Assembly (NCBI GenBank): GCA_965262115.1
Contig: OZ253496.1
Span: forward strand, 160,001 to 224,000
Source of the DNA: Nitrospinales bacterium
Lineage (GTDB): Bacteria; Nitrospinota; Nitrospinia; Nitrospinales; VA-1
Length of the DNA stretch: 64,000 bases
Direction of reading: 5' to 3'
Shown: piece after piece, positions 1 to 64,000 of the stretch
Layout: each line of letters starts with the position of its first letter
How positions within the stretch are numbered: position 1 is the stretch's first letter
Made by a program: the position numbers and the translations under genes
Notes under the pieces: model-generated
What the model was told of the DNA's origin: nothing
Seen by the model: the letters and a program-made list of their open reading frames with translations, nothing else
Database searches by the model: none

Positions 1-1915
1 GTCTGATGCGTATGCTGACGGTGTCTGGGGCGGAACTCAGCATCTGTTCGTCAGTGACGGTCAGGCTGAAGGTCAACTCGGACAAGGACGTATCTGCCGG
101 CACGGTGAAGGTCGGTCTGACACCAGTCAGGCTGATGGCCTCCTCGCCCGCTGGAATCCTGCCGGTCTGCATCCACAGATAGGTGAGATTCTCGGCCTCG
201 CCATCGGGATCAGAACTGCCGTTGCCGTCCAAGGTAACTTCAGCCCCCCTGGCTACACTCTGATTTGGTCCGGCATTGGCAATGGGGGGCTCCGCCGAAC
301 TGACGCTGATGGTGAAACTCCGGGTATCCGTGTTGCCACCCAGATCAGTCACCGTCAGTGTCAGGGTGATCTCACCCGAGGTCAAGGGCGCAGTCCAGAT
401 GGTGCTGGCCGCGCTCGCATCGGCAAACTGACCCACATCGGGCATTGCACTCCAGGCATAGAGCTCAACACATCGCGTGGGTCAGGATCGCTGCTACCAG
501 AGCCATCCAGCGTAACGCTGCCACCGGCGTTGCGCGACTTGATCCGGTAGGTGTAGGCCAGCCCCGGCGCGGCGGTGTCATCGGTGTAGCTCAACAGTGT
601 CAGGTTGTCGGAGTGGAGGGGTTGAAAATCCTCCGCCTCACCCAGACTACGAGACACCCGGTAACCGGTAAAGGTAAAACCTGTGGTTTCCGGGCTTGCC
701 CAGGTCAGGACAACGACACCATTCTGCTCGACGGCAGTCAGATTTTGTACCGCACTCGGTGGCGTAACGGGAAACCCGCCCACAATAGCAGTAACCGCGT
801 CGGACCACGCTCCTCTCAGCTCACCGTTGAGCGCCCGTACCCGGTAGGTGTACATCCCACTTCCCACAGCATCAGAGAGGATCTCGCCAAAACGGGCAGA
901 GATGGCGCTGTGAATCCCGCTACCAAAAGTACCGCCGTCAGAAGCACTGCCGGCGCGGCGCTGGATCTCGTAGCCGGTGATAGTCCCTGTCGGTCTCTCC
1001 CAGCGTAGTTCGACAACACGATCCGTTTGTCTGCTGGCCTGCACACCGGTCACCTGGGGCGGGGGTATCAGGATCAGGGTCGACGGTGATGCTGACCTCT
1101 GCGGTATCCGTGCCGCTAGTATTGTGCGCGGTAATGGTGTAGACGACCGCTATAGCCGCAGCAGTGGGCGTACCGGAGATGGCACCAGTGTCAGTGTCGA
1201 ATATCAGGCCATTGCCAATGGCCGGACTGATGCTGTAACGCGCTACCGTACCGCACGCACTTGAATCTATGGTTACCGCCGTGATTCTGTCGCCTGCTAC
1301 TGCGGTAAACATGCTGGTGCTGGCCATGATGACCGGAGTAGCTAAAAGGGTGACACCCGGATCCAATTTGGGGTTTGTGGAGGCGGGTAGATCGGAAAAT
1401 ATTTCAGCAGGCAGGATAGTGAACGGGTTCCTACGCAAATCCAGGGTTGTCAACGCAGACAGGCCGGAAAACACCTCCTCTGGCAGGGTGGTAAATTGGT
1501 TGCTACGCAAATCCAGATCTGTCAACGTGGATAGGCCGGAAAACACCTCCTCTGGCAGGGTCTCTAGTCGGCTGTCGTCAAAGCGCAGGGTTGTCAACGC
1601 AGACAGGCCATCAAAGTCGCCTGCTTTCAGGCTGGTAATCGACTGGCCATTTAAGTTTAAGCTCATAATGGCCGCCAGATGTGCGGCAGTGATGTCGGCG
1701 CAGTCGCCTATGTCGTCTGTGGCGGCGACAATGGCATCGTGAACCTGTGCAGTGCGCGTGCATATTCCAGTCGTTACATCGTTATGGTCAGCATCAGCCG
1801 ACTGCACAATAAACAGCAGGGCGAGGAGCGTTGCGGCAAAAACCCGGATCAGGGACAGACATGAAGCCAGGAAACAACGAGGGACTTTCTTCGGCGGCAC
1901 GGGGTTTCTCACCAT
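1..1915 (-). pseudogene. GC-rich secreted adhesin-like protein (signal peptide, LRR, putative Ig/He_PIG, 2x FN3, PKD-like repeats), frameshifted at about 1060 and 462; continues beyond window start
   Basis: ORFs 938..2035 (LRR LxxLPEEVFSGL, He_PIG AISGTPT) and 382..1053 (FN3) join across a frameshift. A third frame continues YAWSAMPDVG...PIANAGPNQSV..VTLDGNGSSDPDG to base 1. Likely ATG at 1915 precedes a signal-like peptide. Confidence 0.75.
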
Positions 1916-1929
1916 ACCGTTGCGGCCAA

Positions 1930-1948
1930 CCCCCCCCCCCCCCCCCCC
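1930..1948. repeat. C19 (G19 on coding strand) homopolymer
   Basis: 19 consecutive C about 15 nt upstream of the likely adhesin start codon. Confidence 0.9.
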
Positions 1949-2100
1949 AACGGGGCAAAGCGGGACGTGGGTCGCGCTGAGACCCTCACAGCATGGCTTC
2001 TTGTCTAATGCGATATGATAATCTGGTGTTAGCATAATAATTATCCTTAAAAAAAATAAAGTAGCGCACTGGGGGGTTTATCAGCCGCTTACAACTCAAG

Positions 2101-3627
2101 TCATATTTCGCACAACTCCATCAATGTGGCGGTCCCCGGCAGGTAGGAAGCCATGTCTCCTTTGGCTTTTCCTTTTAAAAACCCTTGAAGGAACTCCAGA
2201 GAAGCCCCTCCGCCAGTGGAGACAAAGAAATTGCTGGAAAAATAATTCCACAGTTGATAAGAATCATTTTCAAGGAAGTCGATGGATATCTGGTTTCGAT
2301 TGATGGTCGAGGGAAAATGTTTTTCAATCTGGACCTTGATCATTTTTTTCAATTCGGTGATTCCTATTTTGTTCAAGATCGCGGCGGAATCTCCCCCGCC
2401 AATAACTACGGACAATTTGGGGTTGCTCAGGGACATCTGAAAAAGCAATTTGGCTAATTCCAGAGAACCTTCCGCGTAATAGCTGCATGCAGGATGATCG
2501 TAGGCTCCCAGAGGCCCGTTCCAGAAAACATTTTTAATATCTTTAAAAAGGTTTTCAAACTGGCTGATGGTTTTTTCGCCTAAATCGAGCTGGAGCTCTT
2601 TGGAAAAGTCGGGGGTTGTTTTATTTTCAAAAATAGTGCTCTGATAATCCGTGACGACTTTGTAATCTTCAGGGAGGAGCAGATTGACCTTGTTGATTTC
2701 AGCAAGTTCAATGATTTCTTCGGCCAGGCTGATTTCTTTCAGGAGCTCTTCGTTTTCGGTTTCCTTTTGGCTTAGCAGTTTTGAGGGCAATGTGTCTTTC
2801 TGAAAAGGTTGCAGCAATTCCTTTTGCTGTTGCACCAGGAGGAAAGCATTGGCCATTTTCCCCCCGATTAAAATACTTTTGATTCCGGTAGCGACAAATT
2901 GTTTTAAAATCTCAATTTTGTCAGATATTTTTGCCCCGCCTGCTACAATCAGCGTTTTTTTAGGCTGGGACAGTATTCTGTCGGCGAATTTTCCAATACG
3001 ATTGATCTCTTCATAGAGAAGAACGCCGGCAACTACCAGTTTCCCCTTTTGTCGCATCAGCTGAGGCAAAAGTTTAATGCTTTTTGTAACGCGATGACTG
3101 CAGCCGAACGCGCAATTCACATAGACATCAGCAATATCTGCCAATTTGGTGATGGTTTCGGTGCGGTATAAATCTGTATTTGTTGGATCCAAAAGATAAC
3201 GCAAATTGGGAAGAAACTTGATTCCTCCCGGTGGAAGACGCTTATGTGCAACGATTTCCAGAGAATGTTGCATGTGGGCATCAATTGTTTCAGGGGGAAA
3301 GATGGTGTAGGTGTCCCCATAAATTCTTCGGATCAAAGTATCGAAGTGAGAGGAAACAAACTGGATATTGAAGATGCCATCCCAGCCGGAATGATCTTTC
3401 GTTTTATGAGGCCGACCAAGGTGTGAACCGATGATGATTCGACAGTCTCCTTCTGTCAACTCGTGGATTTTTCTGAATGTGAGGTCCAGAAAACGCCGGA
3501 TTCGGGTATCGTCCGCAACCCGATATAGTCCTTTTGCGGTGGACCGCAGGGGAACGTTAAAATCGCACCGGATAAAAATGGTCTTGCCTCTTAAATCAGC
3601 AGGTTTCAACTTGCCTAGCTGGGTCAT
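2101..3627 (-). CDS. pgk: Phosphoglycerate kinase (long, divergent)
   Basis: RCDFNVP, SHLGRP, GGAKISDK, FWNGPLG, GGGDS and STGGGASLEFL motifs; start uncertain (3627 or 3663). Confidence 0.88.
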   Translation of the reverse strand: MTQLGKLKPADLRGKTIFIRCDFNVPLRSTAKGLYRVADDTRIRRFLDLTFRKIHELTEGDCRIIIGSHLGRPHKTKDHSGWDGIFNIQFVSSHFDTLIRRIYGDTYTIFPPETIDAHMQHSLEIVAHKRLPPGGIKFLPNLRYLLDPTNTDLYRTETITKLADIADVYVNCAFGCSHRVTKSIKLLPQLMRQKGKLVVAGVLLYEEINRIGKFADRILSQPKKTLIVAGGAKISDKIEILKQFVATGIKSILIGGKMANAFLLVQQQKELLQPFQKDTLPSKLLSQKETENEELLKEISLAEEIIELAEINKVNLLLPEDYKVVTDYQSTIFENKTTPDFSKELQLDLGEKTISQFENLFKDIKNVFWNGPLGAYDHPACSYYAEGSLELAKLLFQMSLSNPKLSVVIGGGDSAAILNKIGITELKKMIKVQIEKHFPSTINRNQISIDFLENDSYQLWNYFSSNFFVSTGGGASLEFLQGFLKGKAKGDMASYLPGTATLMELCEI

Positions 3628-3980
3628 TCCTATCGAATTATTGGAGCCTGAGCCGACCATCATGGTGTTCTATTAGTGAAGCATGGAAGGTTGAAAATCG
3701 GTTGTTTTTGGCAGCAAATGCATCAATTCTGCCATATAATTTTTGGGTCACGACCCCTTCCTTTCAATTTAATAAGAATATTTTCATTCTCTCGGGTAAA
3801 AATGATATAGTGTAGGCCTAGAGGCTTGATTTTAAAATAATAATTTTTGCCGGAATCAACCGGCTTTAGCCATGAGCGAGTTTCTATTGTTCCCCTTTTT
3901 AGAGAAATTTATACCAACAAAAGATTTATGGTTTTTATCGAAATTTAAAAAGAGCCTGGATAACATTTTTATAGACTTTC

Positions 3981-4139
3981 TGACAGGAACAACCAACCCT
4001 AAAACACAGATTTCTTCGTTACTCTACCGAGACCGACAGCCTGTGATCCCGACCGAAAAATTGTAAAGGTTAATTTTCCGTATAGCAACCTTTTAAATGC
4101 TTGCCCGGTCTTAAAACCTGCCGTTGGTTGTACCTGCCA
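3981..4139 (+). promoter_or_regulatory. Predicted structured 5' leader of rne
   Basis: Three nested helices: 3981-3997/4123-4139, 4029-4035/4106-4112 and 4065-4071/4087-4093. Confidence 0.55.
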
Positions 4140-4162
4140 AACAAAGTCAGAAAGAATTTATA

Positions 4163-6094
4163 ATGAGAAAAACTAAAACTGCAAAAAAAGTAATGCTGAT
4201 CAATGCCCAGCATCCTGAAGAATGCCGGGCTGTTGTTTTGGACAATAATATCATTGATGACTACATCGTCGAGCATTCCTCCCGGGAGCAAATTAAAGGG
4301 AATATTTATTCAGGAGTGATCAACCGGGTCGAGCCTTCCATTGAAGCGGCTTTTGTCGATTTTGGTGGCAAGAAATACGGTTTTCTGCCCTTCAAGGATG
4401 TCTTGAAAGAATCCTATGTGCATACTGGCGAAAAAAAGGCAAAAATTAGGATTCAGGATGTTATAATCCGTGGTCAGCGCATTGTGGTTCAGGTTGCGAA
4501 AGAGAGCAGGGATGCCAAAGGTCCCTCACTGACCAATGCGATAAGTTTGGCTGGCAGGTTTTTGGTTTTGATGCAGGGACAGGGGAGTGCGGTATCTCGC
4601 AAAATTGAGGATGAAAGCGAAAGGAAAAAACTCAAGGATATCGTTGCCGGTTTGGAATTGCCGGAGTACCTGGGAGTGATCATTCGTACTGCCGGTGTAG
4701 GACAGACCAAGGTCGAATTGCAGAAAGATTTGCAGATGTTGCTGAAAATCTGGAACAAAGTTGAAGACGCGCCGAAAAATGAATCTGCATCGGGTCCGTT
4801 TTTAATTTATCAGGAGCCGGGTTTGGTGGTCAGGACGGTTCGAGACCATTTCAGCAGTGATACCTCCCAGATCATTGTGGATAACACGGATTCTTATAAA
4901 GCTTTAAAGGATTTTATAAAGCTGGTCATGCCCCGCAACCGAAACCTGGTTAAGCTCTACAAGGAAACGAAGCCTCTTTTCTCTGAGTACAATGTTGAGG
5001 AACAGATTGAATCGATTTACCAGCGCAAGGTTTTATTGCCTTCTGGTGGTTCCATTGTGATCGATATTGGAGAGGCGATGGTTTCTATCGACGTCAACTC
5101 CGGTAAAACCAAAGGCGGCCTGGATCTGGAAGAAACAGCGGTGACGACGAATCTTGAAGCGGCCAAGGAAGTTGCCCGACAACTCAGGTTGAGGGATCTG
5201 GGAGGGCTGATTGTCATTGATTTTATCGATATGTACCAGAAAAAAAACAAGGCCGCTGTTGAAAAACTGATGAAGCAAGAGTGCAAAACGGATAAGGCAA
5301 GAATCAACCTTGCCAGAATTTCCAAGTTTGGTTTACTCGAAATGTCCCGGCAACGGATTTCACCTCCTGTCAAGGAAGGGGTTTTTGCGCAATGCGACCA
5401 TTGTGCGGGGTCGGGGTTGGTGCGTTCAGTGGACTCTATAATCCTGAATGTTCTACGGAAAATTCATGAGATCATTGCAACAGGAAAAGTGAAAGTCCTC
5501 ACTCTGGAAGTATCCCCGGAAATTTCTAATTATATCTTGAATCATAAAGTCGACGTTCTGGCAGATTTGAAAACCAAACATTTGGTTACTTTCCGATTTC
5601 AGATCAAAGATGGTTTGGGTTATAAAGATTTCAAATATACAGTGTCCGAAGTCTGGGAGGCTGAGAGCGTTCAGGATAAAAAATCTACCGAAAAACCTGT
5701 TGAGTCTCCCGAATCCAGCGAAAGGGCTGGACCCGCTGCTCAAGTTGAAGGCGGGCCGGAGGAGTCAGAAAAGAAGGGGGCCGCAGATGCCAAGCCCAAC
5801 ACGAGAAGAAAATATGCTAATCGAAGACCTTCCACTCGGCGGGGGAGGCCTCAGAGGGGAAGACGTCGGCGTCCCTACGCAGGGAAAAAGACCGAGGGAG
5901 CATCGGTTGATAATGCCAGCTCGGAACCGAAGAATGAGGCCGGCTCGGGAAACAATGATTTTTTAAAAAGTGATATTCCCGGCGACATCAAATCGCCAAT
6001 GCCTCCATTGCCGAGACCTTTTGTGAGAGAAAGTCAGGAGGAGCCCCAGGTATCTAATGAACCGGCTTCTCCAACAGATGTGGCAGGGGACTGA
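4163..6094 (+). CDS. rne: Ribonuclease E/G family with Arg-rich disordered C-terminus
   Basis: GNIYSGVINRVEPSIEAAFVD, IDVNSG and RQLRLRDLGGLIVIDFIDM motifs; CxxC Zn-link. Confidence 0.95.
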   Translation: MRKTKTAKKVMLINAQHPEECRAVVLDNNIIDDYIVEHSSREQIKGNIYSGVINRVEPSIEAAFVDFGGKKYGFLPFKDVLKESYVHTGEKKAKIRIQDVIIRGQRIVVQVAKESRDAKGPSLTNAISLAGRFLVLMQGQGSAVSRKIEDESERKKLKDIVAGLELPEYLGVIIRTAGVGQTKVELQKDLQMLLKIWNKVEDAPKNESASGPFLIYQEPGLVVRTVRDHFSSDTSQIIVDNTDSYKALKDFIKLVMPRNRNLVKLYKETKPLFSEYNVEEQIESIYQRKVLLPSGGSIVIDIGEAMVSIDVNSGKTKGGLDLEETAVTTNLEAAKEVARQLRLRDLGGLIVIDFIDMYQKKNKAAVEKLMKQECKTDKARINLARISKFGLLEMSRQRISPPVKEGVFAQCDHCAGSGLVRSVDSIILNVLRKIHEIIATGKVKVLTLEVSPEISNYILNHKVDVLADLKTKHLVTFRFQIKDGLGYKDFKYTVSEVWEAESVQDKKSTEKPVESPESSERAGPAAQVEGGPEESEKKGAADAKPNTRRKYANRRPSTRRGRPQRGRRRRPYAGKKTEGASVDNASSEPKNEAGSGNNDFLKSDIPGDIKSPMPPLPRPFVRESQEEPQVSNEPASPTDVAGD

Positions 6095-6101
6095 ACCCTT
6101 C

Positions 6102-6833
6102 TCAGGCAGTTTTTGCGCAACGAAAACCGGTGTCCCAGAACCTCATTTCAGGGGGTGAAATATTCCGGTAGGGAAGCATTGTGAACTCTTTCATAAAGCC
6201 GTGCTTGCGTTTATGAATCGAGCCTCCGCGCGTGACCTTGAACTTTTTACCGTAATTTTTATCATGGTGATTGGAGTTGGGGTAGGGTTGGTACCAGCTT
6301 GAAGTCCATTCCGAGACATTGCCGTTCATTCCCCAGATACGATAACTACTGACATCTCCCTTGAGAGAATTTACGGGCAGGACTTGTTTGCCGAAATTAG
6401 CGGTGCCCTTTTCGAAATCGTTGCCCCATACGAAAAGTCGATTGTCGCTACCGCGACCCGCCTTTTCCCATTCGTATTCTGTCGGCAGGCGTTTGTCGAT
6501 CCAATGACAATAGGCTTCGGCCTCATATCCGCTGACACCGCGGACGGGTAAATTCGTTTGCCGGGTTGGATATTTGGCCTGAGGCTTGAACTTCATAAAC
6601 TCTTCATAGGTCACTTCAAATTGATCTATATAAAAGGCTTTTAAAAAATACTGTTGCTCGGGCTGGGCGTTGAGGGAGGCCGTTTTGTCTGACATGAACT
6701 GCAGGAGATTGCTTTGAGGATTAAGCCCCAGAGTGAATTTGCCTTCGGGAATAAGAATCATTGTGGCATGTTTCTCACTCTCGCAAGAAACAAGAAATAT
6801 TAAAGCAAGTAAAATGGAGAATAATTTATTCAA
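6102..6833 (-). CDS. Formylglycine-generating enzyme (SUMF1)-family lipoprotein
   Basis: Lipobox LVSC; RLPTEYEWEKA, MNGNVSEW and GFRC motifs. Confidence 0.88.
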   Translation of the reverse strand: MNKLFSILLALIFLVSCESEKHATMILIPEGKFTLGLNPQSNLLQFMSDKTASLNAQPEQQYFLKAFYIDQFEVTYEEFMKFKPQAKYPTRQTNLPVRGVSGYEAEAYCHWIDKRLPTEYEWEKAGRGSDNRLFVWGNDFEKGTANFGKQVLPVNSLKGDVSSYRIWGMNGNVSEWTSSWYQPYPNSNHHDKNYGKKFKVTRGGSIHKRKHGFMKEFTMLPYRNISPPEMRFWDTGFRCAKTA

Positions 6834-7542
6834 TTATTTTTTCTGGAGATCGGGCATTCTTTGCAAGACGGGTGTCGGGAAATATTTTAGAACCGGGTTC
6901 AGCTAAAATATATTCAATCGTGAGGCAGGCCGCTTGTTCCCGGGTGCACATCATGGAACGGCATTCCTGATCCTTCTGGCCGCAGTAGTAGTTCAGAATC
7001 CTCATTTTCATAAAGATGCCATTGTTTAATTTTAGTGCGTAAACGTTTCTCTTGGATTCGATGTTGTGGGTTCTTGTGCGGTAATTGTACCAGCCTGCCA
7101 ATTCCTTGTTGATTAAATTGCCTAGTGACCGGTGGTCTTGCACATAGCCAGTTTTAGGAGCGGTTTTAACATCGTCAAAGTTGATGGGGCCGAGGTTGAT
7201 GACTCCGGTTTTCCCCGACGGGTTGGTTTTCCCACCATTGGAGATGATTTTTGTCCGGCTGAACCCTAAGTCCCAACCCACCCGATTCAATTTATTTGTT
7301 TCCGCTTCGGCTTCAGAAATTTTCAGGGTTTTTCCAGAGCTGAACTCCACTAACACCCAAGTGTTTCTTTCTTTGGCATTAACCTTGATAATGGGATTGT
7401 TAGTGCTGATCTTTTTGATCTTTTTCGGAGGAAGTGGAACAGTTTCAAAATCTGCTATATTGTCCTCCATATAATTCAGGGTGGTGTGAAACAAGAGGGT
7501 CGCTCCGAGGAGCATTAAGAATATACGTGGTGTGGGGTTCAT
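6826..7542 (-). CDS. HmuY-family (heme-binding-like) protein
   Basis: WDLGFSRTKIISNGG, WYNY and KMRILNYY motifs; N-terminal anchor. Confidence 0.75.
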   Translation of the reverse strand: MNPTPRIFLMLLGATLLFHTTLNYMEDNIADFETVPLPPKKIKKISTNNPIIKVNAKERNTWVLVEFSSGKTLKISEAEAETNKLNRVGWDLGFSRTKIISNGGKTNPSGKTGVINLGPINFDDVKTAPKTGYVQDHRSLGNLINKELAGWYNYRTRTHNIESKRNVYALKLNNGIFMKMRILNYYCGQKDQECRSMMCTREQAACLTIEYILAEPGSKIFPDTRLAKNARSPEKIIE

Positions 7543-7734
7543 AGGCCTATTTTAACATAGCCTCTTGCTGGCATTTTCGGTTAAACCTGGAAAACCAAGG
7601 CATATTATCGATTATTAATTGTCTGTCAGAATAATACAGCTATTTATAATAAATACAATAGCTTGTGAAAACCTTTGCTTTTACTGTTTTTTCCTTTAAT
7701 GTATAATTGGATTATGGGCATAAAAAGGCAAAAA

Positions 7735-8370
7735 ATGGGTGACGAGAGACATTTTGAATTTAAAAAAGTACAAATCGATAATTTTTTAAAGGTAGAATTA
7801 AAAAAAAAATTCAAAAGTAGCGCTAAAATTTCCCTCCGAAAAAGACAGAAATTTATAGGGGAGGTGACCCGCAAAATTGCCAAGCGGTTTGGCAAAGATG
7901 TGTTGGTGCTGATTGACTTCTCGAAAAATGGTTTTTGTGCTGTAGTTTCCCCAGCCCAAACAGAATCGACCGAAAAGGGAAAGCTGATTAGATCCTTTTC
8001 TCATCCCCATGTATTTTATACCTCGCATTGCGTCGATCGTTTCAGCGAAAGAACGCAATCCCATGAGAATTGTGTTATCACGCTGGATGCATTTTTCAAT
8101 AAGGCGCTATCCACTTATGGGGAAAATGATGGGTTTCTGACTTGTCCTGATGGGGTTTTTGCATATGATTTAATTGAAGAACGCCTGATTGTAAAAACCT
8201 ATATTAATTTAGACCTTTTATCTGACGACCAGATAAAGCAGTTTTATGGTTCTGGCATGATTTCAATGCTTCCCAAGGAATACGCTACAGAGGATGTCTT
8301 TGGCGCGGATTTTATTCTTGGGGATGAACACGATGAGTTTTTAGACAAACCTGGTAATGAGAGCCTTTAG
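7735..8370 (+). CDS. Hypothetical protein
   Basis: Long ORF; no recognised family. Confidence 0.7.
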   Translation: MGDERHFEFKKVQIDNFLKVELKKKFKSSAKISLRKRQKFIGEVTRKIAKRFGKDVLVLIDFSKNGFCAVVSPAQTESTEKGKLIRSFSHPHVFYTSHCVDRFSERTQSHENCVITLDAFFNKALSTYGENDGFLTCPDGVFAYDLIEERLIVKTYINLDLLSDDQIKQFYGSGMISMLPKEYATEDVFGADFILGDEHDEFLDKPGNESL

Positions 8371-8440
8371 ACCGACACCGCATTTTTTATTTCTTCATAT
8401 TTTTACCACCTGAAATATCCATCTCAATTTTATTCAGAGA

Positions 8441-9097
8441 ATGATCCAGTTATTCAATGTTATTAAAAAATATGGCAGTGGTAGTCCAGCACTGGATGAT
8501 ATCTCTCTCAGAATTGAAAAGGGAGAGTTCGTATTTTTAACGGGTCCGAGTGGAGCTGGAAAAACGACCATTCTGAAAATTCTTTTCGGATGGGAACATT
8601 TTGAGGAGGGTCAGGTTTTGGTGCAGGGAATCAACGTTGGGAAGCTGAATGCGGGAAATATGCATATTCTAAGGCGATCCGTCGGGGTGATTTTTCAAGA
8701 TTATAAGCTTCTGGCCAATAAAACAGCCTTTGAAAATGTTGCGTTTGCCCAAGAAGTCACGAACCGCAATCGAAAAACAATTAAATTTAAAACATGGGAG
8801 GTTCTAAAGAATGTAGGGCTGACTTCCAAAAAGGATTCCTTTCCTCCCCAGCTTTCCGGAGGAGAGCAACAACGCGTGGCCATTGCCCGGGCGATGGTGA
8901 ATGCCCCCAAAATCATTTTAGCCGATGAACCCACCGGTAATCTGGATGAGGAAATTTCTCTTGAGATTTTAAAGCTTTTTGAAGAGCTGAACCGCAATGG
9001 AGCGACCATTGTATTTGCAACGCACAGTCAGGATATTTTGAAATTGGGAAATCATCGAGTTGTTGTTTTCAATCGCGGAAAGGTTATCTCATCGTGA
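8441..9097 (+). CDS. ftsE: Cell division ATP-binding protein FtsE
   Basis: [17 protein letters not shown] and DEPTGNLD motifs; upstream of ftsX. Confidence 0.95.
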
Positions 9098-10011
9098 ACT
9101 CAATAATCCAAGCGTTGTTAATTGGTTTTCTGGCAACGATTGCGAATGTTCGTGCGAATGTGCAAACCTTCCTGATTTCCGTTATGACCATTGCTATTTC
9201 GATAGGAATTTTTGGGCTTTTCCTTATTATATTTTTTAACTTGAATGGATTTTTGGCGAGCTGGAATCAGCAGGTTCAATTAATCGTTTACTTGCAGGAC
9301 GATATATCACGCGCCCAAAAAGGGAATCTGGAAGACCTGTTTAAAACCAATTCAAGGGTTCAATCGACGGAAGAAGTTACCAAAGATCAGGCCTGGCAGG
9401 AATTCAGGCTCAGCCAAGCGGAGAAATCAGGTTTGGAGCTTGACCTGGGTTTTAATCCGCTACCCGGTTCTTACAGAGTTCGTTTTAAGATGTCTGATAA
9501 CCGCCTGTTGCATATCAGCAAATTTGCGGAAAAAATCCAGAGTGAGCCAGGTGTTGAATCCGTGGAATATGGCAAAATCTGGATCAGTCGTTTTGAAAAG
9601 TTTATAGTTTTCTGCCGCGTTTTTCTGATGGCGACAGGGGCTTTGCTAAGTTTTGGGTTGATACTGATTATTTCTAACACCATTCGACTTTCCATTTACT
9701 CCCGGCAGGATGAGATTGAATTGATGCTGTTAATCGGAGCGACTCCCCAGTTTGTCAAGATCCCTTTTTTGCTGGAAGGAATGTTGCAGGGCTTGTCAGG
9801 TTCCTTGCTTTCCCTGGGGTTGATGGGGATTATTTATTATTACTTAAGGAACGAATTCCAAACTTCCATAGAGTCCATTGCGAGGGGAATGGACTTTCAG
9901 TTTATCCCAGAGCCATTTCTGTTAATTCTTGTTGGATCGAGTGTGTTGATTGGATTGGTTGCCAGCTATATCTCGACCTATCAATATATGCAGGTTTTAA
10001 ATAGAAGATGA
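9094..10011 (+). CDS. ftsX: Cell division permease FtsX
   Basis: NPLP, ISNTIRLSIYSR and FLLEG motifs; TM helices. Confidence 0.93.
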   Translation: MNSIIQALLIGFLATIANVRANVQTFLISVMTIAISIGIFGLFLIIFFNLNGFLASWNQQVQLIVYLQDDISRAQKGNLEDLFKTNSRVQSTEEVTKDQAWQEFRLSQAEKSGLELDLGFNPLPGSYRVRFKMSDNRLLHISKFAEKIQSEPGVESVEYGKIWISRFEKFIVFCRVFLMATGALLSFGLILIISNTIRLSIYSRQDEIELMLLIGATPQFVKIPFLLEGMLQGLSGSLLSLGLMGIIYYYLRNEFQTSIESIARGMDFQFIPEPFLLILVGSSVLIGLVASYISTYQYMQVLNRR

Positions 10012-11192
10012 AGTATAGAGCCATATTTTTAGCGGGTTTTGTTTTAGCGGGTTTGCTTTTTGCATCAACCGGGGGGGCCGCGAAAAAAAGTGCCAAGGAG
10101 ATTAATGCGCTATTGCGGGATGAGCAGAAAGAATTAAGCCTTCTAAAGAAAAAAATAGCCAGTCAGGACAAACTCATTTCTTCAGCGGGGAAAAAAGAAG
10201 GGCAATTGCTAAGCAAACTAAGAAAGGTTGACAATCAAATAAAGTTGAAGGAGAGGGAGCTCAAGGTTTACCAGTGGAATTTTATGATTAACAAAAAGAA
10301 ACTTATTAAGCTTGAAGCAAGTCTTCAGACCAATAAGCAGAAGTTAAGGGCCCAAAAGCTGTTATTGGGAAAACGTTTTCGGCAGATTTATAAAGAAGGC
10401 CCTGTTTTTCCTCTTAAGGTGGCCTTCTCATCGGAAAATGCGAGCGACTTTTTGCAACGCCTCAAATATATGGAATTGATCGCCCGACATGATGCAAACC
10501 TGATGGCCGATTATATGAATCAGTTTGAGGGCATGAAAACCGAAAAACAATCTCTTCTGTCTGTCAGGGCGAAGCTGGTGCGGCTGGAGAAAGATGCTTT
10601 GGGCAAGCGGGAAGAGTTTGAAAATGCCAGGAAGGATAAAAAGAGATTTTTAAAGAAGATTAAGAAAAAGAAACGGTTTGGAATCCAAACCCGAAAAGAG
10701 CTTCAAAAAGCCTCTAATAATTTAAATGACCTGATTACAAAATTATTGTCGAAGCTGGTATCCGGTGAAGGCCTTGATATTGTGGATAAAAGGGGCAGGT
10801 TGACTCTGCCGGTGAAGGGCAAAATTCTCAATAAATTTGGCAGGCAGAAAGATAGGCAGTATGGTTCGTTCATTGTGCATAATGGCATTAACATTAAAAC
10901 CCCGACCGGTACACCGGTGCGCTCGGTTTTCAACGGTAAAGTTCTTTATACCGGAGAGCTTGAGGGTTATGGAAATCTGGTGATTATTGGGCATGGAAAG
11001 GATTATCATTCTCTTTACGGTCATTTGGACCGCATTGATGTCAAACCGAATCAAGTGATTCAGACCGGAGATATTATCGGTCGCAGTGGGGATACGGGGT
11101 CTCTGGTTGGGGAAACCCTTTATTTGGAAATGCGTAAAAAGGGAAAACCTATTGAGCCCGTCCGTTGGTTCAAGACGGCTCGTAGGGAATAG
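10008..11192 (+). CDS. envC: Murein hydrolase activator EnvC-like (coiled coil + M23)
   Basis: Coiled coil, HNGINI, YGNLVIIGH and SLYGHL motifs; synteny with ftsEX. Confidence 0.88.
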   Translation: MKYRAIFLAGFVLAGLLFASTGGAAKKSAKEINALLRDEQKELSLLKKKIASQDKLISSAGKKEGQLLSKLRKVDNQIKLKERELKVYQWNFMINKKKLIKLEASLQTNKQKLRAQKLLLGKRFRQIYKEGPVFPLKVAFSSENASDFLQRLKYMELIARHDANLMADYMNQFEGMKTEKQSLLSVRAKLVRLEKDALGKREEFENARKDKKRFLKKIKKKKRFGIQTRKELQKASNNLNDLITKLLSKLVSGEGLDIVDKRGRLTLPVKGKILNKFGRQKDRQYGSFIVHNGINIKTPTGTPVRSVFNGKVLYTGELEGYGNLVIIGHGKDYHSLYGHLDRIDVKPNQVIQTGDIIGRSGDTGSLVGETLYLEMRKKGKPIEPVRWFKTARRE

Positions 11193-11285
11193 TGGATCAT
11201 AACGCTAAAATACGCTTAGGTTATGAGTGCGTAGCGCCTATAATTGATATATAATTCCAATTTTATATCCTAGGGAGATAACACT

Positions 11286-12713
11286 TTGAATTTGTCACCG
11301 GCGGGTAAAGGAATAAAGGCTGGGTTGGCCCGGTTTCTGGTCATCGTTATATTGGGGATGTTCCAGACTCTTTATGCGGAGGAGAATGTTGAAGAACCCA
11401 AACCGGATACTTATAACAAGCTCAAGGTGTTTTCTGAGATACTTTCCCTGATTGAATCCAATTATGTTGAACCAGTGGGAAGCAACACTATGATCGAGGG
11501 AGCTATCAAGGGAATGGTTAAGTCCCTTGATCCTCACACTAACTATTTGCCTCCCGCGTCCTATAAAGAAATGCAGGTGGAAACTACCGGAAAATTCGGT
11601 GGACTGGGCATTGAGATCAGTATTCGCGATGGTGTGCTAACCGTTGTTTCTCCGATTGAAGAAACCCCGGCTTTTAGAGTGGGGATTAAATCGGGCGATA
11701 AAATTATAAAAATTGAAGACGAATCAACCCTTGATATGACTCTTCAGGACGCGGTCTCCCGGCTCAGGGGTGAAACCGGATCTCCTGTGACCATCACGAT
11801 TTTCAGGGAATCCTTCAAGGCTCCAAAAGAATTCACCATTGTCCGGGATATTATTAAAGTCCGGAGTGTTGTTAAAAAACTTTATAAGAAGGACATTGGT
11901 TATATCAAAATCCGCAGTTTTTCAAAGAATACTAGTACGGATCTGGATAAAGCCCTCGCTGACCTCGGCAAAGAAGGGATCACCAAATTGATCCTTGATC
12001 TCAGGAACAATCCTGGTGGGCTGTTGAATCAGGCTGTTGAAGTGACGGATCGATTTTTGAACCGTGAAAACCTGATTGTCTATACCAAAGGACGCTCGGA
12101 CGAACAAAATATGCGTTTCACGAGCCATGATAAGGTAGCGGGTGTTACTTATCCCTTGATCATTATGGTTAATGGAGGAAGCGCAAGCGCCTCGGAAATC
12201 GTGGCGGGCGCTTTGCAGGATTTAAACCGGGCCGTTATTCTGGGCACGCAAACTTTTGGCAAAGGATCCGTTCAAACCATCATACCGCTAAGCGATGGGT
12301 CTGCCTTGCGATTAACGACGGCCCGTTACTACACTCCCAGTGGCCGGGTGATTCAGGAAAATGGCATTGAGCCTGATATCATTGTTGAAAGAACACCTGT
12401 CGAGGATTTGGATGAAGAGGATGGAAAGAAAACGGAGCCGAAAGAAAAAACCCGACTTCGAAGATTTTTGCGTGAAAAGGATTTAAAGAAACATTTGAAG
12501 GGTAAGAGCAGTATTGGTGATGTCGAAGAAGAAAGTGAAGTAGAAAGTGTCGACAAGGATGAAGAAACTGCCTCCATCCATGAAGACCTGCTAAAGGACA
12601 ACCAACTTGAACAGGCCGTTTCCCTGCTTTCGGGCTGGGAGGTTATGAAGAAGATGTTTAAAAATTTGCAGGTCCCCACTCCGGACTCTGATAGCCGAAT
12701 CAGCATGAATTAA
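11286..12713 (+). CDS. ctpA: S41 C-terminal processing protease
   Basis: PDZ GLGI, DLRNNPGG, SASASEI and FGKGSVQ motifs. Confidence 0.93.
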   Translation: MNLSPAGKGIKAGLARFLVIVILGMFQTLYAEENVEEPKPDTYNKLKVFSEILSLIESNYVEPVGSNTMIEGAIKGMVKSLDPHTNYLPPASYKEMQVETTGKFGGLGIEISIRDGVLTVVSPIEETPAFRVGIKSGDKIIKIEDESTLDMTLQDAVSRLRGETGSPVTITIFRESFKAPKEFTIVRDIIKVRSVVKKLYKKDIGYIKIRSFSKNTSTDLDKALADLGKEGITKLILDLRNNPGGLLNQAVEVTDRFLNRENLIVYTKGRSDEQNMRFTSHDKVAGVTYPLIIMVNGGSASASEIVAGALQDLNRAVILGTQTFGKGSVQTIIPLSDGSALRLTTARYYTPSGRVIQENGIEPDIIVERTPVEDLDEEDGKKTEPKEKTRLRRFLREKDLKKHLKGKSSIGDVEEESEVESVDKDEETASIHEDLLKDNQLEQAVSLLSGWEVMKKMFKNLQVPTPDSDSRISMN

Positions 12714-12769
12714 GATTTGTTTCTTCCTCTGATTATTGGCAATTACATTTATAAATTCTCAGCCTGCCC

Positions 12770-13783
12770 ATGCTTGTTCTTGGTCTAGAAACTTCCTGCG
12801 ATGAAACTGCCGCCGCAGTCTTGAAAGACGGCGACACCCTATTGTCTAATATCATCAATGACCAGATTGGCGTTCACTCTCCATACGGAGGAATCGTCCC
12901 TGAGCTGGCGGGGCGGTCGCATAATGAACGGGTACACCGGGTTATTAAGGAAGCAGTGGCCGAGGCTCGAGTGCGGCTACGAGATATCGATCTCATCGCC
13001 GTCACGGTGGGGCCTGGGCTGATCGGCTCATTACTGGTTGGTTTGAACACTGCTAAAGGACTTTCATATGGCCTGAAAATTCCTATGATCGGGGTGAACC
13101 ATTTGGAAGGCCATCTTCTGGCCATCTTTCTGCAGAAAAAAATACAGTTTCCTTTCATTGCGCTGATTGTTTCCGGTGGACATACCGACCTGTACCGGGT
13201 TTCTGATTTTGGGCGATATAAACTGCTGGGGCGAACTCGTGATGATGCGGCGGGGGAGTCTTTTGATAAAGTAGGAAAAATGCTTGGGCTTCCGTATCCT
13301 GGGGGACCGGCCATTGAAAAGTTGGCGCGGAATGGAAATGGAAAGGCCCATAAATTTCCGCGAGCCTATCTTGAAAAAGGTTCTCTGGATTTTAGTTTCA
13401 GCGGCTTGAAAACATCGGTCCGAACTTTTTTGAACCAAAGAGAGAAGGACACCCGGTTAACCCTGACCGATGAAGATATTTCAGCGGGTTTTCAGGATGC
13501 GGTTCTTGATGTCCTGGTGGATAAACTTATCAGCGCTTGTAAGAAAGAGAATCTATCGCGTATCGTCGTGACCGGTGGGGTGGCCTCAAATGGTGCCTTA
13601 CGTGTGGCAGTAGGAAAAGCGGCTCAAGCTTATGGCTTTGAAGCTTCTTTTCCAGACCCAATATTTTGTACCGATAATGCTGCGATGATTGCTTGTGCCG
13701 GTCATTACAAGTTTGCCCGGAACCAAAGTCCGTCGACTGATTTTATGGGGTTGGATGCAAAAGCCAGTCTTTCGATAGAATAA
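12770..13783 (+). CDS. tsaD: tRNA threonylcarbamoyltransferase TsaD
   Basis: ETSCDET, HLEGH, SGGHT, DDAAGESFDK and DNAAMIA motifs. Confidence 0.96.
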   Translation: MLVLGLETSCDETAAAVLKDGDTLLSNIINDQIGVHSPYGGIVPELAGRSHNERVHRVIKEAVAEARVRLRDIDLIAVTVGPGLIGSLLVGLNTAKGLSYGLKIPMIGVNHLEGHLLAIFLQKKIQFPFIALIVSGGHTDLYRVSDFGRYKLLGRTRDDAAGESFDKVGKMLGLPYPGGPAIEKLARNGNGKAHKFPRAYLEKGSLDFSFSGLKTSVRTFLNQREKDTRLTLTDEDISAGFQDAVLDVLVDKLISACKKENLSRIVVTGGVASNGALRVAVGKAAQAYGFEASFPDPIFCTDNAAMIACAGHYKFARNQSPSTDFMGLDAKASLSIE

Positions 13784-13806
13784 GCACGCGTCATAAAGGA
13801 AATAAC

Positions 13807-14802
13807 ATGTGGGCTCTGGTTACAGGCGGAGGCGGATTTCTTGGGAGCGGTATCGCCCAATCTCTCCACGAAAAAGAAAATGACGTTAAAGTTGTGGGTC
13901 GGTGTCATTATTCTCATCTTCCCAGAGCCATCAAATTATGCCAGGGCGATATTCGGGACCTTGATTTCCTCTGCAAGATGTTTTCGGGCGTGGAGGTTGT
14001 CTTCCACACTGCAGCTTTTCCCGGTATTTGGGGCCGGGCAGAGGACTTTTACAGCATCAATGTTGATGGAACCCGCAATGTGATCAAAGCCTGCCTGCTA
14101 AACGGGGTGCAAAAGCTGGTGTTCACCAGTTCTCCAAGTGTCATTTATGGAGACTCAAGTCTTGAAGGAGTGGATGAAACGGCTCCCTACCCAGAGAATT
14201 ATTTGTGTGAGTATTCCCGCACCAAGGCGATTGCCGAAAAACTCGTGACAGAAGCAAATGGTAAGGATTTGGCCACGGTATCCCTCCGGCCGCATCTTAT
14301 CTGGGGGCCGGGAGATCCACATTTGGTTCCTAGAATTTTAGCAAAAGCCGATAAGGGCCGATTAGTGCGAGTGGGGCCGGGAGAAAACAAAGTTGATATC
14401 ATTTATATCGACAATGCCGTATCTGCGCATCTTAAAGCTTGCGATGCGCTGGGGGTAGGAAAACCTCCCGCTGGTAAAGTTTATTTTATCAGCGATGGCG
14501 AACCGGTGAACTTGTGGAACTGGATCAATGAACTGCTAAAAAAAACAGGCAGGCTTCCTGCAACCCGGAGCATCTCCTACCAAACAGCATCAAAGCTGGG
14601 TTATTTGTTGGAGGGAATATACAATTTCTGGAGGATTAAAAAAGAACCTCCGATGACCCGGTTTCTGGCATCCCAGTTGGCGACCTCCCATTACTTTAAT
14701 ATTGCCCGTGCTAAAAATGATTTTGGATATGCGCCGGTGGTGAGTCCTGAGGAGGGAATGAGCCGACTCATTCAGTCTCTTTCGGCTCCCCAAGAATGTT
14801 GA
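13807..14802 (+). CDS. 3-beta-HSD/OleD-like NAD-dependent epimerase/dehydratase
   Basis: TGGGGFLG, TSSPSV, YxxxK and LRPHLIWGPGD motifs. Confidence 0.88.
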   Translation: MWALVTGGGGFLGSGIAQSLHEKENDVKVVGRCHYSHLPRAIKLCQGDIRDLDFLCKMFSGVEVVFHTAAFPGIWGRAEDFYSINVDGTRNVIKACLLNGVQKLVFTSSPSVIYGDSSLEGVDETAPYPENYLCEYSRTKAIAEKLVTEANGKDLATVSLRPHLIWGPGDPHLVPRILAKADKGRLVRVGPGENKVDIIYIDNAVSAHLKACDALGVGKPPAGKVYFISDGEPVNLWNWINELLKKTGRLPATRSISYQTASKLGYLLEGIYNFWRIKKEPPMTRFLASQLATSHYFNIARAKNDFGYAPVVSPEEGMSRLIQSLSAPQEC

Positions 14803-15538
14803 TGCGGTGGGCCATGCAGCCAGCTCCAAATCCGTTGTCGATATTAACGACGGCTATTCCCGTTGCGCAACTGTTTAGCATGGTAAGAAGAGCAGAAACG
14901 CCACCAAAAGACGTTCCATAACCGATACTGGTGGGTACTGCTATGATAGGTTTGTCCACAAGGCCACCGACCACACTTGCCAGTGCCCCTTCCATCCCTG
15001 CCACGACAACGACCACCCGCGCTTTCCTGATCTGCTCAAGGTTATTGAAGAGACGATGAATTCCTGCTACTCCCACATCAAAAAGGGTTTCTGTATCGCT
15101 TCCCAGTATTCGAGCTGTGACCGAAGCTTCTTCAGCGATGGGGATGTCTGAGGTCCCAGCGGTGATGATGGTTATCAAGCCGCTTTTTTTCTTGGACTTA
15201 ATTTTTTCAATAACCAGAGTCTGCGCTGTTTCATTGTATTCAGAAACTTTAGGCAGAAAAGATTTTAATTTGCGAAAGGTTTCTTTGGACAATTTGGTTG
15301 CCAGAATAGAATGACCCGCGCGATTCATGCTCTGAATAATCTTTTTTATTTGGGCCACGGTTTTGCCCTGACAGTAAATGACCTCGGGCATGCCGCTTCG
15401 GAGCTCGCGATGATGGTCGATCTTGGCGAATTCCAGGTCCTCAAAAGGCAGGATCTCAAGCTTTTTAATGGCCTGCTGGGGAGTTAATTTTTGCTTGTGC
15501 AAGTCATTCAATAATTTTTTTAAATCCTTTGGGTTCAT
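14768..15538 (-). CDS. larB: Nickel pincer cofactor biosynthesis protein LarB
   Basis: DHHRELR, AGTSD, DVGVAG, PTSIGYG and VNIDNGFGA motifs. Confidence 0.93.
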   Translation of the reverse strand: MNPKDLKKLLNDLHKQKLTPQQAIKKLEILPFEDLEFAKIDHHRELRSGMPEVIYCQGKTVAQIKKIIQSMNRAGHSILATKLSKETFRKLKSFLPKVSEYNETAQTLVIEKIKSKKKSGLITIITAGTSDIPIAEEASVTARILGSDTETLFDVGVAGIHRLFNNLEQIRKARVVVVVAGMEGALASVVGGLVDKPIIAVPTSIGYGTSFGGVSALLTMLNSCATGIAVVNIDNGFGAGCMAHRINILGEPKETE

Positions 15539-16554
15539 TCCAAACCCTTTATGCCGGCAAACTCGGTGGTTATTTCAACTTTCATCAAGTCCTCTAACGC
15601 CTGGCCAGGTGATTTGTTTTCGTGGAGGACGCGGTAGGTCTCTTCCATAATCGACGCTTGGACATTGAATTTCTTTATCAGGGAATGAGCCGATTTCACA
15701 GTCAAGACCCCCTCGGCGACCATTTTCATGTTTCCAGTAATTTCTTTCAGGGATTTTCCTTTCCCCAGTTGGATTCCCATCTGACGGTTGCGGCTCAAGT
15801 CTCCGGTGCAGGTGAGCACAAGATCTCCAAGACCCGTCAGTCCATAAAAGGTCTCCGGCTTGGCTCCGAGCTTCGTTCCAATCCGGCTGATTTCGACCAG
15901 TCCGCGGGTGATCAGAGCGGCCCGTGTGTTAAATCCCAAACCCAGTCCGTCACAAATTCCTGTAGCGATCGCGATGACATTTTTCAATGCACCGCCAATT
16001 TCGACCCCCACCAGATCGTCGTTGGCAAATACTTTCATTTTATCCGTAGTAAAAAGTTCCTGAACCTGTTTTGCCGTTTCCAGGTTTTCTGCCGAGGCCA
16101 ACAGGGCAGAAGGAACCCCTTCGGCGACCTCCTTGGCAAATGTGGGGCCGGAAATAGTGGCGGTAAAAATATTTTTACCCAAAATATCCTGAATAATCTG
16201 GTGGCTGGTAAAAAGGGTGTCATTTTCTAATCCCTTGCTGGCGCTGATGATTAGACAATCTTTTGCAATAAATGGTTTGATCTGGGACAGGGTCTGTCTG
16301 ATCACATGAGTAGGAACCACTAGCAGAATCAAGGACTGCCCTTCGGTGGCAGATTGTAAAGACAAAGTGGGATGAATATTTTCCGGCAACGAGTGTCCCG
16401 GTAAAAACCATGCATTTTCCCGGGTGCGGGTCATGGCATCACACAATTCTTTTTCATACACCCAAAGTGATATTTGGCGGAAATTGCTGGCCAAATGAAG
16501 GGCTAGTGCGGTTCCCCAACTCCCCGCACCAATGATGGAAATTTTTTCATGCAT
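15535..16554 (-). CDS. gpsA: NAD(P)H-dependent glycerol-3-phosphate dehydrogenase
   Basis: GAGSWGT, GALKNVIA and GDLVLTC..SRN motifs. Confidence 0.96.
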   Translation of the reverse strand: MHEKISIIGAGSWGTALALHLASNFRQISLWVYEKELCDAMTRTRENAWFLPGHSLPENIHPTLSLQSATEGQSLILLVVPTHVIRQTLSQIKPFIAKDCLIISASKGLENDTLFTSHQIIQDILGKNIFTATISGPTFAKEVAEGVPSALLASAENLETAKQVQELFTTDKMKVFANDDLVGVEIGGALKNVIAIATGICDGLGLGFNTRAALITRGLVEISRIGTKLGAKPETFYGLTGLGDLVLTCTGDLSRNRQMGIQLGKGKSLKEITGNMKMVAEGVLTVKSAHSLIKKFNVQASIMEETYRVLHENKSPGQALEDLMKVEITTEFAGIKGLE

Positions 16555-16719
16555 AATAGAGCCTTTTAGTAAGACGACCATTATAGCGAATTCAACTTTG
16601 TATTGCTTAGAGAAATGGCTTGTTTGGGGTTGGCCTTTGTGATTAAATAAAGTCATCAATAATAACCCAAGTTAACCGTTAATTTCTAAACATTTCCCTA
16701 TTACAGCAAGGTTCATCTC

Positions 16720-17388
16720 ATGGCCAAGCGTTTAAAAGTAAGCCGGAAACATTTGCTGAAGGATCCTGACCAATTTTTATCCGCTTCTGAGAAAGCCATG
16801 ATTTTCTTTATGGAGAATCGTGCTGCTGTTATTGGCGGGATCGTATCCATCATCGTGGCCGGTTCTTCTTTTTTAGGTTTTAAATATTATCAGGAAGCGC
16901 AGGCGATGAAGAATGAGGCGTTTTATTTTGAAATGGTGAAGCTTGTTGATAACGCCAGCACCCCCGCTTCTGAAGCGAAATTGATCTTGGAAAAAATAGG
17001 GGATGGCTTCCAAAAAGAACGGGCGTCGTTATTGTTGGGCGATATCCATTTTCAAAACCAGGAAAATGATAAAGCCGAGGAGCTTTATTCAACGGTGATG
17101 AGCAATTCTTCGAAGGGACAAATCAATCACCAATTGGCGCAGATAGGTTTGGCCCACAGCTATCAAGCCAAAAAAGATTATAAAAGGGCCATTAGTTTGT
17201 TTAAATCGGTTATCGAGGCCAATTCAAGTTTTCCTTTATTCCAGGTCTATTTGAGTCTCTCAAGATGCCATGAGTTGAATAACGATGTGTCCAATGCATT
17301 GCTGGTTTTAAGGGAAATGCGGATGAAATTTCCTGAGGGACCACAAGTGGATAAAATCGAGAGTCGCATCAAACAGCTTTCTGCCTGA
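16720..17388 (+). CDS. Membrane-anchored TPR protein (YfgM-like)
   Basis: Single TM followed by TPR-like helices. Confidence 0.75.
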   Translation: MAKRLKVSRKHLLKDPDQFLSASEKAMIFFMENRAAVIGGIVSIIVAGSSFLGFKYYQEAQAMKNEAFYFEMVKLVDNASTPASEAKLILEKIGDGFQKERASLLLGDIHFQNQENDKAEELYSTVMSNSSKGQINHQLAQIGLAHSYQAKKDYKRAISLFKSVIEANSSFPLFQVYLSLSRCHELNNDVSNALLVLREMRMKFPEGPQVDKIESRIKQLSA

Positions 17389-17398
17389 TTGTCTAGCG

Positions 17399-17598
17399 GC
17401 CCACTAGCCGTGGGGACAATGAGCAAGAATTTGTTAGGCCCGGAAGAACAGCTCCGGATGGTAAAAAGCTATTGCCAGTCGCCAGCGGAGGTTCTCCGCC
17501 TCTTCGCCAGAGCGGCGGCATGCAATAGCTCGTTGAGCCGAGTAGCCCTTTATTGGCAAGGAAAAGACATTGCTCATTACCTGCGTAGGTTCTTCGCT
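17399..17598. repeat. Structured modular intergenic repeat (longest copy)
   Basis: Nested helices 17418-17426/17570-17578, 17467-17475/17522-17530 and hairpin GCGGAGGTTCTCCGC. Ends shared with 29654-29674 and 30936-30971. Confidence 0.7.
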
Positions 17599-17604
17599 AC
17601 TTTT

Positions 17605-18687
17605 ATGCCGAAAATATCTAAAAACTTAATATCTATCCTCCTGCCACTTCTGACTCTCCTTGTTTTATTTTATCCGGTTGATACTCATTCCGTACCCTTC
17701 ATTTCCCATGAAACAGAACTGGCTATGGGCAAGGGTGCCGATCAGCAAATCATCCAGCAATACGGGATCTATCAGGATAAAGAACTCCAGCTATACGTTA
17801 ATGGAATTGGTCAGAATCTCGTCTCCCAACTTTCTGATAAAGTTTTTTCACGTTTTTATTTTCGCATTGTAGACAGTTCGGATATCAATGCGTTCGCCTT
17901 GCCCGGTGGCTATGTCTATGTGACTCTTGGCCTCATGGCTATGGTGAATAGTGAGGCGGAACTTGCAGGAATTTTAGGTCATGAAATCGGGCATATTATA
18001 TTCCACCACGGTGCAAAGCAGATGGTGCGTAGTATAGGCGCGCAGATTTTGGCCCTGGGAGGAGCTATTGCAAGCCCGAAGAATGCAGGGCAATGGTTGA
18101 CTGTCAGTACCGCCATGTTCCAGCAGATCAACATGGGCTATGGCCGGGATGCAGAAATTGAGTCGGACGAGCAGGGGATATTGAACAGTAAGGAAGCGGG
18201 GTACAGTCCATTTGGGATGGCCGGATTTCTAAAAAGCCTGCGACGAAAGGAAATCATGTCGGGCCAATCCTATCACTCTTTTCAAGCGACCCATCCGGAC
18301 ACCCGGGAGCGGATTGTCAAAGCCGGTCTTCTAGCAGGGCGCATGACCGACGAGCCGGAAAGTGTGAACAGTTACCGGGAGCGGTATTTAAACCGAATTC
18401 GCGGTTTGAAATATGAAGGACAAAAACACGGTAAGGATAGAAAACGCCACAAGGACCAGTTTATTGATATCTATGAAGTGCAAAAAGGGGATACATTCCA
18501 GAGTATTGCGGAAAAAGAGTTGGGGGACAAGCGTAAGGATCTGGATATATCTGTCATGAACGGGCGAAAAGAATCCAGCCAACCCAAACCTGGCGAGTTG
18601 TTGAAGATAGTGCGCAACGGAAAATTTAAAAAAGATAAAATCCTCCTAATCAAGCCTGAATTCGAGCAGACTCCGAATCTAAAATAA
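17605..18687 (+). CDS. M48 (BepA-like) metalloprotease with C-terminal LysM domain
   Basis: INAFALPGG, HEIGH, THP and YEVQKGDTF motifs. Confidence 0.9.
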   Translation: MPKISKNLISILLPLLTLLVLFYPVDTHSVPFISHETELAMGKGADQQIIQQYGIYQDKELQLYVNGIGQNLVSQLSDKVFSRFYFRIVDSSDINAFALPGGYVYVTLGLMAMVNSEAELAGILGHEIGHIIFHHGAKQMVRSIGAQILALGGAIASPKNAGQWLTVSTAMFQQINMGYGRDAEIESDEQGILNSKEAGYSPFGMAGFLKSLRRKEIMSGQSYHSFQATHPDTRERIVKAGLLAGRMTDEPESVNSYRERYLNRIRGLKYEGQKHGKDRKRHKDQFIDIYEVQKGDTFQSIAEKELGDKRKDLDISVMNGRKESSQPKPGELLKIVRNGKFKKDKILLIKPEFEQTPNLK

Positions 18688-18688
18688 A

Positions 18689-18874
18689 TTGGAAGAGTTG
18701 TTACTGGATAAATCGCATACCGTACACCTGAAACCTGAAGGTGAAATATGCAACCGGCTCAAGCAGGGAACCAGTGTCAAGATTGTGAAAAGGAAAGATG
18801 ACTGGGTTCACATCACCTGGCGCAGTGGTAAAAAGAAGGGATGGATAAATTATCCGCCGACCATAAAAGTCTGA
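18689..18874 (+). CDS. Small SH3-like protein
   Basis: LKQGTSVKIV..DDWVHI..KKGWI pattern; TTG start. Confidence 0.55.
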   Translation: MEELLLDKSHTVHLKPEGEICNRLKQGTSVKIVKRKDDWVHITWRSGKKKGWINYPPTIKV

Positions 18875-18904
18875 ATAAAATTATAGTTTTTCTAAAATTG
18901 TCCA

Positions 18905-18946
18905 ATAAAAAACCCCGGACGGCTTTAGGTTGCCCGGGGTTTTTAT
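18905..18946. terminator. Bidirectional intrinsic terminator
   Basis: AAAAACCCCGG...CCGGGGTTTTT between convergent genes. Confidence 0.8.
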
Positions 18947-18962
18947 ATTTATGCTTCTAATT

Positions 18963-21221
18963 TTACTTTTGAGATCCCACGTAGTTCAGCGCAGAACCTG
19001 CGTTGAACCAATTGATCTGATCATCATTCAGGGTATGGTTGACCTGTACGCTGTCGCTCGACCCGTCTTCATGCTTGACAGTCATGGTTACCGGTTGTCC
19101 CTGAGCGATGCTATCCAGTCCGGCAAAACTGATCTTGTCTTTAGCCTGAATCTTGTCGTAATCGGCCTTATTGGCAAATGTGAAGGGCATGACTGCCTGC
19201 TTCTTCAGGTTGGCTTCAAAGATTCGGGCGTAGGAATTAGCGACAAATACAAGGCATCCCATATGACGGGGTTCCATGGCCGCATGCTCACGGCTTGAAC
19301 CTTCGCCTACGTTTTCATCCGCAAATGCGACCCAACCCATTCCCGAATCTTTCAAGTTACGGGCGATTTTGTTGAGCTCCTGGTTTTCTTCTCCTGTTAC
19401 CGGGTTATTGCCTTGTCCGGTCTCGGGATGAAAAGAGTTTGTGGCCCCCAGGAACATATTGTTGCTGATATTATCCAGATGACCACGGAACTTCAGCCAC
19501 GGACCCGCTTGGGAGATATGGTCGGTGGTACATTTTCCTTGGGCCTTAAATAATACGGGAAGGTCCTGATAGTCTTTAACCGGGTCCTGTTTCGGGAAGG
19601 GATCGAGAAACGCCAACCTTTCGCTGGTCGGGTCAATGGCAACCTCTCCAGACATGCTCGGGGCTTCAAAACCTGCGTCCTGAGGGGTATAGCCATTAGG
19701 CGGAAGAACTTCTCCGGCTGGGGGTTGGAATTTGAAGTCGTTGCCGTCCTTGTCTTTCAGGGAGTCGGTCAGCGGATTGAATTTCATGGAACCGCTAAAC
19801 GCCATGGCTACTACCAGTTCGGGACTGCTGATGAAGCCCAGGGTTTCCGGGTTGCCATCGTTACGCTTGGCGAAGTTGCGGTTGTACGAGGTAAGGATGC
19901 TGTTTTTATCGCCTTTCTTCATATCATCCCGTTTCCATTGTCCGATGCAGGGGCCACAAGCATTGGCCAGAACAGTTCCTCCAACATCTTCAAACTCCTG
20001 TAGGATGCCGTCACGCTTGATGGTTTGGTAAATGGTTTCTGATCCTGGTGTCACCATCAGGTTGGTCTGAGCTTTCAGCCCAGCTGCTTTAGCCTGTCGA
20101 ACCAGGCTGACCGCACGGGTCATGTCTTCGTAACTGGAGTTGGTGCAGGAACCGATCAACGCGGCGGAAATTTTTTCCGGGTAGCTTTTTTCATCGACTT
20201 CAGCGCTCATTGCGGATACAGGTCTACCAAGATCCGGCGTATGCGGGCCAACGATATGAGGCTCCAGGCTGTTTAAATCTATTTCATGATATTCATCGTA
20301 GTGTTTTTCAGGATCAGCTTCCACGGAAGCATCAGACCGTAGATGCTCGGCGTATTGCTTGCACAGATCGGCAATGGGGCCGCGGTCGGTGGCACGCAGA
20401 TACGGATCCATCATTTCGTCGTAGCCGAAGGTGGAGGTGGTGGCGCCGATTTCCGCTCCCATATTGGTGATGGTGCCTTTGCTGGTGGCACTCATGCTTC
20501 TGGCCCCTTCACCAAAATATTCAAGGATTTTTCCAGTTCCGCCCTTAACGGTCAGCATCGTGGCCACTTTCAGGATGACATCTTTGGATGCTGTCCAGCC
20601 GCTCAGGTTTCCGGTTAATTTAATACCAACGAGGTGGGGCATTTTTGTCATGAAAGGTTGACCGGTCATGACATCCACCGCGTCCGCACCGCCAACTCCA
20701 ATAGCAATGGTACCCATGCCGCCGGCGTTAGGAGTGTGTGAATCTGTCCCAATCATCAAGGTTCCAGGGCAGGCATAGTTCTCATAAACCACTTGATGAA
20801 TGATTCCGGAACCTGGTTTCCAGAAACCCATGCCATATTTCATGGAAGCGGAGCGCAGAAAGTCGTACACTTCCTTGTTGGTTTCTTCGGCAGCTTTTAG
20901 GTCTGCCATAGCCCCCGAATAGGCCTGGATTAAATGATCACAGTGTACAGTCGTGGGAACATCTACCTTGGGCATTTTAGCCGACATAAACTGGAGAATG
21001 GCCATCTGCGCGGTTGCGTCCTGCATGGCTACCCTGTCGGGATGCAAATAAATGTCGGAAGACCCACGCTCGAGTTTTGAATAATCCGTTGCAGGGTCTA
21101 AATGTGTGTAAAGTATTTTCTCAACAATGGTAAGATCACGGCCCAGGTTCTTGCGGGCGGCATCACAAATTTTTGCATAGGACTTAAACAGCTTTTCAAT
21201 CGGGGCTAATTCCATTAACAT
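18963..21221 (-). CDS. acn: Aconitate hydratase (mitochondrial-like type)
   Basis: DRVAMQDATAQMA, HCDH, GSCTNSSYED, ACGPCIGQW and GSSREHAA motifs. Confidence 0.95.
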   Translation of the reverse strand: MLMELAPIEKLFKSYAKICDAARKNLGRDLTIVEKILYTHLDPATDYSKLERGSSDIYLHPDRVAMQDATAQMAILQFMSAKMPKVDVPTTVHCDHLIQAYSGAMADLKAAEETNKEVYDFLRSASMKYGMGFWKPGSGIIHQVVYENYACPGTLMIGTDSHTPNAGGMGTIAIGVGGADAVDVMTGQPFMTKMPHLVGIKLTGNLSGWTASKDVILKVATMLTVKGGTGKILEYFGEGARSMSATSKGTITNMGAEIGATTSTFGYDEMMDPYLRATDRGPIADLCKQYAEHLRSDASVEADPEKHYDEYHEIDLNSLEPHIVGPHTPDLGRPVSAMSAEVDEKSYPEKISAALIGSCTNSSYEDMTRAVSLVRQAKAAGLKAQTNLMVTPGSETIYQTIKRDGILQEFEDVGGTVLANACGPCIGQWKRDDMKKGDKNSILTSYNRNFAKRNDGNPETLGFISSPELVVAMAFSGSMKFNPLTDSLKDKDGNDFKFQPPAGEVLPPNGYTPQDAGFEAPSMSGEVAIDPTSERLAFLDPFPKQDPVKDYQDLPVLFKAQGKCTTDHISQAGPWLKFRGHLDNISNNMFLGATNSFHPETGQGNNPVTGEENQELNKIARNLKDSGMGWVAFADENVGEGSSREHAAMEPRHMGCLVFVANSYARIFEANLKKQAVMPFTFANKADYDKIQAKDKISFAGLDSIAQGQPVTMTVKHEDGSSDSVQVNHTLNDDQINWFNAGSALNYVGSQK

Positions 21222-21440
21222 TGACTTCACCTTATTTTTAGATAGGGTTACAAATGAAAGACCCGGCAAACCCGTTGCCCGGCCAAAATTTCTAAATTTA
21301 AAGAGCCACTTTTAGAGGCGCATATTTTGGCATGGATTCAAACGGATTTCAATTTTTTTTAAAACCACGCCCGGCAAGGGCGTATTTTAAATAATTTATC
21401 TATTTATAGACTTAACTAGCATCTCCTTAGGATAAGGTTT

Positions 21441-22202
21441 ATGTCTTCAGTTTTTGATTCACAGGCTTTTAACGCGAATCTGTTTTTCCCCCGGCAGGAC
21501 ACAGCTCCCACCCCCGAAGATTCCGATGAAATTCAGGTGCAGGTAGAACCGGAAACGATGGTTCATGTTCGGCGACACCCATCGTCCGAAGCCAGCTTCA
21601 GTTTGTTGTTCTTTCACGGTAATGGAGAAATTGTATCGGATTACGATAATCTGGCCGGGCACTTCGCCGTAATGGGGGCGGAGTTGATCGTCGCCGATTT
21701 TCGTGGTTATGGTAGGAGTACCGGGTTCCCGACTTTAAGAGCCTCACTGGAAGATGCCCATAAAATTTTTGAACAACTTAAATCAACCGGTAAGTTTAAG
21801 GAAAAAGTCTGTATCATGGGCCGGTCGCTGGGTAGTGCGCCGACGCTTGAGCTTTGTGCCAAACATTCGGATGTGGTCGGTTGCGTTCTCGAAAGCGGTT
21901 ATGCCGACCCGGTTCCTCTTGTGGAGCGGCGAGGATTTAAAATCGATCAAACCACGCCCGAAGAAGACGCGGTTTTTAATAACAGCGAGAAGATCCGGTC
22001 GGTGAAGTGTCCGCTTCTAATCATGCATGGGGCTGACGATTTTTTGATTGCTCCGCATGAGGCCAAATTGAATTACGACAATGCTGGATCTAAAGTGAAA
22101 CATCTGGAAATTCTGGAAGGGGTGGGGCACAACGATATGATGATGGCAGGTTCTTATTTCACCAGCTTAAAACGGTTTTTCGATTCCTGGAGTTCATTGT
22201 GA
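21441..22202 (+). CDS. Alpha/beta hydrolase
   Basis: FFHGNGE, GRSLG, HGADD and GHND motifs. Confidence 0.9.
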   Translation: MSSVFDSQAFNANLFFPRQDTAPTPEDSDEIQVQVEPETMVHVRRHPSSEASFSLLFFHGNGEIVSDYDNLAGHFAVMGAELIVADFRGYGRSTGFPTLRASLEDAHKIFEQLKSTGKFKEKVCIMGRSLGSAPTLELCAKHSDVVGCVLESGYADPVPLVERRGFKIDQTTPEEDAVFNNSEKIRSVKCPLLIMHGADDFLIAPHEAKLNYDNAGSKVKHLEILEGVGHNDMMMAGSYFTSLKRFFDSWSSL

Positions 22203-23392
22203 AAAAATATTACAACATCGAGGGAATGATCCGCAACGGGTTCAAATTGAGCCGAGACTATGAAACCCTCGATTTCAGTTATGCCAGATTCGGTGATGAC
22301 GCGATGCAGGAGCTGGTTAAATCACGATCCATCAAACAAGTGCGAAGGTTGACCATCAGCGGGAAAAAACTGACCGCACTTTCGGCCCAGGCGTTGGCGA
22401 AGTCCGATAGGCTGCCTAATCTGGAATCCCTGAAGCTGTATAAAAATAAAATTGGCGATGAGGGCATGAAGTATTTCGCCGAATCTGACAAACTTTCTCA
22501 CCTCAAATCCTTTCGACTGGCGTGGAATGAGATTGGACCCGAAGGGGCTAAGCATTTAGCCGAATCTTCCCATTTTGAGGCGTTGACTTCTTTGGTGCTG
22601 TCGGAAAATCGTATTGGGGATGAGGGGTTGAAATATCTGGCTGAAGCCAAGTCTTTGAGCAGTCTGGAGATCATGGATCTGAGGAAAAACCAAATCACCG
22701 ACGAAGGGGCCAAGGCGTTAGCCAAAAGTAAATGTCTGCCAAAACTACAAACCATTGACCTTTCCGATAATGCCTTAACAGAAAATGGCCTGAACGCTCT
22801 GGCCGAATTTAAAATCTTCAACCTCATCCGTGCCCGACTTGGTGAAGAGGGTACTAAGCTGGACCTCAGCAACCTGAATATCGGCGATGTGGAGTGCAAA
22901 TGTATTGCTGAATGTGAGGAGTTGAAAGACCTGACCCACCTTTATCTGGAATTGAATAAGATCACTGCCAAGGGCATCGAGCTTCTTGCTGGCAGCGAAT
23001 ATTTGAAAAACCTGACCTCGTTGGCCCTCGACCGCAACAAAATCGGCGATGAAGGATTCATTCACATCATTAAATCTAAAACCCTACAGAGCCTTCAGGT
23101 GTTGATGGTGGAAAATAACGGCATCACCGATGAAGGCATCAAAGTCCTCTGTGAAGAAGAGTGCATGAAGAATTTGCTTCGTCTTTATATTGAGGAAAAC
23201 GAAACCACCGAAGAAGGTCTTGACCTGCTAGCCGAACCCGAACATCTGCAACAGATCGAATATCCCGAATTCGAGCGTGAAGAAGAAATCGAAGAAGAGG
23301 AAGAAGAGGAAGAAGAATTCGAGGATGTCGAAGACATCGAAGAAATTGAGGAAGAGGAAGACCTCGACGAAACCGAATACGAAAACCAGTAG
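22199..23392 (+). CDS. RNI-like leucine-rich repeat protein with acidic tail
   Basis: Repeated LxxLxLxxNxIGDEG units; Glu-rich C-terminus. Confidence 0.88.
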   Translation: MKKYYNIEGMIRNGFKLSRDYETLDFSYARFGDDAMQELVKSRSIKQVRRLTISGKKLTALSAQALAKSDRLPNLESLKLYKNKIGDEGMKYFAESDKLSHLKSFRLAWNEIGPEGAKHLAESSHFEALTSLVLSENRIGDEGLKYLAEAKSLSSLEIMDLRKNQITDEGAKALAKSKCLPKLQTIDLSDNALTENGLNALAEFKIFNLIRARLGEEGTKLDLSNLNIGDVECKCIAECEELKDLTHLYLELNKITAKGIELLAGSEYLKNLTSLALDRNKIGDEGFIHIIKSKTLQSLQVLMVENNGITDEGIKVLCEEECMKNLLRLYIEENETTEEGLDLLAEPEHLQQIEYPEFEREEEIEEEEEEEEEFEDVEDIEEIEEEEDLDETEYENQ

Positions 23393-23411
23393 TGCTAGGC
23401 GCACGGCCGAC

Positions 23412-23510
23412 TGCAATAGCTCTTACTGGTGAGCAAAAAGTTGTCTCGGCTTCAAAAGATTTTCCCATTTTCTTCCCTCCCTTCATAGGGAGGGACTGAG
23501 GGAGGGTTGG
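23412..23510. repeat. Intergenic repeat modules (TGCAATAGCTC module plus REP-like CCCTCCC hairpin)
   Basis: 23412-23451 matches the reverse complement of 58431-58470; 23473-23510 matches the reverse complement of 54385-54423. Confidence 0.7.
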
Positions 23511-23602
23511 CTAATCCAAAGAGGAGCGGACCAACTAGGGAGTGATGTCCCTCCAGGGAATGAAGACAAATGAGGGAGACACCACCGAAAGGAAGTTGCC
23601 TG

Positions 23603-24677
23603 ATGACTGTATACGAAATGAAACCTGACCGAATTGAGAAATTAGATGAAACTTCTTTTGAAAGGGCAGGGATAAAGGAAAGAACGGACTTGCAACGTCT
23701 TCTAAGAAATCAGATTGATGTTATATCACCTGATACTCTGGTTATCAGTGAAGAATTTGGTGAATGGAAGATTCCAGGCGAAGGATTGATCTGCTTGGTT
23801 TGGATAAAGAGGCCAACCTGGTGATTATTGAACTTAAGCGCACAGAAGATGGCGGCCATATGGAATTACAAGCAATTCGATATGCCGCAATGGTTTCCAC
23901 TTTAACGTTTGAAAAAATAGTGGAAATCTATGGGGATTATCTTGAAAAAATGGGGAGTGAAGGTGTTGCAAGAGAGACCATTTAAAAATTTTTGGGTTGG
24001 GATGAAGATAAAATAGATGGAGAGGATGGGGTAAATTTGCTCAAGACGTTCGTATTGTACTGGCTTCGGCAGAATTTTCTAAAGAACTAACTACGGCTGT
24101 GATGTGGTTAAATGACAGGGATATAGACATTCGATGCATTCGTCTAAAACCTTATGCGGATAGAGATAGATTGCTTCTAGATGTTCAACAGATAATTCCG
24201 TTGCCAGAGGTCGAGCAATATCAGGTTCAAGTGCGGGAAAAGACCCGAAGGGAACGAATAGCAAGAGTACAGTCCAAAGATTTCACGAAATTCGACATCA
24301 CTATTGAGGGGAATACTGAGAGCCGATTGAACAAAAGAAATGCTATTTTTAGAGTGGTATCTCATCTCTGCAAATCAGGGGTGAGTCCAGAACAAATACG
24401 AGAGGTTATTCCAGAGAGAAAGAACAGGTTATTTGAGAGTGCGGAGGGGACACTAAAGTCAGAGGCATTTATTGAGACAGTTCATGAGCGAAGGGTCAGT
24501 GAAGGCAAACTTTTTGAACCTGATCGCTTTTTTTGTCAGGAAGAGAATTTGGTTCACTGGGATGGAAAAACTTATGTTTTTACCAATCAATGGGGGCAAA
24601 GCACCGAAGAGACCATCAAACTTGTAATTGAGAAATTTCCAGACAGGGGTATTCTGTACAAAATCAGTGATCAATAG
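23603..24677 (+). pseudogene. NucS/PD-(D/E)XK-like endonuclease pseudogene
   Basis: RIDLLGLD..LVIIELKR and QAIRYAA motifs. Frameshift near 23767, TAA at 23983 and a second frameshift near 24035. Confidence 0.8.
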
Positions 24678-24700
24678 TTAAGTAGGAAGAGGGGCAAGTC

Positions 24701-24808
24701 TTTTCTTGACTCATGTTGGAACGAAAGCTCGAAATCAGCCAACCCCCCTCAGCCCCCCTGTGAAGGGAGGGAGGCAAATATTTCTTTCTTGACTATGTTG
24801 GGACGAAA
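24701..24808. repeat. Short direct repeat (TTTCTTGACT-ATGTTGG.ACGAAA) enclosing a REP-like hairpin
   Basis: 24702-24726 versus 24785-24808; CCAACCCCCCTCAGCCCCC...GGGAGGG between them. Confidence 0.6.
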
Positions 24809-24900
24809 AAACTAAAAGCACAACAAGCCAAACCGCTGGAGGTTAATCACCCCAACCCATCGAACAAAACCTATTGCTCATTGGTTGCGGCGACTCGCCG

Positions 24901-25446
24901 CTACCAGGAGGTGCGCCAGAGTTCCTGGGAAGATTTCATTTTGAAGATTTCTTTGACCTTTTCGGTGAAATTTTCATCGGTGAAAGTTTTGGTGTATTCA
25001 TCCCCGGCAGTTTTGTAAGGGTTCCACGACATGGCCAGTCTTTCGATGAACATTTCATCCAGCGGAACGCAGGTGATCTTTTTGATGATGCTGGTTTCAG
25101 AGTCAACGAGAATCGCTACCATATTATATTCTTCTTTGGCATAGAGCGCTTCGATGAACCCGGGTGCTTCCTTTTCCTGCTGAGCCGGATTACACGGGGT
25201 CTCCAGCAACCAGTCTTCACTACCGATAGCAAAAATGGGGATGGAGGGAAACTCCGACTCCGCCACCAGTTTGGCCCTCCATTTTCCGTCAAAGGCCTTG
25301 ATTTGCGCTTCAGAAGGGTGGGGCACTGAGGCGAGCAGGAGCATTTCGCCATTGGGAGAAAAGGAAAGTCCGCCACCGTGACCCGCAATGGATAAAGGGC
25401 AGGGTTGGCCTTCTCGAAAACTTACAGTCTCATCTATTTCGCTCAT
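24901..25446 (-). CDS. Hypothetical protein
   Basis: 181-aa ORF with protein-like composition. Confidence 0.7.
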   Translation of the reverse strand: MSEIDETVSFREGQPCPLSIAGHGGGLSFSPNGEMLLLASVPHPSEAQIKAFDGKWRAKLVAESEFPSIPIFAIGSEDWLLETPCNPAQQEKEAPGFIEALYAKEEYNMVAILVDSETSIIKKITCVPLDEMFIERLAMSWNPYKTAGDEYTKTFTDENFTEKVKEIFKMKSSQELWRTSW

Positions 25447-25721
25447 AGTAATATTAGAGTATTCAGGGTTAGGAAAATCCTATTTTGTTGAAGTTGAGGG
25501 CTGTTGTCAAGTCCACCACTACCCGTGGAGGGAACTTTCTCTAAACGGGCAAGAATTCTTTGGTTTAGTTCGATGTCTTTCCTTTTTTGGGCCACCGACT
25601 TATGATGCGCCGGAAATAAAAAGGGTTCAATCTACCTCCATTCATTCAAAGCGGTTGAGTTCTCGTGTCGGTTCGGTTAGGCTTATCGGTTTAAATCCTT
25701 TTATAAAGACAGCACAAAATC

Positions 25722-27116
25722 ATGATTGCGACCCTGATTTCCCACGCCTGCCTGCTGATCCAATCGCGCGACACCACGGTGCTGACCGACCCGGTGTTTT
25801 TTGACTACCTGTGGGAGGAATGCAATATCCAATGCCCCAGCATAGATCTTGATTTGGCAAAGCTCCCGAAAGTGGATATTTTAAATATCTCGCACCGGCA
25901 TCAGGATCATTTTGACATCCGCACCCTGGCTTATCTGGCGGGGGACTCGGGCATTCTGGCTCCAGATGCTGTGGTGCTGGCCCCGCGTGACGAGATTCTG
26001 CTTGAAGTTTTGAGAGAACTGGAGTTCAAAAATGTGACTGTGGTGGAGGATTTCAAAACCCTGGAGATCAAGGGACTGACGTTGACACCCACACCTTCAT
26101 TGAATAAACAGGATTATTTTCCGGAAAATGGTTTGTTGATTCATGATGGGGAAGTGACTCTGTGGAACCAGGTCGATACTATTGTGTCGCCGGATATCAT
26201 TAAGTACATGCATCGTTTGCACGGGCAGTTGGATTTTGCTCATGTTCGGTACCTGCCACTTTTGGAAGGGAACTTTTGTTTTCATAATGCCTTGGAACTG
26301 CCGATGGAGGAGTACGGTTCCTACCTCAAAGTCGCTGCTGCCTGCAGGCCGAAGTTTGCCGTTCCCGGTTCAGCCGGATTCAAATATCGTGATGAGTTCG
26401 GGTTTCTCAATCAATATTCGTTTCCCACCACGCAGGAACAGTTTTTAAGGGATCTGAAAGATTTTTGTCCGGAGATCAAGAGCAGTGTGTTTTATCCTGG
26501 GGACCAGGCCATCATCACCAAGGAGGGAGTGGAAATTCAACAAGCCGCTTCAGACTTTGTGAAAATTAAAGTGGATGATGGGCATAAACTGGAGTTCAAA
26601 CCTGTGGCCGAGGTTCCGCCCATTCGCACCCGGACTGAAGATAAAGCGGAGCACGAAAAACAGTGGCAGGAGGTGGTCGATTTTATCGAGAACCGGTTTG
26701 TCGAACTACTGGTTGCGGAAAAAGCTGTGCAGAGCTGGGTGGACTGGAAGGTGGCCTATCAACTTGAGGTGTTCGGCCATGACGGGTCGGAGATATGGTG
26801 TCTGGATTTTGCCGGTGAGGATGCAGGTATCATCAAAGGGCGCATCGGGAAAATCAACCTCTATGAAGGAATCGCCTGCTCCGAACTTTATAGTCTGATA
26901 AAAAATGAAACCAGTTGGGACTTTGTCGGCATCAACGGCCAGTATCGTACGTTTAAAGATATTTACCGGGTTCGAGTGGGAGAGTTTGAGCATTGGACCA
27001 AGACGGACAAAAAGTTTCCTCAGCCTTTGACCGAAGTGTTCCCTGCGGGGAAAGAGATGGACCGCGCAAAATTTTTGCGCGATGTGAAACGCTGGAAAGG
27101 CCAGGCCGGGGCCTGA
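25722..27116 (+). CDS. MBL-fold metallo-hydrolase
   Basis: HACLLI, TDP and SHRHQDHFD metal motif. Confidence 0.85.
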   Translation: MIATLISHACLLIQSRDTTVLTDPVFFDYLWEECNIQCPSIDLDLAKLPKVDILNISHRHQDHFDIRTLAYLAGDSGILAPDAVVLAPRDEILLEVLRELEFKNVTVVEDFKTLEIKGLTLTPTPSLNKQDYFPENGLLIHDGEVTLWNQVDTIVSPDIIKYMHRLHGQLDFAHVRYLPLLEGNFCFHNALELPMEEYGSYLKVAAACRPKFAVPGSAGFKYRDEFGFLNQYSFPTTQEQFLRDLKDFCPEIKSSVFYPGDQAIITKEGVEIQQAASDFVKIKVDDGHKLEFKPVAEVPPIRTRTEDKAEHEKQWQEVVDFIENRFVELLVAEKAVQSWVDWKVAYQLEVFGHDGSEIWCLDFAGEDAGIIKGRIGKINLYEGIACSELYSLIKNETSWDFVGINGQYRTFKDIYRVRVGEFEHWTKTDKKFPQPLTEVFPAGKEMDRAKFLRDVKRWKGQAGA

Positions 27117-27220
27117 GCCAAAAGTGAGAGAGATCGACCGTCATTCGCGAGGAGCTTTGCAGCGAATGACCTTTACAGCGTGGGCGAAATTTTTAAGGGC
27201 AACGCTGTCTGAGATACCCA

Positions 27221-27249
27221 TTGACAGGGTAGGGGCAAGGGGGTAAAAT
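27221..27249 (+). promoter_or_regulatory. Sigma70 promoter of tRNA-Met
   Basis: TTGACA-17 bp-TAAAAT. Confidence 0.75.
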
Positions 27250-27285
27250 CCTAATCTTCTAAATAACAAGTAGTTATATATAAAT

Positions 27286-27362
27286 GGCGGTGTAGCTCAG
27301 GTGGTTAGAGCATACGGCTCATATCCGTAGTGTCGGGGGTTCAACTCCCTCCACCGCTACCA
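27286..27362 (+). tRNA. tRNA-Met (CAT), elongator-type
   Basis: Cloverleaf GGCGGTG...CACCGCT-A-CCA with anticodon loop CTCATAT; Ile2 not strictly excluded. Confidence 0.93.
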
Positions 27363-27374
27363 TTTTAATATAGG

Positions 27375-27414
27375 AAAAAAAGGAATTGTGGGATTGCTCG
27401 CAATTCCTTTTTTT
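27375..27414. terminator. Intrinsic terminator after tRNA-Met
   Basis: A7-GGAATTG...CAATTCC-T7. Confidence 0.8.
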
Positions 27415-27500
27415 GTGGGAATGGTTGATGGTCCGTGTTTGTCCGTTGAGAGACTGTCCGGTATGATGGCGGGAGGCCAACCCATAAATTCGGGGAATGT

Positions 27501-27854
27501 ATGAGTAGAAAAGACATCAATACACTTATCAAACTTTCCAGAAAATTAGGTGAGAGTATTTCTGATGAAGGAACTTTTGAAGAGCGACAATCAAAATACC
27601 TTGTTATGAAATGGAAATATAAAGGTATTGCATTTGCCCATAAATTCCCGGGTTCAGTAAAAACATCATCCATCAATCACCAGTACGCCCAAATGCGAAA
27701 GAACTTGCGAGCAAGTGGTTTAGAACCACCGAGTGAATTTGCTACAAGATTAATGGGTTCCGTTGAACAGCAGGAAATGTTAAAAGAACTTTGGGTTCAT
27801 CTTGGGACTGATGACGAAGGTGAAACACCCTATGGTGGAGATGTGGATAAATGA
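27501..27854 (+). CDS. Hypothetical protein
   Basis: 117-aa ORF directly downstream of the tRNA. Confidence 0.6.
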   Translation: MSRKDINTLIKLSRKLGESISDEGTFEERQSKYLVMKWKYKGIAFAHKFPGSVKTSSINHQYAQMRKNLRASGLEPPSEFATRLMGSVEQQEMLKELWVHLGTDDEGETPYGGDVDK

Positions 27855-27926
27855 TAAATAGCTTACCCATCAAGTTGGAAGTGACTTGGGGTCAAATAAT
27901 TTCAAATTTTAAGGAGGTTAATACTC

Positions 27927-28205
27927 ATGTCTGTCGAAGTAACTATTGATACCACTCCCAATGAGCATGCTTTAAAGTTCAACCTCAACAAAAAAATCCT
28001 TGATTCTGGTTATAAGACTTTTAACAGTCCGGAAGATGCAAAAGATTTTCCGGTGGCCTTGAAAATTTTTGAAAACGAAGGTGTGGCGAGCGTGTTTGTA
28101 ATGGCAGATGGGGAAACGACGTTCATCACCGTCTCAAAAAAACCGGAAGCGAATTGGGATGGCTTGAAAGATAAAATCGTGGAGGATATTAAAGCGGTGC
28201 TCTGA
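27927..28205 (+). CDS. NifU/Nfu N-terminal scaffold domain protein
   Basis: TPNEHALKF, GVASVF, FITVSK and W motifs; AAGGAGG RBS. Confidence 0.85.
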   Translation: MSVEVTIDTTPNEHALKFNLNKKILDSGYKTFNSPEDAKDFPVALKIFENEGVASVFVMADGETTFITVSKKPEANWDGLKDKIVEDIKAVL

Positions 28206-28981
28206 CGTGAGACTCTTTTTTTGTGCCTTTAATTTTAAAATTTATAAACCAAGTCCGCGCCAAAATGAGTTGATGTTCAGAACCTAAGTTTTCAGCCAAC
28301 GGACTCCGGTCGACATCTGAAACTAATACTTTGTACCCAGCAACCCCTTTCAAACTCCAATGTCGGTCAATCTTGCGAGAAAGAATTGATTTCAATGCCA
28401 AATCCTTCAAACCCCCTTCGGCGTTAAAGACTGCAATGCCTGATTGGGTAGATTGGGTCGAAGTGATGCCAAAGTAGGTTTGCATGTAGTTGTCATCTGC
28501 GAAGGTCATGGTCCCTTAACGTTCCAATCCACATCTGTATGGCGCCCAAAGGAATAGCCGAGTCCAATAATAAATAAAAATCCATCATGATTGCCGGAAA
28601 TATCATTCTGGAACTGGAATGAAAGTGAGTAATCATCTAAATTCAGCTTGGCGAAAATTCGGCCATCAATATCGCCAAGTCCATTTAGTTTTACGGAGTC
28701 ATCTTCTTTCCGGCTCTCGTAATAGCCTAAAGATCCCCCAAACTCCAGATCTCTGTTTTTCATAAGATAGACGCCTAAACCTACTCTACATTCACAAAAA
28801 CCGATTTTCCTATGGAAATGTTGACCAGAGGCAAGAGGTCGAATTCATAATCATGGGCACCTTCAAAAGTTGGTCGGTTTATTGCAATGCCTCCCAACGA
28901 AGCCGAAAAGTCGACTGCTCTCACGATCTCCGGAGAAAAGAAGAAAATTGTTAATAGCAATGCTAATAAGGTTTGCTTCAT
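28189..28981 (-). pseudogene. MipA/OmpV-family outer membrane protein, fragmented
   Basis: Three consecutive fragments: signal + PTFEGA..Y, LNGLGDID, and ADDNYMQTYFGI...SPL. Confidence 0.75.
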
Positions 28982-29289
28982 GCCGTCTTAATCCAGGTTA
29001 AATTCATTCTTCTCCCAAATAAAACAATCACTATATCTTATCGATTGTGGATCGAAAAACTGAAACAAATACTGACTGTGATTTATGGGTAATTTTCTGA
29101 TTTTGGAGGGACCAAGAATACCAATTAACTCATTGATTTATATGATATAAATGGTTTTATTCGAACTTGCCACCTTGCAAATACTATTGAAAGCCCTTCC
29201 TGAAACCGATTAAGTATAGTGTGGTATGTTTCTTTTTTTGATTGTTTTTAGCATTCATTATGGACATCGCTGGGTGTTTAGGTTAATAT

Positions 29290-29308
29290 AATGAGAATCG
29301 TTATCATT
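29290..29308 (+). promoter_or_regulatory. Fur box
   Basis: AATGAGAAT-C-GTTATCATT is a near-perfect 9-1-9 Fur palindrome next to -10-like TAATAT/TATAAT, upstream of a bfd-like gene. Confidence 0.75.
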
Positions 29309-29340
29309 CTAAGGGATGCATTCTCTAATTATTTGAATTT

Positions 29341-29646
29341 ATGAATCTTCCGCCTACAGTTGAAACCGATGAGATCATCTGCCAATGCTATCAGGTCACT
29401 GAGGGCACCATTCGTAATATCATTGCCAAAGGTGAATTAAACGATATTGATTCCGTCACTGCGGATTGCGAGGCCGGTGGGGGATGTCATTCCTGCCATA
29501 TTCTCATTCAGCTCTTCATCGATCAGCATCAGGAAAAAACTACGACCATGGAGGACTTGGTCCACGATCATGCGCAGAAGGTGAAAAAGAGGGGTATTCT
29601 GAGCCGCTTATTCAATAAATTTAAATCTACGAACACCTCTGCCTGA
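29341..29646 (+). CDS. BFD-like [2Fe-2S] protein
   Basis: ICQC...AGGGCHSC motif. Confidence 0.88.
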   Translation: MNLPPTVETDEIICQCYQVTEGTIRNIIAKGELNDIDSVTADCEAGGGCHSCHILIQLFIDQHQEKTTTMEDLVHDHAQKVKKRGILSRLFNKFKSTNTSA

Positions 29647-29728
29647 AGCTCCCCGCCCACTAGCCTCGGGGGCAGTAGCCGTGATATTCTTCCTCAACAT
29701 TCCTGCCCCGAAGCAACTGTGTTAAATG

Positions 29729-30679
29729 TCAAGTGCTGGCAATGAGATTTTCATTCCAGAGTGTTTTTGTTTTGATCATGGTATTGATGATCGTTAATAA
29801 CTTTCTCATGCATGCGGTAATGGCAACTTTAAAGGGTTTGCCCTTTTCGATGAGGCGTGTGTAAAAGGTACGAATCACGGGATTATGCTGCATGGCAGTG
29901 ACGGCGGCCATGTATAAAGCGGCACGCACATTGGCGCGGCCGCCCCAGATACACCGGCGGCCCCGGAACTTTCCGCTGTCCCGATTGAGGGGAGCGAGAC
30001 CGATAAGGGCGGCGATTTGCTTCTGATTAAGAACTCCAAGTTCCGGAACCCCGGCCAAGAGGTTGACAGCCAGAACGGGACCGGCACCGGGAACACTTTG
30101 TATAATCTGGTCGTGCTCACGCCAGGCAGAACTGTTTTTGATGGTTCTGGAAAGGTCGCCATCGATTTTTCGCAAGCGTTTTTTAAGAGATTCGATATGC
30201 TCCTTAATGTCTTTACATATCCATTTTGGAGCTTGTTTTAGACGGGTTTTTTCTTTGGTCAGCATCTCGATCAACTGGCGACGGCGTGTCACTAGAGCTG
30301 AGAGTTCAAGAGATTCTTCGTCTTTGATTTTCCTGACCTCAGGACGTATGGCCTTGGCAAAATGGGCCAGCACAAGAGAATCAATGACATCGGTTTTTGC
30401 CAGTTTCCCGGTGGCTTTGGCAAAATCACGAACTTGCCGTGGGTTGACCACGGCTACTGGCAGTCGACCCGCAACCAGGGCCGAAGCCAACGGGATCTCT
30501 AAGCCGCCTGTGGCTTCCAAAACGATCAATGGAGGATTTAAGGCGGATAAACTCTCGACCAAACCAGCAATCCCTTCTTCATTGTTAGCGGTTTGCCAGG
30601 TTTCTTGAGTCATGCTGTCAGCAACATCCAGATGGAGTTTAGAAATATCGATGCCAATAAAATGGGGTTTCTGATTCAT
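29729..30679 (-). CDS. IS110 recombinase/transposase (DEDD RuvC + Tnp domain)
   Basis: GIDISK, EATGG, KTDVIDS, DSG and ACMRKLL motifs. Confidence 0.96.
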   Translation of the reverse strand: MNQKPHFIGIDISKLHLDVADSMTQETWQTANNEEGIAGLVESLSALNPPLIVLEATGGLEIPLASALVAGRLPVAVVNPRQVRDFAKATGKLAKTDVIDSLVLAHFAKAIRPEVRKIKDEESLELSALVTRRRQLIEMLTKEKTRLKQAPKWICKDIKEHIESLKKRLRKIDGDLSRTIKNSSAWREHDQIIQSVPGAGPVLAVNLLAGVPELGVLNQKQIAALIGLAPLNRDSGKFRGRRCIWGGRANVRAALYMAAVTAMQHNPVIRTFYTRLIEKGKPFKVAITACMRKLLTIINTMIKTKTLWNENLIAST

Positions 30680-30687
30680 AATTTGGT

Positions 30688-30895
30688 CTCCCAGCCTTGC
30701 CGATGCGGGCTCAGTGGCCCAGGCAACTGTTCGGGTTAATCAAAATAGGACACAACGATCTGCGCTTCGGGACGGGCTTAAAAGCCCAAGGGGTAAACGA
30801 TCTATTGTGCCCTGAATCAAATCCTGGGAGCTTGTGGAAAACACAAAACCGGCTTCCCACAGGGCTCACAGGTACAACTACTACAAATTCCCCTT
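30688..30895 (-). ncRNA. IS110 bridge RNA (predicted; ends approximate)
   Basis: 5' stem, target loop with guides at 30788-30797 and 30765-30771, donor loop with guides at 30721-30730 and 30695-30700. Confidence 0.8.
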
Positions 30896-31055
30896 ATGAA
30901 CAACATACAAGGGGTAAAGATCTGTCTCGGCTGAAAAAGACATGGCTCATTACTAGCGTAGGTTCTCCGCTTGATTATTCTTTCCAAACCCTGATCCTTT
31001 TGATAATTTGAATTCCACGATCAATATTTTTAATAACTTTTAACCTCCAAATAAA

Positions 31056-31607
31056 ATGAAACCAGAAAATTTTGTTTTATACAGTGGCGGTGCCCAGGGT
31101 GCCGAGACCGAGTTCGGTAAACAGGCAGAGAAGGTGGGTGCGCAGGAAGTGACCCTGACTTTTGAAGGGCACAAAATTTTCCGGTCACGGGGGGTGAGGG
31201 TGTTGACCACCGACGAACTGCTGAAAGGGGATGTCAGTCTGGCTTATATTGCCAAGTTGATGAATCGTAAATTTAATACCGGCAAGCTTTTCAAAAAAGT
31301 TTTGCAGAGTATTTGGCATCAAATCAATTGTGCCGAAGAAGTATTTGTGGTGGGAAAAATTCTTGAAGACAATACCGTCAAGGGTGGTACTGGTTGGGGG
31401 GCGGAATTCAGCAAGCTGTGTAACAAGCGCCTACATGTTTTTGATCAGGGGCAGAGCTCATGGTTCAAGTGGAGTGCGAATTCCTGGAAAAAAGAAAAAC
31501 AACCTAAAATAAAATGTAAAAACTTTGCCGGAACCGGGACCCGGTTTCTGAATGCTGATGGTAAAAAAGCCATCAAAGATTTGTTTGAAGTCTCCTTCAA
31601 AAAATAA
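31056..31607 (+). CDS. Hypothetical protein, SLOG-like fold
   Basis: SGGAQGAE and KGGTGW motifs. Confidence 0.7.
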   Translation: MKPENFVLYSGGAQGAETEFGKQAEKVGAQEVTLTFEGHKIFRSRGVRVLTTDELLKGDVSLAYIAKLMNRKFNTGKLFKKVLQSIWHQINCAEEVFVVGKILEDNTVKGGTGWGAEFSKLCNKRLHVFDQGQSSWFKWSANSWKKEKQPKIKCKNFAGTGTRFLNADGKKAIKDLFEVSFKK

Positions 31608-31670
31608 GGGTATTTTAAAAAATTGTTTGGCCATGAGTGGCCCTTAGAAAGTAAGGGCCTGCGAATGGGC
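31605..31670. repeat. Degenerate MITE-like repeat (second copy 56564-56667)
   Basis: TAAGGG..TTTAAAAA..TTTGGC.ATGAG.GGCCCTTA..GGGC..GCGAATGG shared by both copies. Confidence 0.6.
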
Positions 31671-31715
31671 TAAGAGAAAATTACTGAATGAATAGAAATC
31701 CCCATTAAAAATACT

Positions 31716-32918
31716 GTGAAATCCCTCCGCGCTGCTTATTTTGATTGTTGTTCTGGTATCAGTGGTGACATGATTCTGGGGGCCTTGGTCGATCTGGGGG
31801 TGGATCCCGGCAAAATCCGCAAGGCCCTCGCGACCCTTGACCTAAAAGGATACCAGCTCCAAACCCGGAAAGTTCAGCGCGGTCGGATCTCAGGCACCAA
31901 GGCCCAGGTCAGCGTAAAAAAATCCTCCCACCCAAAGGCCCGGAAGTATTCTGATATCAAAAAACTGCTTGCCAACTCGGACCTGTCTTCAGCGTCCAAA
32001 AAAAGCGCTCAGGAAATTTTTAAACGTATTGCCCGGGTAGAAGCTGCGATCCATAAAACAACCATAGAAAAAATTCATTTTCATGAAGTTGGAGCCGTGG
32101 ATTCGATTGTAGATATTGTTGGCGGCGTGGTCGCCATTGAATCCTTAAAGCTCGACAGGATTTATGCCTCTCCTCTCAATGTGGGTGAAGGCTTTGTTCA
32201 ATGCGCCCATGGTTATCTGCCTGTTCCTGCTCCCGCCACGTTGAAACTTCTGAAAGGTGTCCCCATTTTCTCCAGTGGGGTTAAAAAAGAGCTAACCACT
32301 CCAACAGGTGCGGCTATGATCGGCTTTTATGCCGATTCTTTTGGATCCCTGCCGACCATGAAAATTATCGACGATGGATATGGGGCAGGGGACCACGTCA
32401 TCCCGGAAATGCCAAATATGCTTCGGGTTGTTCTGGGAGAGGTTCATGGGGAGCCGGGTGAAGAACTTATAATGATCGAAACCAATATTGATGACATGAA
32501 CCCGGAGCTTTATGAAGGAGCCATGGACTCATTATTTAAAGTCGGCGCTTTGGATGTTTTTTTTAACCCGGTCATCATGAAGAAGAGTCGCCCTGCCAAC
32601 AAAATTTCTGTTCTTTCCACCGAGAGTGATAGGCAGGCATTGACCGAAATCCTTCTTCAGGAAACATCCAGCTTTGGTGTTCGTTATTACAAAGTTGGAA
32701 GGACAGTTTTAGAGCGAGAAATGAAAACCGTCAAAACCTCTTGGGGTCCCATCAAAATTAAGATCGGGAAATTGAACGGAAAGATTATACAAGCTTCCCC
32801 CGAGTATGAAGATTGTAAGAAGCTCTCCATTAAAAAGAAAGTATCTGTTAAAATTATCCACGATGAAGCCCATTCCCTGGCAGTTGAACTGATTAACCAG
32901 TTTAATTCCACCCCCTAG
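31716..32918 (+). CDS. larC: Nickel insertion protein LarC
   Basis: SGISGDM, HFHEVGAVDS, PVPAPAT, TPTGAA, ETNIDD and PEYED motifs. Confidence 0.94.
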   Translation: MKSLRAAYFDCCSGISGDMILGALVDLGVDPGKIRKALATLDLKGYQLQTRKVQRGRISGTKAQVSVKKSSHPKARKYSDIKKLLANSDLSSASKKSAQEIFKRIARVEAAIHKTTIEKIHFHEVGAVDSIVDIVGGVVAIESLKLDRIYASPLNVGEGFVQCAHGYLPVPAPATLKLLKGVPIFSSGVKKELTTPTGAAMIGFYADSFGSLPTMKIIDDGYGAGDHVIPEMPNMLRVVLGEVHGEPGEELIMIETNIDDMNPELYEGAMDSLFKVGALDVFFNPVIMKKSRPANKISVLSTESDRQALTEILLQETSSFGVRYYKVGRTVLEREMKTVKTSWGPIKIKIGKLNGKIIQASPEYEDCKKLSIKKKVSVKIIHDEAHSLAVELINQFNSTP

Positions 32919-32969
32919 CAAGTTTAAAGTCTAATAGGGAAGTTTTTTTCTAGCAAGCCAGCACCATCC

Positions 32970-33017
32970 CCAGCACCCCGGTATGGGTCTTTTCAGGCCT
33001 CGGGGTGCTGGTTTTTT
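32970..33017 (+). terminator. Intrinsic terminator
   Basis: CCAGCACCCCG...CGGGGTGCTGG-T6. Confidence 0.7.
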
Positions 33018-33181
33018 CCAAATCCACCGCGCCACAGTCCCCATCCACGTAATATGTTTTAAAGTAAATTATTAGCAGACTCATGTGTTGGCTGCTAAAT
33101 GTGCTTCTAAGTAACTTTGAACATTGAAATTATTTTGTTTTATGTGAACCTGTATGGGCGAGATTTTAAAAGGAGGTTCTC

Positions 33182-33835
33182 ATGCCAGTTCACTTCACTT
33201 ATATTGAGGATCAGGAAACGGACACCACAGAATCCTATTTCTCGGACCATTTCTTAAGAGCGCGGATCGGTGACAGTAAACCCTCCAATAATGAATACGA
33301 TCCTATTTTTGAAGAAGGAAGAAGCGAAACATGGATTCAGTCTCACGAAAAAGAAATCAAGCGAAATAATCTGGAGTATGAAGAGGATGTCAACCAATAC
33401 ATCAGCTTGATGCTTGCCGGAATGGTGAACCCGAAATCGACGGTTTTGGCGCAACAGTATCTGGTGGGGACCGACTCCGATGCAGGTCAAATCGCCATTG
33501 ACCTGAAACTCCAATCCCAGAAATACCAGGTTTTCAGGATCAATGCGGACTTTCTGCTTTTTCATTTAGGGTTGTTCAGTTCTGAGACTAATATTTTGGG
33601 TGAAAAATATTTTGATAAGGGAGGGTCGTATTACAACGCCGCCGCCTGTAGCTTGAGGAATGCCCGGGGAGGGCGTTCGGGGTTGTCCGATGTATTGGAA
33701 AAACTTTCTTTAAAGTTTGGGAAATATGTGGAAATTTTAAGGTATATGAAAAACCAGTCCTCAAACTACTTCAGCTTTCATTTTAAGTTTTCTGAAGAAG
33801 AATTGGCCCGGCTTCAAAAACAATCGATCAAGTAA
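33182..33835 (+). CDS. Hypothetical protein
   Basis: AGGAGG RBS; 217-aa ORF. Confidence 0.8.
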   Translation: MPVHFTYIEDQETDTTESYFSDHFLRARIGDSKPSNNEYDPIFEEGRSETWIQSHEKEIKRNNLEYEEDVNQYISLMLAGMVNPKSTVLAQQYLVGTDSDAGQIAIDLKLQSQKYQVFRINADFLLFHLGLFSSETNILGEKYFDKGGSYYNAAACSLRNARGGRSGLSDVLEKLSLKFGKYVEILRYMKNQSSNYFSFHFKFSEEELARLQKQSIK

Positions 33836-33894
33836 AACTTGAACGAATTTGGTGTTGCCGACTCGTTTATTGACCGAAAAGTGGGAATAAAATA

Positions 33895-33942
33895 TTGACA
33901 ACCATGATCTATAGTTCCTATATTGCTAATTCAATAGCAATA
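33895..33942 (+). promoter_or_regulatory. Promoter with overlapping palindromic operator
   Basis: TTGACA-18-TATATT; TATTGCTA-N6-TAGCAATA at 33921-33942 overlaps the -10. Confidence 0.6.
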
Positions 33943-33958
33943 ATTTTAATTTACAGAT

Positions 33959-34378
33959 ATGTCATTCATGAGAAGCATATTGATTATGGTTTTGATGTGG
34001 GTTCTTTTTGGAGCCACCAATGCGCTGGCCCAGTCCTATCAGCATGGGGAGCACCAGCACCATCAAAGCCCTGTAGTCTCGCCTTTTGACGGGCCGAAAG
34101 GAGTTCAATCTTTACACTGTCTCCTGAGAGGCCACAATCATCGGGTATTTTGCCCTCATTCAAAACCTGATAGGAGTCAGACCACCAATATCGCTATAGA
34201 TTGTGGCGGTAAAACATCAGGTTCAATTCCAAGTACCACATCGTTCAGCAAAGATTTTGCGGAAATGGATTTTCTTTTGCTGATTCATCATGCGCCAGAG
34301 GAAAAACTGGCACCTTCAATATTGCTTACCTTTCATCGTTTCACAGGCGCACTGGATCCTCCTCCTAGATTTATCTAA
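33959..34378 (+). CDS. Secreted His/Cys-rich protein ending DPPPRFI (DUF2946/CruR-like leader candidate)
   Basis: Signal peptide, HGEHQHH, HCLL..H..FCPH and C-terminal PPPR. Confidence 0.65.
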   Translation: MSFMRSILIMVLMWVLFGATNALAQSYQHGEHQHHQSPVVSPFDGPKGVQSLHCLLRGHNHRVFCPHSKPDRSQTTNIAIDCGGKTSGSIPSTTSFSKDFAEMDFLLLIHHAPEEKLAPSILLTFHRFTGALDPPPRFI

Positions 34379-34533
34379 TTAAAATCTCACTAGTTTAAAA
34401 TTTCAGGTCGGTGCGTGGCTCCTCTATCAGGGGCTATGCGTAATTTGTGTTTTCTTTTTTTGTGTTCTTGAAATAAGAGAATACCTTTTGCTTCCGGGCA
34501 ACTAAAAATAATTGATATCTCTGAGGAGCCACA

Positions 34534-35526
34534 ATGTTAAACAGATCTAGATTGAGAGCCATTCATGCAATATTTTTATCCATTGTATGCCTATTGAGTT
34601 TCAATCCAATTGCTGAGGCGGCTTGCGGAGGAACGAACTGCGCTCTGATTGTTGGATCTCAGGATGGTGTGTTGGGTAAGGACAAGTTTGTTATGGATTT
34701 ATCTTACCGTTATGTCCTTGCGGAAAACCACCACCGTGGTTCCAGTAGTACAAATGAGGCGAAGGTTCCAAAAGTAAACTTTGCAACAAAAAAGATTGAG
34801 TCGGAAGAACATACGGAGTTGCGAACGATAAACAAGCTCGTCCAATTTGACGTCAGTTATGGTGTGACAGACAAATTAACTCTTTCCTTAAATGTGCCCT
34901 TTTTAAATGACCGTTATCACGAACATAAGGAAGGGACAAGGTTTAACAATACTAGTGGGACAACAGGATTTGGGGACATCACTTTATTGGCGAAATATGC
35001 CTTGTGGCAAACAACGAAACATATGTTTGTCGGTGGGGTCGGGATAAAATTTGCCACAGGAGATTATAAATTAAATGATAGTAAGGGGGCTATCAATGAA
35101 CAAACATTGCAGCCTGGTACAGGGTCTTACGATGCAATTCTTTCAGGAATTTATAATTACTCCGCTATTCCTAATAAGCTAAACATTTTCACATCTGTGT
35201 CACACAGGTTTACAACAGAAAATGATCTGGATTATCTTTTTGGTGATACCACACTCATTGATGCTGGCGTGGGTTATGTGCTGACAAAAAAAGTCAGTGT
35301 AAGCGGTCAATTGAATTTGAGGATTTCCGGGCGTGACGAATTTGTTAATTTAGATGTGCCAAGCACAGGTGGCGAGTTTTTATTCTTCACGCCGGGAGTC
35401 AGGTTTGCTGTATCTGATGATGTTTCTTTTTATTCGCATGTTCAGCTCCCTATATACCAGAGAGTCAATGATGAAAACCTGGTAACTGATTATGGAATAA
35501 TGCTGGGTGTTTCATATAACTTTTAA
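34534..35526 (+). CDS. Outer-membrane beta-barrel (MetA-pathway/transporter-like) with Cys/His motifs
   Basis: Signal peptide, ACGGTNC, GFGDI, QPGTGS, QLPIYQ and C-terminal SYNF. Confidence 0.8.
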   Translation: MLNRSRLRAIHAIFLSIVCLLSFNPIAEAACGGTNCALIVGSQDGVLGKDKFVMDLSYRYVLAENHHRGSSSTNEAKVPKVNFATKKIESEEHTELRTINKLVQFDVSYGVTDKLTLSLNVPFLNDRYHEHKEGTRFNNTSGTTGFGDITLLAKYALWQTTKHMFVGGVGIKFATGDYKLNDSKGAINEQTLQPGTGSYDAILSGIYNYSAIPNKLNIFTSVSHRFTTENDLDYLFGDTTLIDAGVGYVLTKKVSVSGQLNLRISGRDEFVNLDVPSTGGEFLFFTPGVRFAVSDDVSFYSHVQLPIYQRVNDENLVTDYGIMLGVSYNF

Positions 35527-35536
35527 AAAATAAACA

Positions 35537-36058
35537 ATGTTTAGATTAATTATATTTGTTTTTTTCAGTTTCTTTTTGTCGGGTATGGCTGGGTCTCCTC
35601 CTTTTGTAGGAGGGCTAGCCCCGACGTTTGAGTTAGAGGCCACAAATGGAAGGATTTTAAAATTATCCGATTTGAAGGGTAAAACCATTATTCTAAATTT
35701 TTGGGCTACATGGTGTGTGCCATGCATTAAAGAAATGCCATCTCTAAGAAAAGCATACCCTTCACTAAAGAACAAAGATGTTGAGATCGTAGCAATAAAT
35801 TTTGCAGAATCTAAAGAGCGTGTGGAAAAATTCGTCTCCGAACATCATTTGAATTTTCCTGTTTTATTGGATAGCTATGGGGATACATCACAAGATTATA
35901 GGGTTAGAGGTTTGCCTGTAACTTATTTCATTACTCCAGACGGTATCGTAGGGGATGAAATAGTGGGTGGTGGTCTAACTCTGGAGTTGATCGAAGAAAA
36001 GCTCAGACATTTAGCTCATCCAATGCCACCCCAGAGCGCAACATTGCAATCCAATTAA
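35537..36058 (+). CDS. TlpA/ResA-like thiol-disulfide oxidoreductase
   Basis: NFWATWCVPC motif. Confidence 0.9.
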   Translation: MFRLIIFVFFSFFLSGMAGSPPFVGGLAPTFELEATNGRILKLSDLKGKTIILNFWATWCVPCIKEMPSLRKAYPSLKNKDVEIVAINFAESKERVEKFVSEHHLNFPVLLDSYGDTSQDYRVRGLPVTYFITPDGIVGDEIVGGGLTLELIEEKLRHLAHPMPPQSATLQSN

Positions 36059-36145
36059 GTTGGCGACTAGCAGTCTGCAAAGGATTTAATCTTCCTGTGA
36101 TACTGGGTTTGAGTTTCTAGGAGTCGGGGAAGGGTGCCCGGAAAT

Positions 36146-36421
36146 TTATCGGCCCTGTTTGTTCATGAATTCATCAAAGTGTTTCTGATACATGATGTCC
36201 CATTCTGGTGATCCTTCACGAGGCCCCTTGCTATAAGTGTTTAATATTCGGCGGGATTCTGCATCGGCCTTATCATCAAGTTGGAGAATGTCAGTCATCA
36301 CCCGGGTAATTTCCAGACGGATGTCATTGAGTTCGACTTTGTAATCCAGTTCATCACGTTTGGCAAAATCGCGGACGATGAGACTGCTGATATGGTTGAT
36401 TTTTTCTCGGCTGATTTTCAT
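36146..36421 (-). CDS. DUF507-family protein
   Basis: MKISREKINHIS and EGSPEWDIMY motifs; tandem with paralog. Confidence 0.75.
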   Translation of the reverse strand: MKISREKINHISSLIVRDFAKRDELDYKVELNDIRLEITRVMTDILQLDDKADAESRRILNTYSKGPREGSPEWDIMYQKHFDEFMNKQGR

Positions 36422-36433
36422 AATTTACGGGGT

Positions 36434-36715
36434 TTAAAGAATAAGCCCTCGTTCACGCACTAATTTTGATTTCACCATCTGGAACACTCGCCCGTAATCC
36501 ATAATACTTCTTTCATACTCTTCGGTTTTGGAATCAAGCAAAGTTTTTACTTCTTCGTTGAGCCGGTCTTCAACCATGAGGTCTTCAGTAATAATATCAT
36601 TGATGACGGATTGCAGTTTTTCAGGTGGTTCCTCCCAGACAATCAAATCCTTATCCATCAAGGATTTGACAATTTTTTTGGCGAGAAGTTCGGTAAGGTC
36701 TTTAGGAATACGCAT
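36434..36715 (-). CDS. DUF507-family protein
   Basis: EDRLNEEV and FQMVKSKLVRERG motifs. Confidence 0.8.
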   Translation of the reverse strand: MRIPKDLTELLAKKIVKSLMDKDLIVWEEPPEKLQSVINDIITEDLMVEDRLNEEVKTLLDSKTEEYERSIMDYGRVFQMVKSKLVRERGLIL

Positions 36716-36748
36716 TATTTGAACAATTAGGTTTTAATTTTATTAAAG

Positions 36749-36821
36749 AGCGGGAGACGGGGTTCGAACCCGCGACATTCAGCTTGGGAAGCTGACACTC
36801 TACCAACTGAGCTACTCCCGC
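36749..36821 (-). tRNA. tRNA-Gly (CCC)
   Basis: Reverse complement GCGGGAG-TAGCTCAGTTGGTAGAG...TCAGC-TTCCCAA-GCTGA...GGTTCGAACC..CTCCCGCT; CCA not encoded. Confidence 0.95.
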
Positions 36822-36828
36822 CTGATCG

Positions 36829-37017
36829 TCAGTCAGAGCTTTTTTCACCCAGAATCAAAAAACAGTTTGTATCGGTCACCTGTATGTCTATGATTGGAAT
36901 TTTCTGCTGGTGCATCTCCTGAATGAGCTTATTAACCATGCTATCTATCGCCGCAGCGCCTTCTTCGGCAATATCGAGGACTCTGATACCTGTGACTATT
37001 TGGTTGTTAAGGGACAT
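36829..37017 (-). CDS. Small hypothetical protein
   Basis: 62-aa ORF co-oriented with the tRNA and DUF507 genes. Confidence 0.55.
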   Translation of the reverse strand: MSLNNQIVTGIRVLDIAEEGAAAIDSMVNKLIQEMHQQKIPIIDIQVTDTNCFLILGEKSSD

Positions 37018-37472
37018 TCAATTAAAAGCCGACCCGGCTACCCGCCTGTCCATAGACCATTACCCCTTGAATTTAAAGGGGAAACAAGTTTTACGGTGTG
37101 ACCAAATTTTCAGGCATTATCCACTATTTACCTCTTGTAATCAATACTAATTGGAGAATCCGCCTAAAAACAGGAGTACTTCTGTAGTTCATACAACATT
37201 TTACGGGGCGGATTCGACTGGGAATGTCGCTCTTTATTCAGTGAAGGCCCAAGTTGATCTAGGGGGTTATGTTTTTAATATGACGCACTATCGGCGCGAG
37301 GCACTTAATTGCATCGAGCAAGGAAATGACATAACTTGCGACTTTAAACCACGTTTAAATTAGCTTTTTCTTGTCGATCAAAATTTGATGAGCGTCGGGT
37401 TATAATATTTCCGCAAAAACTGAGCTCCTCATAAGGACTTTTTAAGAATGACCTAGCGGCTAAAATTATTTG

Positions 37473-37502
37473 AATGTCCGCTTCCGACCCAAAGCGGACA
37501 TT
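37473..37502. repeat. 11-8-11 palindromic site A
   Basis: AATGTCCGCTT-CCGACCCA-AAGCGGACATT with perfect arms. Confidence 0.85.
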
Positions 37503-37536
37503 AGTTCTGTATTAGATAATGGAGATTGTGAGGTAT

Positions 37537-39681
37537 ATGAAAATAGATATTCATGTACATACAAAAAAAACGAAGCAAGGTGATGCTGCGACACGAGAAA
37601 TTGAGGCGAAAAGATTTCACAGAATCATCTCATCTACTGAAGTAAAGATAGTCGCGATTACCAATCATAATGTTTTCGATTCGGCTCAATATAAAGAGTT
37701 CGTCGAGGCCGTAGGCAACGATTTTCAAATATGGCCAGGTGTAGAGCTTGATGTCCTTGAGGATGGCCGTAAAGGCCATCTAATAGTGGTGGTATCGCCA
37801 GAACATGCAAACCAATTAGAAGAGACTATCGTAAAAGTTTCCAAAGATAAAAGTCCTGACAATTTCAATATTTCTATCAGTAAAGTTATATCTAATTTTT
37901 ACAAGCTAAACCCACTTTATATCGCTCACTATCAACAGAAAAAACCCCATTTGTCAGACGAAGATATTGAGCAAATTATTACAAGCACATCGAACAAAAA
38001 TAGAATGCTAAAGGAAGCAACCAATGCAGTTTCTGCCGGAATTTTTATTAGTCATGGTCACGCTTCCATTTATGGTTCTGATCTGCAAGATTGGGAGAAA
38101 TATCAATCAAATTCGGAAAATCTTCCTGATCTCAGGTTGCCAGTTGAGAGCTTTGAGCAATTTTGTTTGCTGCTTGATAAAGATCAGAAGGCCATTGACA
38201 CTCTTTTGGACAAAAAATCCCACGAAAAAATTCTTATAGAACCTTTTAAGGATGATCCGCCGCTAGAGCTGATTGTTTATGACGATATCAATATATTTTT
38301 TGGAGCAAAAGGAACAGGAAAATCAGAAATATTAACTGCTATAGGAAATTATTATTCTAACAAAGGAATAGCATGCAGGAAGTTTGAGGCTGGGTCTGAT
38401 ACGTTGGAAGAAATATATGATTTTAGCGGAAAGAATTTAAAGCTTGACCTAAATGATTACGATATTAATTATTGTCTCAAAGAAATTGAATTAATCAAGA
38501 ATGCCCAAGAGGTAAGCATAACTAGTTTATCAAAATACATAAATTTTCATAAAGGAAGTCTAACCAATAAAAAGGCAAAAAAAATAAAGATTAAGGATTT
38601 TTCGAAGGTGGATACCAAGAATTCCGAGAGACAATTTAAAAAGATACAAATTTCTGATAGGAAAGTAAAAGAATTTAAGGAATTCATAGTACAAAATACT
38701 GTTATTAAAGAAATCCTAACCGAAGAAAAAATCGGTACTCTAATCGCGATATTGACGGAAGCCATTCAAGGACTTGAAGAAAAAAGTTTTGAAGAATTCT
38801 CGAATGAAAAAACAGCTCATCTTTTTAATGGAATTATTGAAAAATTTAAAATGGAGGTTTCTATAAAAACCGGAACCCCTACCAAACCTAGTGAAACTGG
38901 ATTCCGTAAATACGCCGAAAACCGAATAAATATCGAAATGGCAGCAAAAACCATAACGGACAATATCAATAAAAAAATTGAGCCCACTAAAGAGTATGTA
39001 GGAAACCTAGATGAAAAAGGTGATCTATGCTGCAAAACCGAGATCGTGATCCAGAATGGTAAAATTAGTGATAGTAAATTTAAAACAATTAACAAATCAA
39101 TTAAAAAAAATCCGCAAAAAGACTTCTCAAAGAAAATTGCAAACATCAGAGGCAAGGTGTATACCCACGACCTTTTCGAGGAAATTTCGGAGCTGAATCA
39201 ATTAGAGGACATAGACAAAATCCCAACCATTCTTGAGCTTTTAATTTTCAATAAAATTTTTACAATTAAAGATAGTGAGTACAAGCCATCAACAGGAAAG
39301 GCTTCAATGATATTGCTTCATAAAGAGCTAAGTGAAGAGAAGGATGTGTATATTTTAGATGAGCCTGAAAAAAGCTTGGGCAATGAATATATCAACAACG
39401 TAATTGTTCCCCTAATTAAAGAAAAAGCAAAAATCGGGAAAAAATTATTTATTGCGACACACGATGCCAACATTGCAGTTAGAACCTTACCATACAACTC
39501 GGTTTATCGGCACCATAGTCAAAAGGGATATGAGACATATGTAGGCAATCCATTTTCCAATAATCTTGTGTATATCAAGGGATCGCAGGAAAATTTGGAT
39601 TGAAAAAATATAAGCATGAGGACATTAGAGGGTGGAATAGAAGCTTTTGGAGAAAGGGACCAAATATATGGTAACCCATGA
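37537..39681 (+). pseudogene. PHP-domain + ABC/AAA ATPase (TrlF/Ppl-like defence protein) with premature TGA at 39601
   Basis: DIHVHT, TNHN, PGVE, GSD, Walker A GAKGTGKS, LDEPE and ATHDAN motifs. The conserved-looking tail LEGGIEAFGER..Y lies in frame after the TGA. Confidence 0.8.
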
Positions 39682-39973
39682 AGCAGAGATAATCGAAGTT
39701 GAAAAGGAGTATTTGCTTGCTTTAAAAATGCCGGATAATACGCTCAAAATAGCTATTACCCAGGATGTGCCCAATGATGTTAAAAAGGTTTTTAATGAGC
39801 TGATCGTATCCCTTAAAAATGGAGTTTTTAAATTTGCATTAAAAGAGGTAAAGGATAAAGATATTTTTTATCATGTTGCAGAGGAATATATTTCCCAATT
39901 AAACTCGGAGCTGGATGTAATTTATAAGGAAATGGAAGAATATAATTTGTTAGGCCCAGATAATAATGAGTAA
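39668..39973 (+). CDS. Small acidic hypothetical protein coupled to the PHP-ATPase
   Basis: ATG overlaps the read-through end of the upstream gene. Confidence 0.75.
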   Translation: MVTHEAEIIEVEKEYLLALKMPDNTLKIAITQDVPNDVKKVFNELIVSLKNGVFKFALKEVKDKDIFYHVAEEYISQLNSELDVIYKEMEEYNLLGPDNNE

Positions 39974-40016
39974 AGCGGATGCGGATTCATATTGCTATAA
40001 AAAATACTAGAGAGAG

Positions 40017-40046
40017 AATGTCCGCTTATGGCCGAAAGCCGACATT
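40017..40046. repeat. 11-8-11 palindromic site B
   Basis: AATGTCCGCTT-ATGGCCGA-AAGCCGACATT with one arm mismatch. Confidence 0.85.
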
Positions 40047-40389
40047 GATCCCTCCTTTAATGGCTAGACAGAGTAATACCGGGTTACATCCTTATGTCAC
40101 AGAATTGACGCATTTCCGGGATATGGGGTTTTGCATCTGAGGTGTCTTTTTTTTGCAAATGAGCTGCGCGGTTACACAATGAAGGATAACATCCCATAAA
40201 ATTGACACGCCAAGTTGCGATTTTGGGATTTTTGTTTGCGAAAGGTTATTGAAATTATTCTACCAATTGAGTAAGATGGCAAATTAAAATAACTCATGAA
40301 AACACAAAAAGTTGCGGGAACGTGGCGATTTTCCAGGTTCCCACTTTTTGTTTGGATTTGGGCTCAAAAACGCTCCAACGAGGGAATTT

Positions 40390-41235
40390 GTGGTTAAAGA
40401 AATAGATTTTAAGGAAAAAATACCTGTCACCCATCACCTGATAGAGCTTAAAAACAGGTTGGTGCATGTAGGAATTGTTGTTGCGCTATTTTTTGGTGTT
40501 TGCTTTTTTTTCGTGGACTTTCTCTTGTTATGGCTGGAAGACCCTCTGCCGAAACAATATAACGACCTTACCTTTATAACACCCACAGAACCCTTTTTTA
40601 CTGCTATGAAGGTCTCCTTCATGGGGTCCATATTCATCTCCATGCCATGGATTTTATATCATGTCTGGGGCTTTATCGCTCCCGGTTTAAAGGTGAAAGA
40701 GAAAAAGATCACCGCATTGTTTGTTGCCTTCGGAACGTTGTTCTTTCTCTTTGGCGGTTTGTTTTGTTATTTTTTGGTTGTTCCTCTGGGGTTAAAATTT
40801 TTACTGAATTACGGCACGACCTGGTGGAAAATGCAGGTCACCATTGGTTTTTATTTCTCCTTTGTGGTGAAGATGATTTTGGCTTTTGCCTTTGCATTTC
40901 AAACTCCGCTCATCATGGTTTTGTTGACCAAGTTTGGGGTGATCAATACTGTCAAAATGAAGCTCTACCGCAAATGGGCATTTCTCGGGATGTTTGGCCT
41001 GGCCGCAGTTTTAACCCCACCCGATATCATCACTCAGTTGTTATTGGCATTCCCGCTTTATGCCTTGTATGAATTTGGTGTGATTGTATCCCGATTTTTC
41101 GAGGATCCCAAAAACCGAGAACTGGCATTCAAACAAATGAAAGCGGAGGCGGCTGCAAAGAAAGCCGCTAAAGAAGCGGCTCAAAGGGCGGCGATGGCCA
41201 GTAAAGCCAAAAAGAAAACCCGCAAAGCCTCCTGA
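40390..41235 (+). CDS. tatC: Sec-independent translocase TatC
   Basis: HLIELKNRL, FIAPGL, FQTPL and TPPD motifs. Confidence 0.95.
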   Translation: MVKEIDFKEKIPVTHHLIELKNRLVHVGIVVALFFGVCFFFVDFLLLWLEDPLPKQYNDLTFITPTEPFFTAMKVSFMGSIFISMPWILYHVWGFIAPGLKVKEKKITALFVAFGTLFFLFGGLFCYFLVVPLGLKFLLNYGTTWWKMQVTIGFYFSFVVKMILAFAFAFQTPLIMVLLTKFGVINTVKMKLYRKWAFLGMFGLAAVLTPPDIITQLLLAFPLYALYEFGVIVSRFFEDPKNRELAFKQMKAEAAAKKAAKEAAQRAAMASKAKKKTRKAS

Positions 41236-41251
41236 TTTTCTGATTCCCTGA

Positions 41252-41899
41252 TCAAACAAAAAATACCAGAACGGAAATTAATCGTGGGTAGTGAAGCACG
41301 ATTAAAATTTCTGCAATGGTGAAACCCATATGCACCAGGATCGGAACTATTATTGAGCCTGTAGCTCTTAATAATCCCGCCGATATCATCCCCAGAAATA
41401 AATTTCCCAAACTCGGTTTGAAATGAAACAGGCTGTAGAGCAGGCCACCGCCAATAATAGCGGTGTTTTGTTTCTTCAACAAATTATTGACAACAAGACC
41501 CGTCACGAAAACCTGACTGAGAAATGGGATTACAAGGACGCTGGAAATGTTTCCTGCGATAGAGGTATTAAATCCCATCTCCTCAGGCACTCTTAATTCT
41601 GCTCCTGCAAATAATTCTGCCTGCGACAGCCCTGCTTGGACCAGTAAACTGTCCATTAAGACTACACCCACGACAGGGAGCGTTCCTAATAGAGTGCCTA
41701 TTGCCAGTGTTTTGCTGATATTGTTGAAGCCTAATTGTTGCAGGGAGACGCGCTTTAAGGCAAGAACGAGTGCCAGGGCCGAGGCAAAATAAAAGATGTG
41801 CCAGAACTCATAAATAAACCTGTTACCGGAAAAAACAAGGTGTACCGTTGGAAAAAGAAACAGGAAATAGAGGGCCAGAATGGGGGTGAGAATTTTCAC
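41252..41899 (-). CDS. CPBP/CAAX-protease-like membrane protein (degenerate motifs)
   Basis: Multi-TM; LYSLFH and SIIVPILVH motifs; EE motif absent. Confidence 0.7.
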   Translation of the reverse strand: MKILTPILALYFLFLFPTVHLVFSGNRFIYEFWHIFYFASALALVLALKRVSLQQLGFNNISKTLAIGTLLGTLPVVGVVLMDSLLVQAGLSQAELFAGAELRVPEEMGFNTSIAGNISSVLVIPFLSQVFVTGLVVNNLLKKQNTAIIGGGLLYSLFHFKPSLGNLFLGMISAGLLRATGSIIVPILVHMGFTIAEILIVLHYPRLISVLVFFV

Positions 41900-41998
41900 A
41901 CCACTCGGCGCCAGCGTGACGCTGGACCCAAAGAGTAATAGCCTATTGGGGTATTGTTGTTCGAGTGATAGATCATTGCTAGTTGCCCCCACGGCTAG

Positions 41999-42127
41999 GA
42001 GACCTTTGCATAACCCAATATTCTTCGTTGCAATAGCTCCTCAGAATGAAAAAATAGCCTTTTATTGTCATGCTGAGCTTGTCGAAGCATCTCGCTTTTT
42101 TGCTTTATAGACTTACGCAAAGGTCTC
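41999..42127. mobile_element. 129-bp MITE with IS5/IS1106-like terminal inverted repeats and 9-bp target duplication
   Basis: GAGACCTTTGCATAA...TTACGCAAAGGTCTC flanked by CACGGCTAG on both sides (41990-41998 and 42128-42136). Confidence 0.85.
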
Positions 42128-42167
42128 CACGGCTAGTGGGCGGAGGTTCTCCGCATTGCAGGAAATT

Positions 42168-42410
42168 TTAGGGTTGGGTTTTTGCTGGTGTGATCAAACC
42201 AGAAATATGCGCCGAAGATTCTGTTTCCGATATTTGACCACTGATATGCATATCCGGGTTGTATGAAGTTGCTAGGCCACTGATATGGCTCAAAGAATTC
42301 TTATTGTCATCAGAATAAAGTTCATCCTGCAAAAGCGTGGCGTTGAGATAAAACCCCCTGAATATAAGGGCGGAAAGTATGCAGGACTCAAGAAAGATGT
42401 TTTTCCACAT
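42168..42410 (-). CDS. Small putative secreted peptide with three HISG repeats
   Basis: Hydrophobic N-terminus; SHISGL, MHISGQ and AHISGL. Confidence 0.45.
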   Translation of the reverse strand: MWKNIFLESCILSALIFRGFYLNATLLQDELYSDDNKNSLSHISGLATSYNPDMHISGQISETESSAHISGLITPAKTQP

Positions 42411-42629
42411 AACAGGCTGGTTAAATTGGTCATATCCACAGCTAGTTTAAAATTTTTTACTGGTAATTACAACTTAATAGCTACCTGTCTGGTTGACAAA
42501 ACCTGCTTCTTTATTTAGTATCTCGTTTGAGTTAAACTATCCCTAGCCTCCCACCCGGGCGCATATTTCATCATTCAGGGCCAACCATTCTCCTCAATCT
42601 TTAAGGCAATCTTTTAGGCTGAAAATATC

Positions 42630-43094
42630 ATGAAAAAAATTGCTATAGCCTCTGATCATGGGGGATTCGATCTAAAGGAAAGTGTCATCGCCCACCTGTT
42701 AAATACCGGTTGGGAAGTGGATGATCTGGGTCCGCATAGCGGAGATTCTGTGGATTATTCGGACTACGGCATCAAGCTTGCCGAAGCGGTCGCTGAGAGA
42801 AAAGTCGAACGCGGGATCGTGATTTGCGGCACGGGTATTGGCATGTCCATTGTGGTCAACCGCTATCCGGGGATTCGTGGGACTTTGTGTTCAGACGTTT
42901 TCACCGCTAAATTATGCCGCGAACATAATGATTCAAATATCCTGATTATGGGGGGTAGGGTGATCGGTAGGGGGTTGGCCGCTGAAATTGTCAATACTTG
43001 GCTCAGCACGCCTTTTGAAGGAGGGCGCCACCAAAGGCGACTCGATAAAATCAATCAAATAGATGCTTCTATAAAGTCCAAAGAAAAACATTAA
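42630..43094 (+). CDS. rpiB: Ribose-5-phosphate isomerase B
   Basis: [18 protein letters not shown] and FEGGRHQRR motifs. Confidence 0.96.
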
Positions 43095-43113
43095 TCCTAA
43101 GGAGATATTTAAA

Positions 43114-44361
43114 TTGTCACTTGCTGATTTTGATCCGGAGATCGCTCAATCCATTAAAGATGAAACCGAGCGGGAAAATAATACTCTTGAGATGATCGCC
43201 TCTGAAAATTTTGTCAGCCCACAGGTGCAGGAAGCCCAAGGCTCGGTCATGACCAATAAATATGCCGAAGGCTACCCGGGTAAACGTTATTACGGCGGTT
43301 GTGAATTCGTGGATGTTGCTGAAAGCCTCGCCATTGAGAGGGCCAAAAAAATATTCTCCGCCGAGCACGCCAATGTCCAGCCTCATTCCGGCTCCCAGGC
43401 TAATATGGCGGTTTATCATACTGTCCTTCAACCGGGAGATACCATCCTGGGAATGAATTTATCGCATGGTGGGCACCTGACCCACGGTAGCCCGGTGAAC
43501 TTTTCCGGATACACTTATAATGTTGTCGCCTATGGAGTCAGCCAGGAAACGGAACTTATTGACTATGACGAGGTACGAAAACTAGCCGTTGAGAACAAAC
43601 CCAAATTGATCGTGGTGGGGGCGAGCGCTTATCCAAGAGTGATCGACCCTGTTAAGTTTCGGGAAATTGCTGATGAGGTCGGGGCAAAAATTATGACCGA
43701 TATCGCCCATCCTGCAGGCCTGGTTGCGGCAGGACTCTATCCCTCCCCAGTACCCCATTCAGACTTTGTCACCACCACCACACATAAAACCTTGAGAGGT
43801 CCTCGTGGGGGAATGATTTTGTGCCGGGAAGAATATGCCAAAGAGGTCAACAAAAAGATTTTCCCCGGAATTCAGGGCGGACCCCTCATGCATGTGATTG
43901 CTGCAAAAGCCGTGGCTTTTAAGGAGGCGTTGAGTGCAGATTTTGTGACCTACCAGAAGCAGGTGATTGCCAACGCACAATGCCTGGCTCAATCATTAAT
44001 CGATCAGGGATATAAAATTGTCAGTGGTGGAACCGACACGCACCTGATGCTGGTCGATTTGCGTCCTCAAGATATAACCGGTAAGGATGCCGAGGCAGCG
44101 CTCGAAAAAGCTGGCATCACGGTCAACAAAAACACCGTGCCGTTTGAGACCCGCAGCCCGTTTGTGACTTCCGGAGTTCGGATTGGTACCCCCGCGCTGA
44201 CCACTCGAGGAATGAAAGAAAATGAAATGCGTAAAATCGGAGAAATGATTGTCCAGACACTGGAAAAAGTTGAAGATGATAGTTTCCACGCCCAAACCCG
44301 TAAAAAAGTTCGTGAACTCTGCGACCAGTTTCCGCTTCATCTGGAACTCACCAATAAGTAA
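43114..44361 (+). CDS. glyA: Serine hydroxymethyltransferase
   Basis: IASENF, YAEGYPG and [14 protein letters not shown] motifs. Confidence 0.97.
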
Positions 44362-44364
44362 GCT

Positions 44365-44853
44365 ATGAAATGTCCCGGTTGCTCCGGCATGGAAAACAAA
44401 GTCATTGATTCCCGCTTGAATAAGGAGGGGACTGTTATACGAAGGCGAAGAGAATGCCTGAGTTGCTCCGACAGGTTCACCACCTACGAAAAGCTGGAGC
44501 GGTCTTTACCCATGCTGATTAAAAAGGACGGTCGGCGGGAAGAGTTTGATCGCGACAAAGTTATTGAAGGAGTCAGGAAGGCCTGCCAGAAAAGACCCGT
44601 GAGTGTCAAAGATATTGAAGACCTTGTAGACCGTGTGGAACAATATATTCAGGAACTGGGTGACAAGGAAGTCTCTGCCGTGAAGGTGGGCGAAAAAGTC
44701 ATCAGCGAAATTTATAACCTGGATGATGTGGCCTATGTGCGTTTCGCTTCCGTTTACCGTTCCTTCAAAGACGTGAATGAGTTCATGGTTGAGTTGAAAG
44801 AAGTCCTCAAGAACAAAGAAGGCAACAACCCCCCCGGCAGTCACCTGCGGTAG
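44365..44853 (+). CDS. nrdR: Transcriptional repressor NrdR
   Basis: MKCPxC, RRRREC, ATP cone and AYVRFASVY. Confidence 0.97.
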
Positions 44854-45292
44854 TGGAGAGCCTCCCAATTATGATTTTTACAGATTATTCTCTTAGATTA
44901 TTCCATTCTCCACTAGATATTTTCGTCCTCCCTTAATGCTATACCCTACTGGATTTTTATCCCAAATCGAAGATTTTTTATCAATTAAATTATATCGAGA
45001 AGTCTATCAAGGAAATATTTAGTTTTCACATCTGATTCTTGAATATGATTAGAAATCTAGTTATGGGATTTTGCCTATACCAAGATGATGTGATAGTGCG
45101 TCAATAAATTCTCTAGTAAGTTTCTTACTCTAACAAAAAAACTTCCAGAACAAGTTCTTTCTTCCCTTTTAATTCATCAAGCACATTACGCATCAATGGG
45201 CATATCACTCCTTAGCTTCAACTGCTCCGGTTTTTTTTACAGGGCCTGATGCTAGTTCCTACAACGGAATCTTAACACACAGGATACAATTT

Positions 45293-45427
45293 TGAGAGGA
45301 TTAGGGTTTGGTGGGGTCGTCATCGCGAGCCGCGAAGCGGCGTGGCGATCCAGATTTTATAGCAAACCTACTAGATTGCCGCGTCGGCAAAGCCTCCTCG
45401 CAAAGACGGCGAACCCAAATCCCCTGA
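45293..45427. repeat. REP/MITE-like palindrome (GTCATCGCGAG...CTCGCAAAGAC) inside imperfect outer inverted repeats
   Basis: Inner IR 45319-45329/45397-45407; outer GGATTAGGGTT/AACCCAAATCC; related hairpin at 27140-27170. Confidence 0.6.
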
Positions 45428-45480
45428 CCACATTGAAAATAAGATTAAACCACCCTCACCTCATTCCTCTCCCTTCAAGG

Positions 45481-45955
45481 GAGACCTTTGCATAAGAGGG
45501 TATTGCGGTAATTTTCATTAAACGGTGTTGAAGTTGAGAGTGAAACGCTATTGTTTGAGTAATGTTCTTTGACGCATATGGTTTTTATTGCTATTCGCTT
45601 TGCCGTTTTCCGTGTTCCCCAGGTGCTTTCCTCTCTCAAGCCAGAGTTTCCCGTGTTGGCGCTAAAACAAGACGCCGTTTCATATTCATGGCCATGCAAA
45701 CCAGGGTGATTTGAACCGCTGTCCGCGTCAACCCGATATAGCGTGCCCTGCGCAACCGGTAATGGTTCTTGAGGATACCGAAGACATGTTCTACGGGAGC
45801 GCGTAATTTAGTCATCCGTTTGTTGAATGCGGTCTGAGCAGGTTTCAGGGGATGATACTGATTGGGCCGATGCATAATGCCAACAAAAATACCGCGTTCC
45901 TGAAGTTCCTTGCGCCGGGAGTGTTTGCCATAAGCCTTGTCTGCATACACTGCTT
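45481..45955 (-). mobile_element. IS5-family remnant (transposase C-terminus 45636-45950 plus one terminal IR)
   Basis: YADKAY, RAPVEHVFG and RARYIGL motifs; TIR GAGACCTTTGCATAA at 45481. Confidence 0.85.
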
Positions 45956-45997
45956 TCTCGTTAGAAATCGAAAAATCCCACTGTTGAATAGTTCAAG

Positions 45998-46336
45998 TCA
46001 CACGTGCAACGCGGCTACTTCTCGGGTAGATTTTCTTGGGCGAGGGCGGACTTTAACTTTCACGTCCACTTGTTGATCGAATTTGTTCAGAATAGAAATA
46101 AGACGATCTGCCGTAAAGCGTCCTAACTTAACATTGCGAATGCGGGAAAATTCGCTTGCCTTCACCCCTGTTTGTTCTTCGGCCTTGCGCACAGAGAATT
46201 TCTTTTTATCGAGAATGTCAATGATCCTGGCGGCGAGAATGCATTTCAATTGCTCGGTGTCGGCATTGGGGTCTCCAAAATCCCGAAAGACATTGCCACT
46301 ACCATGTACTATTTCTATTTTTTCATCCTTCTTCAT
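45998..46336 (-). CDS. XRE/HigA-like antitoxin
   Basis: GSGNVFRDFG and HTH_37-like pattern; ATGA overlap with the upstream toxin. Confidence 0.85.
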   Translation of the reverse strand: MKKDEKIEIVHGSGNVFRDFGDPNADTEQLKCILAARIIDILDKKKFSVRKAEEQTGVKASEFSRIRNVKLGRFTADRLISILNKFDQQVDVKVKVRPRPRKSTREVAALHV

Positions 46337-46678
46337 TTTAAAAAGTCCTTTAAATCTTTAATCCTCTTTTTGATCAGGTCTATATCCTGCTTCGGGGTTT
46401 TAATGCCTGTTCTTGATTTTTTCTGGAAGGCATGGACGACCCAAATAGCTTCCCCAATTTGCAAAGCATAAACAACTCTGTAAGAATCGGCCCGGTATTT
46501 AAGAGCGATTTCTAAAACACCCGCACCAAGCCCTTTCAGGTTTTGCGTTTTCTGTTTTAGCTCCTTCTGCGGCCACGGTGAGAGTGCGCCTTATCTCCAG
46601 TTGTGCTCCTTCAGGAAACTTTTGATAATCCTTTAAAGCTCCTTTCACCCATGAAACAGGTCTTGTGTCTCTAATCAT
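46333..46678 (-). pseudogene. RelE/HigB (Gp49-like) toxin, frameshifted near 46540
   Basis: MIRDTRPVSW...AK/LKGLGAGVLEI..YRVVY..HAFQKKS in two frames. Confidence 0.8.
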
Positions 46679-46999
46679 CGCAATATGTTTACAAATTTGT
46701 CAACGCCTGTCAATGCCTTTAATTTTTGGATTGTTTTTTCTATCTAGAGTAGAGAGGCGGTATTATTAGAATTTTGCCGATTTCATGTAGTGCGTCCATC
46801 TCGCCCATATCTCCTGCCCGAAAGGTAATATATTTGGTCCTTTTATAAGCGTAATAATCGAGGCAAGAGTGGATGACTCAATAAGCTCTTGTCACCGGCC
46901 CCAAGCCCAGTGGTGGCGAAGAGTTGAATGGGAGAAAACAAAATGTTACGATACCTCTCAAGCTTCTAAAATTACGGTTTTCTGCACCCTTGGTCGGCC

Positions 47000-47791
47000 A
47001 TGGATAAAATTTCGTTCAATCTGTCTTTATTGAGTTATCTCATGGCGTCTTTAGGGTATTTCGTTTATCTGGCATACAGGAGGCCTCTGGTTGCGACGTT
47101 GGCGGGGTGGACGGTGGCATTTGGTCTGCTTTGCCAAACTGTCACCATAGGAATCCGGTCGAGCCAAACCGGTCACGGGCCTTACACCACTTCTTTTGAG
47201 GTGGCGTTGTTTCTGGCCTGGTTGATGGTGGTGGTTTATTTTTTGACCGAATGGAAATACAAAATTAAGGATCTGGGGGCTTTTGTCATCCCTCTGGTTT
47301 TCGTTGTTCTGTTGTTTTCAGCCTTTCTTTCAAAAGAGTCGGCCCTGGTCCCCGAATCGGAGGTGCGATTCTGGCTGACCATGCACAGGACCCTATCGAT
47401 CATGGGCTATGCGGCGTTTTCTATCGCATTCGCCGCCGGAATCATGTATTTGATTCAGGAACATCAGGTCAAAACGAAAAAACTGGGAATGATGTATTTC
47501 AGGATGCCGTCTCTTGAAGTTCTGGATGATTTGAATTTCAAGGTGATCACAATAGGGTTCCCGTTGTTCACCCTGGGTTTTATGACCGGGTCCATTTGGA
47601 ACACGCAAATGGACCTGCCATTTTTCTCGTGGGATCTGACCCGCACCCTGCCGCTGGTGATAACATGGCTGATCTATTGCCTGGTGTTTTTTGGAAGAAT
47701 GACAGTGGGAATGCGAGGTAAGAAAGCCGCTCAGGGGGCGATTCTTGGATTTATAACTGTAATAGGAACTTATTTTCTACACATATTATGA
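47000..47791 (+). CDS. ccsA: Cytochrome c assembly protein CcsA/HemX-like
   Basis: Multi-TM, Trp-rich (WWD-like) region; upstream of hemA. Confidence 0.85.
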   Translation: MDKISFNLSLLSYLMASLGYFVYLAYRRPLVATLAGWTVAFGLLCQTVTIGIRSSQTGHGPYTTSFEVALFLAWLMVVVYFLTEWKYKIKDLGAFVIPLVFVVLLFSAFLSKESALVPESEVRFWLTMHRTLSIMGYAAFSIAFAAGIMYLIQEHQVKTKKLGMMYFRMPSLEVLDDLNFKVITIGFPLFTLGFMTGSIWNTQMDLPFFSWDLTRTLPLVITWLIYCLVFFGRMTVGMRGKKAAQGAILGFITVIGTYFLHIL

Positions 47792-49068
47792 TATCAACCG
47801 AGCCAAATCTTATTCTGGTGGGGGTCAACCATAAGACCACTCCTGTGGAAATCAGGGAGAAGCTCGCCTTTAATCAGGTCAAGCTGGAAGCCTCTCTGGA
47901 GCAATTGGTCCGTTGCCCGGAAATTGCCGAGAATATAATTCTCTCAACCTGTAATCGGGTCGAAATTTATGCCCGTGTCAATAATGCCGACCAGGGTATC
48001 CAGCTTCTTAAAGATTTCATTTGTGACTACCACGGAATATCGCGGGGCAGTCTGGATGAGTATTTTTACAGCTACACAGATAATCAGGCCGTTGAGCATC
48101 TCTTCAGAGTTTCGGCGAGTTTGGACTCGATGATTCTGGGGGAAGCTCAAATTCTGGGGCAGGTGAAGGATGCCTACAGCACCGCCCGCGCGTTAAGTTC
48201 TACCGGTCTGGTTCTCAACCAGCTCTTTGAGAAAGCCTTTAATGTTGCTAAAAAAGTAAGGGAAGAAACCGGGATTTCCGAGCGCGGGGTTTCTATCAGT
48301 TCCGCCGCTGTGGAGCTGGCAAAAAAAATCTTTGAGGATCTGGAAAATCACTCGGTCATGCTGGTGGGAACGGGTGAGATGGCCGAACTTGCCGCGAAAC
48401 ATCTTATAACTTATGGTGTTAAAACCGTGTATGTGGCCAGCAGAACTTATGAGTGGGCCATTTCTCTTGCCCAGACCTTGAACGGCTGTGCTCTGGACTT
48501 TAAAGCTTTTAAGGAAGAGTTGTACCGGGCAGACATTGTTATTACTTCGACTGCCGCACCGAATTTTATCATTCATAAAGATATGATCGAGCAGGCCATT
48601 CATAAAAGAAAAAACAAACCTATATTCCTCATAGATATTGCGGTTCCCCGGGATGTTGCCCCGGAGGTGAACGATTTGGAAAATGTGTATTTGTATGACA
48701 TTGATGATCTGCAAAACGTGGTGAACGCGAACATGGAAGAACGGCAAAAAGAAGCTGAAAATGCCATGGAGATTATCCAGGAGGAAGTCACAAAATTTAA
48801 CAACTGGTTTTCCACGCTCGACGCGATTCCCACCATTATTGAAATGCGAAACCGTGCTGAGGAGATGCGCATCACTGAAGTGGATAAAACACTCAAGACC
48901 CTCACCCATCTTTCTGATAGTGACCAGAGGGCAATCCATCAACTGACGCAATCATTGGTCAACAAAATTCTGCATAAGCCCACCATCAATCTAAAAAAGA
49001 AAACTCAATCTATGGATGGACACGTATATTTGAAGGCCATTCGCCACTTATTCCATTTGGACGACTAG
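47788..49068 (+). CDS. hemA: Glutamyl-tRNA reductase
   Basis: STCNRVE, GEAQILGQVK and DIAVPRD motifs. Confidence 0.97.
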   Translation: MISTEPNLILVGVNHKTTPVEIREKLAFNQVKLEASLEQLVRCPEIAENIILSTCNRVEIYARVNNADQGIQLLKDFICDYHGISRGSLDEYFYSYTDNQAVEHLFRVSASLDSMILGEAQILGQVKDAYSTARALSSTGLVLNQLFEKAFNVAKKVREETGISERGVSISSAAVELAKKIFEDLENHSVMLVGTGEMAELAAKHLITYGVKTVYVASRTYEWAISLAQTLNGCALDFKAFKEELYRADIVITSTAAPNFIIHKDMIEQAIHKRKNKPIFLIDIAVPRDVAPEVNDLENVYLYDIDDLQNVVNANMEERQKEAENAMEIIQEEVTKFNNWFSTLDAIPTIIEMRNRAEEMRITEVDKTLKTLTHLSDSDQRAIHQLTQSLVNKILHKPTINLKKKTQSMDGHVYLKAIRHLFHLDD

Positions 49069-50007
49069 ATGGAACCCCGAAAAATTAAGATCGGCAGCAG
49101 GGGGAGTCCCCTGGCCTTGTGGCAGGCCAACTGGATCAAGGACCAGTTAGAATCTTTGCATCCTGAGATTCCGGTAGAGATTGTCGTCATTAAAACTTCC
49201 GGCGATAAGATCCAGGATGTCCCGTTGGCTAAAATCGGCGGCAAGGGTTTGTTCGTTAAGGAAATAGAAGAAGCCCTGTTGAAAAAAGATATCGATTTTG
49301 CTGTTCACAGCATGAAGGATATGCCCATAAAATTTCCCTTTGCCTTGTGTATTGCGGCGGTTACAAAAAGGGAGAATCCTTTTGACGCTTTGATTGCAAG
49401 AGACAACATTAAGCTGAACGATCTTCCAAAAGGCGCCAAGGTCGGGACAGGCAGTTTAAGAAGGATGTCGCAGTTGCTGCATTATCGTCCTGATCTAAAT
49501 CTGGTTCCTCTTCGCGGCAATCTTGAAACGAGGATCAAAAAACTGGAAACGGAAGGGTTGGATGCGATCATTCTTGCCGCAGCAGGCCTTATTCGCATGG
49601 GGTGGGATGATAAAATCACAGAAATTATCAGTCCCGAAATTTTATTACCGGCAATGGGGCAGGGCACCGTCGGGATTGAAGCGCGAAAACATGATGTCGA
49701 CAATCAGATCCTTCTAGCCGATATGGATGATGAAAACACGCATCTGGCTCTGGACGCTGAGAGAGCAGTCGTCACTCAACTTGAAGGCGGTTGCAACGTT
49801 CCCATTGGCGCATTTGCGACGACCGAGAAAGACCAAATGACGTTGAAAGGGCTGGTCGCAAGCCTTGATGGAAAAATCTTGCATAAAAAAGAACTAAAAG
49901 GTAGGATGGTCGACGCTATTGCCATGGGAACAGAGTTGGGCAATGCGTTATTGGAGATGGGCGGCGATAAAATCATGCGGGAAATTTATGGGCATAATTT
50001 GATGTGA
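49069..50007 (+). CDS. hemC: Porphobilinogen deaminase
   Basis: SRGSPLALWQA, VHSMKD and LEGGC motifs. Confidence 0.97.
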   Translation: MEPRKIKIGSRGSPLALWQANWIKDQLESLHPEIPVEIVVIKTSGDKIQDVPLAKIGGKGLFVKEIEEALLKKDIDFAVHSMKDMPIKFPFALCIAAVTKRENPFDALIARDNIKLNDLPKGAKVGTGSLRRMSQLLHYRPDLNLVPLRGNLETRIKKLETEGLDAIILAAAGLIRMGWDDKITEIISPEILLPAMGQGTVGIEARKHDVDNQILLADMDDENTHLALDAERAVVTQLEGGCNVPIGAFATTEKDQMTLKGLVASLDGKILHKKELKGRMVDAIAMGTELGNALLEMGGDKIMREIYGHNLM

Positions 50008-50135
50008 TATGCTACCGCTTAGTTTGCTATGATTAATGTTTTTCTTTGTCGCTGTCGCTAATGGAACGGTTTTATCTACTTTTGTTTGTTTCTTAATTTT
50101 TGGGTGTTATATTATGACTAGGGTTAATGAATTAA

Positions 50136-53100
50136 ATGATTCAAAAATTGGCGGCGTATCTACGTTGTTGCCAACCCCACCCCCCATTTCCTGGCCCCAT
50201 ATTGAGCCGTGTGGGCAGGCTCTGCGCCGCGACCTTTTTTGCCTTGATGCTCTCGGTCACTGCGGCCAGTGCACAGATCTCCTTTAGTCTGAGTGGTCCT
50301 CAAACCATTGTCGGGGGATCAAGTCTGACCATCACTGCTACTACGGTCCCTGGTATTGATTCTAATAGCCTTGCTCATTTGTGGAGTATTGAAGGTAATC
50401 CGGATGGTATCACTGGTGTCACTCTTTCTGGTGAGAGAACCGCATCTTTAAACCTCTCCGTGTCTAGTGATTTCGTCGGCATGGTACTGTTTCGCCCTGT
50501 GCTTATAATTGATGGCTTCTCCACTAGTCCTTTCGAAAGGAGATTCAGTGCACCCCTGTTGACCGCCACCGGAGGAAACTCTGTGCCGGTGATCACCGGC
50601 ACACCGGAGACCACGGTGGATCAGGGTGTGGAGTACAGCTTCATGCCTGTAGGTGCGGATGATGACGGCGACACGTTGACCTATTCGATCAATGGGAGGC
50701 CGTCCTGGGCAACGTTTGACCCTGTCACGGGTCGTTTGAGCGGCACGCCTGGCAACGACGATATCGGCATCACGTTGGGGATTTTGATCTCGGTTTCTGA
50801 CGGCAGCCTGAGTGCGGCGTTGCCTGCGTTTGATCTCACCGTGGTGTCTGCTCCTTTCTCGGTCGCTGATGCCGGGCCAAATCTGTTCGATGTGTCTGAG
50901 GGAGTCGATGTGACCCTCAACGGTAGCAACAGTTCCGATTCCGAGGGCAGGGATCTGATCTATTCCTGGGCACAGGTGTCCAATGGTGCTCCGACGGTGG
51001 ATCTTACCGGGGCCGATACCGCCATGCCGACTTTCACTGCGCCGGATCAGCTGCTGTTCGATTTGTCTCAAGACAGAGGCAGGGCACTGGTTTTCAGCCT
51101 GACCGTGACGGATGAAACAGGTTTGAGCTCGCAACCGGTAACGGTGAGCATCAGCGTCGAAGCCGGGGCTGACCAGAGCAATGTGATGGCGGGCACGATG
51201 GTGACCCTGGACGGCAGCGGCAGTTCCGATCCGGAAGGCGAGACCTTGGATTATTTGTGGGCGCAATCAGGCGGCATGCCGAGAGTTATCCTGAGCGATG
51301 TCCTGGCTGTCAACCCGACCTTTACCATGCCGGTGGTGGGCGATGGCGAGGCCCTTGAGTTCACCCTGTTTGTGCTGGATTCGGTCAACAGTGCGCAGGA
51401 CACTGTCAGGATCTACGGCGCCATACCGATAGCGGATGCCGGGTCGGATCAGACCGTCGCCGAGGGCGCTACGGTCATCCTTGACGGCAGCGGCAGTTCC
51501 GATCCGGAAGGCGGGACCCTGGATTATTTGTGGGCGCAATCGGGCGGTTCCCCAGTGGTTGACCTGACTAGGGCCGATACCGCCAGCCCGGCTTTCACCG
51601 CGCCGGCGCAGTTGCTGGCCGATGCCGAACTGGAGTTCAGCCTGGTTGTGACCGGTGGGGGCGGTCTGCTTTCAGTTGTCGACACGGTCACCATCACCGT
51701 GACGGCCATGAACAACGCCCCCACCGCCGATGCCGGATCGGACCAGAATGTGGCTGTGGGCGCGACAGTGACCCTGGACGGCAGCGGCAGTTCCGATCCC
51801 GAAGGCGCGACCCTGGATTATTTGTGGGCGCAATCAGGCGGCATGCCGAGAGTTATCCTGAGCGATGTCCTGGCTGTCAACCCGACCTTTACCATGCCGG
51901 TGGTGGGCGATGGCGAGGCCCTTGAGTTCACCCTGTTTGTGCTGGATTCGGTCAACAGTGCGCAGGACACGGTGGTCATCCGTCCCGACCTGGCGCCGGT
52001 TTTCGATGATTTACTAACTGACCAGATTTATATTATAGGTACAGCGATTACTAACCTGATCCTACCCGTAGCCACAGGTGGCAATGACGCGCTGACCTAC
52101 ACCCTGACGCCGGAGTTGCCAGCAGGTCTGGTATTCGATGCGACCACCCGCCAGCTCAGCGGCACCCCGACCGCCACCGCCAGCACGGACTACACCTATA
52201 CGGTCAGCGATGCCGACAGGGACAGCGACAGCAGGATATTCAACATCAGCGTGAGGACCAGTAATGACCCGCCCACCGGCGGCGTCACCATTTCTGGCGC
52301 GCTGACGCAAGGCGAGACCCTGACGGCGGATACCACCGGCATTATGGATGCCGATGGTCTGGGGCTCTTCAGCTATCAATGGCAGGCAGACGATGCGGGT
52401 ATTTCAGGGGCCACCTCTGCAACCTATACCCTGACCCAGGCCGAGGTGGTGAGTTATACCGATAGTGGCGGCACCACTGAGAGCGTGGAGAGCGTTGCCA
52501 CGGCGGCGGTCACCAGTGAGAGTGTTACTGGCTCCATTTCGGTTGATGGGACTGAGAGAAGGGTTATTGTTGCCACTTCTGAAGATGACATAACAGATGG
52601 TCTGGCAATCGAGAGTTTTAGTGTTACTCCCGTAGGGAATGTCATTACTTTTGAAGAAGACCTCGGTAACGTCGACTTCATCTCAGAGAATATTGATAGT
52701 GCTGCCCTTCTGATAGGATCAGCTGTTGATATTAGCGTCAACTCTAGCGCGTGCTCCGAAACCAAACCCTGTAAAGTCACTTTATCCTACACAGATCAGG
52801 ACTTGGTTGAATTAGAAAATATAGCTGCGGATCAATTGGCCATATTCCACTATATTGACAGTCAGTGGGAAGAATTAGAGGTAATAAGACGTGATCAAAG
52901 CGGAAAAACCATTACCGCCAAAACCAGCAGTTTCTCCCCCTTTGCGCTCGGTGCCGTTATCCTTAACGCCACCAATGCAAGGTTTGCTGATCTCAATACC
53001 GTGATCCTGCCTGAAGTGGCGCGTGCCATAGCAGACCAGACGGTGAGTGCGATAACACAACGCATCGACCAGGCCCGGAGCGGCGGTAGCGCCCGGTCTG

Positions 53101-54306
53101 TCACTATCGCCGGGCAGTCCACATTGACCGGGGCGGCATCTGCCCACGGGCAGGCCATAGCCGATGGCACGCTGAGTCTGAAGGATGTACTGGGTAACTC
53201 CGACTTTGTACTGCCGCTGGATAATGTGGACGGCATGGGTAGCGGAGTCCTGTCCTCCCTGACTTTCTGGGGCGGGGGCGGCTACCGCAATTTCGAAGGT
53301 TCCAGCGGCGGGGCCGTGGACTTCGACGGCGACCTGTTCAGCGCCCATCTGGGACTGGACGCCCGACCGCGCGACGATCTGCTGATCGGTCTGGCGGCAT
53401 CCTGGAGCCAGAGCGATCTTGACTACAGAGGAGGCCTCGACCTGAACGGCGAGCACAAGCTGGATATTACCAGTATCCATCCCTACGCGAACTGGGAGGC
53501 TCTGACTGGACAACTGGACCTGTGGGTCACTTGCGGGCTACGGTTGGGGTGACCTTGAGATCACCGATGACGGGCAGGGCCGGGCATCGAGCGATGTCGA
53601 GACGCGGACTGTGAGTGTGGGCGGTGATTATCAGTTGCCGCAGACAGGATCGATCACGTTCCATCTCAAGGGTTCAGCCCTGCTGACGGAACTGGAAGTG
53701 GAGGCCAGCCTGTTGCGCATGGTCCTGGAAGGGGCTCATAAACACATGTTGTCTGACGGGGCTTATGTGGAGCCGAGCTTGGAGGCTGGAGTGCGGTATG
53801 ACGGCGGCGATGGCGAGACCGGTTTCGGGGCCGAACTGGGCGCCGGTTTCCGCTACACCGATCCGGTTGCCGGCCTGACCTTGGAAGGCAAAGCTCGCGC
53901 CCTGGTGGGACGGGACAACTATGAGGAATGGGACGTTTCCGGCCTGATTCTCTTGGAGCCGAGCAGAAACGGACGGGGATTGTCGTTCAGCCTGAGTCCC
54001 GGTTACGGCAATACAGACAGCGGCACGCAAAAACTATGGCAGCAGGGACTGCGCGACGAGACCAGCCGGGATTACGGCGCGCGGATGGACGTGCGTCTTG
54101 GTTACGGGCTGACCGCTCCCGGCGGACGAGGACTGCTGACTCCTTACAGTGAGATGACCTTCGGCGGCTATTCCCGGAGTTACCGCCTGGGGATGAGATG
54201 GGAACTTGATGCGTTGTTTGACCTGAACCTGACCGGTGAGCGCAGAGAGAGTAACAGCAATGTTACTGATCACGCCATCATGCTGAAAGGCGATATCCGG
54301 TTTTAA
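50136..54306 (+). pseudogene. Autotransporter-like adhesin (He_PIG/Ig and PKD-like repeats, C-terminal beta-barrel) with +1 frameshift at about 53531
   Basis: ADAGxDQ/VTLDGSGSSDPEG repeats. Removing one T at 53531-53532 restores LWVTAGYGWGDLEI and joins ORF 53611..54306, which ends in Phe. Confidence 0.8.
51201..51970 (+). repeat. Near-identical 203-bp internal domain duplication (51201-51403 and 51768-51970)
   Basis: Only three differences seen by eye. Confidence 0.85.
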
Positions 54307-54309
54307 AGA

Positions 54310-54609
54310 TTGATCCTCCCTTCTCATGAGGGGAGGCAAGGCGTAGCCGCGGAGGGGTGTGGATTGTTTTACGGAATTCATAATCCAACCCTCCCCTGGC
54401 CCCTCCCTATGAAGGGAGAGGAAGTTCCTGCTTTCGCCTTTTTCTCAAAGAGAGACCTTTGCATAACCCCGAGATTCTCATTGACACTCCCCTCTCATGA
54501 GGGGAGGCAAGGCGTAGCCGCGGAGGGGTGTGGATTATTTTTACGGAATTCATAATCCAACCCTCCCCTAACCCCTCCCTATGAAGGGAGGGGAAATTCC
54601 TGCTTTCGC
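54310..54609. repeat. Direct repeat of about 128 bp (54310-54437 and 54481-54609) of REP-like hairpins
   Basis: CTCCC.TCTCATGAGGGGAGG...CCAACCCTCCCCT..CCCCTCCC.TATGAAGGGAG present in both copies. Confidence 0.85.
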
Positions 54610-54633
54610 AATGATGACTTATGCAAAGGTCAC
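54452..54633. mobile_element. MITE-like element with the same IS5-type TIRs, enclosing the second repeat copy
   Basis: GAGACCTTTGCATAACCC...GACTTATGCAAAGGTCAC; no target duplication seen. Confidence 0.7.
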
Positions 54634-54735
54634 GCGCCTGGGGGTTAGGGGTTGCATCAGTTATTCTGTTTCTTCTCTGCTGTGAGGCTGATAAAATGGT
54701 TAAAGTTTTAATACCACTTTGACCGCTAAAACAAG

Positions 54736-55602
54736 ATGCCGAATAAACCTCTCAGGGCTGCGGATATTGAGTCCCTCATCGTCACCACCCTGGAAGAAGA
54801 CATCCAAAGTGGTGATATCACCACTCGAAATATTATATCCCAGGGGCAACTCCGCGAGGCGGAACTGACTGCCAGAGATGATTTGATCCTATCCGGATTG
54901 GAAATATTTAAGGCCCTGTTCCTGAAACTGGATTCTGGCGCTGTGTTTCTCCTGGAACCTTTCAAGGATGGAGACTCTGTCGCAAAGGGTTCCGAAATCA
55001 TCAAGTTTCGGTGCGACGGCGTCAAGCTGCTGGAGGGGGAGCGGTCTGGATTGAACATTCTGCAATGGTTGAGTGGAATTGCAACGCTGACCCGCAAGTT
55101 TGTCGAAGCGGCACACCCTGTAATCGTTTTGGATACCCGTAAAACCACTCCCGGACTGAGAGTTTTTGAAAAATACGCAGTGCGCTGCGGCGGTGGTTCC
55201 AATCACCGATTCGGATTGTATGATGCGGTAATGATTAAAGACAATCATATAAAATCTGCAGGAAGCATTTCTCAAGCGGTGGAGAAAGTGCGCAGCGCAT
55301 TGGGTCAACAAAATAAAGTTGAAGTCGAAACCCAAAACCTTGATGAGGTTCAAGAAGCTCTGCAGCAGCAGGTCGACATCATCATGCTGGACAATATGGC
55401 TATTGATAGGATCCTGGAAGCTGTGGAACTCATCGATGGCCGGGCAAAAGTTGAAATCAGCGGCGGCGTAAATTTGGAAAGCTTGAACGAGATATCCAGG
55501 ACCGGGGCCGATTTTGTGTCGGTAGGAGCGTTAACGCATTCTGCTCCATCGGTGGATATCAGTATGGATATTATTGCCCCTTTGGGTGAGAAAGCTAAAT
55601 AG
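54736..55602 (+). CDS. nadC: Quinolinate phosphoribosyltransferase
   Basis: DTRKTTPG, NHRFGL, KDNH and IMLDN motifs. Confidence 0.96.
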   Translation: MPNKPLRAADIESLIVTTLEEDIQSGDITTRNIISQGQLREAELTARDDLILSGLEIFKALFLKLDSGAVFLLEPFKDGDSVAKGSEIIKFRCDGVKLLEGERSGLNILQWLSGIATLTRKFVEAAHPVIVLDTRKTTPGLRVFEKYAVRCGGGSNHRFGLYDAVMIKDNHIKSAGSISQAVEKVRSALGQQNKVEVETQNLDEVQEALQQQVDIIMLDNMAIDRILEAVELIDGRAKVEISGGVNLESLNEISRTGADFVSVGALTHSAPSVDISMDIIAPLGEKAK

Positions 55603-55665
55603 AATGCCGTCTGTTGGTGTTAATATGAATCTCGTCACCACTTTGGACGAGGAGGCTAATTAGAG

Positions 55666-56088
55666 ATGCCTTGCAAAGATACAACATCCCGGATAACGGT
55701 CATCCTTGATGAAAATGACTGCCTGGTCAATTTTGATTTTTCAAAATTAACCTGCCAGAAACCCGTCGGAGGGGGAACCGGTTTTGTGGAATTTTGCTAC
55801 GGTAAACACGTTGATGAAGTGATCAGCTTGGAGTTCAGTGATTTGGTTGGGGATCTAGGGCTGACCGATTCGGAAGAACAATTTTTATTGTATTTGGAAT
55901 GGGATGCTTTGGGAGCCGCTCTCAATCAATATCAGGGCAGTGCGCACGAAGTGGATCGGGACCGATATCAAATCGCCACCATTGCCTATGAATCCGATCA
56001 GGTGGAAATCCGGCAAATGGTAGCACCGCCGGAAGAAATGCCGAAGCTTATACCCTGTAGAAAACGAGCCGGAGAGAAAACTCCCTAA
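55666..56088 (+). CDS. Hypothetical Cys-containing protein
   Basis: GAGGAGG RBS; 140-aa ORF. Confidence 0.75.
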   Translation: MPCKDTTSRITVILDENDCLVNFDFSKLTCQKPVGGGTGFVEFCYGKHVDEVISLEFSDLVGDLGLTDSEEQFLLYLEWDALGAALNQYQGSAHEVDRDRYQIATIAYESDQVEIRQMVAPPEEMPKLIPCRKRAGEKTP

Positions 56089-56510
56089 TCATCCGGGTAA
56101 AGCCGAACCAGGCGAACATATCCCTGGGAATAGTCCTGATCGAATTGTTGCGCGTTGCCTGACGAATAGGAAAAATAGAACGCCGCCTGCTGGTCAAAGG
56201 GCAAACACCAAGACGCATTTCCTCCACCTGTTGCAAATAACGGGTGGAGGTGAATTTCGCTGTTGGACCTGGCCATAATGGTGCTATCCGAAATAAAAAT
56301 CTTTTCGATTTCTTCCCTTTCTGGAATACGCCAGTCGTGGTACCCGAGATAATCTTTCTTGTTCATTTCATCGACAAATGCAAGCGCTTCCTGGAAAGTC
56401 AACCAATCCTGCGCCACCGGCCAGGAGTCCTCTTTGGACCACACCAAACCGGAATCATGGTCTAACAGGGTTCCATCCCCTTTATCTTCAAACCTGCTGG
56501 TTTCATTCAT
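56085..56510 (-). CDS. DUF1566 (Lcl C-terminal) protein
   Basis: DGTLLD..SGLVW, GYHDWRIP and VRLVR motifs. Confidence 0.85.
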   Translation of the reverse strand: MNETSRFEDKGDGTLLDHDSGLVWSKEDSWPVAQDWLTFQEALAFVDEMNKKDYLGYHDWRIPEREEIEKIFISDSTIMARSNSEIHLHPLFATGGGNASWCLPFDQQAAFYFSYSSGNAQQFDQDYSQGYVRLVRLYPDD

Positions 56511-56563
56511 TTGCAAAAACTCCAAAAATTCACGGACCCGTGAACATCATAAAAGATGAAAGT

Positions 56564-56667
56564 TAAGGGCACCTTTAAAAATCGCATTTGGCTATGAGCG
56601 GCCCTTATTTTATAGGGGCACGCGAATGGCCTGCAAGTAAAACTTTGAATTATTAGAGACCCGCTAA
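56564..56667. repeat. Degenerate MITE-like repeat (related to 31605-31670)
   Basis: Shared sequence; imperfect ends GGGCACCTTTAAAA / TTATTAGAGACCCG. Confidence 0.55.
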
Positions 56668-56822
56668 AAATATTAACGCAGCTGAATTGTTCTGTGAAGC
56701 CTTATTTTGATAGAAACCAGGAGCTGATTAAATTGCTGCTAGAAATCCCAGCCTTAATTTGATACAACCCGTTGATTGCCTGTAGCAGGTGGTTGTTTTA
56801 ATATAACTGAATTTGGGATCTG

Positions 56823-57371
56823 ATGAGTAATAAAACCAATCTAATAGTTTTGTCGATATTTATTTTACTTTCGGCGCCGGGTGTTGCTTTTGGGCAAATG
56901 TCCTGCGGAGAGAAAATTCCCGCCTTGGGGATTTTTGAACAGATTTCCCAATATGCGTTATGGCTGGCTTTGGCCCTCATGATTCCGGGTATTCTTTTCG
57001 ATCACAAATTCTGGAAGAAAGCCTTACTGATATTGGCAGTGCTTCCTTTTGCAGGTTGGGCCTATGTTAATTTTTTTGTGGACTACAACAGCCTGAAAAA
57101 AGAAATCTTCAACTACAATGCCATGGCCGAGGCCACACTGGCTAATATTGCCGAAGCCCAGGATAGATATAAATCAGAACAGGGAACCTATATCGGTGAT
57201 CTTAGAAAAATTTATTCCCATATCGGCGGAGCAGGGGGCATGAACGAGTGCGTCAAAATATTAAATGTGCAGGCGGGGTTTGATCATTGGCGCGCCGAGG
57301 CAGGGCATGTGTCGAGCCCGGACACTGTGATTTGGGACAGCCGGGCAGGAACCTCAATGAAGAAAGGTTGA
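56823..57371 (+). CDS. Membrane protein with pilin-like C-terminal region
   Basis: Signal/TM helices followed by AEATLANIAEAQDRYKSEQGTY. Confidence 0.65.
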   Translation: MSNKTNLIVLSIFILLSAPGVAFGQMSCGEKIPALGIFEQISQYALWLALALMIPGILFDHKFWKKALLILAVLPFAGWAYVNFFVDYNSLKKEIFNYNAMAEATLANIAEAQDRYKSEQGTYIGDLRKIYSHIGGAGGMNECVKILNVQAGFDHWRAEAGHVSSPDTVIWDSRAGTSMKKG

Positions 57372-57431
57372 AAAATCAGTTATTATAGACCCGTCAAACC
57401 TTCATCTAAATATTAGAACGTAAGGATAAAT

Positions 57432-57974
57432 ATGAGTTCAGAGGAATTGAATCAGGACGAGTTGGATCAGGATGCTTTGAATAAAGAGATGATCCTGGAG
57501 ATATTTTATAATACCAAAGGAAATATTGATGATATCAACGCGGCCATAGATGCCAGGCTGTTTGGTACCCAAACCCGGAGCATCACATTATTTGAGAAAT
57601 TTGTGCGGGCTCGTTTATCCCTCAACCCAAAGGTTCTTCGGTTGGTTGAACTGGAGTTAACGTGGTTTGAAGCCGTTTATTTGAGTCAATATCTGGGTTT
57701 GGAAAATGTCGAGGATCTGGATTTAAGAAAAAATCAATTGGGGGATGAGGGGTTGGATGCTCTGTTGTCATCTGAAAAGCTAGGTAATATCCGAAAACTG
57801 GATTTGAGAAACAATCAAATCACCCGCAAAGGAATGGAAATTCTGGCGAAGTCGGAAAAACTGGGGAAGTTGGAAGCACTGGATCTGAGGTCAAACAGGC
57901 TTGGAAAGGCCTGGGAGAGTAAGCTTAAATTAACTGGAGGATTTCCAAACCTCTCTTCGTTGAAAATAGCTTGA
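57432..57974 (+). CDS. Leucine-rich repeat protein
   Basis: LDLRxNxL/I repeats. Confidence 0.85.
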   Translation: MSSEELNQDELDQDALNKEMILEIFYNTKGNIDDINAAIDARLFGTQTRSITLFEKFVRARLSLNPKVLRLVELELTWFEAVYLSQYLGLENVEDLDLRKNQLGDEGLDALLSSEKLGNIRKLDLRNNQITRKGMEILAKSEKLGKLEALDLRSNRLGKAWESKLKLTGGFPNLSSLKIA

Positions 57975-58165
57975 GCCAATAGGCGCCCGGTTTGTTCAAA
58001 AAACTTTATAGAATCAGGTGGTTTTTGTTTTCCCTGATTTTTTGAGCTATTTTGTCGGCAATTTCATTAGCTTTCACCTCGTAAGAACCATTTTTCAAGA
58101 TATCGCGGAACTTGTAGGAAGTCCTAAGCCAGGACTCATGTTTAACCAGAATTATCAGGGATATA

Positions 58166-58378
58166 ATGATGCGAAAAGTTTTGAAAGTAGAGGGAATGAC
58201 TTGCCAGCATTGTGTGCAAACCGTGAGTGAAGCAGTGACTAAGATGGCAGGCATCCAAAAGGTAGAGGCCAGCCTGGAAGAGAAAGAAGTGATTGTGGAC
58301 TTTGATGAATCACAAACTAAAACGGAAGATATATCTGCTCAGATCGTCGAGGCGGGGTTTGAAGTTATCACAAATTAG
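58166..58378 (+). CDS. copZ: Copper chaperone CopZ-like HMA protein
   Basis: VEGMTCQHC motif. Confidence 0.9.
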   Translation: MMRKVLKVEGMTCQHCVQTVSEAVTKMAGIQKVEASLEEKEVIVDFDESQTKTEDISAQIVEAGFEVITN

Positions 58379-58380
58379 CA

Positions 58381-58470
58381 GCCACTCCCGTGGGCGGAGT
58401 GCCTCCTCCGGTAATGATAAATGCCTCCTCATGCCGAGATAACTCTTTGTTCGCCGAAAGAGTTATTGCA
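58381..58470. repeat. Copy of the modular intergenic repeat
   Basis: CCCGTGGGCGGAG module; reverse complement TGCAATAACTC...GTTATCTCGGC matches 23412-23451. Confidence 0.6.
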
Positions 58471-58498
58471 AGGGGTGAATTGTGAGGGGTAGGGTGAC

Positions 58499-59668
58499 TC
58501 AGGAACTCATTTTTCCGATCTTGATTCGGAGCGTCTTTTCCTGTCCGTCCCTGAATATTTTTACGGCAACCATTTTGCCAATAGCTGTATCGGCAACCAG
58601 CTTTTGCAAATATTTCAAGCTGGAAATGGTTTTGCCATCGAACTGGATGATAATATCGCCCTGACGCATCCCCCCTGACTGGGCGGGGGTTTTGTTTGCG
58701 ATACTGTTGACCAGAACCCAGACATCCGGAATATTCAAGCGGAAAGTAGCTGCCAGTTCAGGAGTCAAATCCTGAATTCCGACTCCCAACCAGCCTCTCT
58801 CGACGGATCCATTTTGGATCAGTTGGTTTGCCACTTTCAGCGCCATTTCTACAGGGATAGCAAAACTCACTCCGGCGCCGATCGCCGCTACAGCCGTATT
58901 GATACCTACAATTTGTCCATCCAGATTAATCAATGGGCCTCCGCTGTTGCCCGGATTGATCGAAGCATCGGTCTGGATAAAGCTTTCAAAGTGGCTGATG
59001 CCCAGGTCTGTACGGCCCGTTCCACTGATTACGCCTACGGTGACGGTGCCTTCCAGCCCATAGGGATTTCCAATAGCCATTACCCATTCACCGGCCCTCA
59101 AGGTCTTGGACTGTCCAAATTCCGGTTCCGGGAGCCGCCGCAGGGTAGAAATTTTCAAGGTTGCAAGGTCAGTATAGGTGTCATAGCCGATGACCTTGGC
59201 AAAATATTCTTTTCCATCAGATAATTTGATCAGGATCCTATCGAGTTTTTCAATAACATGAAAATTGGTCAAAATATAGCCGTTGAAATCCAGAATAATG
59301 CCCGATCCTACACTTTCAACGCGATATTTTCGGCCCTTCAGGTTTTGAGCGAACCAGTTTCTGATCGGGGCATACCAGGGCGCTGAGCCGTGCGGCTCAT
59401 ACCATGATGATTTTTCCACCAACTCCTTGACCTTATTCACACTGACTACAGAAGGCTTAATTTTTTTTGCATTGCGTATGAACGCGTTTTGCAAATCCAG
59501 CAGGTTTTTATAGTCCTGACTATCTTCCAGACTACCGGGAATGACCTTCTTCGGATAGGAGGGGGTATAACTGTCCAGAAATAAACTTGTGTTAATAAAC
59601 ACAAAAGCAAGAATCAAGCAACCCCATGCAAGATTTCGAAAACGATGAGTGGGTTTTGAGTCAGGCAT
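58499..59668 (-). CDS. htrA: HtrA/DegQ serine protease with PDZ domain
   Basis: TNFHV, DLA, NPGNSGGPL and GWLGV motifs. Confidence 0.93.
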   Translation of the reverse strand: MPDSKPTHRFRNLAWGCLILAFVFINTSLFLDSYTPSYPKKVIPGSLEDSQDYKNLLDLQNAFIRNAKKIKPSVVSVNKVKELVEKSSWYEPHGSAPWYAPIRNWFAQNLKGRKYRVESVGSGIILDFNGYILTNFHVIEKLDRILIKLSDGKEYFAKVIGYDTYTDLATLKISTLRRLPEPEFGQSKTLRAGEWVMAIGNPYGLEGTVTVGVISGTGRTDLGISHFESFIQTDASINPGNSGGPLINLDGQIVGINTAVAAIGAGVSFAIPVEMALKVANQLIQNGSVERGWLGVGIQDLTPELAATFRLNIPDVWVLVNSIANKTPAQSGGMRQGDIIIQFDGKTISSLKYLQKLVADTAIGKMVAVKIFRDGQEKTLRIKIGKMSS

Positions 59669-60392
59669 GTTTGGATCCGGTATAGATGGTTGTGATTCCG
59701 AAAGTCAATTCCTTGAAACTGACTGACCCGAATCCGGCTTCTTTCAGGATAGAAGCAAATGCCTCACCCTTTGGAAAAGCCCCCACCGAATCGGGCAGAT
59801 AAGAATATGCGTTCCTGTGGCCGGAAATTAAGCGTCCCATAACAGGTAAAATCATCTCAAAATATAAACGATAAAGCCATTGCAAAAATCCATTCCGGGG
59901 AAAGGAGAATTCCAGAATCACTATTTTACCGTTGGGTTTTAAAACCCGGTGAATCTCACGAATTGCATGATCTATATTGGAGAAATTCCTGGCTCCAAAG
60001 GCAGAGATTGCGCCATCAAAGCTATCGCTTTTCAGGGGCAGGCTTTCAGCCGCCCCTGGAAATAATTGAACAGACGATTGCATGTTTCTGGCGTTCACCT
60101 TGTTTTTTCCCAGTTCGAGCATGGCGGCGCTGAAATCGACACCAATAACCCGGGCCTTGCCCCGAAGAGCCAACTCCAGAGCAAGGTCAGCGGTCCCCGT
60201 TGCGACATCAAGGAAAAGCCGGTTCGCCACAGGTTCCAGTTCATCGACCGCTGTTTTTCGCCAGTACCTGTCGCGACCTGAGCTCAAGAGTCCGTTGATA
60301 AAATCGTATCTCGGCGCAACGGCGTTGAACATAGCCTGAATTGGATTTATCCTGTCAGCCGGAACACTAAGTTTAACTTGAGAAGGTGCCAT
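59661..60392 (-). CDS. ubiE: Demethylmenaquinone/ubiquinone methyltransferase
   Basis: MFNAVAPRYD, DVATGTAD and YSYLPDSV motifs. Confidence 0.94.
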   Translation of the reverse strand: MAPSQVKLSVPADRINPIQAMFNAVAPRYDFINGLLSSGRDRYWRKTAVDELEPVANRLFLDVATGTADLALELALRGKARVIGVDFSAAMLELGKNKVNARNMQSSVQLFPGAAESLPLKSDSFDGAISAFGARNFSNIDHAIREIHRVLKPNGKIVILEFSFPRNGFLQWLYRLYFEMILPVMGRLISGHRNAYSYLPDSVGAFPKGEAFASILKEAGFGSVSFKELTFGITTIYTGSKHA

Positions 60393-60540
60393 GTCCAACA
60401 TATTGATTTATATAGAAGATAGAACCAGCAGTTTAGCATCAGTGGCTATAGGGCACAAGAAAGACTTGCGCTGACAATAGGAGAAACTGTTATAGAATCC
60501 CTTTATAAAGAATCAATAATATTTTTAATGGAGTTTCGTT

Positions 60541-61092
60541 ATGAAAACGGTTTTGGTTCCTCTGGCAACCAGGCTTTGAGGAGATTGAAACGATCACCAT
60601 TGTTGATATCCTGAGACGGGCAGGGGCCAAAGTAACCCTCGCGGGAACGAAGGAAGGTCCTCTTGAAGGTTCGAGGGGTATCCATGTTCTGCCGGATGAA
60701 CAACTCGATAATATCCTGGAAAATGACTTTGATCTGATTGTTTTGCCGGGAGGGCAACCCGGAACGGACAATCTTAAAAATGATGCCCGAGTCACCCAAC
60801 TACTAAAAAAGATGGACGGGCTCAATAAAAATATTGCCGCAATCTGCGCTGCTCCATTAGTTCTAAAGAATGCGGGAATTCTGGAAAATCGCTGTGTATA
60901 ACCAGTCATCCCTCTGTTCAAAACGACCTGCAGGGCATCACTTATAAGGAAGACAGGGTGGTTGTGGATGGACATATCGTCACCAGCAAATCTCCCGGCA
61001 CGGCCATGGAATTTTCCTTCAAACTCGTTGAAATTATTTTTGGCAGCGAACGTAGAGACGTGGTGAATAAAGGAGTTTTGGCAAAGATCTAG
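60541..61092 (+). pseudogene. DJ-1/YajL (ThiJ) family, frameshifted twice (about 60568 and 60898)
   Basis: MKTVLVPLA / GFEEIE..DILRRAG..AAICAAP / TSHPS..RVVVDG..TSKSPGTA in three frames. Confidence 0.85.
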
Positions 61093-61207
61093 CACCCTCG
61101 CAAGTGTAGGAATTTTTTGAAACTATTTTGCCAAATCCCCATCCAAGTAGGTGAGAAAATAGTACGTAACCCTTTAGATACTTGTAGTTTGATCGAGGCT
61201 GAACCCG

Positions 61208-61426
61208 ATGAACATTTCCTACAGTCAGCTTTTAGTCAGTAAAATGCGGATGAAACGCCGGGTGAAGAAAAAAGTGGGAACTAAAAGCCGTTGCAATCAT
61301 TGTAGTGGCGCGTTCAGGGGATCTGATGAAATTGAGACCTGCCTGATGTGCGGTCGAGAAAAAGGCCATGTTTGCTCAAATTGTTTATATGCCCCCGACG
61401 AAAAGCAGGAAAAAAAGCGATCCTGA
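61208..61426 (+). CDS. Small Zn-ribbon protein
   Basis: Three CxxC motifs; start uncertain. Confidence 0.6.
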   Translation: MNISYSQLLVSKMRMKRRVKKKVGTKSRCNHCSGAFRGSDEIETCLMCGREKGHVCSNCLYAPDEKQEKKRS

Positions 61427-61433
61427 AAATCCT

Positions 61434-62303
61434 CTACGGCTCAAGGTTCATACAGCCGGTGAAGACCGACTGGCATTGCCCACCCACACGAATTTTTTGA
61501 ATTTCCTGTTTTGACACCTCCACATAGATCAATGAAGGACGTTGCATTTCATATCCCTGCTCAATGACCATAGTGATCTTCTCGTTATTATCTAGACTTG
61601 CCCAATAAGCGCCCATGGCCCCCGCTACACTTCCTGTCGCCGGGTCTTCTGGAATGCCACACCCCGGAGCAAAGGCGCGGACATGAACCGTGTTTTTCGC
61701 ATTGAGAGTTTCCCGGCAGAAGGGATAAATCATATCGATTCCCAGTGCTTCTAATACCTCATTTAAAATCTGGATATTAATATTTATACATTTGATTTTA
61801 TTGATAGAAATGATCGGAACTATCAGGGCTGGAAAGCCCGTTGAGACGACTTGTACTGGAAACTTTTTGTCCAAGTCGTTGAGAGTAAGGCCTAGTGTCT
61901 GGGCAATTTTCTCGGATCGATCCAGTTCATGCAGGGTTTTGGCTGGCGGGTGTTGCATGAAACTCTTGTCCTTTTCCTCCCATACAGAAATTATTCCAGC
62001 CTTGAACTTTAATCGAAGTGGATTTGCAGTCACCGCGCCGTTCTTTCTCAGAACGAATGCGGTGCCGAGGGTAGGGTGGCCGGCAAAGGGAATTTCCCGT
62101 GTCGGGGTAAAGATGCGCACGTCGAAGTCCGCCTCATCCGTCGAAGGAGGATAAACAAAAGTGGTCTCGGACAAATTCATCTCCCGCGCCACTTTTTGCA
62201 AATCCTCTTCCTTAAAGTTCTGGCAGTCGGTGAAAACAGCTAAAGGATTGCCACCAAAAATGTGGTCGGTAAAAACATCGACCTGATAAAAAGGGATTTC
62301 CAC
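61434..62303 (-). CDS. PhzF-family isomerase
   Basis: VDVFT..GGNP, NLSET, PFAGHPT and EDPATGS motifs. Confidence 0.93.
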   Translation of the reverse strand: MEIPFYQVDVFTDHIFGGNPLAVFTDCQNFKEEDLQKVAREMNLSETTFVYPPSTDEADFDVRIFTPTREIPFAGHPTLGTAFVLRKNGAVTANPLRLKFKAGIISVWEEKDKSFMQHPPAKTLHELDRSEKIAQTLGLTLNDLDKKFPVQVVSTGFPALIVPIISINKIKCININIQILNEVLEALGIDMIYPFCRETLNAKNTVHVRAFAPGCGIPEDPATGSVAGAMGAYWASLDNNEKITMVIEQGYEMQRPSLIYVEVSKQEIQKIRVGGQCQSVFTGCMNLEP

Positions 62304-62330
62304 TTCGTTTGCCTGCGGAGACTCTCCGCT

Positions 62331-62597
62331 TCAAGAAAGGTTTTTATTGATCCAGGATTTCAACACATACAGCGCCTAGGGCCTCGGCCATGAAACCCGG
62401 CCGGAAAGAAAATCACTCCACACTTTTTCCACCGCCTGTTGGGTTACCAGACCTTCGAGTTGTTGTAGCGGGGATAATAACACGGACTCGATCTCAGGCC
62501 GCAGGGTACCGCGCATCCATATCTCGAAGGGGAAGGTGAATCCCATCTTCTTTCGGCACCAGACATTTTCCGGTAGCAAGGATTTCATCGGGGCCAT
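62331..62597 (-). pseudogene. Asparagine synthase (AsnB-like) C-terminal fragment with internal TAG
   Basis: RKKMGFTFPFEIW...WPRP*ALYVLKSW. Confidence 0.7.
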
Positions 62598-62799
62598 GAG
62601 TGTTTCCGATGTTGTGACCGGAACTCATCTTAGTTGAGCAAGTTTATGAAGTTGTGCGTGCGAGAATTTTAAAAAGCAGGTGTATTAATTGTGGTAACTT
62701 TGATATTTCAGGAAATAATTAGATTCCTATAACATACCAAATTTCTTGAGGATTAAGGGTTTATCGCCCGTCTACCCCTTCGGAGCACGAAAGTTGTGA

Positions 62800-62946
62800 A
62801 TGATGTCTAATAAAAACGGGAATGTTAAATGGCCTCATTTCATAACGACCATTATCGGCTTGATACTAATTATAATCACCTACAGCGTATCAAAATCGGA
62901 GTTTTCCCAGTTTGAAAAACGACTTGATGAAAACATGGCCCGATAA
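62800..62946 (+). CDS. 48-aa single-TM peptide
   Basis: MMSNKNGNVKWPHFITTIIGLILIIITYSVSKSEFSQFEKRLDENMAR. Confidence 0.35.
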   Translation: MMSNKNGNVKWPHFITTIIGLILIIITYSVSKSEFSQFEKRLDENMAR

Positions 62947-63115
62947 AATGCCTTTCAGTCGGTTGGTTGATTAGTGAAACCCGCAAAATGAAAGCCTTAG
63001 CCCCTAATATTGGTAATGTTGCCGCAACAAACCATCAAGCCTGTAGCATATTCAAATCCCAAAACGAAGCATTCTAGGCCAGACCAAGCTGAAAGAAGTG
63101 TGATGAAATTAATTA

Positions 63116-63382
63116 CTAAATCTTTCTACTAATTCCTTTGCGATTTCTTCTGCCGCCTCATTGACATTTTGGGACATAACATTATGAGCGATAGAGCCAT
63201 ACCCCACCCCACCCGGCTTGCCAGGAAACACCTGCCAATAATTCTCCTGTATATGTGCTGGATAATCTAGCACTTACAGAACTTGGTTTACCATCAGTCA
63301 TTAAAACTGACTTAACAGTTAAGTAACCATCAATATCAGAATCCTTTAAAATCCTAAGATTTTTTCTTCCTAAAAACTTCAA
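63116..63382 (-). pseudogene. AT-rich gene fragment, frameshifted
   Basis: ORF 63182..63382 continues in another frame as ..NVMSQNVNEAAEEIAKELVEKI*. Confidence 0.5.
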
Positions 63383-63399
63383 ATCTGCTAGGCTGCCTC

Positions 63400-63443
63400 A
63401 CCAAAGTCAAAAATGCAATGGCGGAAGCATTTTTGACTTTGGT
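63400..63443. repeat. Perfect 17-bp inverted repeat
   Basis: ACCAAAGTCAAAAATGC-N10-GCATTTTTGACTTTGGT. Confidence 0.9.
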
Positions 63444-63468
63444 TCCCATAATACATATTATGTCAACT
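63441..63468 (+). other. dif-like XerCD recombination site
   Basis: GGTTCCCATAA-TACATA-TTATGTCAACT versus E. coli dif GGTGCGCATAA-TGTATA-TTATGTTAAAT. Confidence 0.8.
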
Positions 63469-63549
63469 AAGAAAGGCCGGGCCTAAAAGGCAGTGTTTAA
63501 AGGGATTTATGGATGATTTTTAAGGAATTAAGGGCTATACCCTGCCAAA

Positions 63550-64000
63550 CTACTTTAAGGTATCCTTAACAGCTTGAGCGATGTGGTTGGCAGACAGACC
63601 GTATTTCTCGAAGAGCTCCGGTCCGGTTCCTGTTTCAGCGAACTGGTCTTTAACGGCGATGCGTTTGAAGGGTTTGGAAATCTGCGCGTCGAGCAGAACT
63701 TCGCCGACGGCGTCACCCAATCCGCCAATCAAATTATGATCCTCAGCCGTGATGACGGCTTTATGGCTGGATGCCATTTCTATAATGAGGTCGCGGTCAA
63801 TGGGTTTCAGCGTTGAAATATTCACCAGCGTGACTTTGTTTCCGTCGAGCATATCCATTGTTTTCAGGCTTTCCTGCACCATGATGCCGGTGGCAAAAAT
63901 AACCAGGTCAGAGCCTTTTTTCACCACCCTGCCCTTGCCGATCTCGAACTTATAGGAACTGTCAAAAATAGCTTTGACTTTAGGTCTTCCCAGGCGGAAA
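63550..64000 (-). CDS. Transketolase C-terminal subunit (5' part outside the window)
   Basis: TLKPID, TAEDH..GGLG and F.ETG..LFEKYGL motifs. Confidence 0.88.
   Translation of the reverse strand, partial: FRLGRPKVKAIFDSSYKFEIGKGRVVKKGSDLVIFATGIMVQESLKTMDMLDGNKVTLVNISTLKPIDRDLIIEMASSHKAVITAEDHNLIGGLGDAVGEVLLDAQISKPFKRIAVKDQFAETGTGPELFEKYGLSANHIAQAVKDTLK

Follow-up and report, generated by a model that had tools for sequence, protein, structure and literature searches.

A multicopy IS110-group insertion sequence from a Nitrospinales bacterium that probably relies on an IS621-type bridge RNA to enter a hairpin repeat

Introduction

IS621 of Escherichia coli (PMC11208160, PMC11208158; PDB 8WT6) is described as encoding a DEDD plus serine recombinase and, in its left end, an RNA with a 5′ stem-loop and two loops; it uses a CT core and REP elements serve as its landing sites. 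The RNA is reported to be required in IS621 (PMC11208160) and in ISEc21 (PMC11187229), while the release of IS621 is debated (cut-out versus single-strand copy-out). Durrant et al. (PMC11208160) built the guide-target pairing from 5,511 natural target-RNA pairs, noted left guides of eight or nine bases as well as longer right guides, and engineered a long right guide into IS621 to raise its specificity. IS622, also named ISCro4 (10.1101/2025.05.14.653916; PDB 9T56), shares 88% identity with IS621 and works in human cells. ISPpu10 and ISPpu9 from Pseudomonas putida (10.64898/2026.03.19.712850) are multi-copy IS110 elements found within an intergenic REP repeat. ISEc21 and ISMch6 (PMC11187229) carry an upstream non-coding RNA and land inside IS3-family elements, and natural retargeting through guide changes was already noted in a relative of ISEc21. 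Insertion into repeats and into IS3 elements, the use of long right guides and natural retargeting have thus all been published in these sources.

Here, we analyzed an IS110 element found in a 64-kb stretch of a Nitrospinales genome (the window, to whose numbering all coordinates refer unless a genome contig is named). Our analysis points, with a probability of about 0.92, to an IS110-group insertion sequence that is intact and has spread recently. Its left end likely codes for a bridge RNA of the IS621 type, which would direct the recombinase to NNTACCC-CT-TCGGG at the hairpin end of a repeat of approximately 41 bp present in about 310 copies. Since the mechanism is already known, this element adds an orthologue and not a principle. 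It is a well-documented orthologue (15 intact copies, target and donor read from dozens of junctions, native long right guide) and hence a ready candidate for orthologue screens. The literature search found no paper dealing with it: the query combining "Nitrospina" and "IS110" returned an unrelated paper only, and the supplements of PMC11208160, where guides and targets from many orthologues are binned, may list the clade.

As described for IS621, the element combines a DEDD plus serine recombinase with a predicted left-end RNA (5′ stem-loop and two loops), a CT core, a right donor half TGTAT, a split right donor guide, handshake bases, a junction promoter (predicted here) and a repeat as target. 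It differs from IS621 by its target (ATCAGGCCTAC in IS621, PMC11208160), by its native right target guide (full match over 7 nt versus 4 nt), by the spacing that separates the core from the conserved G of the target loop (8 versus 9 in the numbering of PMC11208158, position 1 being not read here) and by donor positions 6-7 (TG versus AT). ISCro4 is its best match among solved structures (E 9e-33) and shares its catalytic and wedge positions, but the present element, known from sequence, is distant from both IS621 and IS622. Like ISPpu10 and ISPpu9, it is a multi-copy IS110 integrated within a repeat; as in ISPpu10, the CT core is duplicated and the target sites often form close convergent pairs, whereas the stem-loop of ISPpu10 lies 5′ of the core and was shown to matter while the hairpin found here straddles the core (10.64898/2026.03.19.712850). 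Finally, like ISEc21 and ISMch6, it lands inside IS3-family elements; in ISEc21 the IS3 catalytic codons are targeted directly (PMC11187229), whereas here IS3 is hit through its own copy of the repeat.

Ends, copies and recombinase of the element

The element, its cores and its gene are located as follows:

29712..30911, minus strand: IS110 element including both CT cores
30910..30911, minus strand: left CT core (CT in 25 of 26 left junctions, TT in one)
29712..29713, minus strand: right CT core (CT in 26 of 26 right junctions)
29729..30679, minus strand: gene of the IS110 recombinase, 316 aa

The genome (2.68 Mb in one contig) contains 26 left ends and 26 right ends matching the element, i.e., 23 full-length copies plus fragments, with CT in 51 of the 52 junctions. 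Furthermore, a contig from run X7 joins both flanks of the window locus by one CT core and thus carries the empty orthologous site; this single contig, with 30 letters on its short side, skips 1,199 bp and has one other letter between, a net difference of 1,198 bp. The ends of the element are fixed by these junctions and by this empty site: 1,196 bp separate the two cores, the net insertion is 1,198 bp, and the non-coding left and right ends measure 230 bp and 15 bp. Contigs of runs X8 and X13 also lack the element at this locus. The short core, the lack of long terminal inverted repeats and the single core left in the empty site all agree with membership of the IS110 family.

Among the 23 full-length copies, 15 carry an intact gene, six share a common 10-bp deletion and two belong to an 88% identical subfamily with a broken gene. 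Twenty-one of the 23 are 98-100% identical. The sequencing depth of run X1 (about 301 on the element versus about 12 on its flanks) agrees with this copy number. The element is intact and has recently spread.

The recombinase matches PF01548 and PF02371 (86.9 and 73.5 bits) and the NCBIfam IS110 model NF033542 (226 bits for a cut-off of 140). Its best solved-structure matches are ISCro4 and IS621 and its closest named protein matches are Nitrospinaceae records. In the alignment with IS621 (8WT6, E 5.8e-30 over residues 2-304, about 30% identity by hand count), D11, E55, D97, D100 and S235 face the catalytic D11, E60, D102, D105 and S241 of IS621; Y256, M257 and V260 occupy its wedge positions, and S235 is followed by G236.

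A first-pass annotation, made from the letters of the window alone, had described an intact recombinase and an empty site with one CT between TTTACCC and TCGGG. The domain and family scores and the five aligned catalytic residues bear out the former, the 26 + 26 junctions and the empty site of run X7 the latter, and each of its minus-strand motifs, including the CT cores (30911-30910 and 29713-29712), lies where it was placed.

Two observations concern the surroundings of the element. In run X7, 136 other letters replace 50 of window positions 30970-31021, and a second repeat, matched many times in the genome, lies around 30934-30970. Elsewhere in the window (28189-28763, minus strand), two ORFs, one of 85 aa and one of 106 aa, seemingly represent the parts of a split MipA-family gene.

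Predicted bridge RNA

The non-coding left end contains the following features:

30822..30872, minus strand: 5′ stem-loop of the predicted bridge RNA (weaker of two alleles, -25 versus -36 kcal/mol)
30748..30812, minus strand: target-binding module (closing stem, left guide, inner hairpin, right guide, handshake bases), supported by covariation and RNAalifold
30789..30797, minus strand: left target guide TTTACCCCT, its first base being likely a linker
30765..30771, minus strand: right target guide CCCGAAG, a full 7-nt match to CT-TCGGG
30763..30764, minus strand: handshake bases CG of the target loop, the first one pairing with donor G7 and not with target C7
30689..30734, minus strand: donor-binding module (CCC/GGG stem, guides, hairpin, handshake GC), read from covariation, RNAalifold and the IS621 numbering

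In the target-binding module, the closing stem is formed by GGGCACAA (30812-30805) and TTGTGTCC (30755-30748), and the loop carries the left-target match TTTACCCCTT (30797-30788) and the inner hairpin GGGCTT/AAGCCC (30787-30774), all on the minus strand. The donor-binding module has the layout numbered for IS621 in PMC11208158, with a left donor guide ACAGTTGC at 30730-30723 and handshake bases GC at 30695-30694. Its right donor guide, ATCGGCAAG (30704-30696), is split: it begins with AT, resumes after two looped-out bases with a G that faces T12, and ends in CAAG, a scheme described for IS621 (PMC11208158). GCAAG (30700-30696), which had been proposed as the whole right donor guide, is correctly located but is only a part of it.

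When the IS621-type structure is drawn on 18 aligned sequences, 93% of the cells are paired (34-45% for slid controls) and 17 of 27 pairs show two-sided changes. The closing helix of the target module is 97% paired, with two-sided changes at nine of 13 pairs. RNAalifold, used without guidance, returns the same target and donor modules, so that the two-loop IS621-type architecture of the first-pass annotation is borne out at the level of the alignment. An invariant A and an invariant G, five bases apart, precede each left guide in these 18 sequences with the spacing of the flipped A and syn G of IS621 (PMC11208158). The long non-coding end located upstream of the gene, and the left (bottom-strand) guide lying 5′ of the right guide, place the element in the IS110 group and not in IS1111. 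The lone sequence of this left end folds weakly, without reaching significance: z is -1.64, 12 of 200 shuffles are equally good and the minimum-energy fold is devoid of the donor loop. The bridge-type fold of the RNA core reaches -26 kcal/mol versus -46 for the minimum-energy fold and, lying about 19 kcal/mol above the minimum, would have to be held by protein binding. An Rfam scan of the 64-kb window detected two tRNAs only. Run X17, guessed to be RNA, gave three small contigs that all lie inside the gene and have no weight either way.

In one group of related elements (L019, L024, L046 and L008), only 23-26 bp precede the target module, versus about 108 bp here, and the 5′ stem-loop is missing.

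Donor junction and predicted promoter

The ends of the element provide the two halves of the donor and of a putative promoter:

30905..30909, minus strand: right donor half TGTAT (start of the left end), read from the junctions
29714..29720, minus strand: left donor half ACAGTTG (terminus of the right end)
29727..29732, minus strand: -35 box TTGACA, which holds the stop codon of the recombinase gene; predicted half of the junction promoter
30902..30907, minus strand: -10 box TATGTT; other predicted half of the junction promoter

Joining the ends by script gives TTGACA-17 bp-TATGTT, exactly the box arrangement that had been expected from circularization. The 17-bp spacing is present in all 34 loci that could be parsed in related elements, the parser having demanded TTGAC and TGTAT and allowed other spacings. 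No consensus sigma-70 promoter was found on the minus strand of the integrated form. The contigs of eight runs list no end-to-end joint, but contigs drop rare forms and cannot show absence. A 3-bp inverted repeat (AAC/GTT) flanks the joined donor; it is perfect in 14 of 19 guide groups, with three sequence forms, and a short inverted repeat beside the donor has been noted for the IS110 group.

By analogy with IS621, the recombinase would release a circle joined at ACAGTTG-CT-TGTAT, whose junction would form the TTGACA-17-TATGTT promoter and drive the bridge RNA. In this scheme, the donor loop would pair with this junction, and the two strands of the repeat would both be bound by the target loop; a RuvC-plus-serine tetramer would cut beside the CT core and the handshake bases would favour insertion. 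The element agrees with IS621 in all the sequence-level tests that we ran, and the expression of its RNA is predicted from what is known of IS621.

Target repeat

The target and its genomic context correspond to the following features:

30912..30918, minus strand: left target half TTTACCC, of which only TACCC (positions 3-7) is kept across copies
29672..29711, minus strand: right target half TCGGG and remainder of the interrupted hairpin repeat, delimited from the junctions of the copies
62771..62820, plus strand: unoccupied copy of the repeat outside the element, with one mismatch at position 14

All 23 full-length copies sit in an approximately 41-bp hairpin repeat, about 310 copies of which are present in this genome (TACCCCTNCGGGGCAYGA has 311 matches with at most two mismatches versus one in a shuffled genome). 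Insertion of other copies at unrelated sites, which the first-pass annotation had named as the observation that would overturn its reading, was looked for and not found among these 23. The copies of the repeat are often arranged in close convergent pairs (37 such pairs) or spaced by 39-41 bp. In the window, an unoccupied copy of the hairpin repeat lies at 62773-62815. Within the genus, 20 of 22 other genomes contain the pattern; outside it, two of 18 genomes have a single match each. The target 12-mer is itself a hairpin, CCCC-TNC-GGGG, with a variable loop base (a GNA triloop on the other strand). We searched for a RAYT / Y1 HUH transposase that could account for this repeat and found no PF01797 match in the genome, which is 94% complete; therefore, we call the repeat REP-like only. 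The recombinase itself was considered as the mover of the repeat and rejected, because the ends of the repeat within the IS3 element described below have no CT core and because the IS110 element lands inside the repeat. The repeat is an abundant landing site, as REP elements are for IS621, and the element shows what exploits this lineage-specific repeat.

In 18 distinct left flanks, T is found at target positions 1 and 2 in eight and nine cases only, while the TACCC of positions 3-7 is kept in 14 to 18. Positions 1-2 are thus barely read and the effective target spans about 12 bp, best written NNTACCC-CT-TCGGG. Accordingly, the 14-bp target TTTACCC-CT-TCGGG initially proposed stands for TACCC-CT-TCGGG and not for its first two positions. 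The near-match TCTACCCCTTCGGA at 62771-62784, which had been singled out as an unoccupied target, is indeed present and empty. However, the genome holds 28 perfect empty 12-mers and 150 with one mismatch, and the site at 62771, being a copy of the 41-bp repeat and merely one of these 150, carries no special weight.

Matching of guides and sites in related elements

Guides and sites were compared across related elements. After removal of 16 loci (own-genome repeats, fragments or duplicates), 34 of 90 loci were parsed with both ends and both loops, yielding 19 distinct guide pairs; this version supersedes a stricter parser (seven of 82 loci). Since 56 of the 90 loci, including truncated contigs and divergent scaffolds, failed the motif parser, the parsed set leans towards canonical elements, and related elements within the 19 groups are not fully independent. 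For L045, the parser chose a poorly matching end out of two candidates for the left end, and this locus was still counted. A metagenome pattern scan retrieved 12 loci: one full orthologue (L117), three fragments and eight unrelated loci. Some of the retrieved loci (L108, L110 and L116) show long dispersed direct or inverted repeats around 280-300 bp apart, are unrelated to IS110 and matched the pattern by chance.

Over the 19 guide pairs, the left guide matches its site at a mean of 5.11 of seven positions (2.55 after permutation) and the right guide at 4.79 of five (1.76 after permutation); none of 20,000 permutations reaches either value. The match exceeds what permutation yields and, together with the repeat shared by all the copies, upholds the earlier proposal that the element encodes its own target. 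Position by position, agreement with the left guide is seen in four groups at target position 1, in nine at position 2 and in 15-18 at positions 3-7; for the right guide, 17-19 groups agree at positions 10-14. As the conserved G lies 8 bases before the core here versus 9 in IS621, the first base of the left target guide is likely a linker. A reading of target position 10 by the base that follows the left guide was rejected (match in five of 19 groups). Since the sequence of the target repeat is matched in the element's own non-coding end, guidance by an RNA is likely.

The left donor corresponds to the left donor guide in all 19 groups, with four sequence forms, a match partly built in because the parser searched the right end using the guide with one mismatch allowed. 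In the target loop, the first handshake base can be paired with donor position 7 in 19 of 19 groups, against a single group for target position 7. In the donor loop, the first handshake base shows the opposite preference, with pairing to target position 7 in 13 of 16 groups and to donor position 7 in 0 of 16. Pairing of handshake bases with the non-cognate DNA at position 7 is the pattern described as favouring strand exchange (PMC11208158). The 19 of 19 reflects conservation and not covariation, because donor position 7 is G in all groups.

Base following the core

Target position 10, which follows the core, is the variable loop base of the repeat; in 139 empty sites, it is A in 42, G in 39, C in 30 and T in 28. 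By contrast with the 28% of T in available sites, all main-family right junctions with a clean reading have T at this position (23 of 23, and 16 of 16 distinct flanks; binomial p 1.4e-9), the count leaving out one fragment with a one-base gap and the two sibling copies of the 88% identical subfamily. These two siblings have the guide CCCGCAG instead of CCCGAAG and are located at CT-GCGGG, so that they offer a natural test of single-base discrimination beside the core by a one-base change of both guide and site; they have a common right flank of 227 bp and may represent one event. The empty site of run X7 has G at position 10. Among orthologues, the guide of L117 has a U facing T; G016, whose guide has G, shows T, T, T, C and G across five right ends, and G013, whose guide also has G, shows T. 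Position-10 matching is therefore loose in orthologues.

We tentatively propose, as a possibility that we do not favour, a natural high-specificity variant of the bridge system, in which a short left guide and a full 7-nt right guide read 12 bp and discriminate copies of the repeat by the base after the core. Siblings would split one repeat family by one-letter guide changes (A-guide with T sites, C-guide with G sites), and further spread would take place inside the repeat-carrying IS3 element.

Alternative explanations, IS3 nesting and rearrangements

A 1,290-bp IS3-family element is present in 17 copies in this genome (e.g., G000:C1, 1667310-1668599, minus strand); in the copy that we read, a stop interrupts the second frame close to its end. 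Between its two reading frames, this IS3 element contains a copy of the 41-bp repeat, without target duplication, and gets hit by the IS110 element because of this copy. Ten of the 17 IS3 copies have an IS110 left end, all at one site. The frameshifted IS110 allele has an IS3 flank in seven of seven copies versus four of 15 for the intact allele (Fisher p 0.004; counts entered by hand). In addition, no IS3 copy has matching target duplications at its flanks, and left and right flanks are mixed and shared between IS110 copies. The confinement of the frameshifted allele to IS3 and the mixed flanks indicate that some copies likely spread by co-transport, conversion or rearrangement. Taken further, these data could mean that the element is a real IS110 most copies of which arose by IS3 carriage, gene conversion and inter-copy rearrangement, its single-base specificity being partly inherited. 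This is conceivable, albeit rather unlikely: 11 of the 15 intact copies lie outside IS3 at different copies of the repeat, the window site is empty in run X7, and guides covary with sites across unrelated genomes. Moreover, such carriage would cut the number of independent events and leave the mechanism as it is. Among IS3 sites whose right target is mutated, three of three are empty, versus four of 14 matched sites (p 0.051); we excluded this result from the support since these sites are not independent.

RNA-guided insertion of an IS110 could also involve the structure of the DNA as a second check, either the CCCC-TNC-GGGG hairpin or the downstream GCAYGA part of the repeat. The hairpin formed by the target 12-mer, with its variable loop base, the right flanks of the main family, which go on as GGCA or GGCC in this genome, and the reported use by ISPpu10 of a stem-loop located 5′ in its target (10.64898/2026.03.19.712850) would fit such a check. 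Nevertheless, 134 of the 139 empty TACCCCTNCGGG sites are followed by GCA anyway, so that context and sequence are inseparable in this genome; in G016, three of five right flanks do not go on as the repeat, and relatives whose targets form no hairpin share the same scaffold. We consider this second check improbable. Lastly, the protein alone might pick the site, the guide-like matches having arisen by chance or being left over from local duplication. The non-significant fold of the lone sequence would speak for this view, which is hardly credible given that guides change with targets across 19 guide groups, that stems covary in 18 sequences and that the RNA is reported to be required in IS621 (PMC11208160) and ISEc21 (PMC11187229). 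The reading that we retain is thus that of an IS110-group element probably guided by its bridge RNA into the hairpin end of the repeat.

The element also shows why the genome is heavily shuffled around its copies. A common right flank is found in the copy pairs 1419192/2115683 (380 bp), 1835639/1932250 (227 bp) and 128261/132045 (270 bp) of G000:C1, which suggests duplication or co-movement of adjacent DNA. At G000:C1:2144619-2144782 (plus strand), an extra copy of the initial 163 bp of the left end is present, and the second left end is attached at a CT located just behind the stem of the target loop; a 194-bp contig of run X6 carries the same junction. This duplication could result from self-insertion at a non-matching CT followed by collapse, or from slippage on a 3-base overlap. 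At G000:C1:2519312-2519436, two partial left ends lie head to head through the 5′ stem-loop and adjoin an IS3 fragment, a fold-back rearrangement.

Follow-up and report, generated by a model that had tools for sequence, protein, structure and literature searches.

Two 30-bp palindromes bracket a compact two-gene unit in the stretch of Nitrospinales DNA that we analyzed, a window of 64,000 nucleotides from contig OZ253496.1 (assembly GCA_965262115.1). The left palindrome occupies positions 37473-37502 and the right one 40017-40046, both on the forward (+) strand like every feature of the window given below, and both match a preliminary description of this DNA letter for letter. They are alone in the window, where a search tolerating up to three mismatches returned these two matches, and none of 100 shuffles gave any match. 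Between the left site and the ATG of the first gene (37537), a start common to its homologs, lie 34 bp; another 43 bp separate the TAA that closes the second gene at 39973 from the right site. With 34.1% GC against 46.8% for the genome, the cargo is as AT-rich as had been described, and the window indeed contains no recombinase gene: the genome has four PF00589 matches, all outside the window. Promoter and terminator scans gave chance-level results only, the left site scoring as terminator-like (one found, 2.1 expected by chance).

Each palindrome had been read as 11-bp arms around an 8-bp spacer. The inverted arms around a short spacer were borne out, but the family to which these sites belong has a 12-6-12 geometry, with a 28-bp core of 11-6-11. 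The left site, of type A, consists of a left arm (37473-37484), the core CGACCC (37485-37490) and a gene-facing arm (37491-37502); the right site, of type B, has a gene-facing arm (40017-40028), the core TGGCCG (40029-40034) and an outer arm (40035-40046). Both spacers, which had been noted to differ, are fixed family cores, and the pair in the window is an ordinary A-cargo-B unit.

The first cargo gene (37537-39603) encodes a putative defence-like protein of 688 aa with an N-terminal PHP-like domain and a split ABC-type ATPase, and it has at least 1797 homologs. Its best PADLOC match is PDC-M49A (4.8e-28), with seven PADLOC matches at E<=0.01. A likeness to the anti-phage Ppl system had been proposed; it extends to the PHP-ATPase fusion, visible in the alignment as PHP-type His motifs and Walker A/B motifs, but not to the Ppl family, as no Ppl model of PADLOC matches at E<=0.01. 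The protein scores 59 bits against NCBIfam TrlF, for which the cut-off is 350, the match to the CehA/McbA domain is below its cut-off too, and a PDB sequence search returned HisP alone, weakly. The gene ends in a premature TGA (39601-39603) where homologs have a Trp and continue for 25 more residues to about 713 aa, and it encodes a Lys in the ABC signature where seven of seven aligned homologs have Glu. Its letters are the same in contigs from two studies, one of which is possibly the source. Judging from these changes, the gene is likely impaired and the cargo looks to be decaying.

The second cargo gene (39668-39973) encodes a 101-aa acidic protein that matches nothing in Pfam, PADLOC, NCBIfam or PHROGs and has no usable match in the Atlas; its structure model is poor (pLDDT 50). 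It likewise follows gene 1 in genome G015, where the two-gene cargo, 90% identical, sits at another locus. The two-gene cargo occurs in 2 of 102 genomes of the order. In relatives' arrays, about 10 of 43 chosen cargo proteins match a PADLOC model at E<=1e-5, and the other cargo consists of transporters, GNATs and unknowns, so the cargo is mixed.

The unit lies inside a longer island (37183-40176, TGTAG...TTACA), which we interpret as the relic of a Mu-like transposable prophage with one site-bounded cassette. The island is missing from genomes G013, G019 and G007, whose flanks are 90-97% identical, and three host bases are missing. The palindromes had been proposed as the ends of a chromosomal insertion, with one site expected at the empty locus of relatives. 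None of the three empty alleles contains a site, and their breakpoints lie about 290 bp to the left and about 130 bp to the right of the palindromes, at Mu-type ends, which excludes the palindromes as attachment sites of the island. Empty alleles and homologous cassettes that break elsewhere were to count against the sites as boundaries; the empty alleles do break elsewhere, but the homologous cassette in G015 begins at the site.

At the right of the island, a Mu-type prophage end (40093-40176) reads TGTAACC... from outside and carries 22-bp-spaced repeats. The same 84 bp, at 84% identity, form one end of a Mu-like prophage that is complete (G020:C58), encodes a repressor, transposases A and B, Gam, terminase, portal, head and tail proteins, carries two site arrays and is flanked by a 5-bp target duplication (TAATA). 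The Mu-type right end is present at 11 of 16 fetched loci, and G019:C18 matches 40016-40176 at 95% identity behind another gene. On the left, 37183-37226 may be a decayed Mu-type end; its local alignment to the left end of the G020 prophage is weak, with 15 of 2000 shuffles reaching its score. Further in lie a short fragment of an acyltransferase gene's 3' end (37343-37370, 27 of 28 positions identical to L148:9903-9930; family PF01757) and the 3' remnant of a D12 DNA adenine methyltransferase gene (37416-37445, KTELLIRTF and stop). An acyltransferase gene of PF01757 also precedes the same Mu-type end in G007, and the methyltransferase remnant stands before site A as it does at prophage ends in relatives, where this gene is the one preceding the cassette slot.

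The island thus has the TG...CA ends with transposase-binding repeats of Mu-like prophages, and its right end and methyltransferase remnant match a complete prophage that has a 5-bp duplication in a relative. In contrast to that prophage, it is just a 3-kb relic without a transposase or target duplication: its flanks are ACTTC and CAATG, and tblastn with two relatives' transposases found none in the host genome. Two other origins were rejected. The island lies 361 bp beyond the 5' end of a tRNA-Gly gene, the sole Rfam match, and no duplication of the tRNA that would mark it as an att site was seen; Tn7-like ends were dropped because the same end is found on the Mu-like prophage. A 56-bp blastn query against phages gave no useful match. 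We propose that a Mu-like prophage held the cassette in an accessory slot at its right end; the phage would have transposed in between tRNA-Gly and tatC and later been deleted to 3 kb, so that the outer breakpoints would be Mu ends and the inner ones the palindromes.

The motif, reported as present nowhere else, is confined to the two sites within the window and recurs elsewhere in the genome. With a matrix from 257 family sites, whose center is conserved and asymmetric, we identified five further sites in the host genome (2.68 Mb in one contig) above the best shuffled score of 8.4 bits. Three of these and a weak fourth form an array (C1:1939845-1943123) between co-oriented genes that we named by eye as AAA-ATPase, GNAT and Rieske-type; the order in the host genome's second array is A-gene-B-gene-B-gene-B. 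A degenerate site pattern matches 17 of 23 genomes of the genus, compared to none for the reversed pattern. Scanning species-representative genomes with the exact arms, as had been suggested, uncovered at least 120 loci in several phyla, many of them arrays; the 80 whose titles were listed include Alpha-, Beta- and Gammaproteobacteria, Nitrospinaceae, an Anaerolinea and a Poribacteria record.

We then compared 126 sites from the host genome and from relatives' loci picked for holding sites or the island end. They split into 66 of type A (CGACCC) and 60 of type B (TGGCCG). Positions 12 and 19 belong to the arms, hence the 12-6-12 geometry. Because the core was used in assigning the classes, figures for core conservation are partly circular; the asymmetry of the arms is not affected, and in both types the conserved arm is the gene-facing one (of 11 positions, 10.2 on the right versus 7.3 on the left in A; 9.7 on the left versus 7.9 on the right in B). 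Type A sites precede genes, with a same-strand gene downstream of 44 of 63 (opposite strand, 14; none within 350 bp, 5), and type B sites follow them, with a same-strand gene upstream of 48 of 59 (opposite strand, 5; none, 6). All 69 pairs of successive sites are co-oriented, comprising 38 A-B, 19 B-A, 7 B-B and 5 A-A successions. The A-B gaps are gene-sized (371-6677 bp over the 38 pairs), and 16 of the 19 B-A gaps span 26-80 bp, giving arrays the layout A-gene-B-linker-A-gene-B.

Judged by sequence comparison, accessory genes have been swapped at these sites between related genomes. Among 7750 site pairs, of which those among kin are not independent, one flank is common and the other unrelated in 21 of 2080 A-A pairs, 28 of 1770 B-B pairs and 4 of 3900 A-B pairs, or 49 of 3850 like pairs against 4 of 3900 unlike ones; both flanks are common in two pairs. 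On the side of the shared flank the arm is more alike than background, and the opposite arm is not. The one-sided pairs form 19 groups, 18 of them of a single type, and all four A-B sharings involve one site and are right-sided, with none on the left. Of 38 junction rows, 9, with seven distinct partners, switch homology at positions 15-18, inside the core. These seven core junctions include the window cassette against its copy in G015, where homology begins at 37490, position 18 of the left site, as expected if the sites bound the cargo. Most other rows pass through a site present in both partners and are not placeable. Thirteen rows have a left flank that ends at an A site; in 8 of them homology is lost 2-15 bp outside that site, the partner having none, and two rows end 9 bp before a B site, again with a siteless partner; crossover in the core does not explain the stops outside A sites. 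Additionally, the prophage end at the right of the island recurs in G019, G013 and G020, where it comes after a B site or half-site and the genes in front differ.

What enzyme might act on these sites? The tyrosine recombinases of the host genome, named by eye, are XerC, XerD, a short IntI-like gene and a fragment. A profile search of the fetched loci identified another, small recombinase at two loci, next to a B site in G019 (L194:5811-6434, minus strand) and next to an A-type site in a record from Sphingomonas. This protein of about 208 aa consists of the catalytic domain only. Residues R59, K87, H156, R159, H182 and Y191 are invariant in 20 of 20 sequences, a PHROG integrase matches at 1e-35, and Foldseek matched the model (pLDDT 68) to XerA and Cre. 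The protein therefore has the R-K-H-x-x-R-H-Y catalytic set and, in the model, an integrase fold. In the available parts of PMC8138268, no recombinase subgroup fits a catalytic-domain-only enzyme. The host genome lacks the gene, as do all but 2 of 120 genomes from the phylum, even though sites are found in most of the genus; this counts against the explanation we favor below.

To examine the association further, we used the best 80 of at least 518 metagenome homologs, chosen by protein alone. The full-site matrix placed a site beside the gene in 1 of 76 loci on the 3' side and 0 of 66 on the 5' side, a failure that arises because the recombinase gene sits between the reverse complements of an A core (5') and a B core (3') with inner arms of its own. 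Half-site models were built from cargo sites only and applied at 5 bits or more after removal of near-duplicates, in a test whose design, windows and threshold were set after viewing the flanks; they detected an A half-site 5' of the gene in 37 of 70 loci and a B half-site 3' of it in 48 of 73. All controls stayed at or below 7%: swapped models (5/70 and 2/73), the wrong strand (0/70 and 2/73), shuffles (6/700 and 13/730), neighbor genes (4/124 and 5/121) and host-genome genes (1/222 and 1/222). Counted with the duplicates, 28 of 74 loci pass at both ends. The recombinase thus takes the place of the 26-80 bp linker found elsewhere between B and A. Among plasmid homologs, two of seven loci (E. 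coli and Pantoea) have the same layout with the cores TCGCTC and GTGCCA, and five of seven have no recognisable site. Viral contigs yielded ten loci with an A half-site, at which we did not see the recombinase by eye.

The two palindromes are A- and B-type copies of a widespread 28-bp gene-swap site, and we consider it probable that they serve as crossover sites of this approximately 208-aa tyrosine recombinase, which is missing here. The enzyme would bind the 12-bp arms and recombine A with A and B with B in the 6-bp core; tyrosine recombinases follow a core-homology rule. One crossover would excise or insert a gene-plus-linker circle, and two would exchange the cargo that A and B enclose, as in heterospecific cassette exchange but by natural means. 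New loci would arise from the occasional A-B or secondary-site event in which only half of the core is common, and arrays lacking a recombinase gene would be reshuffled only during passage of a mobile recombinase module acting in trans. With less assurance, we lean toward a broader interpretation: a cross-phylum capture system beside integrons and dif modules, in which a minimal tyrosine recombinase, itself mobile, would use two non-cross-reacting sites for natural cassette exchange, leave orphan arrays in chromosomes and prophages as it moves through genomes, and act as the enzyme behind the variable P2-like Z/fun defence locus.

Much of the preliminary description fits this mechanism. It had recognized tyrosine-recombinase-type sites, and the fixed, co-oriented 12-6-12 sites and the half-sites at a tyrosine recombinase gene argue for them; it had asked which recombinase co-occurs, and the candidate is the approximately 208-aa gene with A and B half-sites at its ends. 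A cassette system without attC is consistent with 28-30 bp sites that have other arms and fold weakly, and an enzyme acting in trans with a candidate gene absent from the host genome. Its two accounts of the unequal spacers fared less well. A hairpin single-stranded route is at odds with weak folding of the natural sites (median -4.0 kcal/mol for A and -3.1 for B) and with exchanges that are nearly all like-with-like, and attL/attR hybrids of one event are at odds with two cores fixed across a family of genomes. No excised circle was seen in the contigs, where two depth-2 joints with sides of just 24-30 bases were discounted.

Other mechanisms could produce some of these patterns. The same sites and enzyme might follow an integron-like logic, with crossover at the edge of the core independent of core homology, A resembling attI, B resembling attC and the cassette running from the gene-facing arm of A through the core of B. 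Junctions at position 18 between unrelated or unlike cores would fit, namely in the G015 copy of the cassette and where a right flank of B type follows an A core, as would the purely right-sided sharing of A-B pairs (4 versus 0), the A-gene-B-gene-B-gene-B array of the host genome and the seven B-B successions. We nonetheless think this unlikely, considering the rarity of A-B exchanges, all four of which involve one site, relative to those of like pairs, the excess of B-A doublets over single internal sites, and the weak hairpins. A somewhat more doubtful alternative makes the recombinase gene a passenger module and has the host's XerC/XerD move the modules, as in the dif modules of Acinetobacter. 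It would account for the many genomes with sites (17 of 23 in the genus) compared to the few with a recombinase (2 of 120 in the phylum), the host genome has both XerC and XerD, and the geometry is dif-like. However, Xer sites such as chromosomal dif have distinct XerC and XerD arms, whereas both arms here are one inverted sequence; the recombinase gene, unlike cargo, sits in the linker slot with its own inner arms; and the cores vary together with the recombinase lineage in the two enterobacterial cases.

A serine recombinase crossing over at a central 2 bp, or the hairpin ends of an HUH/REP-type non-autonomous element, would agree with five junctions that switch at positions 15-16, the center of the site. 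We regard this as very improbable: the host genome has no match to the PF00239 resolvase or PF01797 Y1 transposase families, clustering of 610 ORFs from site loci revealed, by inspection, no recurring serine recombinase or HUH family, most sites fold weakly, and the sites are strongly tied to a tyrosine recombinase gene. The palindromes might, finally, be dispersed repeats or terminators that are inert and accumulate in accessory DNA, as the siteless empty chromosomal allele, the island edges elsewhere and the terminator-like score of the left site would allow. This is the least credible reading of all, given that the two cores are fixed and asymmetric, that successive sites are strictly co-oriented, that junctions fall within the core and that a recombinase is associated with the sites; junction mapping largely refutes it.

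While dedicated gene swapping at paired sites has not been attached to this enzyme before in the full-text literature searched, which excluded most subscription papers and showed neither the two-core logic nor the site-recombinase link, part of the site family appears to be known from phage P2. The fun(Z) gene of P2 lies between two family members with the same arms, one before and one after the gene; the site at record position ~15332 scores as a family member, and the one at ~17429 does so weakly. The cores TCGCTC and GTGCCA are common to P2 fun(Z) and to the recombinase gene on the E. coli and Pantoea plasmids, and on sequence grounds we regard the fun(Z) sites as the enterobacterial version of the family. 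Nilsson, Karlsson and Haggard-Ljungquist reportedly described inverted repeats flanking the Z/fun locus of P2-like coliphages in 2004; the enterobacterial sites are presumably those repeats, and we know of no enzyme assigned to them. The P2 Z/fun repeats have the same arm sequence around a variable gene slot, but their cores are TCGCTC/GTGCCA instead of the GGGTCG/CGGCCA of the present family. Beyond that locus, the present analysis contributes the arrays of several cassettes, the range across phyla and the recombinase module. The 2004 paper, as it appears in the available parts of two later articles (PMC6379469, PMC9122126), invokes site-specific recombination in its title.

The system works like dif modules and integrons, but it lacks the features that define either. 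In the accessible portion of PMC9455709, plasmid dif (pdif) modules of Acinetobacter have 28-bp 11-6-11 sites for XerC/XerD with accessory genes between site pairs, identical modules in different contexts and runs of modules. Our position profiles give the same 28-bp 11-6-11 geometry, and the sites likewise enclose accessory genes between pairs, with the same modules in varied contexts and in runs. Unlike pdif sites, the present ones have as arms one GC-rich inverted sequence in place of XerC and XerD arms, are all co-oriented with two alternating cores, and occur in chromosomes and prophages of several phyla; the host Xer proteins act there, and here the candidate is a mobile 208-aa recombinase. 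With integrons the system shares arrays of mostly co-oriented single-gene cassettes, some defence-like, that persist without the enzyme, and the 69 of 69 co-oriented successive pairs match the tandem arrangement of integron cassettes. An attC site has the form RYYYAAC...GTTRRRY and folds into an imperfect hairpin of 57-141 bp. By their arms and folding the present sites are not attC, having no GTTRRRY core and no long hairpin, and there are two site types per cassette. On TIGR02249, which has a cut-off of 265, the recombinase reaches 21 bits, and its length falls about 100 aa short of IntI. The IntI-like gene of the host genome (C1:2164564) has no site nearby, and the window contains no integrase.

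Cassette exchange with Cre/lox or Flp/FRT is an engineered procedure using heterospecific sites that are co-oriented, share arms and differ in core. The cargo here likewise lies between co-oriented sites that share arms and differ in core, with like-with-like crossover predicted; in contrast, the present system is natural, has 6-bp cores and a catalytic-domain-only enzyme, and its mechanism is deduced. FimB and FimE are similar in size to the approximately 208-aa recombinase.

If swapping by a dedicated recombinase is true, it would constitute a gene-cassette system separate from integrons. Accessory and defence hotspots, P2 Z/fun among them, would then have a candidate enzyme with two substrates, and a crossover rule, to account for the turnover of their genes. 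How phage loci of this kind exchange genes is treated as open in the available parts of PMC9122126, where a cos-proximal hotspot is meant. The sites offer a simple marker for cargo mining, and a 208-aa recombinase with naturally orthogonal cores could serve as a compact engineering tool. Integrases of another type are also found near the sites: P4-type integrases adjoin them in 4 of 80 flanked loci, and we take these to be island neighbors.

Sites of the 28-bp palindromic family also occur elsewhere in the source genome, G000. A second array lies outside the window at C1:1939845-1943123, where, with genes named by eye, the order is A, AAA-type ATPase, B, GNAT, B, Rieske-type gene, B. The same locus holds different cargo in two relatives, G013 and G019. 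Two solitary sites, one A-type and one B-type, were found at C1:1708900 and C1:1065844.

Where an A site follows a B site, the two lie exactly 26 bp apart in 12 of 19 pairs (for example, L183:3858-3913 and L184:8986-9041, both in fetched loci), and in most doublets a shared CATG forms the point of overlap. Loci from alphaproteobacteria mostly show offsets of 45-46 or 91 bp.

Arrays of these sites are also carried by a Mu-like prophage on contig C58 of another relative, G020 (loci L172, L173 and L144). This prophage spans 40 kb and is apparently complete. One of its two arrays is located mid-genome and the other at the right end, and one of its cargo genes matches the PADLOC model PDC-S33 (2.6e-101). 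Remnants of tail genes from a related Mu-like phage persist in G000 at C1:1451796-1455203, with 54-57% identity to the G020 proteins. By eye, we also saw a sequence resembling the right arm of a site within the 3' end of the phage D12 methyltransferase gene (L146, L156:3590, L186:8025 and L176:9869), and at several loci the tail of this gene directly follows a site. The 3' end of the methyltransferase gene may be a natural secondary site, accounting for the build-up of cassettes there.

In most copies of the tyrosine recombinase gene (L222-L304), a second hairpin lies 3' of the gene and shares bases with the inner arm of the site on that side; it is possibly a terminator or an additional binding site. 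Locus L183 (genome G066, contig C22) holds a satellite-like element that encodes a P4-type integrase. It is surrounded by at least eight sites and a 1649-aa cargo whose match to Avs2 is weak.

Within the window, the 360-bp intergenic stretch at 36822-37182, which adjoins tRNA-Gly, gave zero matches in an Rfam comparison and is 74-96% conserved across the genus. An apparent IS110-type transposase, assigned by eye (29729-30679), and a DDE transposase fragment (45636-45950) showed no connection with the cassette. An HTH_37 antitoxin-like gene and a short ORF upstream of it (45998-46471) likely constitute a toxin-antitoxin pair.
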